Below, in pieces: positions 1 through 32,000 of a DNA stretch of 32,000 nt. Positions within the stretch are counted from its first letter, which is position 1, and every line of letters begins with the position of its first letter. The stretch lies in the NCBI RefSeq assembly GCF_016591975.1, contig NZ_AP024169.1, positions 3,777,295-3,809,294 of the forward strand. Reading direction: 5' to 3'. The notes under the pieces are model-generated. The model saw only the letters and a program-made list of their open reading frames with translations. It was not told the origin of the DNA and searched no databases. This DNA comes from Anaeromicropila herbilytica. Lineage in GTDB: Bacteria; Bacillota; Clostridia; Lachnospirales; Lachnospiraceae. The position numbers and the translations under genes are program-made.

Positions 1-1
1 T

Positions 2-2551
2 AATACTGAGATTGTGATACAGGTATCAAATTATTTATATGCATATAATGGAATCTTTTATCCAATTTACTTTGGTCCAGAAAAAGCAATAACTCATCAA
101 CGTATTTTAAGTGTACTTATTGATGGCTTTTTTATTATTGGCATGCTACTTATGTCTATCTACACTTTTGGAATTAGTTTTCAGAGAAAAAATAGAATTG
201 GATTACTTTTTTTCGCAGGATATTGCTTAGCTTCTGCTCTTTATAAGATGACATGTTCAGAAGTACTATTGAACTATTTATTTCCGAATATCTCGTTTAC
301 CTTTTGCTTTCAATTTCAAGCCTTCAGTATTCTAGCAGAATATTATCTTTTATTTTTATTTGCATATTATGCATTTAAAGTGCAATATAAAGGACTTAAA
401 AAGTTAGTTCACATCATAGCTTGTTTCTTCTTATGTTTAACACTTTTTACTAAATTTTATTTATGGAGTTATACATACATTCTCTTTTTTATAACTACCT
501 TATTGCTAATTATCTTAATAACTTATATCTTTTATAATCAGTTTCATATTGCTGTAATTGGAAAGACTCATTTGTATTTAGCAATGATCTGTTCCGTATT
601 ACTATTTATTGAATGCTTCTTTAATATTGTACTCGGTTTGGAATCTGACTATTTTCCTCCAATTGTACAGCCGATATTTGTTTTCGCTCTTTCTTTTTAT
701 ATGTCTGAAAATTATTCCGTTGCATTTGAGACAATTGAAACATTGAGTGCACGACTAACACAACTTGATAAGTTAAAAGATGACTTTTTAGCAAAGACTT
801 CACACGAATTAAAGACACCACTAAATGGTATTATTAATATATCTGAATCATTATTAGATGGTTCTGGTGGAACGTTAAACGAAGAACAATATGAAGATCT
901 ATCGCTCATTACTAATATAGGGAAACGCCTTTCCAATCTTGTATATGATATTTTAGATTATTCAAAACTTAAGAATGGTGCTCTCTCTCTTCACCTAACT
1001 ATTATTGATATCTACCCAGTAATCGACTCTACTCTAAATATCTTTCAATATCTAATAAAAGGGAAGATAATAGAATTTGATAACCAGGTGCCTTCCAATA
1101 CTTATTTTATCCTTGCAGACGAGAACCGATTTAAACAGATTGTTTTTAACCTTCTAGACAATGCCGTTAAGTTTACACCCAAAGGATCTATAACCATATC
1201 TGCATATTATGATAACTCAGAAGTATTTATAGCAGTCAAAGATACCGGAATCGGTATCCCAAGTTCTAAACTGGCAACTATATTTTATTCTTACGAGCAG
1301 CTTGAAATGAATGGTAACATATCAACTGGCGGTGTAGGTTTAGGACTCTCAATTACGAAACAATTAATTTCATTGCATAATGGTAGTATATTCGTAGAAT
1401 CAGATATAGGAAAAGGTAGTTGCTTTACCGTATCATTTCCTGCAAAAGCAAAGAATGAATTAACTCTAAAAGAAAAAGATGAGATCAATCCAAAAGTTGA
1501 TGATAATAATTTATCCAAAGAATATCATTTACCTTATTCAAAGCATATGAAAGGGAAAGCAAATATTCTTGTTGTCGATGATGAATATTCAAATCTTAAA
1601 TCCTTATTAAATGTACTTACCTTATGGAATTATAACGTAACCATAACGGATAATCCCAAAACAGCTCTTCAATTACTAATGAATAACCGGAGCTACGATC
1701 TTGTTATCTTAGATATTATGATGCCTTTTATGTCAGGATATGAAGTATGCAGACATTTAAGAATTAGATATAATTTTCTTGATCTTCCTATCCTAATACT
1801 CACAGCCAAGAATTCACCTATGGATATTCAAGCTGGATTTCATGCAGGAGCCAATGATTTTCTTGAAAAACCATTTGATTCAAAAGAGTTAGAATGTAGG
1901 GTAAATACTCTTATCCAACTAAAAAAATCAAAAGAATTATTGCTTGAGAGAGAAACTGCATTTTTACAGGCACAAATTAAACCACACTTTTTATTCAATG
2001 CATTAAACACCATCAACTCCTTTTGTTATAGCAATCCTGAGCAAGCTAGTAAGCTATTAATGGAACTTGGTGTATTCTTACGAGGTAGTTTTGATTTTAA
2101 AAGTACAGCAACTTATGTTACATTAGAAAAAGAACTTCGCTTAGTAAAGGCTTATGTTTCAATAGAAAAGGCACGATATGATAATAGATTGGAGATTGAT
2201 TATCAATACGATTCTTCCATTCTAAAGTACAGTATTCTTCCACTAACGATACAACCAATTGTTGAGAATTCCATCCGCCATGGTATTATGAAAAGAATTG
2301 GTGGTGGGCTTATTCAAGTCCGGATTACTACTGATCATGATGACATCTTTATTGAAGTATCTGATAATGGTATCGGAATGGATCAAACTATGATTTCTTC
2401 TCTACTAAGTGAAAAGCCAATTGGTGATGGTGTAGGCCTCTATAATATAAATTGTAGATTATTAAACTACTATAATACTTCTCTTAGAATTACAAGTAAT
2501 AAGGATCAGGGTACCCTTGTATCCTTTCACATACCCATGCAGATAAAATAA
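2..2551 (+). CDS. Hybrid sensor histidine kinase: 7TM sensor + HisKA/HATPase_c + receiver + second LytS/YesM-type His_kinase/HATPase core; probably 5'-partial
   Basis: About 7 hydrophobic helices in aa ~30-235 (7TMR-DISM-like). First kinase core: H-box 'SHELKTPL' (His codon 803-805) with N/G1/G2 boxes 'NLLDNAVKFT', 'DTGIGI', 'GGVGLGLSI'. Receiver: 'ILVVDDE...LVILDIMMP...ILTAK' (Asp codon 1712-1714). Second kinase core: 'QAQIKPHFLFNALNTI' (His codon 1985-1987) with 'ENSIRHG', 'DNGIGM', 'GVGLYNI'. The frame is open from nt 2, and the track's start at 14 is a GTG with no convincing RBS, so the true start is likely upstream of the window. Confidence 0.85.
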   Translation, partial: NTEIVIQVSNYLYAYNGIFYPIYFGPEKAITHQRILSVLIDGFFIIGMLLMSIYTFGISFQRKNRIGLLFFAGYCLASALYKMTCSEVLLNYLFPNISFTFCFQFQAFSILAEYYLLFLFAYYAFKVQYKGLKKLVHIIACFFLCLTLFTKFYLWSYTYILFFITTLLLIILITYIFYNQFHIAVIGKTHLYLAMICSVLLFIECFFNIVLGLESDYFPPIVQPIFVFALSFYMSENYSVAFETIETLSARLTQLDKLKDDFLAKTSHELKTPLNGIINISESLLDGSGGTLNEEQYEDLSLITNIGKRLSNLVYDILDYSKLKNGALSLHLTIIDIYPVIDSTLNIFQYLIKGKIIEFDNQVPSNTYFILADENRFKQIVFNLLDNAVKFTPKGSITISAYYDNSEVFIAVKDTGIGIPSSKLATIFYSYEQLEMNGNISTGGVGLGLSITKQLISLHNGSIFVESDIGKGSCFTVSFPAKAKNELTLKEKDEINPKVDDNNLSKEYHLPYSKHMKGKANILVVDDEYSNLKSLLNVLTLWNYNVTITDNPKTALQLLMNNRSYDLVILDIMMPFMSGYEVCRHLRIRYNFLDLPILILTAKNSPMDIQAGFHAGANDFLEKPFDSKELECRVNTLIQLKKSKELLLERETAFLQAQIKPHFLFNALNTINSFCYSNPEQASKLLMELGVFLRGSFDFKSTATYVTLEKELRLVKAYVSIEKARYDNRLEIDYQYDSSILKYSILPLTIQPIVENSIRHGIMKRIGGGLIQVRITTDHDDIFIEVSDNGIGMDQTMISSLLSEKPIGDGVGLYNINCRLLNYYNTSLRITSNKDQGTLVSFHIPMQIK

Positions 2552-2618
2552 AGATTCTTAAGAAGACTCATTAATGTTAAGATAACTTATTCCATTTTAC
2601 GATAGATAGGAGAATCCC

Positions 2619-3743
2619 ATGATAAAAGCAATTATCGTAGATAATGAAAAACCAGCAATACAAATATTAAAATTATTCTTAGAAAAGACAAATCAAATCG
2701 AAGTGATTGGTTGCTATTTAAACGCACCCAAAGCACTAGAAACTCTTATAACATTAGTGCCTGACGTTATTTTTCTTGATATTGATATGCCTCAAATGAA
2801 TGGCTTGGAGATGGCTGAAATCATTCAAAATCAAAATATTAATACAGAGATTGTATTTGTTACTGCATATAATCAATATGCACTTGATGCATTTCGTGTA
2901 AATGCTATTGACTATCTCTTAAAGCCACTCTCCATGGATGATATAGAAAAAACAGTAAAAAGGCTTAATAAAAGAATTATAACTACTCCATCTTTACCGA
3001 AAGTAAACAAAACGGCAAAAATTCATTGTTTTGGGAGACTCTTAGTGTATGGTTCTCCCGAAGATACCCCAATTAAGTGGAGAACTTCAAAAGCAGAGGA
3101 ATTATTTGCTTTTCTCTATCAAAACCGAGGCAATAGTGTACCTAAGACCGCAATCTGTAGTGCATTATGGAGTGATATTCCAGAGGATAAAGTAGATGTA
3201 TATCTCCACACTTCTATATATAAAATGAAAAAAGATCTACAAAGTTACCATATTCCTGTGGAGATAAAATTCAGTAATGGTTGTTATTATATGACGCTCC
3301 CTAATACATACAGTGATATAGAAGAATTTGATTCTATCATAGATTCTGATCTTCCTCTTGATTCTTCTACCCTCGAAAAATATGAGCGTGCGATCATTCT
3401 CTATAAAAATAATTATCTTGATAGCCATGAATACTTATGGTCTTTACCAACAAGAGAGCTTTATTATCAAAAATATCGTAACTTAATAAAACTTTTGGTA
3501 AATTATTATGTAAAAGAGAAAAATACAATAGCAATAGAGAAAATTATTAAACCATTATTAGAGAATTTTCCACTTGATGAATATGCTCATGAAACTTTAT
3601 TAAAAGTATATTATGTAAAAAAAGATCGTATTGCTTTTGTAACTCATTATAATCATATGCTTCGTTTGTATAAAAACAAATTAGGTATTACACCAAAACC
3701 TTCTATTGAAGCATTGTATAATAGTATTACAAAAAACACTTAA
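2619..3743 (+). CDS. Two-component response regulator, REC + SARP-like winged helix + BTAD (bacterial transcriptional activator domain)
   Basis: N-terminal receiver 'IIVDNE...VIFLDIDMPQMNG...VFVTAY...DYLLKP'. Middle 'KAEELFAFLYQNRG..VPKTAICSALW' looks like a winged-helix. The C-terminal helical-repeat region 'YERAIILYKNNYL...AHETLLKVYY...YNHMLRLYKNKLGITPKP' is typical of BTAD. RBS 'ataggaga' lies 6 nt before the ATG, 67 nt after the kinase stop. Confidence 0.8.
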   Translation: MIKAIIVDNEKPAIQILKLFLEKTNQIEVIGCYLNAPKALETLITLVPDVIFLDIDMPQMNGLEMAEIIQNQNINTEIVFVTAYNQYALDAFRVNAIDYLLKPLSMDDIEKTVKRLNKRIITTPSLPKVNKTAKIHCFGRLLVYGSPEDTPIKWRTSKAEELFAFLYQNRGNSVPKTAICSALWSDIPEDKVDVYLHTSIYKMKKDLQSYHIPVEIKFSNGCYYMTLPNTYSDIEEFDSIIDSDLPLDSSTLEKYERAIILYKNNYLDSHEYLWSLPTRELYYQKYRNLIKLLVNYYVKEKNTIAIEKIIKPLLENFPLDEYAHETLLKVYYVKKDRIAFVTHYNHMLRLYKNKLGITPKPSIEALYNSITKNT

Positions 3744-3755
3744 TATTTATTAATC

Positions 3756-3802
3756 AAAAAAGTCCTTAATTAGCATTTTTTACTAATTAAGGACTTTTTT
3801 GG
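3756..3802. terminator. Bidirectional rho-independent terminator between convergent genes
   Basis: Perfect 13-bp stem 'agtccttaattag' / 'ctaattaaggact' with a 9-nt loop. It is flanked by an A-run upstream and a T-run downstream. Confidence 0.8.
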
Positions 3803-3848
3803 TTTTTATGAATTTATTTATTTCACTTCATTTTCCTCCGCAATCTGT

Positions 3849-4586
3849 CTAATTGTTATGTTGAATATAATAATATAAATTTTCAACATATTGTTTTGCT
3901 TTCTCTTGGTCGGTTATCAGATCAAATGGATTATTTCCCGCTTCTATATACTGCTTAAAGAATGCTTTAATAACTTTATTTCTCTTTTCTCCACCTTCAA
4001 CATGATATTGGGCTCTAATTTGCTCAATCCTTTGTTTAATAACGCGATCAATGATTAGATCTTTATACCCAGTAATAATAATTGTAAATGAATCTCCTGT
4101 AAGAAATCTAAATTCTACACTATATACTCTTTGGTTTCCTTCTGACACACTTGCATAACAATAATATAATAAAAATTTAGGAATAAAATAGCCATTAATC
4201 TTATACCAATTTTCCGATTCCATAAAGCACTTATTCGGCAGATTAGATTCCGGTACACCCTTAAAATTTTGACTATTTATATGCTGTTTCAATACATTAT
4301 TAGGGATATACTGACTAATCCTTGGAACGCTTAACAATGGAGTTTTTATATATCTAATAAAGCTTGGAGACCATAACACAAGAATTATAACTATTACCAA
4401 TACACTTAAAAGTTCTTGTTGGTTTGATTTGATATCGATAGAATTTCCAGAAATATAATTGGAAACATAAACGATAATGTTATCTATTACATAAATTGCC
4501 AAGCACGAATATACCAAAAGACTTATAACTTTTTTTAAAGGATGTAGTTTTTTTAATTCGCATTCATTTACTGAATTATATGCCAT
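3849..4586 (-). CDS. Hypothetical membrane protein (two N-terminal TM helices + ~150-aa soluble domain); last gene of the toxin-like operon
   Basis: 245-aa ORF with strong RBS 'gaggaggaaac' upstream of the ATG. Hydrophobic segments are 'VISLLVYSCLAIYVIDNIIVYV' and 'LLSVLVIVIILVLWSP'. I recognise no family motif. Confidence 0.7.
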   Translation of the reverse strand: MAYNSVNECELKKLHPLKKVISLLVYSCLAIYVIDNIIVYVSNYISGNSIDIKSNQQELLSVLVIVIILVLWSPSFIRYIKTPLLSVPRISQYIPNNVLKQHINSQNFKGVPESNLPNKCFMESENWYKINGYFIPKFLLYYCYASVSEGNQRVYSVEFRFLTGDSFTIIITGYKDLIIDRVIKQRIEQIRAQYHVEGGEKRNKVIKAFFKQYIEAGNNPFDLITDQEKAKQYVENLYYYIQHNN

Positions 4587-4647
4587 CTTTTTAGTTTCCT
4601 CCTCTTTGTTCTCCTATCTTCTAATTTTTATTTATCCCTTTACCACT

Positions 4648-5100
4648 TTACTCTTCCCCTTTTTTCTCATATCCTACTTTAACTTGCATATAAGAAAAAC
4701 TATCATCACTAAAAATAACATGATACATAGGTGTAGTTTGATTTAAGGAAGACTGATTCATCAGTGTAAGTAGTGCTGAATATGCCAATTCTGTATCTTG
4801 CTCATAATCCTTCCATACAGTTGTAGACATCATATTCTCAACAGAATAATAAGAATGATAATACATAGTATCTGGCAGAGTGATATTTTCCTCTACTACT
4901 GGCATAAATAATTCAACTGACATAATCTCATCCATTGGAACGTTTTTCATTGAATAAAATAGTGGTCCATTTTTATGTAAATTTAATTTCTTTATTTCTG
5001 ATCCAAATTCATCTAATACTTCTTTCATATCATTATAATGAAAAGCGTAGTTTTTTGAAACAACATTGGTATAACGAATCGAATCTTTCAGATTAATCAT
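4648..5100 (-). CDS. Small soluble protein, paralogue of 5118-5561; possibly GyrI-like/DUF5085-like (candidate immunity protein)
   Basis: 150-aa ORF starting 17 nt after the upstream gene's stop. It shares motifs with its neighbour: 'NGPLFYSMKN' vs 'TGPMIYQMRN', and 'ELFMPV' vs 'TLFIPV'. The family assignment is from memory of size and pattern only. Confidence 0.7.
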   Translation of the reverse strand: MINLKDSIRYTNVVSKNYAFHYNDMKEVLDEFGSEIKKLNLHKNGPLFYSMKNVPMDEIMSVELFMPVVEENITLPDTMYYHSYYSVENMMSTTVWKDYEQDTELAYSALLTLMNQSSLNQTTPMYHVIFSDDSFSYMQVKVGYEKKGEE

Positions 5101-5117
5101 GTAGGTATCCTCATTTC

Positions 5118-5561
5118 TTACATCTTGATAATCGGTGCATAAATATCAACAATACTACCTCCAAACACTGGAAGATATATATTATAGAATGTTTCTTCAA
5201 GCTCCACACCAATCGATTGTGCTGTCATTTTTAATAATTCGTAGGAATCTTCAAAATCCTCATCCATATCAGAATGACGATAGGTTAATCCATCTTCGAA
5301 AGATAATGTATCCAAATAGAAGAATTTCTCATTTTCCTCCATATTAATCGGAGCATTCACAGGTATAAATAATGTAAATTCCTTCTTATCACTTTCCTTG
5401 ATATTCCTCATCTGATAAATCATTGGTCCTGTTGGATACAAACCATTTCTAATGATGGCATTACGTAATTCCTTTGATGCATTCATCCATTCATTTGATT
5501 CACATATTTCTTTTACGCTTATTACATGATGTAATATCAAAGAGCCTCTTTTAATCTTCAT
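5118..5561 (-). CDS. Small soluble protein, paralogue of 4648-5100 (candidate immunity protein)
   Basis: ORF 5118-5573. The first ATG (5573) is followed by 'ggaggtaatt' and then a second ATG (5561). The GGAGG is therefore better read as the RBS of the second ATG, giving 'MKIKRGS...'. Confidence 0.7.
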   Translation of the reverse strand: MKIKRGSLILHHVISVKEICESNEWMNASKELRNAIIRNGLYPTGPMIYQMRNIKESDKKEFTLFIPVNAPINMEENEKFFYLDTLSFEDGLTYRHSDMDEDFEDSYELLKMTAQSIGVELEETFYNIYLPVFGGSIVDIYAPIIKM

Positions 5562-5669
5562 AATTACCTCCATTTTGCAAATATTTCTAGAAGAATTTTA
5601 CAATTCATTAGAGCTTCTGTAAATCTATTCTATTAAATCTGTAATATATTTTCGTCTACTAACAATGTT

Positions 5670-6851
5670 CTAAAATATTCCACTTACGAAATTACATACA
5701 GAGTTATATCCGTTACTTAACCCCTCTTCTACTGCATCAACCGAGTTCTCAGCAAGCATTTTCACACCATCAACTAAACTATCACTTTGGTTATCTCCAT
5801 CAAAATCATATATCTCACAATTAATTGCCCAGTTAATTGCTGCTCCACTTGCTGCTCCAACAACTGTACCTACTGGAGGCACTATAAAGGAACCAATTGC
5901 TGCTCCTGCTGCTACTGCTCCTGCTCCTGTACCCAAATCTACCGCTGAATCTATAACAAATTTTTCTGTATTATCAGCGGAATATTCCCACTTTCCATCT
6001 TTATAAAAATTATCAACAAAATCACTACCTACGTCAAATGCAGTGGATGCTGCTCCTAAAAATTTTGCTGACTTTCCAAGCTTACCCAAGCCTTCATAAT
6101 CAGCTTTTTTAAATCCATCTGTTAATTCCTTAAATGTTAATCCATTCATCAGTTTATTTCCAAATATGTTCAATTTACTTTTTGATAAATTATCCATATA
6201 ATTACCCAACATTTTATAATCTACATTATCAAAGTAACGATTTTTTCCACGTGTAAATACATCGTTCCTTAAATCATATATATCTATCCCTCTATTTTTA
6301 AGTGTTCTCGTCAAATAATCTGTCCATGTAGTGGAACCACCGAGTAAATTGGTAAGACTATCACTTAATTCCCTGTTTGTCTTATCCGTTATTGCTTTGA
6401 TATATTTTACTCCATTGACTTCAAATGTTTCAAACCTTAAGCCACTACGAAGAATATCTAAGGCCTCTGCAAAGGATTTATCCTTAAATTGCCCAAAAGC
6501 ATTAAAGAAAAATTCAAAACCATCATTACCTTTTCCATTCTTCATTATATCATATATTTGTTTCCAGATTGGACTATATTGGGTTACAATGTCTTCTTCT
6601 GCTTCTTGATATTTGTTGATTGATTGCTTTAGAGTTTCTTTCATAGCATTCATACCTATCTGATATCGCTTCAGTTCATCTTCAATCTGCTTTAATTGCT
6701 CTCCTATACCACATTCAAAGCTGATAGATGAACGTATTCCACTTCTAACATCACCGACTCTTGTATGTAATTGTTCTAATGTCTTCTTATATTCATTTAG
6801 TGTATTAATTTCGACTACTAACTGTTTAATTTTAACTAACAGATCTTGCAC
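5670..6851 (-). CDS. Toxin-like protein: N-terminal helical hairpin (WXG100/LXG-like by appearance) + C-terminal glycine-zipper hydrophobic region
   Basis: 393-aa ORF with a GTG start preceded by 'aaggaggga'. The N-terminal ~95 aa are heptad-like and helical with a Gly-containing turn 'FECGIGEQ'. The C-terminal 'GTGAGAVAAGAAIGSFIVPPVGTVVGAASGAAINWAI' (about nt 5817-5954) has GxxxG repeats and is followed by an acidic tail. Confidence 0.75.
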   Translation of the reverse strand: MQDLLVKIKQLVVEINTLNEYKKTLEQLHTRVGDVRSGIRSSISFECGIGEQLKQIEDELKRYQIGMNAMKETLKQSINKYQEAEEDIVTQYSPIWKQIYDIMKNGKGNDGFEFFFNAFGQFKDKSFAEALDILRSGLRFETFEVNGVKYIKAITDKTNRELSDSLTNLLGGSTTWTDYLTRTLKNRGIDIYDLRNDVFTRGKNRYFDNVDYKMLGNYMDNLSKSKLNIFGNKLMNGLTFKELTDGFKKADYEGLGKLGKSAKFLGAASTAFDVGSDFVDNFYKDGKWEYSADNTEKFVIDSAVDLGTGAGAVAAGAAIGSFIVPPVGTVVGAASGAAINWAINCEIYDFDGDNQSDSLVDGVKMLAENSVDAVEEGLSNGYNSVCNFVSGIF

Positions 6852-6908
6852 AATTATCCCTCCTTATCCTTATTTTATCTTATCACAAACTATATTATTT
6901 GTGTTGAA

Positions 6909-6948
6909 TTCCTGACAGACGACATGTTTTCCTGACAGACAACATGTT
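6909..6948. repeat. Tandem direct repeat 2 x 20 bp (candidate operator)
   Basis: 'ttcctgacagacgacatgtt' (6909-6928) is immediately followed by 'ttcctgacagacaacatgtt' (6929-6948), with 1 mismatch. The pair lies 58-97 bp upstream of the GTG of the 5670-6851 gene, in the divergent intergenic region. Confidence 0.9.
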
Positions 6949-7121
6949 AAATACTTTTTTTGTATCTTTTAATACTATTTTAAAGCCATTTTATATCAGT
7001 GCTTGAACCTTTTACATTGTCGTAGTCATAACAAATCTGTGAATTAACTTATGATGTAAAATATATCTTAGTCCTATTCCAAGCCATCTCTTTGTTGAGT
7101 TTCATATCAACATTTCATTGT

Positions 7122-7150
7122 TTTACACTGTTCTACTTCTATGGTATGCT
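7122..7150 (+). promoter_or_regulatory. Putative sigma-A promoter for the XRE-FlhA_C-like gene
   Basis: 'tttaca' (7122-7127), 17-nt spacer, 'tatgct' (7145-7150) preceded by 'tgg' (extended -10 TGn). It lies about 77 nt upstream of the ATG. Confidence 0.35.
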
Positions 7151-7226
7151 ATCTACATGGAATTCCAAAATAATGAAAACAAGATATCTTATACAATAAG
7201 AAAATAACAATAAAGGAGTCACTGAC

Positions 7227-8054
7227 ATGAATATTAATAATTTTGCAGAAAGACTTATCATAGCTAGAAAAGAAAAAGGATATACTCAAGAAGAATTAGC
7301 TTTACGCTTGGGTGTTACCCCTCAGGCAATTTCAAAATGGGAGCGAAATAATAGCTATCCAGATATAGAATTACTTTGCTCTATTGCAAATGTTCTAGAT
7401 TCTTCTTTGGATTATCTATTAAATATCCAGTTAAAATCCTCTCAAATGACAGATGATATTAATGAACTTAAGAAACAGCAGTTACTTCAAAGTGCTTTAT
7501 CAGACCCTCTTCTTCTAGAAATAGGTACCTCCTTAGTTGAATTGATGATTGAGGAAAATCAAAATCAATTCAAACATCTCCATACCGTTAAGGAACATCT
7601 AGCTGAACAATATGGCATAATACTTCCACTTGTTCGTATTCGCGATGTTGATAGCATCGGTGAATATGAATATCGATTTTATAGTTATGATAAATTAATT
7701 GGTTCTGGTACTTTAACACCTTTTATAAATTATGAAGAAGAAAAAGAAGATGCCATTCGAGTAATAATGGAACACTTTGAAAAAGTTGCTTATGAGAACT
7801 ATTCTAAGATTATTAATAAAGAAATAGTAAGTAACTTAATTACAAGCCTTAGGTTGGACTATCCAGCAGTAGTCGAAGGGGTTATACCAGAAAAGATCTC
7901 TCTCTTAACTCTTGTTCAAATACTTAGTAAATTAGTGGAGAACCGAACTTCCATTCGTAACCTTATTAAAATTATTGAGATTATTGAGAATGAAATAGAT
8001 AAAACAAGCGATTATGATGCCATTGTCTCGATTATTGAAGATTACCTCAAATAA
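7227..8054 (+). CDS. XRE-family HTH fused to an FlhA/FHIPEP cytoplasmic-domain-like module
   Basis: N-terminus 'RLIIARKEKGYTQEELALRLGVTPQAISKWERNNSYPDIELLCSIANVLDSSLDYLL' is a classic HTH_3. The C-terminal ~180 aa (nt ~7503-8051) contain 'LLLEIGTSLVEL...ILPLVRIRD...EYEYRF' and 'YPAVVEGVIPEKISLLTLVQILSKLVENRTSIRNLIKIIEII'. These parallel the recalled FlhA C-domain motifs 'IEFEFGYGLIPL...VIPVVRIRDN...NEYRLKI' and 'YPVLVEEVTPNPLSVGDIQKVLAKLLKEKVSIRNLVTIFETL'. RBS 'aaaggag'. Confidence 0.8.
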   Translation: MNINNFAERLIIARKEKGYTQEELALRLGVTPQAISKWERNNSYPDIELLCSIANVLDSSLDYLLNIQLKSSQMTDDINELKKQQLLQSALSDPLLLEIGTSLVELMIEENQNQFKHLHTVKEHLAEQYGIILPLVRIRDVDSIGEYEYRFYSYDKLIGSGTLTPFINYEEEKEDAIRVIMEHFEKVAYENYSKIINKEIVSNLITSLRLDYPAVVEGVIPEKISLLTLVQILSKLVENRTSIRNLIKIIEIIENEIDKTSDYDAIVSIIEDYLK

Positions 8055-8060
8055 GAACTG

Positions 8061-8096
8061 AAAATAAGCTAGTGTTTTTCACTAGCTTATTTATCT
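8061..8096. terminator. Bidirectional terminator between convergent genes
   Basis: Stem 'ataagctagtg' / 'cactagcttat' with loop 'ttttt'. It has A-rich 5' and T-rich 3' flanks. Confidence 0.75.
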
Positions 8097-8126
8097 TCAT
8101 AATTTTATCTATTTAATTCTACTACT

Positions 8127-9920
8127 CTAAAAACCATTCAAGTTAAGTAGCTTTATTTTTGAAGCATAATCAACAAAAGAAGTATTGACATCAACCCTTC
8201 CTGAGATTCCATTTACCGAACCCGAAGAACTATATTGCCACAATCCAACAGCTCCACTATAGGTAATAGAAGATCCCCACTGTGCTAGCCAGTGATCATA
8301 ATCTTCTAGTTTGGTATCATCCAGTTTGGTTGTAAACCATGTTTTATTGGTATAGATAACAGGATAATATCCTGCCTCTTTTAGTTTATCTAAATATACA
8401 AGAGCAATTTTAGTTAATGTATCCTTACTAAGTTTACTTTGAGAAGAATCTTCAATATCAACGCATACTGGATATTCAAATGTTTTTCCTTCTAATTGTT
8501 TGATAAAAAATTCTACCTCTGTGGTTGCTTTCGCCACAGTAGTAGCATAACTGTAATGATAAGCTCCTACCGCAATTCCATTATCCTTAGCCCCTTGATA
8601 ATTTTTCTCAAACATAGGATCAACGCTACTACTTCCATAGGAAGCTCTAAGCATTGCAAATTCAACTCCGTCTTCCTCTACTGCCTCCCAATCAATGTTA
8701 CCTTGCCATTTTGATACATCAATTCCTTTAATCTCAGCATTCTTAACCGTCACCTTACATGTTGCAGTTTTCTCCCCATCATCCGTTGTTACATAAATAA
8801 TAGCGGAACCTGTAGCAACGGCTGTGATCTTACCTTTACTACTTACTGTAGCAACCGTCTTATCTGAAGACTTCCAAGTCACAGACTTATTTGTAGCATT
8901 TTGAGGCGTTATTGATGCTTTTAAAGTATATGTCTCTCCTAATGCTAGTGTATTTGAAGTCTTATTTAGTGATACAGACTGCACATCCGCTTGTGATATC
9001 TTTTTACTAATGGAAGAGGAATAGCTACTATATACTTTCTTTTGATCTACTTTACGATACGCCCTAACTTTATAATAATAAGTTGTTCCAGATGTTAACT
9101 CTGAATCATCATAACTAGTTGTTGATACCGTTGCTAACAGCTCATAAGTACCTGCATTTTGCGTTGCTCGATATAATTGATATCCACTTGCTCCCGATGT
9201 ACTTTTCCAACTTAATTGTATGCTACTTTCGGTTGAGGATTGAACACTTAAAGAAGATGGCGCTGATAATGAGGGTTTCGTACATACCACTACAGAATAA
9301 TTACTATATACACTTGCTTTTCCAACGGTTTTACATGCTCTCACTTTGTAGTAGTAGGTTGTTCCTGTGCTTACTGTTTTGTCCTTATAACTCTTTCCCT
9401 TTATAGTAGCAATAGATTTATATGTACCAGTTTTACTTGTACTACGAAATAACTGATACCTAGTGGCTCCAGCTACTCCTCCCCAACTGATATTAACACT
9501 ATCATAAGAAGATGTTGTTTTTACTAAAGTCGGTGATGAAGGAATTGGTTTTGCCTTTGTAGCTGTAGAAAATGAACTATAAGTCATTTTACTTGAAGTA
9601 ATTTTATATGCTTTTATTTTGTAATAGTATGTTGTTCCTGTGGTTAATCCTGTATTTTTATATGTATGAGCAGTAGTAGTCATAATCAGTTTATAAGTCC
9701 CCTTACTCGATGTAGCTCTATAAACTTTGTATCCACTTACCCCAGATACCGTGTTCCAACTGATATAGGAACTATTATAAGAGTAAGATACAGCTTTCAC
9801 ACTTCCTGGCTTAGATGGAGCTTTCGTTGCTGCGCTAGCAGACATCTCCGGTAATACGAGTCCTCCAGTAATAATTAGAAACAATAGAATGATACTAAAA
9901 TTATTTTTTATTCCTTTCAT
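8127..9920 (-). CDS. Secreted cell-wall hydrolase: signal peptide + 3 FN3-like repeats + Big_2 + GH25 muramidase (lysozyme)
   Basis: Signal peptide 'MKGIKNNFSIILLFLIITGGLVLPEMSASA'. Three ~90-aa repeats each end in 'GTTYYYK(I/V)(K/R)A'. Big_2 region: 'VQSVSLNKTSNTLALGETYTLKASITPQNATNKSVTWKSSDKTVATV'. GH25 region: 'GIDVSKWQGNIDWEAVEEDGVEFAMLRASYG...CVDIED'. Confidence 0.9.
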   Translation of the reverse strand: MKGIKNNFSIILLFLIITGGLVLPEMSASAATKAPSKPGSVKAVSYSYNSSYISWNTVSGVSGYKVYRATSSKGTYKLIMTTTAHTYKNTGLTTGTTYYYKIKAYKITSSKMTYSSFSTATKAKPIPSSPTLVKTTSSYDSVNISWGGVAGATRYQLFRSTSKTGTYKSIATIKGKSYKDKTVSTGTTYYYKVRACKTVGKASVYSNYSVVVCTKPSLSAPSSLSVQSSTESSIQLSWKSTSGASGYQLYRATQNAGTYELLATVSTTSYDDSELTSGTTYYYKVRAYRKVDQKKVYSSYSSSISKKISQADVQSVSLNKTSNTLALGETYTLKASITPQNATNKSVTWKSSDKTVATVSSKGKITAVATGSAIIYVTTDDGEKTATCKVTVKNAEIKGIDVSKWQGNIDWEAVEEDGVEFAMLRASYGSSSVDPMFEKNYQGAKDNGIAVGAYHYSYATTVAKATTEVEFFIKQLEGKTFEYPVCVDIEDSSQSKLSKDTLTKIALVYLDKLKEAGYYPVIYTNKTWFTTKLDDTKLEDYDHWLAQWGSSITYSGAVGLWQYSSSGSVNGISGRVDVNTSFVDYASKIKLLNLNGF

Positions 9921-10099
9921 TTGTGTTTAAATAGCCTCCTGATTTCTTAATTTTTGATTATATATATATTAAGCTCAAAATGTGATACTAACTTGTCATT
10001 TCTATTCCAATATAGAATAATTCTGACACAAATGGATATTTTATCAATATTTTAGTAGCAATTTATACTATGCATTTTATAAAATTGTATTTATGGTTT

Positions 10100-10175
10100 G
10101 GGTGTCAAAAGTCATTCTCTACATTAATTATACAGCGATATACACTCAATAAACTAAAAATGACTTTTGACACCC
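10100..10175. repeat. 76-bp hairpin element with 17-bp perfect inverted arms; a related copy is at 26882-26929
   Basis: 'gggtgtcaaaagtcatt' (10100-10116) and 'aatgacttttgacaccc' (10159-10175) are separated by a 42-nt spacer. The reverse complement of 10129-10175 aligns at roughly 80% identity with 26882-26929. Confidence 0.85.
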
Positions 10176-10189
10176 TAACCATTTATACA

Positions 10190-10235
10190 ATAAATAAAAA
10201 TACCGAAAGAATAGATTCCCTATCCTTTCGGTATT
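10190..10235 (-). terminator. Rho-independent terminator of the MetRS-family gene
   Basis: On the minus strand, the stem 'ataccgaaag' / 'ctttcggtat' is followed by 'ttttatttatt'. It begins 8 nt after the stop codon (10243-10245). Confidence 0.8.
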
Positions 10236-10242
10236 TCATCAC

Positions 10243-12264
10243 TTATTCTGCTATAATCTGGCTCTCATGTTTTGCAAAGAAGTCAATTCTTGGTTCCAAG
10301 AATTTCAACTCATGGTGCTCTACATCCTTTGTAAAGAAATCCATTGTCTCGAAGATATATTCCCAATTCCAGATCTTATCACTTACATTTAGATAATCAC
10401 GAATCATCTCACATCCTTCTGGGGCAATAGGATGAATGAATGCTGTTGCAGTTCGAACAGCATGGAAGGAGTCAATTAACACTTGCTTTCTAAGAGCATC
10501 ATCTTCCTCTTTCTCAGCTATTCTCATATTATTTACCCAATATTTATTAGCATTACGAAGATAAGTATCTAACAAATAAGTAATCATATGAAACTCGTGA
10601 TTATACATTTTTAGTTCATAATCAAGAATAGCTTCTTTAGCTTCTGATAGCACAGAATCACTTATGGAACCTTCTGGAATCTTAGAGTCATAATATTTTT
10701 GTGCTGTATAGAAGCAAGAACGAACCAAGCGATTGAATACATTGGTTAATAAATTGCCATCTTTTAGAACTGTATCTACCCCTTCTCTTTCCTCTTCTTT
10801 CATATAGACTTGTGGCTTAAAGCTTACGCTTTTATTCGATAATCCAAGACTTAGGAAATGAATTCTTAATTGTTCCTTTGTATAGTAGTTCAGTAGTTCT
10901 TTTGCCATTGGAGGCTTAATCTCACTGCTACTACTTGCTTTCTTATCCATAAAAAGTATATGATTGTTAGCAATTAGGTGAGTTGATCTTAACTTACCCT
11001 CTTCTGGATCAATCGTATAATCTTTTCCCTGCAAAGCCATAAATAAAGCCATTTGCGCAACTCCATAGAAATAGATATTATCCTCACCTATGAATTGATA
11101 TACCTTTGCATCTTTGGACTTCCACCAGTTTTCCCATTCTGTTTTATCCTTACCAATTGATTCTAGATAAGTTTTGGTAAATGATATTGGAGCCCATAAG
11201 GATTCTGGCCATACCCAGAAAGTTAGATTCGATTCACCTTCAATTTCTGGTACTTTCACTCCCCATTCAATATTACCTGTCAAACGGAATGGAACTAAAG
11301 TCTTACCTGTTCGATAGTTAATTCCCTCTTTGGTTAAGATGTTACAAGCTTCTTCCCTGTCTGTCAACTTTTCAAACAAGATCGTTATTGATGCTTTTTT
11401 CTCTTCTTCAAGTAGCTTATGTTTAGGAAGAGCATCTATGATATCTTTCTTCTCTTCATAGTAAGATTTCTTAATATATATGATAGGTTTTTTTAAGAAT
11501 TCTTCCATGGTATTCAATTGATATTTTCTTGAGTTTGTATTTGTTCTAAAATAGGATACCAATTCTCTCAGCGGTTCAAAGAATTCTTCTAATTTGAAAT
11601 ACCAATTGGATACTTCTCTTAATTCGGGTTTCTTACTAGATAAAGCACTAATTGGGTTAATTAATTCACTTGGCATATACTGATGTCCTAAAGAACACTC
11701 ATCTGCATAACCTTTCTCTGATTGACATCCTTCAATTGGACATTTACCAACTACCTGCCTTCCATTTAGGAACACCTTATACTCTGGATCATAGAATTGA
11801 GGTGTCGATAGTTTTTCAAGATATCCATTATGATAAAGTGATTCAAAAATATCCTTTGATACTTCTTCATGAATCTCACTTGCTCTATCTAGAGCACTTG
11901 CTCCATATAGGTTTAAACTAATATCATAATCTTCTAATGTCTGTTTTTGCTTTTCATGATTACCATTCACATAATCATGAATACTTCCGTCAAATTCACC
12001 ATTCTCTACAAGTTTACGATAACTCTCTAAGATTGGTGATCCATAGCAGTCCGTGCCAGATACAAAGATTACATTCTCTTCACCAATTCGATCCCTTAAG
12101 AACCTTGCAAAGGTATCTGCATGAACGAATACTCCACCAACATGACCAAAATGTAATTCTTTATTACCATATGGCATACCAGCTGTTATCACTGCTCTTT
12201 TAGGAAATTCAGGTCTGACTTTTTCCTTTTTGGGTCTTCTATCAATTTTATTATTGTCTTCCAT
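10243..12264 (-). CDS. metG: Methionyl-tRNA synthetase family class I aaRS (divergent; no C-terminal tRNA-binding domain)
   Basis: HIGH region: 'MPYGNKELHFGHVGG', then 'SGTDCYGSPI'. 'QFYDPEYKVFLNGRQVVGKCPIEGCQSEKGYADECSLGHQYMPSELINP' parallels recalled E. coli MetRS '[48 protein letters not shown]'. 'YQFIGEDNIYFYG' parallels 'YHFIGKDIVYFH'. The KMSKS position reads 'KKASSSS'. A T-box leader lies upstream. Confidence 0.85.
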   Translation of the reverse strand: MEDNNKIDRRPKKEKVRPEFPKRAVITAGMPYGNKELHFGHVGGVFVHADTFARFLRDRIGEENVIFVSGTDCYGSPILESYRKLVENGEFDGSIHDYVNGNHEKQKQTLEDYDISLNLYGASALDRASEIHEEVSKDIFESLYHNGYLEKLSTPQFYDPEYKVFLNGRQVVGKCPIEGCQSEKGYADECSLGHQYMPSELINPISALSSKKPELREVSNWYFKLEEFFEPLRELVSYFRTNTNSRKYQLNTMEEFLKKPIIYIKKSYYEEKKDIIDALPKHKLLEEEKKASITILFEKLTDREEACNILTKEGINYRTGKTLVPFRLTGNIEWGVKVPEIEGESNLTFWVWPESLWAPISFTKTYLESIGKDKTEWENWWKSKDAKVYQFIGEDNIYFYGVAQMALFMALQGKDYTIDPEEGKLRSTHLIANNHILFMDKKASSSSEIKPPMAKELLNYYTKEQLRIHFLSLGLSNKSVSFKPQVYMKEEEREGVDTVLKDGNLLTNVFNRLVRSCFYTAQKYYDSKIPEGSISDSVLSEAKEAILDYELKMYNHEFHMITYLLDTYLRNANKYWVNNMRIAEKEEDDALRKQVLIDSFHAVRTATAFIHPIAPEGCEMIRDYLNVSDKIWNWEYIFETMDFFTKDVEHHELKFLEPRIDFFAKHESQIIAE

Positions 12265-12393
12265 TCTCTTTCTCCTATCTTTACCGTTAATCTCTTAATA
12301 CAATTTCAATATACTATATTTAAATTGTATTTCAGTTATATTTCTTATTAATATTCTTTTTACTATTTCGCAAATATAACACTAAAAAAGTAT

Positions 12394-12750
12394 AAAAAAA
12401 ATCACCTCCTACATTAATCTGTAGGGGCGAGAATATCGCGGTACCACCCTATTTTATTAATATGTCACCATATTAATCTTATCAAGTACAGCAACCACTT
12501 TGCATATACTCTAGTTCTGTAACGTGAACATACGTCATAGCATCATCTAACACTTTCAAATAAGATTATCAATAATCTATAGTTATTGATATTGTCTAAA
12601 AACATTCTATTCTATCTTCAAGTATTAAAATCCGTATGAAGCTCAGAGGCTTGTTTCATTACTATTTTGTCTGTTTTCTCTCAGCGTCTCGAAAACTTCT
12701 CTGTAAGATTACATAATAATTACTCTTCTCGTCATTGCTTATCATTTTAT
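12394..12750 (-). promoter_or_regulatory. T-box riboswitch leader with intrinsic terminator
   Basis: All on the minus strand. Stem I starts with 'UGACGAGAAGAGUA' (K-turn plus S-turn AGUA). It has an AG bulge 'ACAGAGAAG' and a distal loop 'GCUGAGAG' closed by GUUUUC/GAAAAC. The 3' specifier-loop strand reads 'GAAACAAGC' followed by 'CUCUGAGC'. The T-box sequence 'AAUAGGGUGGUACCGCG' corresponds to plus 12437-12449 ('cgcggtaccaccc'). The terminator is 'CGCCCCUACA..UGUAGGAGGUG' plus U8 (12394-12429). Confidence 0.9.
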
Positions 12751-12758
12751 TTATTTTT

Positions 12759-12787
12759 ATTATATTTAAGATTTATAAAACTGTCAA
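12759..12787 (-). promoter_or_regulatory. Consensus sigma-A promoter driving the T-box leader/metG
   Basis: Minus strand: TTGACA (12787..12782), 17-nt spacer, TATAAT (12764..12759). Confidence 0.7.
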
Positions 12788-12877
12788 ACAAAATTTGGAT
12801 ATATTGCACTTTTAACTAGAAAGTTTCACTAATATACTAATTATTTTTCCCAACTTTATTTATAATATTAGTAGCAT

Positions 12878-12916
12878 AAAAGGCTATTTGGATTTTAATT
12901 TTCCAAATAGCCTTTT
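12878..12916 (-). terminator. Terminator downstream of the P-type ATPase gene
   Basis: Hairpin 'aaaaggctatttgga' / 'tccaaatagcctttt' with an 8-9-nt loop. It lies 47 nt past the ATPase stop codon. Confidence 0.7.
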
Positions 12917-12962
12917 AACATTTTATAAAGATGAATATTTCCAGTTTTGTATCTTTATATGA

Positions 12963-15593
12963 TTATTTTGATGCTTTTCTTTGAAAGAACTTAACAATCT
13001 CAACGATTGGAATTACTGCTATTGCAAGTCCCATTGCTACTGCATATTCCGTTAAGGAGATATGTTCAAATTTAAATATCTTAGCTAAGAATGGAATATA
13101 AATAACAGTTGTTGTTAAGATTAATGATAAAATCATAGCTCCAAATAAGTACCAATTATGAGTCTTTAATTTGAAGATGGAGCCTCTTTGTGAACGCATA
13201 TTATAAGAATGGAAGATCTCAGCCATTGACATAGTTAAGAATGCCATAGTCATACCATCTTGGCTATTTGTGATTTCCCATACTCCATTTTCCATATAAT
13301 GTCCAATAAAGTAAGCTGCTAATGTAAGTACTGTTACCATAATACCTTGGTATATACAATCGATTCCTAGACCGCCTGCGAAAATACCCTCTTCTGGTTT
13401 ACGAGGTTTACGGTTCATAATGTCATCTTCGCCTTCCTCCATACCAAGTGCTAAAGCTGGGAAAGCATCTGTAATTAAGTTAATCCACAGAATATGTGCT
13501 GGATTAAGAATAGTAAAACCAAGGATTGTTGCTGTAAAAATACTTAAAACTTCACTTAAGTTTGAAGATAGTAAGAATTGGATTGCTTTACGAATGTTAT
13601 CGTAAATTTTACGACCTTCTTCTACTGCATTGATAATCGTTGCAAAGTTATCATCTGCCAATACCATATCTGCAACATTCTTCGTAACATCAGTACCTGT
13701 GATACCCATTCCGATACCAATATCTGCACTCTTAATGGATGGAGCATCATTAACACCATCACCAGTCATTGCTGTAATTGCACCTTTTTTCTTCCATGCA
13801 TTTACGATACGTACTTTATGTTCTGGTTGAACTCTTGCATATACAGAATATTTATCAATTGTATTATTTAATTCTTCATCACTGATGTCATCTAACATTG
13901 CTCCTGTAATTGCTTGACTAGCATCTGTAATAATTCCAAGTTCCATTGCAATTGCGATTGCTGTATCTCTATGATCACCAGTTATCATGATTGGTCTAAT
14001 ACCAGCGCTCTTACACTCTTTAATTGCATCAACAACTTCTGGACGAACTGGGTCAATCATACCAGTTAATCCGATAAATGTAAGATCTTTTTCAACAGTA
14101 TCAGGATTTACTGTCTCAGGTACTGTATTATACTTAGTATATGCTGCACCTAATACACGTAACGCTTTATCAGCAAATTTCTTGTTCTCAGTTAAGATTT
14201 CTTTACGAATTTCATCTGTCATTGGAACTTCTTGTCCATCTTTTAAATATTTAGAACAAGCTTTTAATACTTCATCTGGAGCACCTTTTGTATATTGAAC
14301 GAATCCATTTCCTTCTTCATGAATCGTTGACATCATTTTACGATTCGAATCAAATGGTACTTCATTTATTCTAGGTTTTTCTGTCTTTAATGTCTTTTTG
14401 CTTAAACCAAGTTTTGTTGCGTAATTAACTAATGCACATTCAGTTGGTTCACCAACTGCATTACCATTTTCATCTGGTTCAGCATCACTACATAGTGACA
14501 TTGAAGTTGCTAATAATTTTTCATCAGTAGTATATTGACCAACTACGGTCATAACATTTTGAGTTAAAGTACCAGTTTTGTCAGAACAAATAACTTGAGT
14601 ACATCCTAAAGTTTCAACTGCAGTTAACTGTCTAATTACTGCATTGTGTTTTGACATCTTAGTAACACCTATGGATAGAACGATTGTTACAACTGCTGCT
14701 AATCCTTCTGGAATTGCAGCTACTGCAAGACTTACTGCTAACATAAATGTATTAAGGATAGTTTCACCACTCATATTACCTTCGCGAATTAATCCAATTG
14801 CAAAGATAAATACACAGATTCCCATTACGATTATTGTTAATGATTTACTTAATTGTGCTAACTTTAATTGTAATGGTGTTTGTCTTTCTTCTGCTTGAGT
14901 AATTGCATGTGCAATTTTACCCATTTCAGTATTCATACCGGTTCCAGTTACAACAGCCTTACCTCTACCATATACAACAACACTTCCCATGTATACCATA
15001 TTCTTACGATCTCCAAGAGATACATCTTTTTGATCACCAAGAGATAACTTATCTACAATCTTATCAACAGGAACTGATTCTCCTGTTAGTGCTGCCTCTT
15101 CAATCTTCATACTAGCGCTTTCAATGATTCTAGCATCTGCTGGAACTGCATCCCCAGCTTCTAATAGAATAACATCTCCAACTACTAGATCTTCACTTTT
15201 AATTTGTTGCATCTTACCGTCTCTTAGGACCTTAGACGTTGCTGCTGCCATCTCCTTAAGGGCTTCAATGGCTTTTTCGGCCTTGCTTTCTTGAAGTACT
15301 CCTAATACAGAATTAAGTACTACAACAAATAGAATAACAAATACATCTGCAAAAGATTCACCAGCATACAAAGATGTTACTAATGAAATACCCGCTGCTA
15401 CGATTAAAACGATAATCATTGGGTCTAATAATTGACTGATAAAACGTTCTAGAAGAGTAGTTTTCTTACCTTCTGCAAGCTTATTCTTACCATCTCTTTC
15501 TAAACGGCTGCTTGCTTCCTTCGATTTCAAACCTTCTTCTGAAGTCTTTAATTCATCTAGTACATCTTTGGTACTATCTAGATAAAATTTCAT
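12963..15593 (-). CDS. P-type cation-transporting ATPase (P2-type, Ca2+/Mn2+ exporter family)
   Basis: 876 aa. It has an N-terminal Cation_ATPase_N-like 'GLKSKEASSRLERDGKNKL', 'TGES', the phosphorylation motif 'CSDKTGTLT', 'MITGDH', 'TGDGVNDAP' and about 10 TM segments. Confidence 0.9.
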   Translation of the reverse strand: MKFYLDSTKDVLDELKTSEEGLKSKEASSRLERDGKNKLAEGKKTTLLERFISQLLDPMIIVLIVAAGISLVTSLYAGESFADVFVILFVVVLNSVLGVLQESKAEKAIEALKEMAAATSKVLRDGKMQQIKSEDLVVGDVILLEAGDAVPADARIIESASMKIEEAALTGESVPVDKIVDKLSLGDQKDVSLGDRKNMVYMGSVVVYGRGKAVVTGTGMNTEMGKIAHAITQAEERQTPLQLKLAQLSKSLTIIVMGICVFIFAIGLIREGNMSGETILNTFMLAVSLAVAAIPEGLAAVVTIVLSIGVTKMSKHNAVIRQLTAVETLGCTQVICSDKTGTLTQNVMTVVGQYTTDEKLLATSMSLCSDAEPDENGNAVGEPTECALVNYATKLGLSKKTLKTEKPRINEVPFDSNRKMMSTIHEEGNGFVQYTKGAPDEVLKACSKYLKDGQEVPMTDEIRKEILTENKKFADKALRVLGAAYTKYNTVPETVNPDTVEKDLTFIGLTGMIDPVRPEVVDAIKECKSAGIRPIMITGDHRDTAIAIAMELGIITDASQAITGAMLDDISDEELNNTIDKYSVYARVQPEHKVRIVNAWKKKGAITAMTGDGVNDAPSIKSADIGIGMGITGTDVTKNVADMVLADDNFATIINAVEEGRKIYDNIRKAIQFLLSSNLSEVLSIFTATILGFTILNPAHILWINLITDAFPALALGMEEGEDDIMNRKPRKPEEGIFAGGLGIDCIYQGIMVTVLTLAAYFIGHYMENGVWEITNSQDGMTMAFLTMSMAEIFHSYNMRSQRGSIFKLKTHNWYLFGAMILSLILTTTVIYIPFLAKIFKFEHISLTEYAVAMGLAIAVIPIVEIVKFFQRKASK

Positions 15594-15623
15594 AATACAC
15601 TTCCTCTCTTAATAAATATCTAT

Positions 15624-15746
15624 AAAAAAAGACCTATGTATAGCATTATAGCTATACATAGGTCTGGTTTTTTAATTCAAGCCAGGCTTCTTACCACCAT
15701 GATTGTTGACTTGACACGTTCTTGGGACGCTAACTACTCCCCTATG
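15624..15746 (-). promoter_or_regulatory. Candidate yybP-ykoY (Mn2+) riboswitch with overlapping terminator
   Basis: All on the minus strand. 'CAUAGG|GGAGUAG' (15746..15734) matches the hallmark GGGGAGUAG. A 'GUGUCAAGUCAACAAUC' segment follows. The 3' 'AGA|CCUAUG' (15662..15657) is exactly complementary to 'CAUAGG' and would form P1. The same CCUAUG is also the 5' arm of the terminator 'GACCUAUGUAUAGC-UAUAAU-GCUAUACAUAGGUC' plus U7 (15664..15624). I could not map the internal helices convincingly by hand. Confidence 0.45.
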
Positions 15747-15755
15747 GATAGTCGA

Positions 15756-15784
15756 ATTTTATCATATATTTTGTTATAAGTCAA
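15756..15784 (-). promoter_or_regulatory. Putative sigma-A promoter for the riboswitch/ATPase transcript
   Basis: Minus strand: TTGACT (15784..15779), 17-nt spacer, TAAAAT (15761..15756) preceded by TGA (extended -10). Confidence 0.55.
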
Positions 15785-16000
15785 TTCATTTTGTGAAAAA
15801 TAGATATCACTTATAAGTATTTCCACTTTTTATTAGTTCTATTTACTGATTATTAATATAATACAGTCTTTTGGTAGAGAAAATTGTATTTTCTCTATTT
15901 TATATTATTTTTCTTTATATTTTTCCACTTTTTTATTTACATTTCATAACACTTTCAACTTTTTTCGTCATATTTCATGTGCATTTTAACCATAATTTTC

Positions 16001-16029
16001 TTTACGGATAATTTCCTTAATGGTATAAT
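16001..16029 (+). promoter_or_regulatory. Putative sigma-A promoter for hydCBA
   Basis: 'tttacg' (16001-16006), 17-nt spacer, then the extended -10 'tggtataat' (16021-16029). It lies about 80 nt upstream of the hydC ATG. Confidence 0.45.
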
Positions 16030-16107
16030 ATTATCAATGCAATAATTTTACATTATTATTCTAACTTTGTTACATCAACTTATACAATTGAAACTGGAGG
16101 AACAACT

Positions 16108-16653
16108 ATGGAAATAACTCATGATTTCACTAAAGTTGATGAGATTTTAACATCATATGGTATGCAGCAAGCCTATCTCATCGCAATAATGCAAGATATT
16201 CAGACAGAATATCACTATCTTCCAAAAGAGATTTTGGAATACATCTCTGAAAAATTAGAATTAAGCATTGCAAAGGTATATAGTGTTGCCACTTTCTATG
16301 AAAATTTTTCTCTTGAACCAAAAGGGAAATACATTCTCCGTATTTGTGACGGAACAGCTTGTCACGTCAGAAAATCAATTCCAATTCTAGAACGATTAAG
16401 AAAAGAACTGAATCTTAGTGCACATAAAACAACTACAGATGATATGCTTTTCACCCTAGAAACCGTATCTTGCCTCGGGGCTTGTGGTCTTGCGCCCGTA
16501 ATGACACTCAATGATACGGTTCATCCTGCAATGACACCAGATAAAGCTATGGAACTATTAACTAGTATACGAGAAAACGATTCTGTAGATTCGTTAGAAA
16601 CTGCTTCTAGTTCCAATGATATGAAGGAAACAGGAGGGAAAAATAATGAATAG
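16108..16653 (+). CDS. hydC: NuoE-like [2Fe-2S] subunit of a bifurcating-type [FeFe] hydrogenase (HydC)
   Basis: NuoE/thioredoxin-like ferredoxin pattern 'ICDGTACHV...VSCLGACGLAPV'. RBS 'ctggagg'. Its end overlaps hydB by 8 nt. Confidence 0.85.
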   Translation: MEITHDFTKVDEILTSYGMQQAYLIAIMQDIQTEYHYLPKEILEYISEKLELSIAKVYSVATFYENFSLEPKGKYILRICDGTACHVRKSIPILERLRKELNLSAHKTTTDDMLFTLETVSCLGACGLAPVMTLNDTVHPAMTPDKAMELLTSIRENDSVDSLETASSSNDMKETGGKNNE

Positions 16654-18526
16654 ACTAAACAATCTAGAAGAATTAGATACTCTTCGTTCTTTCGCTAAAA
16701 GATCACTCGATGAACAAAAAATAAAGGTTTTAGTTTGTTGTGGTACTGGCTGCGTCGCAGGTGGCTCTCTCCTAATCTACGATAGAATAAAAGAATTATG
16801 CGAAGAGAAGGGCCTAGATGTATGTGTCTCCTTGCAAGAGGAACCACATGGTGACAACATAGGTCTTAAGAAAAGTGGATGTCATGGATTCTGCGAAATG
16901 GGCCCACTCTTAAAAATAGAACCACTAGGAATCCTTTACATAAAGGTAAAGCTTGAAGATTGTAAAGAAATTGTTGAAAGTACCATTATGAATAACGAGA
17001 TTATCGATCGACTTCTTTATAAGATTAACGATGTTACCTATCGTAAGCAAGAAGATATTCCTTTCTATAAAAAGCAGACTCGTCTAGTTCTTGAGAATTG
17101 TGGTAGTAGTGATGCTCTTGATATTCTTGAATATCTTGCTAAGGATGGCTACGAAGCCTTTACCAAAGCCTTATTTACAATGACAAGTAAGGACATCTGC
17201 AAACAAATCAGTGAATCTAATCTACGTGGCCGTGGGGGCGGTGGCTTTCCAACTGGGCGAAAATGGGAACAGGTATTAAGACAAACAGAGCCAGTAAAAT
17301 ATATTGTATGTAATGGTGATGAAGGTGACCCAGGTGCCTTTATGGACCGAAGTATCATGGAGGGCGACCCTCATAAAATGCTTGAAGGAATGATGATTGC
17401 TGGACTAGCTACTGGATCTAATACAGGATATATCTATGTGCGTGCAGAATATCCTCTTGCAGTAAGTAGATTAATGGCTGCCATAAAAAGTGCAAAAGAA
17501 CTAGGATTATTAGGTGAACATATTCTAGGTTCTGACTTCAATTTTGATATACATATCAACCGTGGCGCTGGTGCCTTTGTATGTGGGGAAGGTAGTGCTT
17601 TAACTGCTTCCATCGAAGGAAAAAGAGGTATGCCTCGTGTCAAACCTCCAAGAACCGTGGAACAAGGTCTATTTGGTAAGCCTACAGTATTAAATAACGT
17701 TGAAACATATGCTAATGTTCCATTGATTATTACAAAAGGTGCCGACTGGTACAAATCCATAGGACCTGAAAATAGTCCCGGAACTAAGGCATTTGCCCTA
17801 ACAGGTAATGTTAACAATACTGGATTAATTGAAGTTCCAATGGGAACCACTCTTAGAGAGATAATCTTTGATATCGGCGGTGGGGTTAAGAATGACAAGG
17901 AATTCAAAGCTGTTCAGATTGGAGGACCTTCTGGCGGATGTCTAACCAAAGAACATCTTGATCTCTCCCTTGACTTTGATAGTCTTAAGAAGGTAGGCGC
18001 AATGATTGGATCTGGTGGTCTCGTTGTAATGGATGAAAACACATGTATGGTGGAAGTATCCCGTTTCTTTATGAACTTTACTCAAAATGAATCCTGTGGT
18101 AAATGTGTTCCATGTCGTGAAGGAACAAAGAGAATGCTTGAGATTCTTGAGAGAATTGTTCATGGTGATGGTACAATTGATGATCTTGATCTCTTAGAAG
18201 AGCTCGGAGATACCATATCCAAAACCGCTCTATGTGGCTTAGGTAAAACTGCTGCATCACCAGTTCAAAGTACCTTAAAGTATTTCAAAGACGAATATAT
18301 TGCTCATGTTGTAGATAAAAAATGTCCATCTGGCGATTGCCAAGCTTTAAAGAAAATTGTTATTCAAAAAGATCAGTGTAAAGGCTGTAGTAAATGTGCA
18401 AGAACTTGCCCTGTTGGTGCAATTTCTGGAAAAGTGAAAGAACCTTTTGAAATTAATTCATCAAAATGCATTAAATGTGGTGCATGTATTACTGCCTGCC
18501 CATTTAAAGCAATTAAGGAGGCATAA
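16646..18526 (+). CDS. hydB: NuoF-like NAD(H)/FMN-binding flavoprotein subunit (HydB) with N-terminal 2Fe-2S domain and C-terminal 2x[4Fe-4S] ferredoxin domain
   Basis: 'VLVCCGTGCVAGG...GCHGFCEMGP'. NuoF motifs 'GRGGGGFPTGRKW', 'CNGDEGDPGAFMDR', 'CGKCVPCREG'. C-terminus 'CKGCSKCARTCP...CIKCGACITACP'. Confidence 0.9.
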   Translation: MNRLNNLEELDTLRSFAKRSLDEQKIKVLVCCGTGCVAGGSLLIYDRIKELCEEKGLDVCVSLQEEPHGDNIGLKKSGCHGFCEMGPLLKIEPLGILYIKVKLEDCKEIVESTIMNNEIIDRLLYKINDVTYRKQEDIPFYKKQTRLVLENCGSSDALDILEYLAKDGYEAFTKALFTMTSKDICKQISESNLRGRGGGGFPTGRKWEQVLRQTEPVKYIVCNGDEGDPGAFMDRSIMEGDPHKMLEGMMIAGLATGSNTGYIYVRAEYPLAVSRLMAAIKSAKELGLLGEHILGSDFNFDIHINRGAGAFVCGEGSALTASIEGKRGMPRVKPPRTVEQGLFGKPTVLNNVETYANVPLIITKGADWYKSIGPENSPGTKAFALTGNVNNTGLIEVPMGTTLREIIFDIGGGVKNDKEFKAVQIGGPSGGCLTKEHLDLSLDFDSLKKVGAMIGSGGLVVMDENTCMVEVSRFFMNFTQNESCGKCVPCREGTKRMLEILERIVHGDGTIDDLDLLEELGDTISKTALCGLGKTAASPVQSTLKYFKDEYIAHVVDKKCPSGDCQALKKIVIQKDQCKGCSKCARTCPVGAISGKVKEPFEINSSKCIKCGACITACPFKAIKEA

Positions 18527-18528
18527 TC

Positions 18529-20226
18529 ATGAGCAAAGGAATCATGTATATTGATGATATGAGAGTACCTTTTGATGGAGAAAAAAATGTACTTTCAGTA
18601 ATAAGAAAAGCAGGAATCGATATTCCGACTTTCTGCTACTACTCCGAACTTTCTGTATACGGTGCTTGCAGAATGTGTGTAGTAGAAAACGAATGGGGCT
18701 CTATTGAAGCATCTTGTTCTATGATACCAAAAGATGGAATGAAGATTAGAACAAATACCGCCAAATTACAGAAACATCGCAAGATGATATTAGAGCTACT
18801 CCTCTCCTCCCATTGCAGAGATTGTACAACTTGTGAGAAAAATGGTAAATGTAAGCTCCAAGAATTAGCTCTTCGCTTAGGAATCAATCGTGTTCGTTTT
18901 CAAGATACCAGGGAGACGATTGAGTTAGATACCTCTAGTCCTGCAATCGTTCGAAATAATAATAAATGCATCCTATGTGGAGATTGTGTTCGCGTATGTG
19001 ACGAGATTCAAGGAATGGGTATTCTAGATTTTGTACATCGTGGTTCTAACCTTCAAGTGATGCCAGCTTTTAATCGAAAATTAAGTGAAACCAAATGCAT
19101 TAACTGTGGGCAATGCGCTGCTGTTTGCCCAACAGGTGCTATTACCATAAAACAAGATATTGACCGTGTATGGGATGCAATTTTTGATCCTACCAAACAC
19201 GTTGTTGTACAAATAGCTCCAGCTGTTCGGGTTGCTATCGGAGAAGAATTCGGCTTAAAGGCAGGTGATAATGTAATTGGCAAATTAGTTACTGCATTAA
19301 AACGAATTGGATTTGACGAGGTATTTGATACTACCTTAGGCGCTGACTTAACCGTTATGGAAGAAGCGAATGAATTCTTAGAACGTTTTGAAAAAAGTGA
19401 AAACCTTCCACTTTTCACTTCGTGCTGTCCTGCTTGGGTTCGCTATGTGGAAATGAATAAGCCAGAATTATTACCTCATATCTCTTCTTGTAAATCTCCA
19501 ATGGAGATGTTCGCGGCCGTATTAAAAGAACATTATAAATCCATACAAGATACGCTTAAGAAGGAGGCTATTGTTGTTGCTATCATGCCTTGTACTGCTA
19601 AGAAATATGAAGCAGCAAGAGAAGAATTCTTACGCGATAATGTACCTGATGTTGATTATGTCATCACAACTCAAGAACTTAGTACTATGATAAAGCAAAG
19701 TGGCTTAATCTTTAGAGAACTTGAGAATAATGCAACAGACATGCCATTCGGTATGGGAAGTGGTGCAGGTGTCATCTTCGGAGCAACGGGCGGAGTTGCC
19801 GAGGCAGTTATTCGAAGATGCTATTCAAAGAAGACCTCTGCTACACTTAAGGACCTAGAATTCTGCGGTGTTCGTGGAATGTCTGCCTTGAAAGAAGCTA
19901 CAGTTCTGATTAATAATCATGAAATAAAAATAGCAGTTGTACATGGACTACATAATGCTCAGTTATTGTTAGAAGAAATAGAAAGTGGTAATGTTCAATA
20001 TGATTTAGTTGAAGTGATGGCATGCCCAGGTGGTTGCATTGGTGGTGCTGGTCAACCTTTTGGACTTGCGAATAAAAAAGTTAAGAGAGCGGATGGCCTA
20101 TACAGTGCAGATCGTCTATCTCAAGTAAAGAGTTCCGAAGAAAATCCTATGGTACTCTCTTTATATGATGGATTACTAAAAGATAAAGCCCATTCCTTAC
20201 TTCATGTGAACTACACTGATAGATAA
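18529..20226 (+). CDS. hydA: [FeFe]-hydrogenase catalytic subunit (HydA), NuoG-like N-terminus
   Basis: N-terminal 2Fe-2S 'CYYSELSVYGACRMC', then 'CILCGDCVRVC' and 'CINCGQCAAVCP'. H-cluster motifs 'TSCCPAW', 'MPCTAKKYE', 'EVMACPGGCIGG'. Confidence 0.92.
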   Translation: MSKGIMYIDDMRVPFDGEKNVLSVIRKAGIDIPTFCYYSELSVYGACRMCVVENEWGSIEASCSMIPKDGMKIRTNTAKLQKHRKMILELLLSSHCRDCTTCEKNGKCKLQELALRLGINRVRFQDTRETIELDTSSPAIVRNNNKCILCGDCVRVCDEIQGMGILDFVHRGSNLQVMPAFNRKLSETKCINCGQCAAVCPTGAITIKQDIDRVWDAIFDPTKHVVVQIAPAVRVAIGEEFGLKAGDNVIGKLVTALKRIGFDEVFDTTLGADLTVMEEANEFLERFEKSENLPLFTSCCPAWVRYVEMNKPELLPHISSCKSPMEMFAAVLKEHYKSIQDTLKKEAIVVAIMPCTAKKYEAAREEFLRDNVPDVDYVITTQELSTMIKQSGLIFRELENNATDMPFGMGSGAGVIFGATGGVAEAVIRRCYSKKTSATLKDLEFCGVRGMSALKEATVLINNHEIKIAVVHGLHNAQLLLEEIESGNVQYDLVEVMACPGGCIGGAGQPFGLANKKVKRADGLYSADRLSQVKSSEENPMVLSLYDGLLKDKAHSLLHVNYTDR

Positions 20227-20338
20227 TACTTAATTTATACTAATAGCCTCAAATGTCGCAGTAAAAAAATGAATGTGATAATTAATAACTGCGTGACTGA
20301 CCTTATTAAGCATTATTAAACTTATAATATCTCATAGA

Positions 20339-20399
20339 AAAACCATCATCGATAAAGCAAATAGTTTCCTATTGCAACAAATTCATCGATGATGGTTTT
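20339..20399. terminator. Bidirectional terminator between hydA and the aldo-keto reductase gene
   Basis: 15-bp arms 'aaaaccatcatcgat' / 'atcgatgatggtttt' with an inner sub-stem 'gcaa(a)tag' / 'ctattgc'. Flanks are A-run and T-run. Confidence 0.7.
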
Positions 20400-20482
20400 A
20401 TTATTTTAATATGTTGTATGCTTAAAATCTTCAATTTTAGTAGTAATGCGTTCATGATGATAACTCAAACTTCGCATAAGTT

Positions 20483-21466
20483 TTACTTCAATATTTCTTC
20501 TATTCTTTGCAATTCTTGATCAGTGAAATCTAATTTATTAACAATCTCGACATTAGCTTCAATCTGACTTACTTTACTTGCACCTATTAATGCAGTTGTC
20601 ACACGATTTTTGCGTAGTACCCAAGATAAAGACATTTGCGCTAATGACTGTCCTCTATCTTTTGCAACTTCATTTAACTTTATAACCTTATTAATCTTAT
20701 CCTCTGTAATATCATTTTCATGTAAGAATACACTTTTCGTTGCTCTTGAACCTTCTGGGATTCCTTTGATATATTTATCTGTTAAGATTCCTTGTGCTAA
20801 TGGACAAAATGCGATTGATCCAATTCCTTCTTCTTCTAATACATCTAATAATCCATCCTCTACCCAACGGTTAAACATATTATAATTTGGTTGGTGTATA
20901 ATACAAGGAGTCTTATTTTTTCTTAAGATTGCTGCTGCTTTTTTTGTGTCTTCTGCACTATAATTCGATAATCCTACATACAAGGCTTTTCCTTGTCTTA
21001 CCGCATCAGATAATGCATTCATTGTTTCTTCTAATGGAGTATTAGGGTCTGGTCTATGATGATAGAAAATGTCTACATAATCAAGCCCCATACGCTTTAG
21101 ACTTTGATCTAAACTTGATAATAAATATTTTCTTGATCCCCAATCCCCGTATGGGCCTTCCCACATGGTATATCCTGCTTTTGTAGATATAATTAATTGA
21201 TCTCTATAGCTTTTAAACTCTTCCTTTAATACCTTACCAAAATTCTCTTCTGCAGAACCTGGAACTGGACCATAGTTATTTGCTAAATCAAAATGTGTAA
21301 TTCCTAGATCAAATGCTTTAAACAATAATGCCTTTTGGTTCTCAAATGGATCAACTGAACCAAAATTGTGCCATAAGCCTAGTGCTACCCTAGGTAATTT
21401 TAACCCACTTTTCCCACAATGAATATATTGCATTTGTTCATATCTTTTTTCACTTGCTTGATACAT
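20483..21466 (-). CDS. gpr: Aldo/keto reductase, YghZ/Gpr-like (L-glyceraldehyde-3-phosphate reductase family)
   Basis: N-terminus 'RYEQMQYIHCGKSGLKLPRVALGLWHNFG' closely parallels recalled E. coli YghZ 'RYGQMQYRYCGKSGLRLPALSLGLWHNFG'. AKR motifs 'FDLANNYG', 'DIFYHHRPD' and 'LAQG' are present. Confidence 0.85.
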   Translation of the reverse strand: MYQASEKRYEQMQYIHCGKSGLKLPRVALGLWHNFGSVDPFENQKALLFKAFDLGITHFDLANNYGPVPGSAEENFGKVLKEEFKSYRDQLIISTKAGYTMWEGPYGDWGSRKYLLSSLDQSLKRMGLDYVDIFYHHRPDPNTPLEETMNALSDAVRQGKALYVGLSNYSAEDTKKAAAILRKNKTPCIIHQPNYNMFNRWVEDGLLDVLEEEGIGSIAFCPLAQGILTDKYIKGIPEGSRATKSVFLHENDITEDKINKVIKLNEVAKDRGQSLAQMSLSWVLRKNRVTTALIGASKVSQIEANVEIVNKLDFTDQELQRIEEILK

Positions 21467-21610
21467 TCTTCTCCTCCTATAAATAGCAAAACCACATATT
21501 TATAAAACAATTTCTTTTTACTTTACAACATAGAACTTGGTTGAGTCAAGGTTATATAAGCTTGTCTTTTTGTATTATATTATACATTTATATAATATAA
21601 TAATATACTA

Positions 21611-21637
21611 AAAACCTCGAAATTAATTCGAGGCTTT
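21611..21637 (-). terminator. Terminator downstream of the hemerythrin gene
   Basis: On the minus strand, 'aaagcctcgaa-ttaat-ttcgaggttttt' forms the hairpin, followed by a T-rich run. Confidence 0.7.
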
Positions 21638-21672
21638 ATATAATACTTCATATTTTATTAATTATGTGTATA

Positions 21673-22062
21673 TTACTTTCCAATTAATATATCATTTTCT
21701 AATATATGGTGTCCTAACCAATAATCTAAAAATTCTAGGATTTTAAGTAATGACTCAACTTGATTATTATCAATGTCATCTAAATTAATTTCTTCTAATT
21801 TCTCAATAAATTGATTATGTTCCATCTTCTGTGTAAACATTCTTTTATAACCGATACTCTCCATATAAGCTTCTTCATCAGCAAAATGCTTTTTGGTATA
21901 ATTCCTTAATTCCTCAATGATAGCTACAATATGATCATACTTATCTGCAATAAAATCTTGATTTAATAATTCGTATGCCTCTTTTGCGATACGAAATAAT
22001 TCCCTATGTTGATCATCAACTTCAGTAATTCCTGTTAAATATTCCTCTTTCATTTCAAACAT
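21673..22062 (-). CDS. Bacteriohemerythrin-like metal-binding protein
   Basis: 129 aa. 'TGITEVDDQHRELF', 'HFADEEAYM' and 'WLGHHILENDILIG' match the hemerythrin His/Glu/Asp iron-ligand spacing. Confidence 0.85.
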   Translation of the reverse strand: MFEMKEEYLTGITEVDDQHRELFRIAKEAYELLNQDFIADKYDHIVAIIEELRNYTKKHFADEEAYMESIGYKRMFTQKMEHNQFIEKLEEINLDDIDNNQVESLLKILEFLDYWLGHHILENDILIGK

Positions 22063-22140
22063 GTAATTATCCTCCGTATAATTTTATTATCTCATTTTAT
22101 GTATTTATATTAATTTTTATTTAATATAGATTTTAAATAT

Positions 22141-23301
22141 CTAATATTCTTCAAATGCTTGTAGAATGGTGCTATAGATAGCATACCCTATTTCATCCCT
22201 CTTTGAATCATCTGCTAGCACTTTAGCATCACTTTTATTGGTTAAAAATGCTGATTCAATTAATATGGCAGGCATTTTCGTATATTTAAGCACTGCTAGA
22301 TTTGGTCTTGGTTTAATATTACGATTGGTACTATTGATTGCACTTAATAAATTAGGCAAACATAAATTTGCTAATTGATTCGAAGATATTCCCATACGAT
22401 TGGTTCTTGGATTATTTGGAGAATATTCAATTTCTGTACCTTTTGCTGTCTTACCGGCTGCATTAATATGAATACTAATAAATAAATCTGCTTGCGTCTC
22501 ATTTGCAAATGTATACCTTGCTATTAATGATGCTTTTGACGTCTTTATTGGATCTGTAGATTTTCCTTTTGTTATCATTTTCTCAAAATCAGTAAGTCTA
22601 GTGTAATAAACTTTAATATCAGATTCTCCATCTAAATATTCTTTTGCATGCTGTAGAATACTAAGCGTAAGATTCTTCTCAACTAAAGAATTCCCCATAG
22701 CTCCAGGATCAGTTCCACCATGTCCCGCATCAATCACAACAATTTTACCATACATATCTTTTGGTGCCATCACAGTTACAAAGATAGCCTCATCATTCTC
22801 TTCAACTGCAAATGCTCTAACTGTTTTTGTTTTTAAATAAATCTTTGTATCACCATTACTATCTAGTTTGACAGAAATTGATTTGATGGAATCATCCATT
22901 TCTTCGGGAACATTTTCATTATAAAAGTCAACATAATCTCCTGGAATTGTTATAATAAACTGGCGATTGATATAATCATCCTTTGTTGTAATATTATCTT
23001 TCTCTACATCTTCACTTCTTAATATTTTTATTGAATAATCATCTGGTTCCTCGGTACTACTGGAACCTTCATCTCCATCTTCACTATTATCTACTACCTC
23101 AGAACTATCACCAGTCTTCGAATCTTGTTTACTATTACTTGCTGGACTTGATTTATTCGTACCTGAATTAAGAACTTGTCCATTTTTGGTATGCCCATTT
23201 TGGGCATGTACTTTTTGGGCATGTACTTTATTAGTACACGTTAGTGATAGCATAATAAATAATACCATAAAAAATGCTTTATTCATACTAAACTTTTTCA
23301 A
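22141..23301 (-). CDS. Secreted N-acetylmuramoyl-L-alanine amidase (Amidase_3)
   Basis: Signal peptide 'MKKFSMNKAFFMVLFIMLSLTC'. An acidic/Ser-rich linker follows. Catalytic domain: 'VVIDAGHGGTDPGA', 'EKNLTLSI', 'FISIHINA', 'ILIESAFLTNKSD'. Confidence 0.88.
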   Translation of the reverse strand: MKKFSMNKAFFMVLFIMLSLTCTNKVHAQKVHAQNGHTKNGQVLNSGTNKSSPASNSKQDSKTGDSSEVVDNSEDGDEGSSSTEEPDDYSIKILRSEDVEKDNITTKDDYINRQFIITIPGDYVDFYNENVPEEMDDSIKSISVKLDSNGDTKIYLKTKTVRAFAVEENDEAIFVTVMAPKDMYGKIVVIDAGHGGTDPGAMGNSLVEKNLTLSILQHAKEYLDGESDIKVYYTRLTDFEKMITKGKSTDPIKTSKASLIARYTFANETQADLFISIHINAAGKTAKGTEIEYSPNNPRTNRMGISSNQLANLCLPNLLSAINSTNRNIKPRPNLAVLKYTKMPAILIESAFLTNKSDAKVLADDSKRDEIGYAIYSTILQAFEEY

Positions 23302-23452
23302 TTTTCTTATCCTCTTTCTTCATTTAAAACTATGTATATTCACGAAATACTGAGTTTAAAAGTCACTTTCAACATCTATTAGCTCATATCCCCCATTATA
23401 CCAGTTTTTTCTGTACTTGTCCTTAATATATTCTTACAGTTTTTTTAATTCT

Positions 23453-23517
23453 TATGAGTTTTCTGTTTTGTGCAAATTGGACTACTTCCTTAATAGTTCA
23501 TTCGTCTGGCAACTCAT
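23453..23517. repeat. Solo copy (~65 bp, ~80% identity) of the terminal arm of the 30695-30987 palindromic element
   Basis: 'atgagttttctgttttgtgcaaattgg-actacttccttaatagttcattcgtctggcaactcat' aligns with 30921-30987 'atgagttttcctgttttgtgtaaattgcctagactaccttaagcaggtcatttgtcgggcaaatcat'. Confidence 0.8.
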
Positions 23518-24069
23518 TTTTATAATCATACCATACACCTGTGTACCGTGGCCATTATCATCATAAGGTTCATTACGATAATTAATAAAATCTTTGAACG
23601 CAACCAATCTATTATCTCCATATACAAAGTCTGGGTGTGGACTTATTCCAGTATCTACGATTGCTACACCAATCTTTTCTCCTTTAATTCCTCTTTCATG
23701 AGCATAATTAACTCCTAAAAGATTTCTTGAATGATTCATTTGCGCCATAATCTGAGCATCCACTTCTACTTGCCATTTATCATTATTTGTTTCAATATAC
23801 TTAAGCTTATTTTTCTTAACCTCAATAACAAAAGAGTCTATCATAGGTAAGTGATAGATAATCTTTCCAAATCTTTCAATCTCATACTGTTTATTTTCAT
23901 ATTCATCACACTTAACAATGAGTTGAACATGCTTTTTGTCAGGCTTTGTGATTACTTTATTATTTGGTTCTCTAATATTATTAATGTAAAGATTATCATA
24001 TCCACTATCTTCTAATCTTCTCTTACTAACAATTACGAGCACGAAATATAGTAGTATAAAATTATCCAA
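23482..24069 (-). pseudogene. Truncated subtilisin-family (S8) serine peptidase: propeptide, Asp and His motifs only
   Basis: TTG start behind RBS 'gaaggaga'. Catalytic Asp motif 'VAIVDTGISPHPDF' and His motif 'DDNGHGTQVYGMI' are present. The Asn/Ser ('GTSMA'-type) half is absent. The last 11 codons and the stop ('MSCQTNELLRK*') are encoded by the repeat copy 23453-23517. Confidence 0.65.
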
Positions 24070-24487
24070 CCTATCTCCTTCTTCTCACCCTAAAGTCCAC
24101 ATTCAACTTATGAAACTCATACAATAGGTTCACTTAAACATTAGAACATAATGTAATGAATTGGATGGTGAAACTATCATTTTCACATTATCCATATATA
24201 ATATTCAGATTTAGGCTTGATTGAGACTCTTATTTTATGAGAAGTTATTAATCATAACGAAAAACTTATTCTTATGATAATCTCCTTTTCACCAAAATCT
24301 AATTTTCAGAATTTGCATCTTGTGTTGTTCTCTTCATTTATCCTTATTTGATAAGAAAATATCCTGCAATAGTCTAAAAATGTCATTATAAGATGAAAAT
24401 TATTTTTAAAAAAGTTGAAATAAATAGGAAAATGACCAAGCAGTGTTACATAAGATACACTATAATTAATTTATAGGAGGAACAAAA

Positions 24488-24688
24488 ATGAGTGATTTAG
24501 CAGCAACTAGTTGTGGTGGAGGATGTGACTCTAATAATAATAGCTGTATTTGGATTATCTTAATATTATTATGCTGTTGCGGAAATGGCAGTGGATTTGG
24601 TGGATTTGGAAGTAGTAACGGCGACTGCAGCTGTATTATCTGGATTTTACTTATTCTTTGCCTTTGCGGCGGAAACTCTTTCTTCTAG
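24488..24688 (+). CDS. 66-aa Cys/Gly-rich small membrane protein with internal duplication
   Basis: Strong RBS 'ataggaggaacaaaa' before the ATG, and a terminator 100 nt downstream. Two similar units are present: 'NNSCIWIILILLCCCGNG' and 'NGDCSCIIWILLILCLCGGN'. It has 10 Cys. It resembles tiny YjcZ-type sporulation proteins, from memory and unverified. Confidence 0.65.
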   Translation: MSDLAATSCGGGCDSNNNSCIWIILILLCCCGNGSGFGGFGSSNGDCSCIIWILLILCLCGGNSFF

Positions 24689-24787
24689 GAACAACTAAAA
24701 CTTAATTTATTGCTTAATCTCTGTATTCGTAGTTTCTTAATTAACTTGTTATATGAGACCTGAAAACTTTCAATCAGAAAAGTAATA

Positions 24788-24818
24788 CGAAAAAAGCTGC
24801 TTAAAGCAGCTTTTTTCG
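24788..24818 (+). terminator. Rho-independent terminator of the small Cys-rich peptide gene
   Basis: 'cgaaaaaagctgc-ttaaa-gcagcttttttcg' is a GC-containing stem followed by a T-run. Confidence 0.8.
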
Positions 24819-24883
24819 TATATATGCATTCTAAAACAATTCTAAGTTTCATTAAGTCAAATTTCCATATTAAATTCTATACT

Positions 24884-25013
24884 ATACTTGATAAATTCAT
24901 ACAAAACAATATTTATTACCATAATTGTAACGTAACACACTGTAGTGACTTTTACTTTTACAAGTATATAAAGTTCCTTATATGTTTATTTTATAGATGA
25001 ATTTATCAAGTAT
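24884..25013. repeat. 130-bp unit bounded by perfect 17-bp inverted repeats (MITE-like); a third arm copy is at 27145-27163
   Basis: 'atacttgataaattcat' (24884-24900) and 'atgaatttatcaagtat' (24997-25013) are exact reverse complements. The spacer is 96 bp. Confidence 0.8.
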
Positions 25014-25041
25014 TCATTGAAATAGTTACTATAAGCTTGAA

Positions 25042-25260
25042 TTAGTTATTTATTAATTTATCCTTATTCTTTAATCTTTCTTTCAAACATTTAATACATT
25101 CCTCGTCAATCTCATATACCGTATTATCTTCAATAATTAATCCAGATGACTCTATTTTTAAGTCACCTAATATATCAAAATCATCAGAATCATCCTGCTG
25201 CATCTGATAATCATAAAATTCATAATCTATATATTGATTTTCTTTCTTCCTATAATCCAT
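25042..25260 (-). CDS. Small acidic hypothetical protein (72 aa) with a single CxxC
   Basis: RBS 'agaggaga' lies 8 nt upstream of the ATG. The sequence is very acidic ('QQDDSDDFDILGD') and contains 'EECIKCLKE'. I recognise no family. Confidence 0.5.
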   Translation of the reverse strand: MDYRKKENQYIDYEFYDYQMQQDDSDDFDILGDLKIESSGLIIEDNTVYEIDEECIKCLKERLKNKDKLINN

Positions 25261-25336
25261 TTCTATATTCTCCTCTTCTTTGTATCCTTACTATATATTA
25301 ATATATGTTATTTTTTCTACAAATGTCCTTAAAAAC

Positions 25337-25365
25337 TTGAATCATTTTCCCTTATCCTATATAAT
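25337..25365 (+). promoter_or_regulatory. Putative sigma-A promoter upstream of aroC
   Basis: 'ttgaat' (25337-25342), 17-nt spacer, 'tataat' (25360-25365). It would give a ~200-nt leader in which I recognise no riboswitch. Confidence 0.4.
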
Positions 25366-25570
25366 TAGATTAATTTAACTTATCTGTACTTTTAAACTTT
25401 AACACGTTAATCAGTAAGCTTGCATGAATCAAATATTTATTAGCCTATATAATATGTAACATATAAATTTACTATCTTATGTTTAACAAACAAAACTAGG
25501 CGTTTGAGTAATGAATAGATAATATGATAATTGTGATAAGACAACTAAAATATAAAAAAGGAGTGATATT

Positions 25571-26671
25571 ATGTCAGGTTCCATTTATGGTAATTTATTT
25601 CGAATATCGAGTTGGGGTGAATCTCATGGAAAAGGGATTGGTGTTGTTGTTGACGGCTGCCCAGCTGGACTTTCAATCGATGAAGCAATAATACAAACCT
25701 TCTTAGATAGAAGGAAGCCCGGTCAAACCAAATACTCTACTCCACGAGTTGAGAGTGATAAGGTTGAAATACTCTCAGGAACGTTTGAGAATCTTACTAC
25801 AGGAACACCAATATCTATGGTAGTTATGAATCAATCACAACGTTCTAGCGACTATTCTGACATTGCTTCTTATTACCGACCTGGACACGCTGATTATACT
25901 TATGACGAGAAATACGGATTTCGTGATTACCGTGGTGGAGGCCGTTCCTCTGGTAGAGAGACGATTGCTCGAGTTGCAGCTGGCGCAATTGCTTCTAGCA
26001 TACTAAAGGAACTTGGTATATCTGTATTTGCTTATACCAAATCAATTGGCAATATTACAATTAATGAAAGCAAAGCTAATTTAGATGATCGAATGAAAAG
26101 TCCATTCTATATGCCTGATTTAGAAGCTTCCTTAAAAGCAGAAGACTTTCTTCAAGAACAAATGTTAAAAAAAGATTCCGTAGGTGGAATCATAGAATGT
26201 ATTGTAACTGGTATGCCTGTAGGGGTTGGCGAACCTAATTTTGATAAATTAGATGCCAATCTCGCGAAAGCCGTTATGTCGATTGGTTCAGTTAAAGGTA
26301 TTGAATTCGGCTCAGGATTCGAATCCGCCAATTCCACTGGCTCTATTAATAACGACAACTTCCGTTATGTTAATGGTATCCTTACCAAAGATACCAATCA
26401 TTCAGGTGGAATACTAGGTGGGTTAAGTGATGGTTCCGATATTGTACTTAGAGCAGCAATTAAGCCTACTCCTTCTATTGCATCCACTCAGGAAACAGTA
26501 AATAAAGATAATGAAAATATTTCAATAAATATTAAAGGCAGACATGACCCTATTATTGTTCCAAGAGCTGTTGTTGTTGTAGAGTCCATGGTGGCCATTA
26601 CCCTTGTTGATATGCTTTTTATGAGTATGACTTCTCGTATGGATAATGTAAAAGAATTTTTCAAAAAATAG
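25571..26671 (+). CDS. aroC: Chorismate synthase
   Basis: '[27 protein letters not shown]', 'RRKPGQ', 'RPGHADYTY', '[18 protein letters not shown]', 'GRHDP' are canonical AroC signatures. RBS 'aaaggag'. Confidence 0.95.
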
Positions 26672-26704
26672 AAGTTAATAAGTTTATCACATTCTAGTTT
26701 ATAA

Positions 26705-26769
26705 AATAGCGTATGATTATAGTTCATACAGAGACACAGTCTCTTTATGTATTATATTCATACGCTATT
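26705..26769 (+). terminator. Long imperfect hairpin/terminator after aroC
   Basis: Outer arms 'aatagcgtatga' / 'tcatacgctatt' and inner 'catacagagac' / 'gtctctttatg', followed by 'cttttac'. Confidence 0.6.
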
Positions 26770-26881
26770 CTTTTACGTATTGATGTGATAAACATGCTAG
26801 GTTGCTTAGGACACCATTCACTACCTCATTTCTACAATATGTCATTTTTCAGCTTCTCTAAGTAATTTTTATTAACTTGTT

Positions 26882-26929
26882 AGGATGTCAAAGGTCTTAT
26901 TTTAATTTACTTAGTGTATATTGCTGTAT
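26882..26929. repeat. Second copy of the 'gtgtcaaaagtc...gtgtatatcgctgtat' repeat (see 10100-10175)
   Basis: 'aggatgtcaaaggtcttattttaatttacttagtgtatattgctgtat' compares with the reverse complement of 10129-10175, 'gggtgtcaaaagtcatttttagtttattgagtgtatatcgctgtata'. Confidence 0.75.
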
Positions 26930-27144
26930 TAAGAGTGAAAGAAAAATGCTTTCATTCTTAACGTTTGTGTTTCACATTTGCAAGTAAGTGAAATCACCAC
27001 ACTAAATTATTTGACGAACAAAGTGAGGAGTTTGAACTTTTTATATCTGTTTTATCAAAGTGATAAAACATTAGTAACTTCCAAACGAGGAAATGGAGCA
27101 GCGATGAAAAAGTTTGAATCATGGTAATTTAGATAACCTAACAT

Positions 27145-27163
27145 ATGAATTTATCAAGTATTC
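27145..27163. repeat. Solo 19-bp exact copy of the 24997-25015 repeat arm
   Basis: 'atgaatttatcaagtattc' is identical at 24997-25015 and 27145-27163, in the same orientation. Confidence 0.85.
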
Positions 27164-27247
27164 GAGAAACTTATTACTGGGAAGCTATGTATTAATGTAC
27201 GTTTATAATAATTTAAACCTAGAACTGCATAAATTTTCATAAATATA

Positions 27248-27275
27248 TTGACAACTTCCATATAATGCTTATAAT
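27248..27275 (+). promoter_or_regulatory. Putative sigma-A promoter for the XRE-cupin regulator/pot operon
   Basis: 'ttgaca' (27248-27253), 16-nt spacer, 'tataat' (27270-27275). It lies about 120 nt upstream of the ATG at 27398. Confidence 0.55.
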
Positions 27276-27397
27276 AAATATGTTTAGTGTAACTAAACTT
27301 ACTGTTTAACATCAGTGTGACCAATAATCACTTAATCTATAAAATAACATCAAACTTAGGAATGATATGAAAATAAAAGGGAAGTGAATTTTGAATT

Positions 27398-27937
27398 ATG
27401 AATATAGGACATAAAATAAAAGAACTTCGAGTTCAAAAAGGACTAACACAGGAGGAACTTGCAGACCGTTCTGAATTATCTAAGGGATTTATCTCCCAAT
27501 TAGAACGTGACTTAACCTCTCCTTCGATTGCAACATTGGTAGATATTCTTCAATGCCTTGGAACGAACTTAGAAGAATTTTTTACTAATACTTCTTCTGA
27601 ACAGGTTGTATTTAAGAAAACAGATTTCTTCGAAAAATATGACGCCGACTTGAAAAGTGAAATAAAATGGATTATCCCAAATGCTCAGAAAAACATGATG
27701 GAGCCTATTTACCTTACACTAGATACTGGAGGCTCAACATATCCTGATAATCCTCATGAAGGTGAAGAATTTGGCTATGTTCTGAATGGCAACATTACGA
27801 TTCACATTGGTAACAAGACTTACAAGGCGAAAAAAGGAGAAGCTTTTTATTTTACTCCAAATAAAAAACATCATATCAGTGCCTCAGGAAAAACTGGTGC
27901 AACTCTTATATGGGTGTCGACACCGCCAAGTTTTTAA
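27398..27937 (+). CDS. XRE-family HTH + cupin transcriptional regulator (PuuR-like)
   Basis: HTH_3: 'IKELRVQKGLTQEELADRSELSKGFISQLERDLTSPSIATLVDIL'. C-terminal cupin: 'HEGEEFGYVLNGNITIHIGNKTYKAKKGEAFYF'. Confidence 0.88.
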   Translation: MNIGHKIKELRVQKGLTQEELADRSELSKGFISQLERDLTSPSIATLVDILQCLGTNLEEFFTNTSSEQVVFKKTDFFEKYDADLKSEIKWIIPNAQKNMMEPIYLTLDTGGSTYPDNPHEGEEFGYVLNGNITIHIGNKTYKAKKGEAFYFTPNKKHHISASGKTGATLIWVSTPPSF

Positions 27938-27985
27938 CCAGAATAAATATGACTATATAAACTTTACGATTTAGGAGGAATCATA

Positions 27986-29062
27986 ATGGCTAACGATAAA
28001 TTAATTGATCTAGTTAATATACGCAAAGCTTATAATAATAATGTCGTATTAGACGATTTAAATCTCTATATCAAGAGAAATGAATTTTTAACACTACTTG
28101 GCCCAAGTGGCTGTGGTAAGACAACGACACTTCGAATCATTGGCGGTTTTGAGAACCCCGATTCAGGAAGTGTAATCTTTGAAGGAAATAATATTACCAA
28201 GCTTCCTCCAAATGAAAGACAATTAAACACAGTGTTCCAAAAATATGCTCTTTTTACGCATATGACAATTGCTGAAAATATTGCTTTTGGACTTAAGATT
28301 AAGAAAAAATCAAAATCTTATATACAAGATAAAATAAAGTATGCTCTAAAACTAGTAAATCTAGATTGCTATGAGAATCGTACCGTAGACTCTCTTAGCG
28401 GTGGTCAACAACAGCGTATTGCTATTGCAAGAGCTATCGTAAACGAACCAAAAGTTCTTCTATTAGATGAACCACTTGGTGCACTTGACCTTAAGCTCCG
28501 TCAAGATATGCAATATGAATTAATCCGTTTAAAAAATGAATTAGGTATTACATTTATCTATGTTACTCATGATCAAGAAGAAGCTTTAACGATGTCGGAT
28601 ACCATCGTTGTTATGAATCAAGGCTACATCCAACAGATTGGTACACCTGAGGATATCTACAATGAACCTAAGAATGCCTTTGTTGCTGATTTTATTGGAG
28701 AAAGCAATATTATTCCCAGTACAATGGTTGAAGATAAAGTGGTAAATATTCTTGGAACAAAATTCCCTTGTGTAGATACTGGCTTTGGTAAGAATCAACC
28801 AGTTGACGTAGTCATTCGTCCTGAGGATATCGAATTGGTTAGACCTGAGGATGGTATTATCAAAGGTCAAGTAACTTCCCTTATCTTTAAAGGTGTTCAT
28901 TATGAAATGGGAGTTATGGCAAATGGTCATGAATGGCTTGTACATAGTACTACTCTCTCCCCAGTTGGAAATGAAGTTGGTTTAAAAGTTGATCCATATA
29001 ATATTCAGATTATGAATAAACCTGCTTCTGAAGATGAAGAGGCGGTGATCGTGAATGAATAA
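27986..29062 (+). CDS. potA: Spermidine/putrescine ABC transporter ATP-binding protein
   Basis: Walker A 'GPSGCGKTT', signature '[14 protein letters not shown]', Walker B 'LLLDEP', and a C-terminal TOBE-like domain. RBS 'aggagg'. Confidence 0.93.
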
Positions 29063-29873
29063 AAAGACCTTCCTATCCTTTCCGTATTTACTTTGGATGG
29101 TAGCTTTTATCGTAATTCCTTTATTTGTAATCGTATATTATGGTTTTACTGCTATGGACGGTAACTTCACAATCGATAATGTTAAAAGTATTCTAGATCC
29201 GATTAATCTAAAATCATTATGGCTTTCCTTAGAATTAGCATTTATAAGTACGTTAATCTGTCTGATCCTAGCCTATCCATTAGCAATGATTCTTAAGGGA
29301 ATGAATATGAATAATAACAGCTTTATCGTGCTTATATTTATTCTTCCTATGTGGATGAACTTTTTACTTCGTACTTTGGCTTGGCAGACATTATTAGATC
29401 GAAGTGGCATTATTAATACCGCTCTTACTGCTCTTCATCTTCCAACAATTGATGTCATCAATACACCAGCTGCTATTGTGATTGGTATGGTATATAACTT
29501 TTTACCTTTTATGGTATTACCAATCTATAATGTACTAATTAAAATTGATAACAATACCATTAATGCAGCAAGAGATCTTGGTGCAAATAATATTCAGACT
29601 TTTATAAAGATTATTTTCCCACTTAGTTTTCCCGGTGTCGTTAGTGGTATTACTATGGTATTTGTACCTGCAATGACTACTTTCGTTATTTCGGATTTAC
29701 TTGGTGGAAGTAAGATCTTGTTAATTGGTAATGTCATCGAACAAGAATTTACGGTATCAAATAATTGGAATGTAGGATCCGGTCTTTCCCTTGTATTAAT
29801 GATATTTATTCTATTCAGTATGGCTTTAATCGCCAAATATGATAAAGCATCGGAGGGAACAAATCTATGGTAA
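29055..29873 (+). CDS. potB: Spermidine/putrescine ABC transporter permease
   Basis: About 6 TM segments with the EAA-type loop '[26 protein letters not shown]'. It overlaps potA by 8 nt. Confidence 0.9.
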
Positions 29874-30661
29874 AGAAGATATCACAGCGAATATATATTT
29901 TTTTATTGTTCCTATTCCTATACGCTCCAATCTTAACATTAATCGTCCTTTCTTTTAATGCTTCAAAATCAAGAGCAAGATGGGGTGGCTTTACACTTGA
30001 ATGGTATACCGAGTTATTTAACGATGAGCAGATTATGACCGCTTTGACTACAACACTTATCATCGCGTTTTTATCTGCGCTTATAGCAACTGCGCTAGGA
30101 ACCTTCGCTTCTATTGGAATCAATTCTATGAAAAGAAGATGGAAGTCCTTATTCTTAAACATAACAAATATTCCTATGTTAAATGCAGACATCGTTACTG
30201 GTATCTCTTTAATGTTATTATTTATAGGCTTTCGTGAACTTTTTAAAATTGACTTTGAACTTGGATTTACCTCTGTGTTAATCTCACATATTACTTTTAA
30301 TATACCTTATGTTGTTCTAAGTGTTATGCCAAAATTATCACAGACAGATAAATCAACTTATGAGGCTGCACTTGACCTTGGTGCCACTCCAGCCTTTGCT
30401 TTCTTTAAAGTTATCTTACCGGATATCTTTCCTGGCGTAATAACTGGATTTTTATTAGCGTTTACCATGTCTTTAGATGACTTTGTAATTACTCATTTTA
30501 CAAAGGGTCCTGGAATTGATACCTTATCTACTAAGATATATACTGAAGTTAGAAAAGGAATTAAACCAGAGATGTATGCACTATCTACGTTACTCTTCGT
30601 AACTGTACTTGTACTTCTATTAATTATTAATAGTAAATCAAGCAAGCATCAACGTGCTTAA
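29867..30661 (+). CDS. potC: Spermidine/putrescine ABC transporter permease
   Basis: About 6 TM segments with the EAA-type loop 'YEAALDLGATPAFAFFKVILPDIFPG'. It overlaps potB by 7 nt. Confidence 0.9.
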   Translation: MVKKISQRIYIFLLFLFLYAPILTLIVLSFNASKSRARWGGFTLEWYTELFNDEQIMTALTTTLIIAFLSALIATALGTFASIGINSMKRRWKSLFLNITNIPMLNADIVTGISLMLLFIGFRELFKIDFELGFTSVLISHITFNIPYVVLSVMPKLSQTDKSTYEAALDLGATPAFAFFKVILPDIFPGVITGFLLAFTMSLDDFVITHFTKGPGIDTLSTKIYTEVRKGIKPEMYALSTLLFVTVLVLLLIINSKSSKHQRA

Positions 30662-30694
30662 AATACGTTGATTCTATTACTCTAACTATATATA

Positions 30695-30987
30695 ATGATT
30701 TGCCCGTCAAATGACCTGATTCAAATACTAACCTGGCAATTTGCACAAAACAGAAAAAGCGAATGCGCCTTTGAATATGTATTAGAAGATCTTGTTCTCG
30801 GATCATTTCGTGTTATATGCTAGGACAGATCTGTCTGAACGAAGTGAGTTATCTGTCCTAGCATATGTTTTACACAAAATGAACTGAGAACTAGATCTTC
30901 TTATACATATTCAATGAAGCATGAGTTTTCCTGTTTTGTGTAAATTGCCTAGACTACCTTAAGCAGGTCATTTGTCGGGCAAATCAT
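30695..30987. mobile_element. ~293-bp imperfect palindrome (MITE-like / inverted duplication) between potC and potD
   Basis: Left end 'atgatttgcccgtcaaatgacctg...' and right end '...caggtcatttgtcgggcaaatcat'. Arms of ~136 bp are roughly 80-85% complementary by eye along their whole length. The centre is 'gctaggacagat-ctgtctgaacgaagtgagtt-atctgtcctagc'. There is no ORF. A solo arm copy is at 23453-23517. Confidence 0.8.
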
Positions 30988-31016
30988 ATACTTCAATCAA
31001 GAGAGGAACTTATAAA

Positions 31017-32000
31017 ATGAAAAAAGCTTCAATATTACTACTACTTGCATTTTCTAGCATTTTTATTCTAAGTGGTTGTAAAAAATCCGATGTTGGTAAA
31101 AATGGCGACGTTTATGTATATAACTGGGGTGAATACATGGATGAAGATGTCATTGATATCTTCGAAAAAGAAACAGGAATTAAAGTTCATTATGACTTCT
31201 ATGTTACGAATGAAGATATGTACCCAAAAGTAAAAACCGGTGCTGTTGATTATGATCTTATCTGTCCATCTGATTACATGATTCAAAGGATGATTGATGA
31301 AAAATTACTAGCAGAAATCAACTTTGATAATGTACCAAACATAAAAAATATTGATAAGACTTACCTAGATAAGTCAAAAGAATTTGACCCCGAAAACAAA
31401 TATTCTGTTCCATATTGTTGGGGAACTCTAGGTATTCTGTATAACAAAAAGATGGTAAAGGAACCAATTGATAGTTGGTCTGTTCTATTTGATAAAAAAT
31501 ATAAAGATAATATCTTAATGATTAATAGTGTTAGAGATGCTATGGGAATCGCTCTTCGTTATTTAGGTTATTCCTTAAATACAACGAATAAAGATGAAAT
31601 CAAACAAGCAAAAGAATTGTTAATCAAACAAAAAGAATTAGTTCAAGGATATTTCGTAGATGAAGTTCGAGACAAAATGATTGGTAATGATGCTGCAATC
31701 AGCGTTATCTACTCTGGTGAGGCAAACTTTACAAAACGTGAAAATAAAGATCTTGAATATGTTGTACCAAAAGAAGGTTCTAACGTATGGATTGATTCTT
31801 GGGTTATTCCAAAGAATTCAAAGAATAAAGAAAATGCTGAGAAATTCTTAAATTTCCTATGCAGAGCGGATATTGCAAAAAAGAACTTTGATTATATTAC
31901 ATATTCAACACCTAATTCCGCTGCAAAGGCTCTTTTAGATAAAGAGACACAAAATAATAAAGTAGCTTTTCCTGATGCTTCCCTTTTAGATAATTGTGAA
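31017..32000 (+). CDS. potD: Spermidine/putrescine-binding lipoprotein, 3'-partial (runs off the window)
   Basis: This ORF is not in the ORF track because there is no stop in the window. I translated it by hand: ATG at 31017 behind 'agagagga', then 'MKKASILLLLAFSSIFILSGC' (lipobox LSGC), 'VYVYNWGEYMDEDV', 'DLICPSDYM', 'VPYCWGTLGILYN', 'WIDSWVIPK'. All 328 codons are open to nt 32000. Confidence 0.9.
   Translation, partial: MKKASILLLLAFSSIFILSGCKKSDVGKNGDVYVYNWGEYMDEDVIDIFEKETGIKVHYDFYVTNEDMYPKVKTGAVDYDLICPSDYMIQRMIDEKLLAEINFDNVPNIKNIDKTYLDKSKEFDPENKYSVPYCWGTLGILYNKKMVKEPIDSWSVLFDKKYKDNILMINSVRDAMGIALRYLGYSLNTTNKDEIKQAKELLIKQKELVQGYFVDEVRDKMIGNDAAISVIYSGEANFTKRENKDLEYVVPKEGSNVWIDSWVIPKNSKNKENAEKFLNFLCRADIAKKNFDYITYSTPNSAAKALLDKETQNNKVAFPDASLLDNCE

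Follow-up and report, generated by a model that had tools for sequence, protein, structure and literature searches.

The TelE system of Streptococcus gallolyticus (TelE, Gallo_0564, TipE and Gallo_0563) pairs a pore-forming LXG toxin of a T7SSb with DUF5085 immunity proteins, and the EsxX/ExiAB/ExiCD system of Staphylococcus aureus ST398 protects, compartment by compartment, against an LXG toxin that depolarises membranes (PMC10434224, PMC12744356); the roles of the DUF5085 proteins are treated in the same two papers and in bioRxiv 10.64898/2026.03.12.711312. On the regulatory side, the relevant comparisons are with the cytoplasmic domain of FlhA/SctV, whose D2 in FlhA carries the chaperone-pocket ('dimple') residues Asp-456 and Phe-459 (PMC8166844, PMC9431611), and with XRE/Cro-C1 repressors such as SinR, whose HTH is the nearest solved one for which a binding site (GTTCTYT; PMC3163267) is known.

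We compared these systems with five open reading frames in a 32 kb stretch of Anaeromicropila herbilytica DNA (32,000 nt, hereafter the window): four on the minus strand, running from 6851 to 3849, and one on the plus strand at 7227..8054, with 375 bp between the divergent toxin and regulator genes. We think it likely that these represent two adjoining but independent units, a stand-alone T7SSb-type toxin/immunity cassette and an autoregulated XRE-FlhA(L-D1-D3) regulator, and their adjacency is probably due to chance. The toxin cassette is of the ordinary TelE/EsxX type; the new part is the probably autoregulated XRE-FlhA(L-D1-D3) family. The original prediction had drawn all five genes together as one candidate uncharacterised module. 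Its reading frames, tandem repeat, bidirectional terminator and HTH_3 and FHIPEP domains were all recovered at the coordinates given below, and its descriptions of a toxin/immunity operon (a helical-hairpin/glycine-zipper protein, two paralogous ~150-aa soluble proteins and a 2-TM protein) and of a regulator joining an XRE HTH to a domain like FlhA_C are borne out. So is its statement that the window holds no T7SS, flagellar/T3SS, phage or transposase gene, as the ORFs of at least 70 aa across the 32 kb matched no family of flagellar, phage, transposase or T7SS core proteins (EssC, YukD/EsaB and EsxA included). The module is not uncharacterised, however, since the toxin, the DUF5085 pair and the membrane protein match TelE/TipE and EsxX/ExiAB/ExiCD (PMC10434224, PMC12744356).

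The regulator (275 aa; 7227..8054, plus strand) consists of an XRE HTH (residues 1-66) followed by an FlhA linker, D1 and D3-like domain (~79-275). Pfam matches were to HTH_3 (4.4e-17) and FHIPEP (4.1e-22, 78.9 bits, cut-off 29.1), the latter spanning just the cytoplasmic part of the profile; the N-terminal polytopic membrane domain of FlhA is absent from the protein. A profile of the regulator family matched B. subtilis FlhA_C (3mix) at an E of 1.2e-29, aligning as two blocks with D2 left out, and regulator blocks fell on residues 337-423 and 488-576 of one FlhA chain (12dv_B, 697 aa) and on 487-578 of another (36hw, 692 aa). The AF2 model (pLDDT 87.6) placed FlhA_C and SctV_C at the top of a Foldseek search (best E 3.7e-10, 3mix). 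Linker, D1 and D3 are homologous to the FlhA/SctV cytoplasmic domain in both sequence and fold, and the GYXLI-type glycine (G100) and a P-x-x-R-x-x-D motif are kept. Unlike FlhA, the regulator lacks the transmembrane domain, D2 with its dimple and D4 with its FliJ cleft, is fused to a DNA-binding domain, and has neither flhA nor any other flagellar gene as a neighbour in the 57 loci with a C-domain match. Only ~10 residues stand in place of the ~55 of D2 in B. subtilis FlhA_C (chain residues 119-173), and the protein stops at the end of D3. The proposed likeness to the substrate/chaperone-docking domain is thus not supported, and the FlhA-derived part most likely serves oligomerisation or partner binding, not chaperone docking.

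At its other end the regulator resembles SinR and the XRE/Cro-C1 repressors in having an N-terminal HTH_3, modelled as five helices (pLDDT about 90) that match P22 C2, the ICEBs1 Xre regulator and SinR in the PDB, whereas its C-terminal domain bears no relation to the SinR/SinI helical hook. Across the family the recognition helix is invariant; the family is a large and unstudied one with 765 homologues, whose architecture is the same in all 120 of the 120 members listed and whose named members are mostly from Lachnospiraceae.

Upstream of the regulator gene lies an operator-like element, GTTGAG-N7-TCAAC-N5-ATTGTTTTAC (7094..7126, plus strand), in which an inverted repeat is followed by a third half-site reaching into the -35 of the predicted regulator promoter (consensus scan: TTTACA-17-TATGCT with an upstream TG, 7122..7150, plus strand). 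The element is conserved in the regulator family. A gapless alignment of it covers 20 of 20 homologue loci, the first alignment having been anchored on the best match to GTTGTTTTAC, and gave the consensus GTTKA-N8-TMAAC-N5-GTTGTTTTAC; the -35 and -10 positions are likewise kept across these loci. A position weight matrix built without the window scored 28.3 bits at 7094-7126 (next best 7.1, best shuffle 14.2), and in leave-one-out scans the top match was the regulator-promoter element in every locus. When metagenomes were scanned for the element from DNA alone, a regulator gene lay downstream of 41 of the 72 matches, although these 41 represent just 11 distinct element sequences. As in SinR, half-sites containing GTT form the putative operator, and its position on the regulator's own promoter suggests autoregulation of the kind seen in SinR-type repressors. 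Judged from this phylogenetic footprinting, the regulator most likely binds the GTTGA/TCAAC/GTTG element on its own promoter and would therefore regulate itself.

The best-conserved part of the element (GTTGTTTTAC) does overlap the -35, and it might be argued that an unlinked protein other than the regulator binds the element, or that the element is merely an unusual promoter. We consider this rather unlikely: the element accompanies the regulator gene in at least 20 unrelated genomic contexts, the GTTGA/TCAAC inverted repeat is typical of XRE dimer operators, the half-site is similar to that of SinR (PMC3163267), and the family's recognition helix does not vary. The regulator could dock on the flagellar export gate because linker, D1 and D3, the subunit-subunit contact elements of the FlhA_C ring, are exactly what it keeps; it would then imitate a gate subunit in soluble form, docked on or excluded from the gate according to the gate's conformational state, and its DNA binding would report flagellar assembly. 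This is an unlikely idea, but if true it would give Lachnospiraceae a new type of flagellar checkpoint besides FlgM/sigma-D and FliW/CsrA, and the DNA bound would be the regulator's own promoter plus further targets.

The first gene of the minus-strand operon (5670..6851) encodes the putative 393-aa glycine-zipper toxin, recognised by family alignment and its GxxxG runs and made up of a short N-terminal helical hairpin (~1-105) and a C-terminal zipper (~300-345; GTGAGAVAAGAAIGSFIVPPVGTVVGAASGAAI) with a central domain between them. The run of GxxxG/AxxxG motifs at residues ~303-337, the mark of membrane toxins of the TelE/EsxX/TspA type, is conserved across the family, with G316, G320, P325, G328, G332 and G336 invariant in one family alignment (A2) and G328 and G332 in another (A4). 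An AF2 model of the toxin was unusable (pLDDT 42). As in the TelE system, the toxin has a C-terminal glycine zipper and is encoded with two DUF5085 genes in a row, the second being the better family match, and with a membrane-protein gene within the operon. On the other hand, it has a ~105-aa hairpin and no Pfam-detectable LXG domain (PF04740, about 200 aa), the cassette lacks the upstream Lap1, Lap2 and LcpE genes, the membrane protein has two transmembrane segments (six in the TelE system) and comes last in the operon, and no T7SS core genes adjoin. No Pfam family, LXG and WXG100 included, matched the toxin above cut-off, and its hairpin aligned weakly (hhalign probability 74%) with LXG-type N-termini, over their second half. 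Upstream of the toxin we found neither Lap1/Lap2/DUF5344 nor Lcp/DUF4176 partner genes, nor any credible small ORF in the intergenic region. With its putative targeting hairpin and glycine zipper, the toxin may depolarise or permeabilise target membranes.

Next in the operon come two DUF5085 proteins. The first (151 aa; 5118..5573, minus strand), in the position of ExiA and Gallo_0564, is soluble, with no transmembrane segment, and matches DUF5085 at an E of 2.4e-11 (44.7 bits); the second (150 aa; 4648..5100, minus strand), in the position of ExiB and TipE, does so far better (1e-29, 104.3 bits; the PF16895 cut-off is 30 bits). The two are distant paralogues (26% identity, E 5e-6). The 151-aa protein counts L096_147 and L097_141 among its relatives (E about 1e-17) and has homologues in all nine toxin loci, while the 150-aa protein has homologues of 46-52% identity at the same position in loci L087 and L090. 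From the described systems, the 150-aa protein is likely a direct binder of the toxin's zipper region (PMC12744356, PMC10434224), and the pair may combine into a heterodimer in the cytoplasm of the producer cell and mask the zipper there. Last comes a 245-aa membrane protein (3849..4586, minus strand) with hydrophobic N-terminal segments at residues 16-34 and 52-70. It shares 30% identity over 179 aa (E 3e-11) with L096_298, a 2-TM protein encoded directly 3' of the toxin in a T7SSb locus, and its single close homologue among 5.8 billion proteins is a solitary orphan gene. We regard it as a candidate immunity factor against extracellular toxin, one that might guard the cell against toxin coming from outside. 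Like the EsxX system, the cassette combines a toxin with membrane protein(s) and a soluble pair of DUF5085 proteins, and orphan copies of the membrane-immunity gene occur elsewhere (cf. P0134); unlike that system, it lies outside any ess locus and has a single 2-TM protein as against the ExiC/ExiD pair (DUF5079, DUF5080), a comparison made by description.

Relatives of the toxin (976 representative clusters in a family profile search) suggest that the cassette is of the T7SSb-effector kind and point to an export route, which the original prediction had found unexplained. In two T7SSb loci, L096 and L097, toxin relatives (P0127 and P0130) lie directly downstream of YukD, EssC and WXG100; in L095, an LXG-type relative has a DUF5344 gene upstream. 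Among 110 relatives with the same cargo, 28 carry LXG (best E 2.8e-58) and two WXG100, while the short-hairpin form is in the majority (62 of 110). The toxin occurs together with both DUF5085 genes in nine of nine toxin loci (five distinct contexts), and all four parts of the cassette recur among relatives. The data show domain content, family membership, neighbourhood statistics and the conserved DNA element; toxicity, the immunity roles, DNA binding by the regulator and T7SS secretion in A. herbilytica are inferred.

It is quite unlikely, in our judgement, that in this organism the cassette does not encode a secreted T7SS effector, being instead a decayed or orphan copy retained because of the immunity genes, or encoding a toxin that is released or used by another route. 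The missing LXG or WXG100 match and the lack of Lap/Lcp partner and T7SS genes within 32 kb would fit such a reading, as would the orphan status of the only close homologue of the 245-aa protein and the fact that orphan immunity genes are common for toxins of this kind (PMC12744356). Yet the toxin ORF is intact, every invariant zipper residue is present, and the short-hairpin form that dominates the family occurs also within the T7SSb locus L097. LXG toxins are, moreover, often encoded apart from the secretion locus, and none of the operon proteins had a match in an anti-phage defence library.

No cassette gene was found in 60 regulator loci (654 kb), nor the regulator gene in any of the nine toxin loci, so the proposed five-gene linkage is not supported; a lack of co-localisation in related genomes is what the original prediction had itself named as refuting it. 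Neighbours of the regulator fall into 177 Pfam families, in variable and often housekeeping contexts, with no enrichment of T7SS, LXG, DUF5085 or flagellar families. In genomes with other cassettes the regulator could be encoded elsewhere and act in trans.

The toxin operon also appears to have control sequences of its own. A tandem direct repeat (2 x 20 nt, 6909-6928 and 6929-6948) occupies the stretch from 58 to 97 nt ahead of the toxin start codon; its copies are identical at 19 of 20 bases, it is unique in the window, and it never arose in shuffled sequence. The proximal copy overlaps the -35 of a predicted sigma-A-type promoter (CTGTCA-18-TATAGT, 6889..6918, minus strand; nine of 12 positions in a consensus scan). 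The operon may be transcribed from this repeat-overlapped promoter, whose layout suggests activator control, and the repeat is probably the site of an activator. Because the stand-alone cassettes of L087 and L090 carry analogous upstream tandem repeats (20-21-nt spacing) at the same position, with no regulator nearby, the repeats look like a feature of the cassette. They had been put forward as the regulator's operator, but the family element sits on the regulator's promoter and a matrix scan found none on the toxin promoter.

A divergent pair on a common 375-bp intergenic region is nevertheless the classic layout of regulator and target, and therefore leaves room for lineage-specific recruitment. 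In this genome only, the regulator might also control the adjoining toxin promoter, through weak half-sites or looping from 7094-7126 and with no sensing of the toxin; the divergent promoters are about 200 bp apart, and a lone GTTGA half-site at 6903-6907 adjoins the repeats. We find this improbable, as chance alone would supply a single 5-mer half-site, the best other score in the window (7.1 bits) falls below the shuffle maximum (14.2), and the predicted promoters do not overlap. The original model has the FlhA_C-like domain recognise either the N-terminal helices of the toxin or a small partner, and thereby drive the toxin operon via the 20-nt repeats. It has in its favour the adjacent, divergent units, a C-domain that is truly FlhA_C-like and the binding of helical chaperone-substrate complexes by flagellar FlhA_C (PMC8166844), but is very improbable given the absence of co-localisation in the 60 regulator and nine toxin loci, the variable, often housekeeping contexts of the 765-member family, the loss of dimple residues Asp-456 and Phe-459 and of D4 (PMC8166844, PMC9431611), and the fact that repeats and family element have no sequence in common.

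The convergent gene at 2619..3743 (plus strand) encodes a response regulator with REC, winged-helix and BTAD domains (SARP-like; Response_reg 4e-22, BTAD 2.3e-5, above cut-off, Trans_reg_C 7e-4), and is a candidate cis-encoded binder of the tandem repeats, although the link is not conserved. It shares with the toxin operon a bidirectional intrinsic terminator at 3749..3805, a hairpin with a 21-bp stem (-28.1 kcal/mol, z = -6.7) and flanking T-tracts on both strands. At the far end, a second hairpin (8062..8092; inverted repeat I7, with perfect, 100% complementary 13-nt arms and a 5-nt loop) lies between the regulator gene and a convergent GH25 gene and is likely a terminator as well.

The toxin operon (3849-6851, minus strand) and the divergent gene for the XRE-FlhA_C regulator (7227-8054, plus strand) are probably two independent units. 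All five open reading frames of the original prediction were found where it had placed them, and it was right that T7SS, flagellar, phage and transposase genes are missing, as no such family occurs in any other ORF of the window. The five genes had been treated as one module, but cassette-gene relatives occur in none of 60 regulator-bearing loci (654 kb), and a second FlhA-like gene is likewise found in none of the 60. Nor is the module uncharacterized, since the operon is of a known cassette kind, with proteins of the family that includes TipE and ExiA/ExiB. The case is a warning that a divergent regulator-operon layout can arise by coincidence of insertion.

Both of the ~150-aa operon proteins belong to DUF5085 (Pfam; E 2.4e-11 and 1e-29), while the 393-aa toxin and the 245-aa protein have no Pfam family above threshold; NCBIfam results agree with the Pfam family assignments of the window's cassette and regulator proteins. 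TipE, which confers immunity to the glycine-zipper LXG toxin TelE of Streptococcus gallolyticus, is a DUF5085 protein, as are both subunits of the ExiA/ExiB heterodimer that neutralizes cytoplasmic EsxX in Staphylococcus aureus ST398; each of these systems also encodes a membrane protein alongside, Gallo_0563 with TelE and ExiCD with EsxX (PMC10434224, PMC12744356, bioRxiv 10.64898/2026.03.12.711312). The window toxin has a C-terminal glycine zipper, GTGAGAVAAGAAIGSFIVPPVGTVVGAASGAAI, whose Gly and Pro positions are invariant across relatives, and toxin and both DUF5085 homologues occur together in all nine toxin loci retrieved (five distinct contexts). As a new addition to this characterized class, the cassette departs from it only in its variant N-terminus and gene order, and it gives the TelE/EsxX class an example from the Lachnospiraceae, the family of A. 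herbilytica (genome 5.09 Mb). The toxin family profile found only coiled-coil noise among PDB sequences, plus an insignificant match to S. aureus EsxA (E 0.23), and the operon proteins had no defence-system match in PADLOC. An AF2 model of the toxin, built on a 12-sequence alignment, was rejected as unusable (pLDDT 42).

The toxin family is predicted to be T7SSb cargo, because it has LXG and WXG100 relatives and members placed in T7SS loci. A profile search returned 976 representative clusters, of which 121 reached E <= 1e-30; among the 110 best relatives, 28 have an LXG domain (best E 2.8e-58) and two a WXG100 domain. In two retrieved loci, L096 and L097, toxin relatives lie directly downstream of genes for YukD, an EssC-type FHA-FtsK ATPase (~1500 aa) and WXG100 proteins. 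The window toxin itself failed a formal LXG test, and no gene for a Lap-like partner was found upstream of it. It belongs to the majority class, 62 of the 110 best relatives, which has a short N-terminus (~100-135 aa) of the same type as that of P0130, the relative in the T7SS locus L097. This hairpin shows only weak alignment with the latter half of LXG-type N-termini (hhalign probability 74%, E 2.9e-5). The commonest form of the cargo would thus have a short hairpin in place of the full LXG domain, which bears on substrate recognition by T7SSb.

The 245-aa protein has two TM segments, both N-terminal, and shares 30% identity over 179 residues (E 3e-11) with the 2-TM protein encoded after the toxin in L096. 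In other cassettes this role falls to a different membrane protein, either a DUF3592-like protein of 138 aa (L087 and L090) or one with six TM segments (L095). Among 5.8 billion proteins the 245-aa protein has just one close homologue, P0134 (L093, 5460-6233); its gene stands alone in an unrelated context, next to neither toxin nor DUF5085 genes, and from this setting looks like a putative orphan immunity gene.

The 2 x 20-nt tandem repeat at 6909-6948 was confirmed (one mismatch, unique in the window, absent from shuffles), and its proximal copy overlaps the -35 of the predicted toxin promoter, CTGTCA-18-TATAGT. It had been proposed as a site for the regulator. However, the stand-alone cassettes L090 and L087 have tandem repeats of their own, in the same relative position but of different sequence (20 nt x 2 at 20-nt spacing, and a 13-nt core repeated at 21-nt spacing), and neither has an XRE-FlhA_C gene within 10 kb. 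For this reason the window repeats seem to belong to the cassette promoter, as a predicted site for some factor. Those of the other cassettes lie upstream of the toxin gene, at nt 1-40 of L090-L092 and nt 9895-9928 of L087. Of 13 P0122 contigs, the three inspected all stop precisely where the repeat is, as if assembly failed at a longer or repeated array. Tandem direct repeats that overlap a -35 are known targets of regulators of the REC-winged helix-BTAD type. A SARP-like response regulator with REC, weak winged-helix and BTAD domains, encoded at 2619-3743 and convergently to the toxin operon, may bind the repeats at the toxin promoter. The operon and this response-regulator gene share a terminator (3749-3805) that had been predicted as bidirectional and was confirmed as such, a strong hairpin with a 21-bp stem (z = -6.7). 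Compared by eye, the LytTR-type (AgrA/ComE) consensus gave no convincing match to the repeats. The miRNA matches in the Rfam scan were the terminator hairpin, and the Rfam and tRNA scans gave nothing real.

The regulator itself is indeed a fusion of an XRE HTH to an FlhA_C-like domain (Pfam HTH_3, 4.4e-17; FHIPEP, 4.1e-22, well above the curated cut-off). Its AF2 model is confident (pLDDT 87.6), and Foldseek gave FlhA_C and SctV_C as the best structural matches, with 3mix at the top (E 3.7e-10). The family profile matches Bacillus subtilis FlhA_C (E 1.2e-29) as two blocks, one comprising the linker and D1 and the other the last D1 helix and D3, with ~55 intervening FlhA residues reduced to ~10; the pattern recurs on other FlhA chains (12dv_B, 337-423 and 488-576; 36hw, 692 aa, 487-578). 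In FlhA, the chaperone-binding dimple involves Asp-456 and Phe-459 (D2) and Thr-490 (D1), FliJ docks at the linker and in the cleft between D4 domains, and the linker touches D1 and D3 of the adjacent subunit in the nonameric ring (PMC8166844, PMC9431611). The regulator therefore has neither the canonical docking pocket nor D4, yet retains the ring-contact elements, which argues against the substrate- or chaperone-docking role first proposed for this domain. The best-supported role for the FlhA-derived domain would be oligomerization or partner binding via the retained linker, D1 and D3 surfaces. Invariant in the family are G100, the counterpart of the GYXLI glycine, and the HTH recognition helix QAVSKWER.

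The regulator family has 765 matches, and all 120 among the matches listed combine HTH and FHIPEP in ~240-330 aa; named members come from Anaerocolumna, Herbinix, Mobilitalea, L. phytofermentans, Roseburia, Butyrivibrio and Epulopiscium. Their database label, 'FHIPEP family type III secretion protein', is misleading. A first contig scan was set aside, as 64 of its 80 loci held HTH-only relatives (e.g. Collinsella). Regulator neighbours vary between genomes. An aggregated scan of ±5 kb flanks (L001-L016, L082, L084, L085) gave 177 Pfam families in 145 ORFs from 17 regulator loci; only HTH_3 was recurrent (8 of 145), and flagellar, T7SS, LXG and DUF5085 families were absent from these ORFs. In L. 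phytofermentans a 273-aa HTH_3 protein is encoded directly upstream of the regulator; it was rejected as a paralogue of the regulator C-domain, the likeness being confined to the HTH. At L001, L014 and L084 the neighbours are housekeeping genes of the holB...abrB...tatD-ksgA region. The window cassette (metG at 10243-12264) and the LXG-type cassette of L095 (6157-9975) both lie in a conserved metS-tatD-rnmV-ksgA housekeeping neighbourhood, and several regulator homologues lie in the adjoining holB-yaaT...abrB region (flanks of L001, L014 and L084). This common neighbourhood could be a hot spot for insertions, or else the place where the regulator ancestrally lay.

Gapless alignment of the regions upstream of 20 regulator homologues revealed a conserved element and promoter, GTTKA-N8-TMAAC-N5-GTTGTTTTAC-N17/18-TATAAT. 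A PWM built with the window left out scored 28.3 bits at 7094-7126, on the regulator side of the intergenic region, against 7.1 for the next best site in the 32-kb window and 14.2 for the best shuffle; it found no copy near the toxin promoter. In leave-one-out tests the top match over ~20 kb was the site upstream of the regulator gene at every locus. When metagenome contigs were scanned for the element by DNA alone, 72 matches emerged; 41 of these, redundant and representing only 11 distinct element sequences, have downstream an XRE-FlhA_C gene that starts 40-119 nt from the element and encodes a protein 30-60% identical to that of the window. The other 31 include 20 that fall within coding frames of 100 aa or more and two at contig ends. 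Near-identical matches inside a ~365-aa coding frame in six human gut metagenome contigs that lack the regulator (L100, L138, L144, L156, L157, L167) were rejected as operators, being a coding coincidence. The half-sites resemble the GTTCTYT site of SinR (PMC3163267). The simplest reading is that the regulator autoregulates through this candidate operator, whose sharp conservation makes the family experimentally tractable.

The literature searchable here held nothing relevant on HTH-FHIPEP regulators or Anaeromicropila biology, and the family appears undescribed there. The regulator is the more valuable lead, a widespread transcription factor of gut and rumen Lachnospiraceae that incorporates part of the flagellar export gate. 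A functional link to that gate is attractive but unlikely; if transcription did respond, through the regulator, to flagellar assembly or to some other cell-envelope state, this would bear on the control of flagellin expression in commensals.

Elsewhere in the window, an 845-aa sensor (14-2551) has an unusual architecture of 7TMR-DISM, HisKA and HATPase, receiver and a second, LytS-type His_kinase, with HATPase_c matches in two stretches (best, residues 369-478). A T-box leader might be expected before a methionyl-tRNA synthetase gene in a Firmicute; the ~700-nt gap upstream of that gene (12265-12962) has no Rfam family at gathering score. A second XRE-type regulator, with HTH_3 and cupin domains (27398-27937), is encoded immediately before an ABC transporter operon (27986-30661).

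Follow-up and report, generated by a model that had tools for sequence, protein, structure and literature searches.

A probable TelE/EsxX-class toxin-immunity cassette with a WXG100-type head in Anaeromicropila herbilytica

Current mechanistic work on toxin export by the T7SSb rests on LXG domains and the Lap1/Lap2 chaperones. The closest described systems are EsxX (SAPIG0305) of Staphylococcus aureus ST398, which works with ExiA/ExiB and ExiC/ExiD (PMC12744356), and TelE (Gallo_0562) of Streptococcus gallolyticus. In both, a glycine-zipper LXG toxin is neutralised by DUF5085 proteins, TipE in the case of TelE and ExiA/ExiB in that of EsxX (PMC10434224; PMC12744356); TipE is a 151-aa protein that forms a heterodimer with a second DUF5085 protein (PMC10434224; bioRxiv 10.64898/2026.03.12.711312). 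In the case of EsxX, the zipper peptide binds ExiAB, toxicity is also seen from the cytoplasmic side, and orphan immunity islands hold membrane immunity genes, while the cytoplasmic DUF5085 pair co-occurs with the toxin (PMC12744356). Among T7SS signals, YxxxD/E is an established one (PMC13492133), and Zhang et al. 2012 already catalogued the idea that an N-terminal WXG domain directs a C-terminal toxin to the T7SS (PMC3482391). Our literature search returned no description of a characterised T7SSb toxin with a head of the type reported here.

We analysed a 32,000-nucleotide (32-kb) stretch of A. herbilytica DNA, referred to below as the window, and propose with a probability of about 0.75 that four co-directional minus-strand genes, running from 6851 to 3849, make up a toxin-immunity cassette whose toxin belongs with the TelE/EsxX class of antibacterial T7SSb effectors. 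On sequence grounds, the first gene most likely encodes a membrane-attacking toxin, and three probable self-protection genes follow. The toxin class itself is already known, but in this variant the export head is shorter and of a different kind, and no secretion machinery is visible close by. From N- to C-terminus, the toxin comprises a WXG100-like hairpin, a central alpha/beta and helical region, a glycine-zipper hairpin and an acidic tail, arranged as follows:

5670 to 6851, minus strand: toxin gene, 393 aa, intact open reading frame with a GTG start
6537 to 6851, minus strand: antiparallel helical hairpin of about 105 aa, WXG100-superfamily-like (AlphaFold2 pLDDT above 90, and profile comparison)
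6597 to 6611, minus strand: candidate T7SS export signal of the YxxxE type (Y81-Q-E-A-E85), where helix 2 of the hairpin ends
6192 to 6479, minus strand: conserved central alpha/beta domain, about aa 125-220 (AlphaFold2 pLDDT 77-95; kept in the family alignments)
5832 to 5933, minus strand: extended glycine zipper, G316xxxG320 - P325P326 - G328xxxG332xxxG336, two helices split by Pro-Pro
5673 to 5816, minus strand: acidic C-terminal tail that includes the DFDGDNQSDSLVD motif (charge count and alignments)

The AlphaFold2 model used throughout was built on a 76-sequence alignment; an earlier 12-sequence run (pLDDT 43) was discarded. The toxin gene has a strong ribosome-binding site (AAGGAGG), and the DNA 5′ of it, from 6852 to 7226, is non-coding and contains a tandem repeat:

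6858 to 6865, minus strand: ribosome-binding site AAGGAGGG, read from the sequence, 7 nt before the GTG start codon
6909 to 6948, minus strand: tandem 20-bp direct repeat AACATGT(T/C)GTCTGTCAGGAA, two copies, candidate operator overlapping a promoter-like -35

The repeat is unique in the window, with two matches against none expected in 100 shuffles. The promoter-like site it overlaps (CTGTCA-18-TATAGT, 6918 to 6889) is a consensus match only, and the promoter and terminator scan was not enriched (28 promoter-like sites, 24 expected from shuffles), so operon boundaries were taken from gene spacing only. An adjacent REC-wHTH-BTAD regulator and an HTH-FlhA-C protein are candidate binders of the repeat. 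A gene for a secreted GH25 muramidase lies about 1.3 kb 5′ of the toxin gene.

The original prediction, which suggested a TelE-like toxin, pointed to two small downstream genes of the right size for immunity proteins. These encode 151 and 150 aa, and both products score above the DUF5085 cut-off. The TelE-DUF5085 association made in that prediction is correct according to the literature (PMC10434224; PMC12744356), and it applies at this locus because both downstream proteins are DUF5085. The three genes that follow the toxin are:

5118 to 5573, minus strand: DUF5085 paralog D1, 151 aa (PF16895, E 2.4e-11, 44.7 bits, cut-off 30)
4648 to 5100, minus strand: DUF5085 paralog D2, 150 aa (PF16895, E 1e-29, 104.3 bits, cut-off 30)
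3849 to 4586, minus strand: membrane protein with two transmembrane segments (2-TM; about aa 19-42 and 54-82), 245 aa, with a soluble C-terminal domain

D1 is orthologous with the first DUF5085-like gene of all comparison loci (27-39% identity), and D2 shares 29-52% identity with the second, which makes D2 the better conserved of the two. Their pairing is based on conserved paralogy and gene order across loci: D1 takes the position of ExiA and Gallo_0564, and D2 that of ExiB and TipE, which by this analogy makes D2 a candidate zipper-binding immunity protein. The 2-TM protein, encoded by the last gene of the cassette, matched no Pfam or NCBIfam family. It is homologous with the protein encoded directly 3′ of a toxin gene embedded in a T7SS cluster (L005_298; 30% identity over 179 aa, E 5e-11), and groups with the equivalent protein of a further locus (L006) only via an HMM built from the three proteins themselves. 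On these comparisons, the gene at 3849-4586 is assigned to the toxin cassette, its product being a candidate membrane-level immunity or assembly factor.

A profile search with the C-terminal ~260 aa of the toxin revealed a large module family (922 cluster representatives at E<=1e-3, of which 113 reach E<=1e-30), whose members carry LXG, WXG100 or WXG100-like heads. The A. herbilytica protein scores 1e-96 against the module HMM and 6e-21 against the HMM of the short N-termini. Family members often adjoin EssC, YukD and WXG100 genes; two of the toxins (P0007 and P0010) sit within T7SSb clusters, and NCBI gives one Enterococcus member the name ‘T7SS effector LXG polymorphic toxin’. A search with the C-terminal module of an Enterococcus LXG member retrieved Enterococcus and S. 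uberis relatives only, and no TelE. Of 16 short-form loci, 11 have an EssC within 10 kb; seven of nine LXG-form relatives are more than 10 kb from any EssC. All nine LXG-form loci have two small (Lap-like) ORFs upstream; most short-form loci have one WXG-like partner gene there. The DUF5085 neighbours, a module shared by Pfam-LXG proteins and toxins embedded in T7SSb clusters, and a zipper layout like that of EsxX together support the suggested TelE-like reading at the level of sequence.

The locus had also been described as an orphan, with no T7SS apparatus gene nearby. In a six-frame HMM scan of the whole 32 kb, no component of the EssC, YukD, WXG100, Lap-like or FHA type was detected, nor did any frame in the window resemble a partner, Lap or WXG protein. 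The description thus holds within the window, and is weak evidence against T7SS export, since most LXG-form relatives (seven of nine, as above) also lie more than 10 kb from any EssC. One possible explanation for this isolation is a stranded cassette, in which A. herbilytica would have no functional T7SS, the toxin would not be exported, and D1, D2 and the 2-TM protein would persist as an immunity island beside an intact toxin gene, or the whole as an addiction-like module. Such an origin would fit the lack of T7SS genes in the window, the missing upstream partner gene (also absent from one comparison locus, L001), and a permuted gene order that none of the 29 comparison loci shares: the arrangement in nearly every locus with a full-length toxin is toxin - membrane protein - D1 - D2, whereas here the membrane protein follows D1 and D2. 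We nevertheless consider it unlikely. The toxin ORF is intact with a strong ribosome-binding site, all family-invariant residues are retained, including YxxxE and the zipper glycines, and the distance from EssC is normal for LXG-form relatives. Furthermore, the islands of the EsxX study carry membrane immunity genes and not the DUF5085 pair (PMC12744356), and EssC is common in Lachnospiraceae, with at least 7,946 matches. The 120 of these matches that were listed include none from A. herbilytica, which has no bearing on the presence of a T7SS in this species, and a literature search on Anaeromicropila returned nothing on secretion systems.

The N-terminal ~95 aa were expected to form a helical hairpin with a Gly-containing turn, and the model bears this out, with helices at 8-38 and 49-105 (pLDDT about 90-97) and a turn containing G38, G48 and G50. 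The same segment was called WXG/LXG-like, of which the WXG part stands. A profile of the short heads aligned over its full length (94 columns) with 16 genuine WXG100 proteins from T7SS loci at an hhalign probability of 96.9% (E 1.6e-10), and with the small upstream partner proteins at 96.2%; a reversed-profile control gave 4.7%. The A. herbilytica protein alone matched an HMM of the local WXG100 proteins at E 3.7e-5. Its matches to Pfam WXG100 (PF06013; E 0.05, 14.3 bits, cut-off 27.3) and DUF5344 were sub-threshold, and the WxG turn motif is absent from this head and present in only 1 of 67 short heads. In contrast to WxG, the YxxxE position is kept in about 96% of short forms (Y in 65 of 67 short N-termini, E or D in 64 of 67). 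A Foldseek search of the 76-sequence model against the PDB returned nothing with E<1 and, locally, generic helical hairpins only; for the head, local matches included HP0062 (probability 0.97) and the T. curvata EsxA:EsxB dimer (0.66), and generic hairpins matched as well.

The LXG part of the description did not stand. An LXG toxin proper, whose LXG domain is truncated or divergent and whose Lap1/Lap2-type partners are encoded elsewhere, would agree with the UniRef entry for an identical 393-aa A. herbilytica protein, named ‘LXG domain-containing protein’, with the MAFFT placement of the short head against both ends of the LXG region, and with a weak hhalign match of short heads to the second half of long LXG heads (P = 5.6e-4, probability 30%). 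This is less likely still than a stranded cassette. Pfam LXG (PF04740) gave no match to the A. herbilytica protein even at E<=1, and at E<=0.01 it matched none of 76 short and mid forms but 17 of 22 long forms. The WXG100 profile match is far stronger and spans the full length, the two locus types differ in their small upstream genes (one WXG-like partner versus two Lap-like ORFs), and N-terminal lengths in the module family are bimodal rather than continuous. By these profile comparisons, the N-terminus is read as a WXG100-type hairpin rather than LXG, and the database label is inaccurate. This head in place of LXG accounts for the length of the protein: at 393 aa it is shorter than typical LXG toxins, as had been pointed out, but it is no oddity, as most members of the family have the short architecture.

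We tentatively suggest, at somewhat less than even odds, that the WxG-less YxxxE head marks a distinct, Lap-independent T7SSb route used by ~70% of full-length module members, in which the toxin itself acts as one WXG100 subunit and no LXG-Lap1-Lap2 stalk is involved. On such a route the toxin would pair with a single small WQAxE-type partner that has an Ala/Glu/Arg-rich tail; at loci with no partner gene, such as the present one, it could pair with core EsxA or with itself.

As anticipated, the central region resembles nothing familiar: no family in Pfam or NCBIfam scored above cut-off, and neither Foldseek nor the PDB gave a significant match. Sequence and profile searches of the PDB, run with the toxin, the toxin module and the D2 family, turned up no relative, and the EsxX/ExiAB and TelE complex chains went undetected there. 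The Ala/Gly-rich stretch with GxxxG spacing lies exactly where it was predicted (aa 300-345, nt 5817-5954), with glycines at 307, 309, 311, 316 and 320, then P325-P326, then G328, G332 and G336. In the alignment of 76 short and mid forms, no column other than G328 and G332 is invariant, and conservation is 90% or more at six further positions (G316, G320, P325, P326, T329 and G336), so the zipper goes beyond chance composition. Kyte-Doolittle hydrophobic windows cover aa 306-331, and the zipper, which is modelled at low confidence, is a predicted membrane-inserting hairpin. The sequence VPPVGTVVGA in the A. herbilytica toxin fits the search pattern used for the toxin module. The tail that follows (aa 346-393) is acidic, again as predicted, with 10 D/E and 1 K/R, and its DFDGDNQSDSLVD motif is kept across alignments (family consensus DxDGDGxKDSxVD).

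Similarities of the toxin to the T6SS effector BTH_I2691 and to DUF1269 were weak. The zipper region weakly resembled MccV and the pyocin S5 pore domain (E 0.12 each) and, in one family member each, Bacteriocin_IIc (E 0.038) and Colicin (E 0.0068). With the exception of Bacteriocin_IIc, which was likewise sub-threshold, these relationships were rejected as below cut-offs and treated as compositional. A T7SS-independent membrane-active protein, whether a bacteriocin that leaves the cell through lysis or another exporter or an effector of the holin-like or abortive-infection kind that works inside it, is the least likely reading and very improbable: the bacteriocin and pore-former similarities that favour it are all non-significant, the cytoplasmic-side toxicity of EsxX (PMC12744356) and the upstream muramidase gene would suit it, but no signal peptide, double-glycine leader or ABC exporter was found at the locus, and family members are systematically associated with T7SSb genes and with WXG100 or LXG heads.

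Returning to a T7SSb-exported toxin, we envisage that the WXG100-like hairpin of ~105 aa, which carries a YxxxE motif, would act as the targeting domain that presents the toxin to the T7SSb ATPase EssC, and that it would probably dimerise with a WXG100-type partner encoded elsewhere or homodimerise. After export, the Pro-broken glycine-zipper hairpin would insert into the membrane of neighbouring Gram-positive cells and oligomerise there, leading to depolarisation or permeabilisation. In the producer cell, a D1-D2 heterodimer would keep the zipper region soluble and non-toxic, much as ExiAB does with EsxX, and the 2-TM protein may provide protection at the membrane or help to assemble the pre-secretion complex.

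This locus and roughly 70 short-form relatives combine the same set of zipper toxin and DUF5085 genes with a much shorter, WXG100-type head that has a YxxxE motif. Short-form toxins would offer a simple system in which to ask how small a signal EssC can recognise and whether a toxin can travel as half of a WXG100 dimer. Beyond staphylococci and streptococci, the TelE/EsxX class now takes in Lachnospiraceae, Paenibacillaceae and Bacillaceae, and the 2-TM protein is a new candidate membrane-level accessory protein of the class.

Compared with known systems, the toxin resembles TspA, Tse4 and CdzC/D, by their descriptions, in its GxxxG-repeat helices, for which oligomer formation in the membrane of the target has been proposed (PMC10434224; PMC12744356), but immunity to those toxins is by polytopic membrane proteins only, with no DUF5085. 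With WXG100 proteins (EsxA/EsxB; PF06013) it shares a ~100-aa antiparallel hairpin and YxxxD/E at the end of helix 2; it differs in having no WxG and in scoring below Pfam's WXG100 cut-off. The catalogued WXG-toxin examples of Zhang et al. 2012 (PMC3482391) that were considered are mainly actinobacterial.

The likeness to EsxX includes a Pro-broken extended glycine zipper near the C-terminus with the same GxxxG-Pro-GxxxG layout, two adjacent DUF5085 genes as a conserved paralog pair, an extra membrane protein and T7SSb-linked relatives. When aligned with the 448-476 peptide of EsxX (29 aa, the sole part of EsxX compared), the zipper is in register and scores 4.7 bits; the best of 500 shuffles reached 3.7. 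EsxX differs in its length (517 aa), its ~200-aa LXG domain and its LapX3/LapX4 partners, where the present toxin has a ~105-aa WXG100-like head and no partner genes, and in its membrane immunity, which consists of two 6-TM proteins (DUF5079/DUF5080) instead of one 2-TM protein after the DUF5085 pair. TelE of strain UCN34 is also longer (514 aa), has an LXG domain, and needs LapE1, LapE2 and a DUF4176 protein, none of which is at this locus; nor are its 6-TM partner and the T7SSb core next door. Like the present cassette, TelE/TipE combines a glycine-zipper toxin with DUF5085 (PMC10434224; bioRxiv 10.64898/2026.03.12.711312). The critical glycines of TelE (458, 466, 470 and 474) are spaced +8, +4, +4, as are G320, G328, G332 and G336 here, and by spacing only we infer that the two sets correspond.

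Homology comparisons have shown that the locus carries the parts of a predicted toxin-immunity cassette, every one of them homologous to a part of T7SSb-linked cassettes. The genes are as follows:

5670-6851, (-) strand: 393-aa ORF with a GTG start, the putative toxin
5118-5573, (-) strand: D1, first DUF5085 gene after the toxin (151 aa, Pfam E 2.4e-11)
4648-5100, (-) strand: D2, second DUF5085 gene (150 aa, Pfam E 1e-29)
3849-4586, (-) strand: fourth co-directional gene, 245-aa protein with two predicted TM helices (2-TM protein)

An AAGGAGG ribosome-binding site lies 7 nt upstream of the toxin start. Anaeromicropila herbilytica (Lachnospiraceae) has a database entry for an identical protein, annotated as hypothetical, and its UniRef label is 'LXG domain-containing protein'. 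The two small proteins after the toxin gene, already pointed out in the original prediction, are both DUF5085 members above the Pfam cut-off, and the 2-TM protein matched no known family. The proposed link between TelE and DUF5085 agrees with the literature: Streptococcus gallolyticus TelE is neutralised by TipE, a DUF5085 protein of 151 aa (PMC10434224).

A word-indexed search found only 11 relatives, and an exhaustive profile search with the toxin module (C-terminal ~260 aa, alignment A2) returned 922 cluster representatives with E<=1e-3, 113 of them with E<=1e-30. Genomic contexts, from metagenomic contigs and 25 reference-genome loci, were annotated with HMMs built in this analysis. Gene order in the comparison loci is constant: toxin, one or two membrane proteins (2-9 predicted TM), D1 and then D2. 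Focal D1 and D2 have orthologs in these loci at 27-39% and 29-52% identity respectively, and L005, a T7SS-embedded locus, has a homolog of the focal 2-TM protein (E 5e-11) directly after its toxin. In L005 and L006, the toxin sits within clusters with FHA-FtsK/SpoIIIE EssC, YukD and WXG100 genes. At the focal locus, HMMs run over all six frames of the 32-kb window detected no T7SS gene, as had been read from the sequence. EssC is present within 10 kb in 11/16 loci with short-headed toxins versus 2/9 with LXG-headed toxins, and therefore the distance from the core machinery is normal for the family. Module hosts include Roseburia and other Lachnospiraceae, Paenibacillus, Cohnella, Bacillus, Fredinandcohnia, Cytobacillus and one Alloscardovia, and one member is an NCBI-named Enterococcus 'T7SS effector LXG polymorphic toxin'.

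The Alloscardovia venturai locus (L030, 9350-12178; actinobacterial, Bifidobacteriaceae) holds a D2-type DUF5085 gene as well as a toxin module (E 2e-35). On its toxin neither a short nor an LXG head was detected, which may reflect transfer between phyla or a third kind of head. In L001 (12696-13121), L004 (3860-4261), L012, L014 and L032, D2 is followed by a conserved protein of ~135 aa; this protein has no Pfam match on record in L001 and L004, the loci with precomputed annotation, and is absent from the focal locus.

The sequence ahead of the module (the head) is bimodal in length among 94 full-length relatives, with 95-169 residues in ~65 and at least 220 in 21. The N-terminal helical hairpin of the original prediction is recovered in the first ~105 residues of the focal protein, where AlphaFold2 (76-sequence alignment) places helices at 8-38 and 49-105 with pLDDT 90-97. 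Of 22 long forms, 17 match Pfam LXG (best 2.8e-58); among the 76 short/mid forms, 2 have a genuine WXG100 domain (2e-15). The focal head alone gives sub-threshold matches only (DUF5344 E 0.003, WXG100 E 0.05), and the focal protein alone matches a local WXG100 HMM at E 3.7e-5.

hhalign comparisons of the short head (probability and E-value)
Versus 16 genuine WXG100 proteins: 96.9%, E 1.6e-10, 94 columns, full length
Versus small partner proteins upstream of short-form toxins: 96.2%, E 2.3e-9
Versus LXG head: 30%, E-value 5.6e-4
Reversed-column control versus WXG100: 4.7%, E 0.0085

An LXG head for the short forms was rejected on the last-but-one comparison and on Pfam LXG, which matched 0/76 short/mid forms. 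Judged by sequence profiles, the focal N-terminal domain, first proposed as WXG/LXG-like, is WXG100-type and not LXG. The WxG motif itself is missing from short heads (present in 1/67). Helix 2 ends in YxxxE, with Y in 65/67 and E/D in 64/67 short heads (focal Y81QEAE85); YxxxD/E is known to act as an export signal on WXG100-type substrates of T7SSa as well as T7SSb (PMC13492133).

Partner genes also follow head type. LXG-form loci always have two small ORFs upstream, in the Lap1/Lap2 position, and in short-form loci a single WXG-like partner is usual; no upstream partner gene is present at the focal locus or at L001. Short-form partners match WXG100 at the profile level (97%) and have a long terminal tail rich in Ala/Glu/Arg, and in those directly upstream of the toxin in L013, L017-L021, L024, L026 and L029, WQAxE/WKAEE replaces WxG. 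By these features they appear to form a partner family of their own for toxins with WXG100 heads.

Shortly before the toxin gene, at 6909-6948 (-), lies a tandem 20-bp direct repeat, AACATGT(T/C)GTCTGTCAGGAA x2. It occurs nowhere else in the window (shuffled sequence gave an expectation of 0), and the -35 of a promoter-like site overlaps with it. The repeat suggests regulated toxin expression, and could possibly be an operator for a direct-repeat-binding regulator. Divergent from the toxin, 7227-8054 (+) encodes a 275-aa protein in which an XRE-type HTH (aa 13-64) is fused to an FlhA/SctV cytoplasmic C-terminal segment (Pfam FHIPEP E 4e-22; B. subtilis FlhA-C structure 3mix E 2e-13). A type-III export-gate domain on a transcription factor is unusual, and this gene does not adjoin toxin homologs in other loci. 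About 1.3 kb upstream of the toxin and on its strand, 8127-9920 (-) encodes a secreted GH25 muramidase of 597 aa that has FN3-like repeats and a Big_2 domain; no association with the cassette was found in other loci. A single 845-aa polypeptide (14-2551, (+)) is a sensor uniting 7TMR-DISM, HisKA+HATPase and REC with a second LytS-type His_kinase+HATPase module. The gene after it (2619-3743, (+)) encodes a response regulator of REC - winged-helix - BTAD (SARP-like) layout and converges on the toxin operon end.

In the mechanism that we propose, the WXG100-like head, which carries YxxxE in cis, would target the toxin to EssC, either dimerised with a WXG100-type protein whose gene lies elsewhere or as a homodimer. 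The zipper hairpin, broken by Pro, would insert in target membranes, leading to depolarisation or permeabilisation, D1-D2 would sequester the toxin in the producer cytoplasm, and the 2-TM protein would act at the membrane. In Staphylococcus aureus, EsxX is neutralised in the cytoplasm by the DUF5085 heterodimer ExiA-ExiB, of which ExiB binds the glycine zipper, and the polytopic ExiC/ExiD protect from outside (PMC12744356); the two DUF5085 proteins of TelE likewise work as a heterodimer (bioRxiv 10.64898/2026.03.12.711312). By analogy, D2 is the likely toxin binder because it is second in order and better conserved, as are ExiB and TipE.

The Ala/Gly-rich stretch was found where predicted, at aa 300-345 (nt 5817-5954), as was the acidic tail (10 D/E versus 1 K/R in the last 48 residues). 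The glycines of the stretch are 307/309/311/316/320, then P325-P326, then G328/G332/G336; across 76 aligned short/mid-form members, no column other than G328 and G332 is invariant. After the zipper, most family members (alignments A1-A4) carry a DxDGDGxKDSxVD motif (focal DFDGDNQSDSLVD, aa 349-361, within 5673-5816 (-)), which we take to resemble calcium-binding DxDxDG loops. The 76-sequence AF2 model (mean pLDDT 67.9) confidently places a small alpha/beta domain at aa ~125-220, with zipper helices 292-323 and 327-344 at low confidence, as expected because this segment would be either partner-bound or membrane-inserted. The body had no significant Foldseek match in the PDB, and PDB sequence and profile searches found no relative of the toxin.

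Overall, the TelE-like toxin reading is supported, with the N-terminal domain reassigned. The toxin/immunity class and WXG-headed polymorphic toxins are already known, the latter catalogued computationally in 2012 (PMC3482391). What is new is the TelE/EsxX-like module mostly on a WxG-less WXG100-type head and not LXG, the pattern of one upstream partner versus two, and the focal locus of a Lachnospiraceae isolate, which lacks a partner gene, has no T7SS gene close by and shows a permuted gene order. The EsxX zipper peptide SAATGTAIGAGIGGPFGAAIGAAIGTMVG, published as binding ExiAB, could be aligned to the module profile in register, with Pro matching Pro, at 4.7 bits (maximum 3.7 in 500 composition-matched shuffles); this supports a common zipper layout in EsxX and the module and falls short of proving homology of the full domain. 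The glycines critical for TelE function (458, 466, 470 and 474; PMC10434224) are spaced +8, +4, +4, as are focal G320, G328, G332 and G336, and by this spacing TelE G470 would correspond to focal G332.

What the first reader, a model, noticed from the sequence alone, without database searches (positions are those of the whole stretch)
7227..8054. Transcription-factor HTH fused to a fragment of the type III export-gate protein FlhA
The first ~65 aa are a textbook XRE HTH. The remaining ~180 aa carry two blocks that match my recollection of the FlhA/FHIPEP cytoplasmic domain almost motif for motif.
- Block 1: 'LLLEIGTSLVEL...GIILPLVRIRD...GEYEYRF' against FlhA 'EFGYGLIPL...LVIPVVRIRDN..PNEYRLKI'.
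- Block 2: 'YPAVVEGVIPEKISLLTLVQILSKLVENRTSIRNLIKIIEII' against FlhA 'YPVLVEEVTPNPLSVGDIQKVLAKLLKEKVSIRNLVTIFETL'.

The protein has no TM region, so it is not an export gate. The segment between the two blocks is much shorter than in FlhA, which suggests loss of a subdomain. In flagellar systems FlhA_C is the platform that binds chaperone-substrate complexes. I do not know of a characterised soluble DNA-binding version.
Basis: partly seen in the sequence, partly recalled or inferred. Interest (0 to 1): 0.8.

Follow-up and report, generated by a model that had tools for sequence, protein, structure and literature searches.

The report
DNA-binding regulator with FlhA gate core
This gene encodes a soluble DNA-binding regulator whose second half is a trimmed copy of the cytoplasmic domain of the flagellar export-gate protein FlhA; it belongs to a conserved, uncharacterised family in Lachnospiraceae that databases mislabel as a secretion protein.

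Summary
ORF 7227..8054 (+, 275 aa) has an XRE-type HTH_3 domain (E=4e-17). It also has a FHIPEP/FlhA cytoplasmic-domain match (78.9 bits against a cutoff of 29.1). A confident AlphaFold model (pLDDT 90) hits only FlhA/SctV cytoplasmic domains in the PDB.

Residue-level mapping onto Salmonella FlhA shows what is kept: the end of the linker, D1 and D3. These are the parts that build the FlhA ring. D2, which carries half of the chaperone-docking dimple, is cleanly excised, and D4 is absent. There is no TM segment.

It is not a pseudogene. More than 120 listed relatives share the architecture, and dN/dS of the FlhA-like half is 0.08-0.19. A longer subfamily still keeps a D2-like insert with the D456/F459-type motif.

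The gene is monocistronic, and none of 25 loci has flagellar neighbours. 24 of the 25 share an ungapped promoter/operator block, GTTGAG-N7-TNAAC-N5-GTTGTTTTAC, abutting the -35. This predicts autoregulation.

Best reading: a stand-alone, autoregulated XRE regulator that uses an FlhA ring-core module to self-associate or to dock on the export gate. The flagellar link is inferred only. No paper describing the family was found.

The parts
7094..7099 (+). Operator box 1, GTTGAG (forward GTTG-type half-site), about -62..-57 from the predicted transcription start
   Evidence: Ungapped alignment of 22 upstream regions; GTTGAG is exact in 14 and GTT[GT]A[GAT] in 6 of the other 8. Sequence read.
7107..7111 (+). 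Operator box 2, TCAAC (inverted half-site). With box 1 it forms GTTGA-N8-TCAAC; with box 3 it forms CAAC-N5-(G/A)TTG.
   Evidence: The consensus T.AAC sits at a fixed distance in the 22 loci. The window match at 7107-7126 is the only 1-mismatch hit in 32 kb.
7117..7126 (+). Operator box 3 plus the start of the -35: ATTGTTTTAC (family consensus GTTGTTTTAC)
   Evidence: TTGTTTTAC is present in 21 of 22 loci and in two further divergent loci, L150 and L151. It occurs once per locus and nowhere else in the flanks.
7122..7150 (+). Predicted sigma-A-type promoter: -35 TTTACA (7122-7127), 17-nt spacer, TG-extended -10 TATGCT (7145-7150)
   Evidence: Promoter scan hit with TG before the second hexamer. 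The same -35/-10 register is conserved in the orthologue alignment. This is a consensus match only; the transcription start was not measured.
7212..7218 (+). Ribosome-binding site AAAGGAG, 8 nt before the ATG
   Evidence: Read directly from the sequence.
7227..8054 (+). Coding sequence of the 275-aa HTH-FlhA_C(D1+D3) protein, stop codon included
   Evidence: ORF list. 100% identical to a protein of Anaeromicropila herbilytica.
7242..7421 (+). XRE/Cro-CI five-helix DNA-binding domain (aa 6-65)
   Evidence: Pfam HTH_3 aa 13-64, E=4.4e-17. Model helices 6-17, 21-28, 32-39, 47-56, 61-65. Recognition-helix residues Q33, A34, S36, W38, E39, R40 are invariant in 55 sequences.
7422..7451 (+). Flexible hinge (aa 66-75)
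   Evidence: pLDDT is below 50 for aa 70-77.
7452..7505 (+). Helix equivalent to the C-terminal part of the FlhA linker FlhA_L (aa 76-93; Salmonella about 350-361)
   Evidence: The profile-to-PDB alignment starts at Salmonella residue 350. Model helix 76-90. L87 occupies the W354 position.
7506..7721 (+). FlhA subdomain D1, first segment (aa 94-165; Salmonella 362-434). Includes the GxxLV version of the GYXLI motif and PLVRIRD.
   Evidence: Alignment to 3MIX and Salmonella FlhA. G100, P134 and D140, the equivalents of Salmonella G368, P403 and D409, are invariant; R137 is also invariant but aligns with Salmonella H406.
7722..7751 (+). Scar of the D2 deletion (aa 166-175, a short loop replacing about 49 aa of FlhA D2)
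   Evidence: A single gap of about 46 aa in every alignment to FlhA. D2 is residues 435-483 (PMC5916509). pLDDT dips here.
7752..7811 (+). FlhA subdomain D1, second segment (aa 176-195; Salmonella 484-503)
   Evidence: Query 176-270 aligns to Salmonella FlhA_C chain positions 161-255, which are residues 484-578.
7812..8051 (+). FlhA subdomain D3 (aa 196-275; Salmonella 504 to about 583), with the SIRNLIKIIE block. The protein ends where D4 would begin.
   Evidence: E251 is invariant; by my reading of the alignment it corresponds to Salmonella E559.
8062..8101 (+). Intrinsic-terminator-like hairpin (13-bp perfect stem, 5-nt loop) followed by a T-rich tract, lying between this gene and the convergent GH25 gene
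   Evidence: RNA fold of -17.3 kcal/mol, z=-6.1 against shuffles. The consensus scan missed it because the stem is A+T-rich.

Best explanation
The gene encodes a soluble, stand-alone, one-component transcription factor of the XRE/Cro-CI class. Its N-terminal five-helix HTH binds DNA.

Its C-terminal 200 aa descend from the cytoplasmic domain of a Firmicute-type flagellar FlhA. That domain has been reduced to the end of the linker plus subdomains D1 and D3. In FlhA these parts make the subunit-subunit contacts of the nonameric ring. The chaperone-docking subdomain D2 and the peripheral D4 have been removed.

The protein is transcribed from its own sigma-A-type promoter and ends at its own terminator. 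The promoter carries a conserved three-box site, GTTGAG-N7-TNAAC-N5-GTTGTTTTAC, that abuts the -35. The inner inverted repeat is centred near -43. I infer that the protein binds this site and autoregulates. The sign is unknown: the position fits lambda-cI-at-OR2-type activation as well as repression.

I infer that the FlhA-derived module is the association/sensor domain. It would use FlhA-type linker-D1-D3 contacts either to self-assemble on the multi-box operator or to dock on the genuine FlhA ring of the host's flagellar export gate. In the second case DNA binding would report the state of the gate.

Shown: the architecture, fold, subdomain content, conservation, purifying selection, monocistronic organisation and the conserved upstream motif. 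Inferred: DNA binding to that motif (about 0.7), ring-type protein contacts (about 0.5) and any connection to flagella (about 0.35).
For: Domain identity:
- HTH_3 E=4e-17 and FHIPEP 78.9 bits against a cutoff of 29.1.
- The family profile against 3MIX gives E=1e-31, and it covers Salmonella FlhA residues 350-578 with one gap at D2.
- Foldseek top 50 hits are all FlhA_C/SctV_C, from a model with pLDDT 90.
- Flagellar FlhA scores far better than injectisome SctV: 1e-31 to 5e-22 against 3e-13 to 2e-7; TIGR01398 6e-22 against hrcV 2e-8.

Ring core:
- PMC5916509 states that the ring forms mainly through D3-D3 and D1-D3 contacts, and that the linker binds D1/D3 of the neighbouring subunit through R391/K392/K393, F400/L401 and W354. 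Chaperones bind at the D1/D2 dimple (D456, F459, T490).
- In the family the R391 equivalent is Arg in 54/55, the L401 equivalent is Leu in 51/55, the G368, P403 and D409 equivalents are invariant, and the W354 position is Leu/Phe/Met in 37/55.

Real gene:
- 765 relatives, and the best 120 all carry HTH_3+FHIPEP.
- About 70 clusters at 50% identity are full-length.
- dN/dS is 0.08-0.19 for the FlhA-like half and 0-0.15 for the HTH.

Autoregulation:
- The ungapped motif lies upstream of 22/22 loci, plus 2 of 3 divergent loci.
- It occurs once per locus and nowhere else.
- The recognition helix is invariant.

Stand-alone:
- Own promoter and terminator.
- Neighbours differ between clades.

Host has flagellar genes: bioRxiv 10.64898/2026.05.11.724246.
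Against: - No locus out of 25 lies next to flagellar genes, so nothing but homology ties the protein to flagella.
- The acidic linker residues that FlhA uses to bind its neighbour (E351, D356) are not conserved in the family. The ring-type contact may therefore be altered.
- The window's own protein has K122 and I132 where the family has R and L.
- No oligomer model could be computed.
- The conserved upstream block could be the site of a different, clade-wide regulator.
- No second copy of the motif was found, so no regulon is known. The only wide scan returned chance matches only.
- One divergent member (L152) lacks the motif.
Confidence: 0.55

Rival explanations
1. Pure exaptation. The FlhA D1-D3 core was recruited only as a convenient oligomerisation scaffold for an XRE regulator, as the C-terminal domains of SinR or lambda cI are. 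It has no remaining functional connection with the flagellar export apparatus, and the regulon is something else.
For: No flagellar gene neighbours in 25 loci, with housekeeping synteny instead: Gate-domain, LigB/Memo/AMMECR1 and radical-SAM genes in one clade, a UvrD-family helicase in another. The chaperone-binding D2 is deleted. The linker acidic residues E351/D356 are not conserved. The multi-box operator fits a requirement for higher-order self-assembly.
Against: The residues kept invariant or nearly so are FlhA's own signature residues, including the R391 equivalent in 54/55. A long subfamily still keeps the D456-P-x-F459-G...W465-type chaperone-dimple motif, which a mere scaffold would not need. 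All named hosts are Lachnospiraceae-group Clostridia. From my own knowledge, not a tool result, the named isolates are described as motile.
Confidence: 0.33
2. Chaperone or substrate sensor. The FlhA-like module still binds free flagellar export chaperones or chaperone-substrate complexes (FliS-flagellin, FliT-FliD, FlgN-FlgK). The regulator would measure the cytoplasmic backlog of late substrates. This is the mechanism implied by the first reader.
For: FlhA_C is the docking platform for these complexes (PMC5916509). The long subfamily (305-334 aa) retains [DE]-P-x-[FYW]-G-x4-W aligned with D456...F459...W465 of FlhA.
Against: In the window's protein and in most of the family D2 is gone, so D456 and F459 do not exist, and the T490 position is not conserved. 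The D2-like insert of the long form could not be modelled with confidence: pLDDT is 43-61.
Confidence: 0.08
3. Chimeric pseudogene or decaying remnant of an flhA fragment that landed behind an HTH gene.
For: One MAG (L026, Lachnoclostridium sp. UBA6558) has the gene split into two ORFs.
Against: The intact fusion is present in every other full-length locus and in the 120 best relatives. dN/dS is 0.08-0.19 in the FlhA-like half. The fold is confident. Promoter, RBS and terminator are conserved or present. The L026 split may be an assembly error in a MAG.
Confidence: 0.01
4. A genuine type III secretion / FHIPEP export-gate protein, as NCBI's annotation pipeline names it ('FHIPEP family type III secretion protein').
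For: The Pfam FHIPEP gathering score is passed. The source name is given.
Against: 275 aa with no TM segment. Only the cytoplasmic part of the profile is matched, the best stretch covering positions 452-548 of 657. TIGR01398 scores 77.7 bits against a cutoff of 772. D2 and D4 are absent. The gene is not in a secretion gene cluster.
Confidence: 0.01

Closest known systems
FlhA cytoplasmic domain (FlhA_C), e.g. Bacillus subtilis 3MIX and Salmonella 3A5I/6AI0; Pfam FHIPEP PF00771
   Same: Homologous sequence and fold over the linker end, D1 and D3. Signature residues are kept: the GxxL[VI] version of GYXLI, P-x-V-R-I-R-D, the R391 and L401 equivalents, and SIRNL..I.E.
   Different: No membrane domain. 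D2 and D4 are missing. It is fused to a DNA-binding domain. It is not encoded in a flagellar operon. It is soluble and probably nucleoid-associated rather than part of the export gate.
XRE/Cro-CI regulators with a C-terminal oligomerisation or sensor domain (SinR, phage 434 and P22 c2 repressors, lambda cI, ImmR of ICEBs1)
   Same: The N-terminal HTH_3 domain matches these structures: 7T8I at E=1e-6, P22 c2 at 5e-6, SinR at 4e-5. The gene has its own promoter, with inverted GTTG-type half-sites next to the -35. This is the classical autoregulatory layout; the comparison rests on established knowledge of these repressors.
   Different: The C-terminal domain is unrelated to any of theirs. It is an FlhA D1-D3 core. 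The operator has three half-sites rather than a simple palindrome.
Regulators that couple transcription to type III export: FlgM/sigma-28, FliT acting on FlhDC, ExsA-ExsD-ExsC-ExsE, MxiE-IpgC (recalled from established knowledge, not tested here)
   Same: Conceptually, each is a way for transcription to read the state of a type III export machine. That is the most interesting function this protein could have.
   Different: There is no sequence relationship. Those systems work through secreted anti-factors or freed chaperones. Here a piece of the gate itself is fused to the DNA-binding domain. No functional evidence exists for this protein.

Membership tests
FlhA/SctV export-gate proteins (FHIPEP; Pfam PF00771, NCBIfam TIGR01398/TIGR01399) | N-terminal polytopic membrane domain carrying the FHIPEP motif | tested here: not met
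   The protein is 275 aa. The best Pfam stretch covers profile positions 452-548 of 657. The maximum Kyte-Doolittle 19-residue mean is 1.45, so there is no TM segment.
FlhA/SctV export-gate proteins (FHIPEP; Pfam PF00771, NCBIfam TIGR01398/TIGR01399) | Whole-protein score above the curated equivalog cutoff | tested here: not met
   TIGR01398 scores 77.7 bits against a cutoff of 772.1; TIGR01399 scores 33.5 against 692. The Pfam domain-level gathering score is passed (78.9 against 29.1), which shows homology of a part, not membership as an export gate.
FlhA/SctV export-gate proteins (FHIPEP; Pfam PF00771, NCBIfam TIGR01398/TIGR01399) | Cytoplasmic domain made of four subdomains D1-D4 behind a linker | tested here: not met
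   Only the linker end, D1 and D3 are present. There is a single gap of about 46 aa at D2, and the protein ends before D4 (boundaries from PMC5916509).
FlhA/SctV export-gate proteins (FHIPEP; Pfam PF00771, NCBIfam TIGR01398/TIGR01399) | FlhA_C-type fold of D1 and D3 | tested here: met
   The top 50 Foldseek hits are all FlhA_C/SctV_C; 3MIX gives E=1.2e-10, probability 1.00, from a template-free model with pLDDT 90.
FlhA/SctV export-gate proteins (FHIPEP; Pfam PF00771, NCBIfam TIGR01398/TIGR01399) | Chaperone-binding hydrophobic dimple at the D1/D2 interface (D456, F459, T490) | tested here: not met
   D456 and F459 lie in the deleted D2, and the T490 position is not conserved. A long subfamily does keep a [DE]-P-x-[FYW]-G motif, but the window's protein does not.
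FlhA/SctV export-gate proteins (FHIPEP; Pfam PF00771, NCBIfam TIGR01398/TIGR01399) | Encoded within a flagellar or injectisome gene cluster | tested here: not met
   None of 25 independent loci has flagellar or T3SS neighbours within 6-8 kb.
FlhA/SctV export-gate proteins (FHIPEP; Pfam PF00771, NCBIfam TIGR01398/TIGR01399) | Assembly into a nonameric ring | not testable with these tools
   No multimer prediction was available. Only the conservation of the ring-contact residues could be scored: R391 equivalent 54/55, L401 equivalent 51/55.
XRE / Cro-CI family transcription factors (Pfam HTH_3 PF01381) | HTH_3 domain above the curated threshold, folding as a five-helix bundle | tested here: met
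   62.3 bits against a cutoff of 23, E=4.4e-17. Five helices between aa 6 and 65 at pLDDT of about 90 or more. Sequence matches to solved Xre, P22 c2 and SinR structures.
XRE / Cro-CI family transcription factors (Pfam HTH_3 PF01381) | Sequence-specific binding to repeated half-sites, typically at its own promoter | tested here: inconclusive
   A conserved three-box motif abuts the -35 in 24 of 25 loci and is unique within each locus. Binding by this protein was not and cannot be tested here.

The most novel reading that the evidence does not exclude
The protein is a soluble mimic of an export-gate subunit. Through the retained FlhA linker-D1-D3 ring contacts it would dock on, or intercalate into, the FlhA_C ring of the flagellar type III export gate, or build a ring of its own. 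The assembly or conformational state of the gate would then sequester or release a transcription factor. The long subfamily, which still has the D2 dimple motif, would in addition sense export chaperones. This would be a previously undescribed way of coupling gene expression to type III secretion. It would occur in Lachnospiraceae, where no regulator of this kind has been described (my own knowledge).
Probability: 0.2. Interest if true: 0.85.

Novelty: new variant of a known kind. Interest (0 to 1): 0.66.

Why it matters
FlhA_C is known only as the cytoplasmic ring of type III export gates. Here its ring-forming core has been detached from the membrane, trimmed of its chaperone-docking and peripheral subdomains, fused to a DNA-binding domain and kept under purifying selection across a clade of Lachnospiraceae.

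This gives three things:
- A correction to a systematic misannotation ('FHIPEP family type III secretion protein').
- A natural minimal D1-D3 construct. Its conserved residues show which FlhA surfaces matter outside the context of export.
- A directly testable candidate for a link between the flagellar export gate and transcription in Clostridia. Flagellar gene control is poorly understood there, and Lachnospiraceae flagellins are prominent host immune antigens (my own knowledge).

The predicted operator, GTTGAG-N7-TNAAC-N5-GTTGTTTTAC, makes regulon discovery straightforward once whole genomes are scanned.

Tried and rejected
1. Conserved gene neighbourhood. All-against-all clustering of ORFs around 22 loci found only two clade-specific synteny blocks of housekeeping genes and no flagellar genes. 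Three further divergent loci gave the same result. No operon partner can be proposed.

2. Regulon search by motif. All were chance hits: none had box 1 and none had a family gene downstream. It was uninformative. Within the window, only 2-mismatch hits inside coding regions were found (9573, 27416), and I treat these as chance.

3. The HTH_3 gene immediately upstream of the L. phytofermentans orthologue was tested as a possible divergent paralogue. Only the HTH aligns, so it was rejected.

4. Fold of the D2-like insert in the long subfamily. The AlphaFold model of P0060 has pLDDT 43-61 over residues 170-208. This is inconclusive, so no fold search was run on it.

5. The genome scan with the 22-sequence C-terminal alignment failed for lack of a conserved stretch. 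The 8-sequence alignment worked but used a single peptide pattern and returned only 21 loci. The taxonomic survey is therefore partial, and co-occurrence with flhA could not be measured.

6. Six literature searches for the fusion found nothing relevant.

7. I looked in PMC8213127 for the ring-interface role of the SIRNL..I.E block. The paper gives no residue-level interface, so no claim is made about it.
Full report
1. WHAT IS THERE

The ORF at 7227..8054 (+) is real: ATG start, 275 aa. An AAAGGAG ribosome-binding site lies 8 nt upstream. A 13-bp perfect hairpin with a T-rich tail follows the stop codon (-17.3 kcal/mol, z=-6.1). A sigma-A-type promoter with a TG-extended -10 is predicted at 7122-7150. 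The gene therefore looks monocistronic.

Upstream, on the opposite strand, lie a 393-aa gene and two DUF5085 genes. Downstream, convergent, is a secreted GH25 muramidase gene. Nothing in the 32-kb window is flagellar. The protein is 100% identical to one from Anaeromicropila herbilytica, a 5.09-Mb genome.

2. CHECKING THE OBSERVATION

Pfam gives HTH_3 over aa 13-64 (E=4.4e-17) and FHIPEP at 78.9 bits against a gathering cutoff of 29.1 (E=4.1e-22) in two stretches. NCBIfam's FlhA model gives E=5.9e-22, but the score is 77.7 bits against an equivalog cutoff of 772.

Against PDB sequences the best hit is B. subtilis FlhA_C (3MIX, E=2e-13).

A profile of 55 family members raises this to E=1e-31 in one continuous alignment. 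A template-free AlphaFold2 model has mean pLDDT 90.1, with a disordered hinge at aa 70-77. Its 50 best Foldseek matches in the PDB are all FlhA_C or SctV_C (3MIX E=1.2e-10, probability 1.00, about 220 columns). No TM segment is predicted.

3. WHICH PART OF FlhA IS KEPT

On full-length Salmonella FlhA the family profile covers residues 350-578, with one gap of about 46 aa. The published boundaries are: linker 328-361, D1 362-434 plus 484-503, D2 435-483, D3 504-583 and D4 584-682 (PMC5916509).

The protein therefore keeps the C-terminal end of the linker (model helix 76-90), all of D1 and all of D3. It has lost D2 by a clean excision and stops where D4 would begin.

The same paper states that the FlhA_C nonamer forms mainly through D3-D3 and D1-D3 contacts. 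The linker of one subunit binds D1/D3 of its neighbour through R388/R391/K392/K393, F400/L401 and W354. Chaperone-substrate complexes dock at a dimple at the D1/D2 interface (D456, F459, T490). So the ring-building core is retained and half of the chaperone dock is removed.

In the 55-sequence alignment:
- The R391 equivalent is Arg in 54 (Lys in the window's protein).
- The L401 equivalent is Leu in 51 (Ile here).
- The G368, P403 and D409 equivalents are invariant.
- The W354 position is Leu, Phe or Met in 37.
- The acidic E351 and D356 positions are not conserved.

Flagellar FlhA matches far better than injectisome SctV. The module therefore derives from a flagellar FlhA.

4. A REAL, CONSERVED FAMILY

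The protein search returned 765 relatives. The best 120 are all 240-330 aa, apart from one 169-aa fragment, and all carry HTH_3 plus FHIPEP. The named ones come from Anaerocolumna, Mobilitalea, Herbinix, Lachnoclostridium phytofermentans and Epulopiscium. Further cluster names are 'Lachnospiraceae bacterium' MAGs and Clostridium sp. KNHs205.

An exhaustive search of 50%-identity representatives lists about 70 full-length clusters among the best 150. A genome scan found 19 more intact family genes in GTDB species genomes, including Anaerosporobacter mobilis. It also found one gene split in a MAG, one gene cut by a contig end, and one true 681-aa FlhA at 24% identity.

Nei-Gojobori dN/dS in the four pairs with unsaturated dS is 0.08-0.19 for the FlhA-like half and 0-0.15 for the HTH. 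The pseudogene/remnant rival is rejected.

5. TWO FORMS

A subfamily of 305-334 aa has an insert exactly at the D2 position. In an alignment that includes the true FlhA of L029 ('VEPAF-GLPAKW'), these proteins read 'KDPVW-GIDGVW', 'IEPLY-GLNGVW' and 'TEPVW-NLSGVW'. This is [DE]-P-x-[FYW]-G-x4-W, matching Salmonella D456-P457-A458-F459-G460...W465. The residue numbers follow from the alignment.

The likely history is: FlhA_C captured behind an HTH, then loss of D4, then loss of D2 in most lineages, including this one. The AlphaFold model of a long member (P0060) is good overall (pLDDT 80) but poor in the insert (pLDDT 43-61). Whether a D2 fold survives is undecided.

6. CONTEXT

The flanking genes differ between clades:
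- Eight Herbinix/Mobilitalea-type loci share a housekeeping block: PSP1, methyltransferases, an AbrB-like gene, two Gate-domain genes, then this gene, then a LigB/Memo/AMMECR1 gene and its radical-SAM partner.
- Six Anaerocolumna-type loci have a UvrD-family helicase gene downstream.
- Other loci differ again.

No locus has a flagellar neighbour. The pattern is that of a vertically inherited, stand-alone gene.

7. A CONSERVED PROMOTER/OPERATOR

Aligning the 220 nt upstream of 22 non-redundant family genes on a shared core required no gaps. The consensus is GTTGAG-N7-TNAAC-N5-GTTGTTTTAC-N13-TATGnTAnnAT.
- TTTAC(A/T), a 17-nt spacer and TGnTAnnAT form the promoter. This matches the independent promoter-scan hit in the window.
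- The three GTTG-type half-sites (forward, inverted, forward) lie immediately upstream of the -35 and abut it.
- In the window they are at 7094-7099, 7107-7111 and 7117-7126.
- The inner inverted repeat CAAC-N5-GTTG is centred near -43 relative to the inferred start. That start is my inference from the -10 position.

The 20-nt core occurs once per locus, always here, and nowhere else in about 300 kb of flanks. In the window only this site matches with one mismatch. Two of three very divergent members (about 35% identity) also carry it.

The coding sequences have diverged to 36-50% identity with the window protein, while the recognition helix (Q33, A34, S36, W38, E39, R40) is invariant. The simplest reading is that this is the protein's own operator. 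That is an inference, not a demonstration.

8. MECHANISM

I commit to a stand-alone, autoregulated XRE-type transcription factor whose effector domain is an FlhA ring-core module. That module would act through FlhA-type linker-D1-D3 contacts. It would either assemble several HTHs on the three-box operator or dock on the host's own FlhA ring, so that DNA binding reports the state of the export gate.

A preprint states that the host genome has flagellar genes. The main rival (about 0.33) is that the module is now only an oligomerisation scaffold with no flagellar connection. The lack of flagellar neighbours and the loss of E351/D356 favour that rival. The retention of FlhA signature residues, and of the dimple motif in the long form, argues against it. 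Chaperone sensing is unlikely for the short form because D2 is gone.

9. COMPARISON AND NOVELTY

By homology the C-terminal half belongs to the FHIPEP superfamily. The protein nonetheless fails every test for being an export gate: no membrane domain, a score far below the equivalog cutoff, no D2 or D4, and no flagellar or T3SS gene cluster around it. It is a member of the XRE/HTH_3 class of regulators.

Database pipelines call it 'FHIPEP family type III secretion protein', 'flagellar biosynthesis component FlhA' or 'helix-turn-helix domain-containing protein'. No paper in the searchable library describes it.

I rate it a new variant of a known kind: a one-component XRE regulator with an unprecedented effector domain taken from a secretion machine. 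Interest is fairly high. The interest rests on a well-supported anatomy and a testable but unproven link to flagella.

Noticed in passing
window 6909-6948: A perfect-register tandem direct repeat of 20 nt (TTCCTGACAGACGACATGTT / TTCCTGACAGACAACATGTT). It lies in the 375-nt divergent intergenic region, about 60 nt upstream of the 393-aa gene on the minus strand. It contains the short palindrome ACATGT. It may be a binding site for another regulator, for instance the REC-BTAD protein at 2619-3743.
   Followed up: no
window 3849-6851 (minus strand): An apparent operon. The first gene encodes a 393-aa protein with an N-terminal coiled-coil (weak DUF5344 hit, E=0.026) and a C-terminal glycine-zipper-like hydrophobic region (AVDLGTGAGAVAAGAAIGSF...). 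It is followed by two DUF5085 proteins (E=1e-29 and 2e-11) and an unannotated 245-aa ORF. It resembles a type VII-secretion LXG-like membrane toxin with immunity or accessory genes, but no family passed threshold.
   Followed up: partly
window 14-3743: An 845-aa hybrid sensor kinase with two kinase modules: 7TMR-DISM, HisKA/HATPase, REC, then a LytS-type His_kinase plus a second HATPase. It sits next to a REC + Trans_reg_C + BTAD response regulator. The double-kinase architecture is unusual.
   Followed up: no
L026:5619-6426 (Lachnoclostridium sp. UBA6558 MAG): The family gene is split into two overlapping ORFs of 138 and 151 aa. This is either a frameshift pseudogene or a MAG assembly error. 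It is the only disrupted copy that is not simply cut by a contig end.
   Followed up: no
host genome (literature): A 2026 preprint lists Anaeromicropila herbilytica among a few Bacillota that encode archaellum genes and an F1-type chemosensory system in addition to flagellar genes (bioRxiv 10.64898/2026.05.11.724246). The host may therefore have two motility systems, which is relevant to any motility-linked regulator.
   Followed up: no
one search hits P0121, P0149, P0150 and others: Several very long predicted proteins (700-4162 aa) match the query in 8-29 separate stretches, mostly to the HTH. P0149 (2332 aa) contains a full-length copy at 2023-2283. These are probably run-on gene calls or arrays of tandem XRE genes in metagenome assemblies. 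They were not examined.
   Followed up: no
window 10243-12264 and loci L005, L012-L018: In eight Herbinix/Mobilitalea-type loci the gene lies in a housekeeping block (PSP1, methyltransferases, an AbrB-like gene, TatD). From my own knowledge this resembles the B. subtilis yaaT-yabB-yabC-abrB-metS-yabD region. In the window a 673-aa ORF that I read, from its sequence alone, as methionyl-tRNA synthetase lies only 2 kb away. This may be a remnant of that ancestral position.
   Followed up: partly
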